Positions 1 to 10,698 of a DNA stretch of 10,698 bases are shown here, piece by piece. Below the pieces are notes generated by a model. It searched no databases and was not told the DNA's origin. It worked only from the letters and a program-made list of their open reading frames with translations. Each line of letters begins with the position of its first letter. Position 1 is the stretch's first letter. The stretch is taken from positions 1 through 10,698 of the forward strand of contig JAMCWY010000006.1 of NCBI GenBank assembly GCA_023480925.1, written 5' to 3'. The position numbers and the translations under genes are program-made. Source of the DNA: Patescibacteria group bacterium. Its GTDB lineage: Bacteria > Patescibacteriota > Minisyncoccia > UBA6257 > HR35.

Positions 1-127
1 TTTAAACGTAAGCTCAAACGGCAATGTTGGCGTTGGCACGACGACGCCTCAAGCCCTCTTTCAAGTTTGGAACACGGCCAGCTCGACCATCTATATCGGC
101 GACAGTGCCCACTCGGGTTGTTTGGCT
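1..127. repeat. Copy A of a 127-nt perfect direct repeat. Its partner is 642-768, and the identity may extend further upstream of the window.
   Basis: A manual base-by-base comparison at offset 641 found no mismatches from 1 to 127. Identity then collapses from position 128 (partner position 769) onward. Confidence 0.9.
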
Positions 128-223
128 TTGGGTAATAATGGCAATAGCGGTCTGGTCTATATCACCGTTAATAGCAGTGCGGGTATTGTTTCGACGACAA
201 CGAAGCCGTCAATTTGTCAGTAG
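1..223 (+). CDS. 3' end (74 codons) of a repeat-containing surface protein. It is a paralog of the next gene and its 5' end lies outside the window.
   Basis: Frame 2 is open from the window edge to TAG at 221-223. It is absent from the ORF track because its start is off-window. Translation: LNVSSNGNVGVGTTTPQALFQVWNTASSTIYIGDSAHSGCLALGNNGNSGLVYITVNSSAGIVSTTTKPSICQ. This is collinear with the C-terminus of ORF 244..864. Nt 1-127 are identical to nt 642-768. Confidence 0.75.
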   Translation, partial: LNVSSNGNVGVGTTTPQALFQVWNTASSTIYIGDSAHSGCLALGNNGNSGLVYITVNSSAGIVSTTTKPSICQ

Positions 224-243
224 AAAATTTTCGTTTGGAGTTA

Positions 244-864
244 ATGAAAATAAAATTTAAAAAATATTTTTTAGAAAACTCGAAACAAATTCAAATTATT
301 TTAGCTGGTTTGATTTTGACTCTAACTGTTTCAATTGTTTATATTTTTGCTTTTCAAGAACCAAGCCAAAGTCCGCCCGCCGGCCAAACGGGATTTTATT
401 CCGGCGATAGCTCAACCGTCATTGTTTTGCCTTTAAATGTTCAAGCGACGACAACGATTACCAACGGTGTTCTTGGCGTTGGTTTGACTAATCCAGCTGC
501 CACTCTTGACGTCGCCGGGACTTTGAATGTTTCCGCGACCTCGACCTTCGGCGGTAATGTCGGTATTGGCGTGTCCATACCAAACGCCAGTTTGAATGTC
601 ATCGGTACGGTTCAACTTCAAGGTTCAGGCTCAAATATTGGTTTAAACGTAAGCTCAAACGGCAATGTTGGCGTTGGCACGACGACGCCTCAAGCCCTCT
701 TTCAAGTTTGGAACACGGCCAGCTCGACCATCTATATCGGCGACAGTGCCCACTCGGGTTGTTTGGCTATTGGGATGAGTGACGGCAATGTCGGTTATAT
801 CACCACCGATAGTAACGGCAACTTACTTGTAAGCACTTCGACTAAGCCAGCAGTTTGCCAGTAA
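244..864 (+). CDS. Membrane-anchored or secreted repeat protein of unknown function. It has three GxVGxG(T/L)TxP...L.V repeats and a C-terminal Cys-Cys loop.
   Basis: The ORF track gives 214..864 with a TTG start. I prefer ATG 244, which has GGAG at 237-240 just upstream. The N-terminus MKIKFKKYFLENSKQIQIILAGLILTLTVSIVYIFAF is a basic stretch followed by one hydrophobic helix. Repeats: GVLGVGLTNPAATLDV, GGNVGIGVSIPNASLNV, NGNVGVGTTTPQALFQV. The two Cys codons are at 760-762 and 856-858. Confidence 0.8.
   Translation: MKIKFKKYFLENSKQIQIILAGLILTLTVSIVYIFAFQEPSQSPPAGQTGFYSGDSSTVIVLPLNVQATTTITNGVLGVGLTNPAATLDVAGTLNVSATSTFGGNVGIGVSIPNASLNVIGTVQLQGSGSNIGLNVSSNGNVGVGTTTPQALFQVWNTASSTIYIGDSAHSGCLAIGMSDGNVGYITTDSNGNLLVSTSTKPAVCQ
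642..768. repeat. Copy B of the 127-nt perfect direct repeat. Its partner is 1-127.
   Basis: Same comparison as for copy A. The repeat lies inside CDS 244..864 and ends two codons after the first Cys codon. Confidence 0.9.
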
Positions 865-899
865 AGGCTAAAGTCCATTTTAGGACAGCCTGTCTTTTT
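865..899 (+). terminator. Candidate intrinsic terminator between the convergent surface-protein gene and murA.
   Basis: AGGC(865-868)...GCCT(888-891) forms an outer stem and GTCC/GGAC an inner stem, followed by GTCTTTTT (892-899). The stem is imperfect. Confidence 0.4.
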
Positions 900-906
900 G
901 GCGTGA

Positions 907-2160
907 TTAGTTTATTCGTTCGATTCTGGCGCCAAGTTTTTTCAGTCGAATCTCTATTTTTTCGTAGCCGCGATCGATTTTTTCCGCTTCGTCGATAATG
1001 GTTGTGCCTTCGGCGATCAGACCGGCGATCAAAACGGCGATCCCGGCGCGAATATCGAGCGAGCGAACATTTTTGCCGATTAGGGGAGTGGGACCAATAA
1101 TCAGGGCTCGATGGGGATCGAGAATTTCGGTGTTAGCGCCCATGCAAATTAATTCTTGGAGATAACCAAAGCGGTTTTCATAAAGCCAGTCGTGAATTAA
1201 GGTTACGCCTTGAGCCTGAGTGGCCAGGACGCCGAAGGGCGGTTGCATGTCGGAGAGAAATTTTGGATACAAGCCCGTTTGAATTTTGGTTGATTTTATC
1301 TGAGTGGGCAAGACTGTTAAACTCTGGCGGTTTAAACTAAACTTAATATTCATTTCTTTAGCGACCAAGAAAAAAGAATCAAGAAATTCTTTTCTCAAAC
1401 CGATTATTTCAATTTTGCTTTTAGTCGCGGCGGCCAAGCAGGCAAAAGTGGCAAATTCGGTCAAGTCGGAAGGAATTTTGAAACGGACAAATCTTTTTAA
1501 ATGCCGATTGCCTTTAATCGTGATGAAGTTTGTGCCGAGACCTTTAATTTTTACTCCAAGTTTTTGCAAGAATTCGCCCAAAGCCTGAACCGACGGTTCG
1601 GTCGCGATCAAGCGCAAGTTAACTTCCTTTTCGATTAGACCGCAAAAAATCATTATGTTTTCAGTTGCCGTGACGCTTACTTCTTTTAGAATAATTGTTT
1701 CGTTTTTAATTTTTTCAAACCGGCCGATAATTTTATGATTAATTTCAATCTCGGCGCCTAAATCTTCAAGGGCTTGGATGTGGGTGTCGATTGGTCGTGC
1801 GCCAATAATATCGCCACCAGGCAAATCAAGCTCGGCCTTTTTGAACCGAGTCAAAAGACCGCCGAGAAGTAAAATCGAGCCGCGAAGCTTTTTTATTTCT
1901 TCGGTGAAAAGTTTTTCGTAATGAATTTTGGTCGTGTCAACTTTAAGCGTGTTTTTTCTGAGCCACTCCGCTCGTGCTCCGAGTTTTTCCAAAATTTTGA
2001 TTAAATTAAAAACATCGGCGATGAGCGGAACATTTTCAAGAACGATTACGCCATTGGTTAAAATAAGAGCGGCCAAGATTGGCAGGATTGAATTTTTATC
2101 GCCGGCCGTCGCGATTTGACCGCTTAGCTTTTTCCCGCCTTCAATGACTAACTTACTCAT
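907..2160 (-). CDS. murA: UDP-N-acetylglucosamine 1-carboxyvinyltransferase (MurA), the Asp-for-Cys active-site variant.
   Basis: Recognisable MurA over the full length: MSKLVIEGGKKLSGQIATAGDKNSILPILAA at the N-terminus and the LPGGDIIGARPIDTH loop. The ORF track starts at a TTG at 2178; ATG 2160 aligns better with MurA N-termini. Stop is TAA at 907-909. Confidence 0.93.
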   Translation of the reverse strand: MSKLVIEGGKKLSGQIATAGDKNSILPILAALILTNGVIVLENVPLIADVFNLIKILEKLGARAEWLRKNTLKVDTTKIHYEKLFTEEIKKLRGSILLLGGLLTRFKKAELDLPGGDIIGARPIDTHIQALEDLGAEIEINHKIIGRFEKIKNETIILKEVSVTATENIMIFCGLIEKEVNLRLIATEPSVQALGEFLQKLGVKIKGLGTNFITIKGNRHLKRFVRFKIPSDLTEFATFACLAAATKSKIEIIGLRKEFLDSFFLVAKEMNIKFSLNRQSLTVLPTQIKSTKIQTGLYPKFLSDMQPPFGVLATQAQGVTLIHDWLYENRFGYLQELICMGANTEILDPHRALIIGPTPLIGKNVRSLDIRAGIAVLIAGLIAEGTTIIDEAEKIDRGYEKIEIRLKKLGARIERIN

Positions 2161-2222
2161 TTTAAAATTATTATACAAAATTAAGGCCCAAATTAAATCA
2201 ATTTAAATTTCGCCCAGCTGTC

Positions 2223-3269
2223 TTAACTGAATTTATCAACGATAAAAATAATAAAAGCGAAAATCGCGCCAAGGAGATCGATTAGCCAGAATTTAAAAAC
2301 AATATTGGCCTCGTTGTTGCCGAGGGCCTCAAAATGATGATGAATCGGCGTGGAGAGAAATAACTTTTTTTTGAAAAATTTTTTCCAGAAAATTTGGAGT
2401 AAGACTGAAGTTGATTCGATTGTGAATATTGGAATCATCAGAGGCAGGAGTAGGGGCACGCCTTCAATTAGGGCGGCTAAACCGATGAAGATACCAAGAG
2501 CCATTGCGCCGGTGTCGCCCATAAAAACTTTGGCCGGATAAATATTGAACCAAAGAAAGGCTAAAATTGAGCCGATTAGAACCGCGCAAAGGGAAGCGAG
2601 ATTATAATCATGGTTGGCGAAGCTGATAAGGAGAATGACGGCGATCGAGATAACCGCGACACCGCCGAGGAGACCGTCAAGACCGTCCGTCTCATTGGCG
2701 GAAAAACTTGTGCCAAGGATTAGAAATATGATGAAAACTGAAAACCAAAAAAAGCCGAGGTAGGCGCGGCCGAGAAAGGGGACGTAGATAAAAGTAATGT
2801 TTAACTTGGTAATAAACCACCAGATAATTAAGATTGAAAAACCAAAATAAATTAAAATTTTTTCCTTGATTGTTAAACCGCCGACTGGCCGAAATTTTAA
2901 AATGCCGAGAATGTCGTCAAGACTGCCAACCAGTCCGGCTAAAACCAAAAAACCTAAAGGCAGGAGAGTTTCGCGCCGGTTAAGAAAATTTAACCAACCA
3001 AAAAGATCGGGATTAAACCTGTTGCCAACTGAAAATAAGATCGCCAGAATTAAAGGAATGAGCCAAAGAATTAATCCACCCATCGTTGGCGTGCCGGTTT
3101 TTTTTTGATGAAGCGACTGGAAGATCGGCGCGCCCTCGGTTCGGATTGATTTGCCCGCTTTGTTTTTTATTAAAAAATAATAGAGAAATGGGAAGATGGC
3201 TAAGCCAATCAAAAAGCTAAAAAGGGCGAGCGATGAAATTTTGATGATTGACAAAACCAGATCATTCAT
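2223..3269 (-). CDS. mraY: Phospho-N-acetylmuramoyl-pentapeptide transferase (MraY).
   Basis: Polytopic membrane protein carrying the MraY motifs KTGTPTMGG, SLDDILG, NETDGLDGL, VFMGDTGAMALG and PIHHHFE. Confidence 0.95.
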   Translation of the reverse strand: MNDLVLSIIKISSLALFSFLIGLAIFPFLYYFLIKNKAGKSIRTEGAPIFQSLHQKKTGTPTMGGLILWLIPLILAILFSVGNRFNPDLFGWLNFLNRRETLLPLGFLVLAGLVGSLDDILGILKFRPVGGLTIKEKILIYFGFSILIIWWFITKLNITFIYVPFLGRAYLGFFWFSVFIIFLILGTSFSANETDGLDGLLGGVAVISIAVILLISFANHDYNLASLCAVLIGSILAFLWFNIYPAKVFMGDTGAMALGIFIGLAALIEGVPLLLPLMIPIFTIESTSVLLQIFWKKFFKKKLFLSTPIHHHFEALGNNEANIVFKFWLIDLLGAIFAFIIFIVDKFS

Positions 3270-4122
3270 AGTAATCTTGGAGTTTTTTAATTATATATTC
3301 GCCGTCTTTGTCTCGGTTCTGAGAGTCAAGCAGACCGACAAAGATAAACGGCGATTTTTTAAATTTTAAGATTAAAATCAGATTTTCTCCGGAAGCTCGG
3401 CCGATGTAGCCGGTTTTCGAACCGATAATAATATTTTTATAATAGGGAAGGAGGTAGTCGATGTTAATAACGCTGTTCGGGCCAACACTAAAACTATCTT
3501 CGCGGCTGAAAGCGAAAATTTGAGGATAGTCGCGCAAGATAAGATCGGCCAGGCGGTAAAGATTGTCCAGGGTCGATTGATTGCCGGGGTCGAGCCCGGT
3601 TGGTTCGTAATAAGCCGTTTGATTCATGCCCAAACTTTTTGCTTGGCTGTTCATGATTTGAACGAACTTATCCACGCCTAAACCTTGAGCCAGAGCGTAG
3701 GCGGCGTTATTGGATGAACCGATCAGGGCGAGTTGAAGAAGATCGTCGCGAGTCAGTTTCTCACCCACGGTTAAACGGGCGATGTCGCCAGGGTATTCAT
3801 TAACGGTTTTTTGATTGATGGTAAAAATTTGATTCGGTTTATAAAGTTGGACCGAGATTAAGGCGGTCATCAGTTTTGAGAGCGAGGCGATTGGCCGGCG
3901 CTGATCCGCGTTTGAGTCGTAAAGCGTCTGACCACCGACTTCTTTGACTAAAACCGATTTGGCCGTGAGGTCATTCGAATTAAGGTTAAAAGGTTTGGTT
4001 AGGGTGAAGTCGTTGAGTGAGTAAATTGATTGTTGTTGGTTGGGTTGGCAAATTTTTTGGCTAATCGATTTTTCTAATGTTTGGTTGGTCAAGAAAAAAA
4101 GCCAAAGGAGGATCTGGGTCAT
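3262..4122 (-). CDS. Serine-type D-Ala-D-Ala carboxypeptidase (peptidase S11, PBP5-like), a short form.
   Basis: SxxK (SLSK, residues 80-83), SxN (SSN, 136-138) and KTG (236-238) occur at the spacing typical of low-molecular-weight PBPs. The N-terminus is hydrophobic (ILLWLFFL). The stop overlaps the mraY start as ATGAATGA (3262-3269), which implies co-transcription and translational coupling. Confidence 0.85.
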   Translation of the reverse strand: MTQILLWLFFLTNQTLEKSISQKICQPNQQQSIYSLNDFTLTKPFNLNSNDLTAKSVLVKEVGGQTLYDSNADQRRPIASLSKLMTALISVQLYKPNQIFTINQKTVNEYPGDIARLTVGEKLTRDDLLQLALIGSSNNAAYALAQGLGVDKFVQIMNSQAKSLGMNQTAYYEPTGLDPGNQSTLDNLYRLADLILRDYPQIFAFSREDSFSVGPNSVINIDYLLPYYKNIIIGSKTGYIGRASGENLILILKFKKSPFIFVGLLDSQNRDKDGEYIIKKLQDYYE

Positions 4123-4198
4123 AACGGAAATTTGGTCAGGCTGAATAAAATTACGCGACTTTTAAGATTTAATTATATCCGAAAATTCGGCCGAGTTA

Positions 4199-4228
4199 TT
4201 GACAAACACGCGATTTCAATTTTATAAA
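4199..4228 (+). promoter_or_regulatory. Sigma-70-like promoter TTGACA-N18-TATAAA. It may be an upstream P1 for the 5S gene or the promoter of an unannotated small RNA.
   Basis: TTGACA at 4199-4204 and TATAAA at 4223-4228 (or TTATAA with a 17-nt spacer). No ORF follows. The next recognisable plus-strand feature is the 5S rRNA, about 200 nt downstream. Confidence 0.4.
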
Positions 4229-4330
4229 CTTGATAGAAGATAAGTCGGTTTCAAGAATTAAAACTTTTTTAAACTTAACCACAGTTTTTGCCTTTTTCTG
4301 GTTCAGCGGCGTTTTTCCTTTGAGTGGCTT

Positions 4331-4339
4331 GGGGGGGGG
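4331..4339. repeat. G9 homopolymer tract in a non-coding region.
   Basis: Nine consecutive G at 4331-4339 within an AT-rich intergenic region. The tract sits in the loop between CTGGTTCA (4298-4305) and its exact complement TGAACCAG (4341-4348). Confidence 0.9.
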
Positions 4340-4395
4340 TTGAACCAGCCCGGTTTTTATTGGAAGACAGCGCTTTTAATTTTTAAAATCTGGTG

Positions 4396-4401
4396 TATAA
4401 T
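4396..4401 (+). promoter_or_regulatory. Proximal -10 box (TATAAT) for the 5S rRNA gene.
   Basis: TGTATAAT at 4394-4401 lies 26 nt upstream of the mature 5S 5' end. The sequence upstream is AT-rich and UP-like (TTTTAATTTTTAAAAT). The -35 is only weak. Confidence 0.4.
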
Positions 4402-4426
4402 ATTTGTATCAAGTTTTGTTTAAAAT

Positions 4427-4537
4427 TCCTTCGTGACCATATGGATTAGCAAGAAACACCCCTTCCCATTCCGACCAGGGTCGTGAAAGGCTAATCGCCG
4501 ATGGTAGCCGCAAGGCGAGAGTAGGTGTTGCGAAGGA
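4427..4537 (+). rRNA. rrf: 5S ribosomal RNA, about 111 nt, stand-alone and not adjacent to a 23S gene.
   Basis: Conserved 5S blocks are present: CCCAUUCCGA, CGCCGAUGGUAG and GAGAGUAGG. Helix I pairs 4427-4437 (TCCTTCGTGAC) with 4527-4537 (GTTGCGAAGGA). Helix II pairs GGATTAGC with GCTAATC. A T6 run follows at 4538-4543. Confidence 0.9.
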
Positions 4538-4622
4538 TTTTTTAGTTCAATTAACTTTTTGGGTTGGCTAAAAATATAATTTCGTTGTCGCCGCCGGATT
4601 AAAAATACGCGCTTAATTGGCG

Positions 4623-5867
4623 TTAAAGCGTTAGAAAGATCGTGATGAACATCAATATAACCGTCAGGCCGGCGATTGAGTTTGAGAGCCAATTATTTTT
4701 ATATTCGGCCATAATTTTTTTGTCGTTGGCGATTTTTAAAAGAACTAAAATTAAAAACGGCGCGATTAATCCATAAAGCAGGGCTGTGTCAAAAAGGAGT
4801 TTAATCGGCGAGATGTTGAAAAGATTGATCAGATTGGCAAAAAGAATCGAGACGACAATGAGAGCGTAAAAAGGAATCGCTTCGAAAACTTTTTTATTTA
4901 AACTCGCGGGCAGGTTGAAAATTTCCGAAACAATATAAGCGTTGGCGCCGGCCAAGACGGGAATGGCGACCAAACCGCTGGCGAAGATGCCAAGAGTGAA
5001 AAGAAGATAGGAAAAATTTCCGGCCAAGGGTTTAAGGACAAGGACGAGTTGGTTAAGCGATTGAATTTGGTTTTGACCGTGGCCGCTTAGGATCACGCCG
5101 GTTGTCAGGATAATAAAAAACATCAAAAGATTGGAGAAGAACATCCCCAAAAATGTATCGGTTCTGGCGTTTTTAATCTCGCTTCTAATCGGGATTTCTT
5201 GACGCTGGCGTTTTTGTTCATCGATTTCTTCAACTTCTTCGTCCGCTTGCCAAAAAAACAGGTAGGGAGAGATAGTCGTGCCGATAATGGCGGTGACGAC
5301 GCTGAAAAAATTATGATCGAATTTAATTTTTGGCCAAACGGCGGAATAAATAACGCTCGGCCAGTTAATTTTAATGATGAAAGCGACGGCAACATAACTG
5401 AGCATAATCAGGGTGATTGTTTTTAAAATGCCGCTGAATTTTTGATAAGAGAAAAGCAAGATGATTAGAATAATGATCAGGCTAATTAAGATTGAAAGGA
5501 GCCAAGCCGGGATGAAGGGCAAAAAAAATTGAAGGGTCGCGGCCATGCCGCTCAGATCGGCGGCAATGTTAAAAGTGACGGCGAAGAACATCGCGCCGGC
5601 GACAAGAAACAGAAAAGTCGGATGAAGTTTTTCTTTAATCACGCCGGTTAGACCTTTGTTGTTGACCAAGGCGATTCGAGCGCAGATCTCTTGGATAAAG
5701 TACATCAAAGGCAAGGTAAGCCAACTTAACCACAAAAAAGCCTGGTAACCCGCGGCCCCAGCGATTGAGTAAGTGGCGATGCCAGATGGATCGTCATCGG
5801 CCGCGCCCGTAATCCAACCGACGCCGAATTCTTTGTTGATTTTTTTTAAAGTTTCTTTTATGGCCAT
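4623..5867 (-). CDS. NRAMP/SLC11-family membrane transporter from a divergent clade with a non-canonical metal site.
   Basis: 414 aa and polytopic. The TM1 signature GAADDDPSGIATYSIAGAAGY resembles the NRAMP DPGN region. The TM6 region GTTISPYLFFWQ sits where canonical MntH has AxxMPHN. An acidic or charged loop follows (ADEEVEEIDEQKRQRQE). Confidence 0.8.
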   Translation of the reverse strand: MAIKETLKKINKEFGVGWITGAADDDPSGIATYSIAGAAGYQAFLWLSWLTLPLMYFIQEICARIALVNNKGLTGVIKEKLHPTFLFLVAGAMFFAVTFNIAADLSGMAATLQFFLPFIPAWLLSILISLIIILIILLFSYQKFSGILKTITLIMLSYVAVAFIIKINWPSVIYSAVWPKIKFDHNFFSVVTAIIGTTISPYLFFWQADEEVEEIDEQKRQRQEIPIRSEIKNARTDTFLGMFFSNLLMFFIILTTGVILSGHGQNQIQSLNQLVLVLKPLAGNFSYLLFTLGIFASGLVAIPVLAGANAYIVSEIFNLPASLNKKVFEAIPFYALIVVSILFANLINLFNISPIKLLFDTALLYGLIAPFLILVLLKIANDKKIMAEYKNNWLSNSIAGLTVILMFITIFLTL

Positions 5868-5873
5868 TGTTTA

Positions 5874-5879
5874 ATTATA
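5874..5879 (-). promoter_or_regulatory. TATAAT -10 box 6 nt upstream of the NRAMP-like ATG, suggesting a leaderless mRNA.
   Basis: The minus strand reads TATAAT-TAAACA-ATG, with the ATG at 5865-5867. There is no Shine-Dalgarno sequence. Confidence 0.35.
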
Positions 5880-5988
5880 GCCAAAGTCAAAGTCGTTTGA
5901 CCGGGTAATTAGTCAAAAGGCGAAAAAATATTTTTGGGTTGATTTTTTAAAAAATAGTTAAAATTAAAGTTATAAGTTAAAGTAGCAA

Positions 5989-6075
5989 GCCCGGGTGGTG
6001 GAATTGGCATACACGCAAGACTTAAAATCTTGTGGCCGCGAGGCTGTGAGGGTTCGAGTCCCTCTCCGGGCACCA
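5989..6075 (+). tRNA. tRNA-Leu(UAA), class II with a long variable arm and an encoded CCA.
   Basis: The acceptor stem pairs GCCCGGG with TCCGGGC. The anticodon stem CAAGA/TCTTG carries the loop CTTAAAA. The variable arm is TGGCCGCGAGGCTGT. The T arm is GAGGG-TTCGAGT-CCCTC. The discriminator is A, followed by CCA at 6073-6075. Confidence 0.95.
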
Positions 6076-6418
6076 GAATTAACTTTTTCGGCCTTTTGAA
6101 TAATGTTTTGTGGACGGTTCTACGAGCCGTTCGCTCGCCCGCAAAAATTTTTTTCAATTAAGGAATGAAATTTTTGCCGAAATAAGTTCGATCGGAGTTG
6201 TACGATTCCGTTAATATTAGCCCGAAACTGCTTTTAATTTCTGTTAAAATTGAAACAGGTGTATGTTTTAAGGCGAGTATTTATAAAAAAGATCTTAGCA
6301 ACGACTAAGGCTAAATTTTTTCAAATAAAAATTTTTTTGCCAACGTGGCTGGAATCGCGATCCGATGATTTAATTTTGGTTTTAGCCGGATTAGGTTCGT
6401 TCAAAAACTATTGGTTTG

Positions 6419-6490
6419 GCCGAAGTAGTTCAGTGGCAGAACGCTTCCTTGGTAAGGAAGAGGTCGAGAGTCCGATTCTCTCCTTCGGCT
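6419..6490 (+). tRNA. tRNA-Thr(GGU), with no encoded CCA.
   Basis: The cloverleaf is perfect. Acceptor GCCGAAG/CTTCGGC; D stem GTTC/GAAC; anticodon stem CTTCC/GGAAG with loop TTGGTAA; T stem GAGAG/CTCTC. G1-C72 and C2-G71 are present. The 3' flank is T-CAAG-ATG. Confidence 0.9.
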
Positions 6491-6494
6491 CAAG

Positions 6495-7046
6495 ATGAAT
6501 CGAATTAAAAATCAGCAATCCGAATTGGTTGAAAAAAATAATTTTGAGCCGGAATTGAACGAGATAAGCAAACTTTTGAATAATTTTAAAACCGCGGCCG
6601 ACGAGGTCTTGCCGGTTAAACGACTAATCGAGGAAATAAAAAGTTTTATTCTTTTTGACCAACGTTTTCATTATCGCGTTTTAATCGGAACCGATTCGGA
6701 AAATCAAGATCAAGACGTTGATTTTGTCAGCGCTATCGTCGTTCATCGAGTTGGCCAGGGCGCGCGTTATTTTTGGCGACGGCAGGTTATTGCCAAAAGA
6801 CTCGAACTTCATCACCGGCTTTGGCAGGAAGCCTTAATCAGTTTGGAGATCAGTAAGGCTTTGATCAAAATTCTGACTTTGGAAAAACTCAATTTTTCTT
6901 TTGAGCTTCATCTTGATTTGGGTTATAACGGCAAGAGCGAAAGCGTGATCAAAGAGTTAATCGCTTTGGTCCGTGGTTATGGTTTCGACGTTAAAGTTAA
7001 ACCAAGTTCTTGCGCCGCAAGCACGATCGCCGACCGCTTAGTTTAA
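6495..7046 (+). CDS. YkuK/DUF458-like protein with a predicted RNase-H-like fold and unknown function.
   Basis: 183 aa. The blocks LIGTDSE, FVSAIVVHRVGQGARYFW, ELHLDLG and KVKPSSCAASTIADR match my memory of the YkuK (DUF458) family signature. This has not been verified by any search. Confidence 0.65.
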   Translation: MNRIKNQQSELVEKNNFEPELNEISKLLNNFKTAADEVLPVKRLIEEIKSFILFDQRFHYRVLIGTDSENQDQDVDFVSAIVVHRVGQGARYFWRRQVIAKRLELHHRLWQEALISLEISKALIKILTLEKLNFSFELHLDLGYNGKSESVIKELIALVRGYGFDVKVKPSSCAASTIADRLV

Positions 7047-7062
7047 TTTTAGGTCTTAAAAA

Positions 7063-8178
7063 ATGGACAAATTTGAGTTAATCAGCCGAAATTTAGAGGA
7101 GATTTTAACCGAGGACGACTTAAGACAAGTTTTAGTCAAAAAAGAGAGGCTTGAACATTATATCGGTTTTGAAATTTCCGGTTCAATCCATCTTGGCACC
7201 GGTCTTGTCACTGCTTTGAAAATTCGCGATCTCCAAAATGCCGGAGTCGCTTGCAGAATTTTTTTGGCGGATTGGCACACTTGGATCAATGATAAACTTG
7301 GCGGAAATTTTGACGCGATTAAAACGATTGGTGTTGATTATTTCAAGGAGGGTTTCAAGGCTTCGCTTGAAGCAGTTGGCGCCGATTTTAGCAAGGTTGA
7401 ATTTATTTTAGGTTCGGATCTTTATGACGGCGCCAATGATTATTGGTTAACAGTTATCGAGGTGGCTAAAAACACGACCTTGGCCCGAGCGCGCCGGAGC
7501 GTTGATATTCTTGGCCGTCAAGCGGGCGAGGAGATTGATTTTGCCAAATTGATTTATCCAATGATGCAGGTCGCGGATATTTTTTATCTCGGCGTCAATT
7601 TAGTTCAGGCCGGTCTGGATCAACGCAAAGCTCATGTCATTGCCCGTGATGTCGCTTTGGCCTTAAAATTCAAACCGCTTCGATCGGCGAATCAAGCAAA
7701 GACTAAACCGATCGCCTTGCATCAGCACTTGATTTTGGGTTTACAAAAACCAAGTCTTTGGCCGGTGCCGCCCGAGAAGTTAAGGGAGGCGCGGACTGAG
7801 TTTAAAATGTCGAAATCAAAGCCAGATTCAGCTATTTTTATTCATGATTCGAACAAACTGATTGAGGCGAAAATTTTAAAAGCTTTTTGTCCGCCGACGG
7901 AAACTTTTTACAACCCGATTATCGATTGGGTCGAGTTTTTAATTTTGTCTCGTTTTGGTTCGATTGAAATTAAAAACCAGGTCGGCAAAAAAAAATACCG
8001 AATCGATCAGATCAACGAACTTAAAAAAGATTACAACCAAGGTCGGATTCACCCGCTTGATTTAAAAGAAGCGGTTATTTTTTCTCTTGAAAAAATGCTT
8101 GAGCCGATTCAAATTTATTTCAATCAAGCCGCGCCGAAAAAAATCTTGGCCGATTTCGAACAGTTTAAAACAAAATAG
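7063..8178 (+). CDS. tyrS: Tyrosine--tRNA ligase, archaeal/eukaryal type (long archaeal form, 371 aa).
   Basis: The class I motifs are the HIGH-like SIHLG and KMSKS at 7804-7818. There is strong collinear similarity to archaeal TyrRS as I remember it for M. jannaschii: MDxFExIxRNxxEIxxExxLxxVL, YIGFExSG, AKxTTLxRARRS, IYPxMQVxDIxYLGV and DQRKxH. The bacterial C-terminal S4-like domain is absent. Confidence 0.88.
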   Translation: MDKFELISRNLEEILTEDDLRQVLVKKERLEHYIGFEISGSIHLGTGLVTALKIRDLQNAGVACRIFLADWHTWINDKLGGNFDAIKTIGVDYFKEGFKASLEAVGADFSKVEFILGSDLYDGANDYWLTVIEVAKNTTLARARRSVDILGRQAGEEIDFAKLIYPMMQVADIFYLGVNLVQAGLDQRKAHVIARDVALALKFKPLRSANQAKTKPIALHQHLILGLQKPSLWPVPPEKLREARTEFKMSKSKPDSAIFIHDSNKLIEAKILKAFCPPTETFYNPIIDWVEFLILSRFGSIEIKNQVGKKKYRIDQINELKKDYNQGRIHPLDLKEAVIFSLEKMLEPIQIYFNQAAPKKILADFEQFKTK

Positions 8179-8243
8179 AAAAATAAAAATTTTTTCCGGC
8201 GGTTTTTAAATTAGTTTAATCCGACCGCGTTTGCTTTTTAAAT

Positions 8244-9416
8244 ATGTTTAGTTTCCGTCTTTTAAAAAAATCAAAAAGAAACAAAGCCCGCCTCGGTCTT
8301 CTGAAAACGCCTCACGGGCTAATCCGGACGCCGGCGTTCGTGCCGGTCGCGACCAAAGGAGCCTTACGTGGAATTGATTTTGAGAAAACAAAAAATCTTG
8401 GTGCCGAGGTTTTTATGATTAACACTTTTCATTTTTATCTCGGTCATTCTTATCGCTTGGTTAAAAAATTCGGCGGTCTCCATCGATTTCTTGGTTTGAA
8501 TCAGCCATTGATGACCGATAGCGGCGGTTTTCAAGTTTTTAGTCTTGGTTTTGGTTTGGCCGAAGGGGTGGGGAAGATTCTTGATCAAGACCGGCCGGTC
8601 CAAACTCAAGGCAAGAATTTAGTCAAGATTACCGACCGGGGCGTTTTTTTTGAATCGCCGTTCGACCGGGAAAAACTATACCTTGATCCGGAAAGATCGA
8701 TTCGGATTCAAAAAGATCTCGGCGCCGATTTAATTTTTGCTTTCGACGAATTTAGTTCGCCGACCGCTTCTTACCAATACACGCGCGAGGCGATGATTCG
8801 AACTCATCGTTGGGCCGAGACATCGTTAAAAACTTTCGGAAAAAATAAAACCGACCAGCGACTTTTTGGCATTGTTCAAGGCGGTGAATTTAAGGACTTG
8901 CGTCAAGGGTCGAGTCAGTTTATCGGCGCCTTGCCGTTTTTCGGTTTCGGCATCGGCGGTTCGCTTGGCAACACCAAAACGAAGATGAACGAGGTTCTTG
9001 ATTGGGTTGTACCTTTTTTGCCCGAATCGAAACCGCGCCATCTCCTTGGCATCGGCGAGGTCGAGGATATTTTCAACGCGGTTAAGCGCGGTGTCGATCT
9101 TTTCGATTGCGTTACACCAACGCGTTTGGCTCGTCACGGCGCCGCCCTGACACGCCAGGGTCGATTGAATCTGAAATCAGGGAAACATCGTCAACAAAAA
9201 GAACCGCTCGAAAAAACTTGTTCGTGTTGGGTTTGCCGAAATCTTTCCCGGGCCTACTTGTCTTACTTGGTTAAGAACAAAGAAATATTGGGAATTTATT
9301 ATCTTGCTTGGCATAATCTTTATTTTATTTTTAATTTGATTGAGTTAATTCGAACGGCGATTAAGACTGATCGCTTGGCTGAGTTGGAAAGGCGGTTTGT
9401 CCAAAAGCTTGATTAG
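8244..9416 (+). CDS. tgt: tRNA-guanine transglycosylase (queuine/preQ1 tRNA-ribosyltransferase).
   Basis: Motifs: TPAFVPVAT, MTDSGGFQVFSLG, AFDEF, FGIVQGG, LGIGEVEDI...GVDLFDCVTPTR. The Zn site is CSCWVC...H (about 9219-9314). Confidence 0.9.
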   Translation: MFSFRLLKKSKRNKARLGLLKTPHGLIRTPAFVPVATKGALRGIDFEKTKNLGAEVFMINTFHFYLGHSYRLVKKFGGLHRFLGLNQPLMTDSGGFQVFSLGFGLAEGVGKILDQDRPVQTQGKNLVKITDRGVFFESPFDREKLYLDPERSIRIQKDLGADLIFAFDEFSSPTASYQYTREAMIRTHRWAETSLKTFGKNKTDQRLFGIVQGGEFKDLRQGSSQFIGALPFFGFGIGGSLGNTKTKMNEVLDWVVPFLPESKPRHLLGIGEVEDIFNAVKRGVDLFDCVTPTRLARHGAALTRQGRLNLKSGKHRQQKEPLEKTCSCWVCRNLSRAYLSYLVKNKEILGIYYLAWHNLYFIFNLIELIRTAIKTDRLAELERRFVQKLD

Positions 9417-9499
9417 CTAATTCTTGCTTGAAAAAACAAAATCGAAGGTCGAGCGATTAAAAACATCATTGGCGCTTATGTTTCGATCGGAAAGTTTAG

Positions 9500-9529
9500 T
9501 TGACTCTTGAGGGTAAGTTATGTTATAAT
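9500..9529 (+). promoter_or_regulatory. Strong sigma-70-like promoter for rplJ-rplL: TTGACT-N18-TATAAT with an extended -10 TG.
   Basis: TTGACT at 9500-9505 and TGTTATAAT at 9521-9529, which matches TGnTATAAT exactly. Confidence 0.6.
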
Positions 9530-9535
9530 AGATTT

Positions 9536-9629
9536 TTAAAAACCAATGATGGCCTGGTCATAACCAGGGACGAGCCGACTGATTAATCGGCTGGTCGAGG
9601 CGAAAACAAGTCCTTCCGAGGTTGAAATA
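9536..9629 (+). promoter_or_regulatory. Structured 5' leader of rplJ, a candidate L10(L12)n autoregulatory leader.
   Basis: Two clean hairpins. The first is CCTGGT-CATA-ACCAGG (9553-9568). The second is AGCCGA-CTGATTAA-TCGGCT (9573-9592). The SD GAGGT (9618-9622) lies 7 nt before ATG 9630. Assignment to the L10-leader class rests on position and analogy only. Confidence 0.4.
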
Positions 9630-10121
9630 ATGAGAAAAAAAGTTGATAAAAATCAGGTGATCAAAGAGATTAGCGATATTTTCGCCAAAACTAAGGGTGC
9701 TCTTTTTTTGAATTTAAGCAACTTATCTAACTCGGTTCAGTTTACGATCAAAGAAAAAATCAAAGCGAATCTTGGTTCGGTCAAAGTTTTTAAGCGAACT
9801 TTGTTGAAACGAGCTCAACCAAACTTAGATGTTGATTTTAAAAAACCATTCGCTTTGATTTTTGATTATTCCGACGATTTAAAGGCGATTCGGTCGTTGA
9901 GCGGGTCGGAGACTAAGCTTGATTTTCTCGCCGGCTGGTTGAATGGCCAACGCCTTAACCCGGTCGAGGCGAATAACTTGGTTAATCTGCCCGGCCGGGA
10001 AGAATTATTTGGCCGGTTTGTTTACGATCTTCAATCGCCTTTGCGGCGATTGGTCAACTTGAAGAATAATATCGGTTTAAAGCTGGTTAAAACTTTAGCT
10101 GAGGTCGGGAAGAAAAAATGA
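9630..10121 (+). CDS. rplJ: 50S ribosomal protein L10.
   Basis: 163 aa. The N-terminal K-rich segment and the KVFKRTLLKRA block (compare V.KNTL...A) are typical of L10. It lies immediately upstream of rplL. A good SD is present. Confidence 0.85.
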   Translation: MRKKVDKNQVIKEISDIFAKTKGALFLNLSNLSNSVQFTIKEKIKANLGSVKVFKRTLLKRAQPNLDVDFKKPFALIFDYSDDLKAIRSLSGSETKLDFLAGWLNGQRLNPVEANNLVNLPGREELFGRFVYDLQSPLRRLVNLKNNIGLKLVKTLAEVGKKK

Positions 10122-10227
10122 CTCATCAAAAAATACTTAATTATCAAAATTAAAAAGTCAATAACGATAAAACTTAATCAAAGGTTGGTTTGGCTTGAAA
10201 ATTAAGCTGTTCTAACCATAAAAATAA

Positions 10228-10608
10228 ATGGCAGAAAAAGTTCAAAAGTTAGTCGAAGCAATCGAAGGTTTGACCTTAACCGAAGTAAATGACTTGGTCA
10301 AACTCTTGGAAGAAAAGTTTGGCGTGAGTGCTTCTTTCGCGCCGACAATGATGCCTGGCGTCGCTTCAGCCGGCCAAGAAAAAGAGGAGGGTCCGAGCAA
10401 GGTTAATGTCGTTTTAACCGAGACGGGCGCGACTAAAATTCAGGTTATCAAGGTTTTGCGTGAAATTAATCCGGAGTTGGGCTTGAAAGAAGCTAAAGAT
10501 ATTGTTGATACGCCGCCTCAGGTGATTAAAGAGGGAATTAAGAAAGAAGAAGCGGATAAGATCAAAGAAAAGCTCGAAGCCGCCGGGGCCAAGGTTGAGT
10601 ATAAATAA
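10228..10608 (+). CDS. rplL: 50S ribosomal protein L7/L12.
   Basis: The N-terminal dimerisation helix is VQKLVEAIEGLTLTEVNDLVKLLEEKFGVSA. An Ala/Pro/Gly hinge follows. The C-terminal domain reads KIQVIKVLREI..LGLKEAKDIVD..P..IKEGI.KEEA..IKEKLEAAGAKVE. Confidence 0.95.
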   Translation: MAEKVQKLVEAIEGLTLTEVNDLVKLLEEKFGVSASFAPTMMPGVASAGQEKEEGPSKVNVVLTETGATKIQVIKVLREINPELGLKEAKDIVDTPPQVIKEGIKKEEADKIKEKLEAAGAKVEYK

Positions 10609-10661
10609 ATTTTTTTTGATGCGCTTAAATTTTGCGGTAAGATTGAATTGATGGTTTGTTT

Positions 10662-10698
10662 GGTCGTGTAGCTCAGGCGGTTAGAGCGTTCGGTTCAC
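10662..10698 (+). tRNA. 5' part of a tRNA, probably tRNA-Val(CAC), truncated by the window end.
   Basis: GGTCGTG (acceptor 5' strand), TA, GCTC-AGGCGGTTA-GAGC (D arm), G, TTCGG (anticodon stem 5' strand), then TT-CAC at the window edge. Only half of the cloverleaf is visible. Confidence 0.6.

What the first reader, a model, noticed from the sequence alone, without database searches (positions are those of the whole stretch)
1..864. Tandem surface-protein paralogs: perfect identity stops abruptly at the start of a Cys-Cys bounded C-terminal loop
An unlisted frame-2 reading frame (1-223, stop TAG) encodes the C-terminus of a gene paralogous to the next gene (244-864). The two are separated by only 20 nt.

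Nt 1-127 and 642-768 are identical, with no mismatches in my manual comparison. The next 96 nt have the same length in both copies but are only roughly half identical. The differences include many synonymous changes (CCG/CCA, TGT/TGC), compensating codon indels and different stop codons (TAG vs TAA).

The breakpoint lies two codons after the first Cys (119-121 and 760-762). The divergent block ends at the second Cys, which is the penultimate residue (215-217 and 856-858). The variable module is therefore exactly the putative disulfide-bounded loop of a membrane-anchored, beta-repeat (GNVGIGTTxP) protein.

A 100%-then-about-50% mosaic is not expected from simple divergence after duplication. 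It suggests recent gene conversion or cassette exchange that homogenises the scaffold while loop variants are kept. This is conceptually like pilE/pilS or other contingency surface-antigen families. In a small-genome, host-attached bacterium this could be a variable adhesin or receptor-binding system. It is my best candidate for something undescribed in this window.
Basis: partly seen in the sequence, partly recalled or inferred. Interest (0 to 1): 0.7.

Follow-up and report, generated by a model that had tools for sequence, protein, structure and literature searches.

The report
Tandem fibre-protein paralogs undergoing gene conversion
Two neighbouring genes of an ultra-small (Patescibacteria) bacterium encode short, tail-fibre-like surface proteins whose middle part is kept almost identical by repeated copying between the two genes, while their membrane-anchor ends and two-cysteine tips stay different. 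This is a clear but ordinary case of concerted evolution, not an antigen-switching system.

Summary
Nt 1-127 equal 642-768 exactly, and the next 96 nt are 49% identical.

The 127-nt length is set by the contig end. The window is a whole 10,698-nt MAG contig that begins inside the upstream gene. Related assemblies show the full locus: tpiA, g1 (196 aa), a 20-nt spacer, g2 (206 aa), then murA on the opposite strand. There are only these two copies.

The paralogs share a 339-nt core (window 430-768; dS 0.12). It lies between an N-terminal anchor segment and a C-terminal tip segment that are both saturated at synonymous sites.

Core variants group by genome rather than by paralog, and core haplotypes sit in different paralogs in different strains.

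The pilE/pilS-like cassette idea fails. There are no silent copies, both tips are fixed across strains, and they evolve under purifying selection.

The "loop" is most of a conserved, unnamed two-Cys C-terminal domain found in many secreted fibre-like proteins and in at least one phage. The stalk repeat matches Bdellovibrio MAT fibres and phage tail fibres.

The best reading is two mini-fibre adhesin candidates with different tips. Adhesin function is inferred, not shown.

The parts
1..223 (+). 3' end of paralog g1 (73 codons plus TAG). The gene is cut by the contig end. Its 5' half lies on another contig of the same MAG.
   Evidence: Translation. Annotated as M1505_00450, partial. The complete 196-aa ortholog is at L001:9390-9980. 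The N-terminal fragment P0225 is at the end of a 41,268-nt contig of the same MAG.
1..127 (+). g1 copy of the homogenised core. This is the last 127 nt of a tract that is about 339 nt in complete loci. It is identical to 642-768.
   Evidence: 127/127 identity. The left limit is the contig end. The Logan k=31 contig shows the same geometry.
128..223 (+). g1-specific tip segment (LGNNGNSGLVYITVNSSAGIVSTTTKPSICQ*). The second Cys codon is at 215-217.
   Evidence: 47/96 nt identity to the g2 tip. Synonymous sites are saturated between the paralogs. The segment is conserved across strains, with 0-2 aa changes.
224..243 (+). 20-nt spacer with GGAG (237-240) upstream of the g2 start codon.
   Evidence: Sequence. 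The spacer is identical in L003.
244..864 (+). Paralog g2, 206 aa (MCL5257700.1, hypothetical protein M1505_00455).
   Evidence: ORF list. 100% match to P0001.
244..429 (+). g2-specific N-terminal segment. It holds the only hydrophobic helix (aa 18-36, nt 295-351) and the motif IFAFQEPSQSPPAG (nt 343-384), which g1 shares as IFAFTNPTQSPPNG.
   Evidence: Paralog aa identity is 37% and dS is saturated. AF2 predicts a helix at aa 5-36 with pLDDT about 85. Hydropathy peak is 2.56, with no second peak.
430..768 (+). Homogenised core, or stalk (aa 63-175). It carries three (N/G)G(N)VGxGxxxPxxxLxV repeats at nt 463-513, 550-600 and 658-708. It also holds the first strand of the tip domain, including Cys173 (760-762).
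   Evidence: 12 of 339 mismatches between the paralogs in L001 (dS 0.12). In the window lineage, 1 of 306 known positions differ. The repeat profile hits Bdellovibrio MAT fibre structures 8OND, 8OML, 8OJN, 8OL4 and 8ON4 and PHROG tail-fibre families.
769..864 (+). g2-specific tip segment (IGMSDGNVGYITTDSNGNLLVSTSTKPAVCQ*). The second Cys codon is at 856-858.
   Evidence: AF2 predicts three strands at aa 170-177, 183-188 and 194-198 with pLDDT about 80.

Best explanation
The locus holds two tandem, probably co-transcribed genes in a Patescibacteria genome: tpiA, g1, a 20-nt spacer, then g2.

Each gene encodes a roughly 200-aa secreted or membrane-anchored mini-fibre with four parts:
- an N-terminal hydrophobic signal or anchor;
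- a short Pro-rich linker;
- a stalk of three 'GNVGIGTTxPxxxLxV' repeats of the type found in phage tail fibres and Bdellovibrio MAT adhesins;
- a small C-terminal beta domain framed by two invariant cysteines.

The duplication is old. Both the anchor-coding and tip-coding ends are saturated at synonymous sites. The 339-nt stalk-coding core is repeatedly overwritten by homologous recombination between the two copies (non-reciprocal gene conversion). One assembly also shows an apparent unequal-crossover fusion.

Conversion tracts stop where homology stops. One limit is the start of the stalk. The other lies two codons after the first Cys. This produces the abrupt step from 100% to about 50% identity.

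The two tips are stable, selectively maintained alternatives, not a switching repertoire. The likely function is cell-surface binding through two different tips, for example to a host cell or another surface ligand.

What is shown: the gene structure, the boundaries, concerted evolution, conservation of the tip family, and homology of the stalk repeat.

What is inferred: trimeric fibre architecture, a disulfide between the two Cys, surface exposure, and adhesin function.
For: 1. Complete locus. A strain with 97.5% nt identity carries the full locus on a 344-kb contig. It has exactly two paralogs, with tpiA upstream and murA convergent downstream.

2. Three-part mosaic between the paralogs in L001:
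- N-terminal segment: dS 3.8, aa identity 37%.
- Core: dS 0.12, aa identity 98%.
- Tip: dS saturated, aa identity 47%.

3. Concerted evolution, window lineage versus L001. Of 306 core positions, 4 sites group by genome and 1 by paralog. In the 96-nt tip, 42 sites group by paralog and 1 by genome. Fisher p = 1.3e-4.

The private non-synonymous variant at 470 (Ala to Val in TNGVLGVG) occurs in both g1 (P0225, same MAG) and g2 of the window lineage. It occurs in no other strain.

4. Core haplotypes move between paralogs. The g2 core of L003 differs by 2 nt from the g1 core of L001, but by 10 nt from the g2 core of L001. Its own N-terminal segment differs from g2 of L001 by only 1 of 186 nt. The distinguishing sites at 468-501 lie within 72 nt of paralog-specific sequence, so they are phased within single reads or k-mers.

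5. Fusion gene. L002 carries a single gene made of the g1 anchor, a g2-type core and the g2 tip (P0004). Its flanks are otherwise nearly identical to L001.

6. Tip family. All 30 distinct ORFs recovered solely by the terminal 'TTTKPxxCQ*' pattern also carry the upstream 'GC' Cys 26-31 residues earlier. Most that are complete at the N-terminus start with a signal peptide. One member carries a YadA_head repeat.

7. Stalk. The repeat profile hits MAT fibre crystal structures, with E = 2e-11 for 8OND. PHROG tail-fibre families also match. The MAT paper describes intertwined trimers with swappable tips (PMC10769870).

8. No other diversification machinery. The window neighbours are all housekeeping genes. 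Tip mismatches are not adenine-specific.
Against: - No experimental or structural evidence exists for surface exposure, trimerisation or binding.
- The AF2 monomer model is poor for the stalk (pLDDT below 55) and only moderate for the tip (about 70-85).
- The tip model has no significant structural match.
- Part of the g1 core used for the window lineage (430-608) comes from a sister MAG (M1525, L095). For the window's own MAG only the protein fragment P0225 is available.
- All comparisons rest on metagenome assemblies of a repeat. The L002 fusion could be an assembly collapse.
- Only about 4-5 strains or samples are available.
- The N-terminal segment could be a cleaved signal peptide (IFA|F). 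The mature protein would then not be membrane-anchored.
Confidence: 0.8

Rival explanations
1. This is a contingency or antigenic-variation system. The tips are cassettes exchanged onto a constant scaffold, as in pilE/pilS or other programmed surface-antigen switching.
For: - The constant scaffold plus divergent tips superficially resembles such systems.
- One assembly (L002) joins the g1 anchor to the g2 tip.
- Diversity between otherwise near-identical strains is concentrated around tip 2, with 13 differences in 732-1249 against 1 in about 12 kb.
Against: - Only two copies exist, and both are complete genes. No further close relatives were found among 5.8 billion proteins or 1.84 billion representatives. 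The only hits at 76% identity or above to the window protein (P0011 and P0019) are fragments of g1 itself; the next best are 59% or lower.
- The same two tips occur in all strains, under purifying selection.
- The L002 junction lies at the 5' edge of the core, not at the Cys boundary.
- No recombinase, reverse transcriptase or invertible elements lie nearby.
- The recombination patch around tip 2 also covers about 390 nt of murA, so it looks like ordinary allelic import.
Confidence: 0.04
2. This is an assembly artefact. The upstream partial copy is a mis-join or a strain variant of a single gene, and no real tandem duplication exists.
For: - The repeat touches the contig end at exactly 127 nt, a common assembler k.
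- g1 is split over two contigs in two sister MAGs.
- One MEGAHIT assembly shows a single gene.
Against: - The window itself reads g1 tip, spacer, g2 start, g2 core and g2 tip continuously.
- The same tandem arrangement occurs in an independent 344-kb contig (L001) and in a MEGAHIT contig from another sample (L003).
- The g1 and g2 anchors and tips are saturated at synonymous sites, which is far beyond strain-level variation.
Confidence: 0.03
3. A one-off recent partial duplication or domain replacement of the core occurred in the common ancestor, followed by simple divergence. There is no ongoing conversion.
For: In L001 the two cores differ at 12 of 339 sites. This could be read as divergence since a single event.
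Against: - Divergence between the cores differs by lineage: 12 mismatches in L001 against 1 in 306 in the window lineage.
- Private variants are shared by both copies within a lineage.
- Core haplotypes have swapped between paralogs in L003 relative to L001.
- These patterns require exchanges after the strains split.
Confidence: 0.08
4. This is a diversity-generating retroelement target. The tip would be a variable repeat mutagenised from a template repeat.
For: DGRs are common in Patescibacteria and target C-terminal ligand-binding domains (general knowledge, not tested by a search here).
Against: - Mismatches between the tips occur at all four bases, with T 17, G 16, A 11 and C 5 by g1 base.
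- The tips contain codon indels.
- No reverse transcriptase is present in the window.
- The tips are stable between strains.
Confidence: 0.01

Closest known systems
Mosaic adhesive trimer (MAT) fibres of Bdellovibrio bacteriovorus (Caulton et al. 2024, PMC10769870; PDB 8OND, 8OML, 8OJN/8ONB, 8OL4, 8ON4)
   Same: - The stalk repeat 'GNvGiGTxxPxxxLxV' is shared and detectable by profile search (E = 2e-11 to 3e-3).
- Both have an N-terminal signal, a constant presentation end with a variable C-terminal tip that folds on its own, and several paralogs per genome.
- The paper proposes 'tip swapping'.
   Different: - The proteins here are 196-206 aa, against about 1,000 aa for MAT fibres.
- They have no room for the roughly 130-aa conserved N-terminal beta-rich domain that all 21 MATs share.
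- They have no S74 domain.
- The tip is a different, unnamed two-Cys domain.
- The host is a Patescibacteria MAG, not a predator with demonstrated fibre function.
- Trimerisation is untested.
Phage tail fibres and tailspikes with the same beta-helix repeat (PHROG 9942 and 18345; Peptidase_S74 / PF13884-type proteins)
   Same: - The repeat motif is shared. The nearest annotated protein is a 'tail fiber domain-containing protein' with PF13884 (P0002).
- The two-Cys tip module also occurs in a genuine phage contig, next to the major head gene (L051).
   Different: - There is no phage context in the window.
- There is no S74 chaperone domain.
- The proteins carry an N-terminal signal or anchor instead of a virion-attachment domain.
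Concerted evolution of duplicated bacterial genes by RecA-dependent gene conversion, with tufA/tufB of Salmonella as the textbook example (own knowledge)
   Same: - The paralogs are more alike within a genome than orthologs are between genomes.
- The conversion tract is bounded by the limits of homology.
- Occasional unequal crossover gives fusions or deletions.
   Different: - The copies here are tandem and only 20 nt apart.
- Only the middle third of the gene is converted.
- Both flanking thirds are held divergent, so conversion acts on one module of a modular surface protein.
Neisseria pilE/pilS antigenic variation (own knowledge)
   Same: Non-reciprocal recombination occurs between related sequences of a surface protein. 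In pilin, too, the variable region is flanked by two cysteines.
   Different: - In pilE/pilS the variable part is what is transferred, from many silent promoterless cassettes into one expression locus.
- Here the constant part is what is transferred.
- There are only two complete genes, and the variable parts are stable.

Membership tests
MAT (mosaic adhesive trimer) superfamily sensu Caulton et al. 2024 | Stalk built from beta-helix/beta-prism repeats with the capping-loop motif (V-G-x-pi-x-x-P-x-x-x-L) | tested here: met
   Three motif copies lie at aa 74-90, 103-119 and 139-155. The profile hits 8OND (E = 2e-11), 8OML, 8OJN, 8OL4 and 8ON4, all through this motif.
MAT (mosaic adhesive trimer) superfamily sensu Caulton et al. 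2024 | Conserved beta-rich domain of about 130 aa immediately after the signal peptide, present in all 21 MATs | tested here: not met
   Only about 26 residues (aa 37-62) separate the hydrophobic segment from the first stalk residue. This criterion comes from the paper.
MAT (mosaic adhesive trimer) superfamily sensu Caulton et al. 2024 | Intertwined homotrimer along the whole fibre | not testable with these tools
   Only monomer AF2 prediction was available. The low stalk confidence (pLDDT below 55) is compatible with an obligate oligomer but does not prove one.
MAT (mosaic adhesive trimer) superfamily sensu Caulton et al. 2024 | Independently folding, diversified C-terminal tip | tested here: inconclusive
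   The tip is modelled as a three-stranded beta unit with pLDDT about 75-88. It differs between the paralogs. No structural match confirms an adhesive fold.
S74-type phage tail fibre/spike (Peptidase_S74 intramolecular chaperone) | C-terminal S74 chaperone/protease domain with an SDxxxK motif | tested here: not met
   There is no Pfam hit above threshold. The protein ends in ...TKPAVCQ.
pilE/pilS-type antigenic variation | One expression locus plus multiple silent, promoterless, truncated cassettes | tested here: not met
   Exactly two complete genes lie at the locus in L001. The protein searches found no further close paralogs. The rest of the genome was not scanned at the DNA level.
pilE/pilS-type antigenic variation | The variable segment differs among cells or strains through cassette transfer | tested here: not met
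   Tip 1 and tip 2 are each conserved across the window, L001, L002 and L003, with 0-3 aa changes and dN/dS of 0.05-0.46.
Diversity-generating retroelement target | Nearby reverse transcriptase and a TR/VR pair differing only at template adenines | tested here: not met
   No RT is present among the window genes. The mismatch spectrum is not A-specific.
Concerted evolution by inter-paralog gene conversion | Within the tract, paralogs of one genome share derived variants that are absent from orthologs. Outside the tract, sequences group by paralog. | tested here: met
   In the core, 4 sites group by genome and 1 by paralog. In the tip, 1 site groups by genome and 42 by paralog. Fisher p = 1.3e-4.
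Concerted evolution by inter-paralog gene conversion | Mosaic tracts: a haplotype characteristic of one paralog appears in the other paralog in a related strain | tested here: met
   The g2 core of L003 is 2 nt from the g1 core of L001 and 10 nt from the g2 core of L001.
Unnamed two-Cys C-terminal tip domain family (defined here) | C-terminal ...STIxIG(4-9 aa)GC(26-31 aa, including a conserved Tyr)TTTKPxxC[QK]-stop, preceded by a GNVGIGT repeat | tested here: met
   Both paralogs align throughout with P0082, P0094, P0132, P0155 and P0156-P0163. They also align with 30 metagenomic or viral ORFs. No Pfam or NCBIfam model covers the domain.

The most novel reading that the evidence does not exclude
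The two-Cys C-terminal module may be an undescribed receptor-binding tip. It would be used by miniature MAT-like fibres of episymbiotic Patescibacteria, by larger secreted fibres in other bacteria, and by at least one phage.

On this reading, the homogenised stalk acts as a built-in recombination handle. It would let anchors and tips be re-assorted in nature. Two observations fit this:
- the L002 gene that joins the g1 anchor to the g2 tip;
- the imported allele patch that starts inside the core and covers tip 2.

The pair would then be a minimal, natural 'tip-swapping' host-recognition system.
Probability: 0.2. Interest if true: 0.6.

Novelty: new member of a known kind. Interest (0 to 1): 0.35.

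Why it matters
How Patescibacteria recognise and attach to their hosts is largely unknown beyond type IV pili. These are small, constitutively placed genes directly downstream of tpiA. They carry a tail-fibre/MAT-type stalk and two alternative conserved tips, so they are reasonable candidates for binding proteins. The two-Cys tip domain is widespread and has no Pfam or NCBIfam model.

The evolutionary phenomenon itself is textbook: gene conversion confined to one module of tandem paralogs. It also shows how an exact repeat at a contig end can be mistaken for a biologically defined tract length.

Tried and rejected
- Pfam and NCBIfam on both paralogs gave nothing significant.
- The word-indexed protein search with the full protein gave only the protein itself plus one tail-fibre fragment.
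- The genome-contig scan with the tip alignment was swamped by generic GNVGIGTT repeat proteins. None of the ten loci with the longest matches ends in the tip module, and a motif scan of all fetched loci found it only in L001-L003.
- A codon-degenerate core pattern has no match in JGI metagenome contigs, so no additional strains came from that source.
- AF2 of the full protein gave mean pLDDT 61.6, and AF2 of the 73-aa C-terminus gave 68.5.
- Foldseek against PDB and BFVD gave no hit with E below 0.1. The afdb50 library was unavailable.
- phmmer of the single sequence against PDB gave only a spurious Fab hit.
- A literature search for the motif string 'NVGIGT' found 0 papers.
- The promoter and terminator scan of 1-1100 gave nothing above shuffled expectation.
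- The DGR idea was rejected on the mismatch spectrum and the absence of an RT.
- The exact k=127 explanation for the contig start is plausible but unproven. The sister contig ends at window-equivalent 608, and the window MAG's own upstream fragment ends at about 603-605. These fit k=127 only if an unseen g1/g2 difference lies near 477-481.
- Look-ups of P0001 and P0225 by exact sequence found no contig on record.
Full report
**1. The observation**

Nt 1-127 and 642-768 are identical at 127 of 127 positions, and the first mismatch is at 128/769. The following 96 nt have the same length in both copies and are 47 of 96 identical. The stop codons are TAG and TAA. This is the only long repeat in the window.

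Frame 2 of 1-223 encodes ...GNVGVGTTTPQALFQVWNTASSTIYIGDSAHSGCLALGNNGNSGLVYITVNSSAGIVSTTTKPSICQ*. The gene at 244-864 encodes a 206-aa protein with the same sequence up to GCLA, followed by IGMSDGNVGYITTDSNGNLLVSTSTKPAVCQ*.

**2. The 127-nt length is an assembly boundary**

The 206-aa protein is MCL5257700.1 (M1505_00455) of a Patescibacteria MAG. Its contig is 10,698 nt long, the same as the window. The upstream ORF is annotated 'M1505_00450, partial'. Position 1 is therefore a contig end.

The missing 5' half of that gene is P0225 (M1505_01635, partial, 110 aa), at the end of a 41,268-nt contig of the same MAG. A sister MAG (M1525, GCA_023381135.1) has a contig reading dnaE-infB-tpiA-g1'. 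That contig ends at window-equivalent 608. Its g1 core differs from the window's g2 core at one position (489) in 179.

The exact repeat in this lineage is therefore probably about 280-290 nt long, and about 35 nt were never assembled. A Logan (k=31) assembly of the same locus begins exactly 30 nt (k-1) before the divergence point at 769. The window begins 127 nt before that point, and 127 is a common maximum k. This is the geometry expected when a de Bruijn assembler breaks at a repeat. That k was 127 is an inference.

**3. The complete locus**

A strain with 97.5% nt identity over window 1-6073 (L001, GCA_027328755.1, 344-kb contig) carries the full locus. It reads tpiA, an 8-nt gap, g1 (196 aa), 20 nt, g2 (206 aa), then convergent murA, mraY and a PBP5-like gene. 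Exactly two paralogs are present.

Aligning them shows a three-part mosaic:
- N-terminal 156/186 nt: aa identity 37%, dS 3.8.
- 339-nt core, equivalent to window 430-768: 12 mismatches, dS 0.12, aa identity 98%.
- 96-nt tip segment: aa identity 47%, dS saturated.

The divergence is therefore two-sided.

**4. Gene conversion is shown, and it is recurrent**

I compared the window lineage with L001. For the window lineage, g2 came from the window. g1 came from window 1-127 plus L095 for positions 430-608. Of 306 core positions, 4 sites group the two paralogs of one genome against those of the other, and 1 site groups by paralog. In the tip, 42 sites group by paralog and 1 by genome. Fisher p = 1.3e-4.

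One genome-grouping site is a non-synonymous private variant, Ala to Val in TNGVLGVG. It is present in g2 of the window and in the g1 fragment of the same MAG (P0225). It is absent from all other strains.

In a third strain (L003), the g2 core differs from the g1 core of L001 at 2 sites but from the g2 core of L001 at 10. Its N-terminal segment differs from g2 of L001 at only 1 of 186 sites. The informative sites at 468-501 lie within 72 nt of paralog-specific sequence, so mis-phasing by an assembler is unlikely.

The simplest history starts from an L001-like ancestor with distinct core haplotypes and needs three events:
- a g1-to-g2 conversion in L003;
- homogenisation, plus shared private mutations, in the window lineage;
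- the fusion seen in L002.

**5. The L002 fusion**

A 107-kb MEGAHIT contig (L002) carries a single 196-aa gene (P0004) between tpiA and murA. The gene consists of the g1 anchor, a g2-type core and the g2 tip. Its junction lies in the 38-nt identical stretch at the 5' edge of the core.

Its background is nearly identical to L001, with 1 mismatch in 6.1 kb upstream. In L001 the two cores share no exact run of 141 nt, so a k=141 collapse is not expected. I therefore favour a real unequal-crossover deletion, at roughly 60%, but cannot exclude an assembly artefact.

**6. The tips are not hypervariable**

Across the window, L001, L002 and L003, tip 1 shows 0-2 aa changes and tip 2 shows 1-3. dN/dS is 0.05-0.19 for tip 2 and 0.46 for tip 1, the latter based on only five substitutions.

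There is a local excess of nucleotide differences around tip 2. L001 and L002 differ at 13 sites in 732-1249, against 1 in the other roughly 12 kb. This patch also covers the 3' end of murA and looks like ordinary allelic import.

Tip mismatches are not adenine-specific. The window contains only housekeeping genes, with no RT, recombinase or phage genes. Protein searches found no other close paralogs. The pilE/pilS-like and DGR readings are therefore rejected.

**7. What the protein is**

Pfam and NCBIfam give nothing. PHROGs give weak tail-fibre hits. An exhaustive HMMER search finds more than 4,000 proteins, mostly giant repeat proteins that share the 'GNVGIGTTxP' repeat. A few smaller proteins also match through to the last residue (P0082, P0094, P0132, P0155).

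A profile of the C-terminal 73 aa retrieves many short, unannotated proteins with the same ending. A DNA pattern for 'TTTKPxxCQ-stop' retrieves about 35 ORFs of 95-957 aa from metagenomes and IMG/VR. Many are cut by a contig end. Of the complete ones, most start with a signal peptide. In all 30 distinct sequences the upstream 'GC' cysteine is present 26-31 residues before the terminal Cys.

The Cys-bounded segment is therefore the bulk of a conserved, unnamed C-terminal domain. AF2 models it as a three-stranded beta unit with pLDDT about 75-88. It models the N-terminus as one helix (aa 5-36) and the stalk with low confidence. No significant structural neighbour was found.

The stalk repeat is detectably homologous to the crystal structures of Bdellovibrio MAT fibres. 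The hits are 8OND (E = 2e-11), 8OML, 8OJN, 8OL4 and 8ON4. Those fibres are intertwined trimers with a constant presentation end and diversified tips (PMC10769870).

Further context comes from three other loci:
- One large family member has a YadA_head repeat.
- A genuine phage contig (terminase, major head protein) encodes a 129-aa member right after the head gene.
- Another organism has two adjacent members (L075).

**8. Mechanism and function**

Shown:
- an old tandem duplicate;
- module boundaries conserved across all four strains;
- recurrent homologous exchange confined to the stalk-coding core;
- stable, purifying-selected anchors and tips.

Inferred:
- Conversion tracts end where homology ends.
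- Selection keeps the two anchors and two tips different.
- The proteins are Sec-exported, either anchored or cleaved at IFA|F.
- They are trimeric.
- They are disulfide-stabilised at the tip.
- They bind two different ligands.

**9. Verdict**

The contingency-system interpretation is wrong, and the tract length is an assembly artefact. Against the known families, this is a new small member of the tail-fibre/MAT-like fibre kind, with an undescribed but widespread tip domain, evolving by a well-known mechanism. Interest is moderate to low.

Noticed in passing
window 5989-6075 (tRNA-Leu), with the synteny break at 6073: Collinearity with the 97.5%-identical strain L001 stops exactly at the 3' end of tRNA-Leu(UAA). 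The window continues with tRNA-Thr, an RNaseH-like protein, TyrRS, Tgt, L10 and L7/L12. L001 continues with a periplasmic-binding protein, small ORFs, a methyltransferase and a radical-SAM gene. This looks like an island or rearrangement at a tRNA gene.
   Followed up: partly
window 4429-4536 (+): A lone 5S rRNA gene lies between the PBP5-like gene and the Nramp gene, with no 16S or 23S rRNA gene in the window. The spurious ORF at 4420-4692 (-) overlaps it.
   Followed up: no
window-equivalent 732-1249 in L001 versus L002/L003: Two otherwise near-identical strains differ at 13 sites within about 520 nt, against 1 mismatch in about 12 kb. The patch runs from the 3' end of the core through tip 2 into the 3' end of murA. 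L001 shares 9 of the 13 states with the window. This looks like an imported recombination tract with one end inside the homogenised core.
   Followed up: partly
L051:8600-8989 (IMG/VR UViG_3300005098_000004); the same gene occurs in L074: A genuine phage contig (large terminase, major head protein) encodes a 129-aa protein directly downstream of the major head gene. The protein has an N-terminal hydrophobic helix and the same two-Cys C-terminal module. It could be a head fibre or decoration protein that uses this tip.
   Followed up: partly
L075:562-2783 (-): Another, unrelated metagenomic organism has two adjacent and slightly overlapping ORFs (486 and 325 codons from the preceding stop), both ending in the two-Cys module. 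Tandem arrangement of this family may therefore be recurrent.
   Followed up: no
window 343-384, and g1 in L001/L095: The two N-terminal segments are otherwise saturated, but both keep the motif IFAF(T/Q)xP(T/S)QSPPxG right after the hydrophobic helix. It may be a signal-peptidase or other processing site followed by a Pro-rich linker.
   Followed up: no
L089:5148-7985 (-): A 946-aa protein ending in the two-Cys module also contains a YadA_head repeat (PF05658, E = 5.6e-9). This links the tip module to trimeric-adhesin-type architectures.
   Followed up: no
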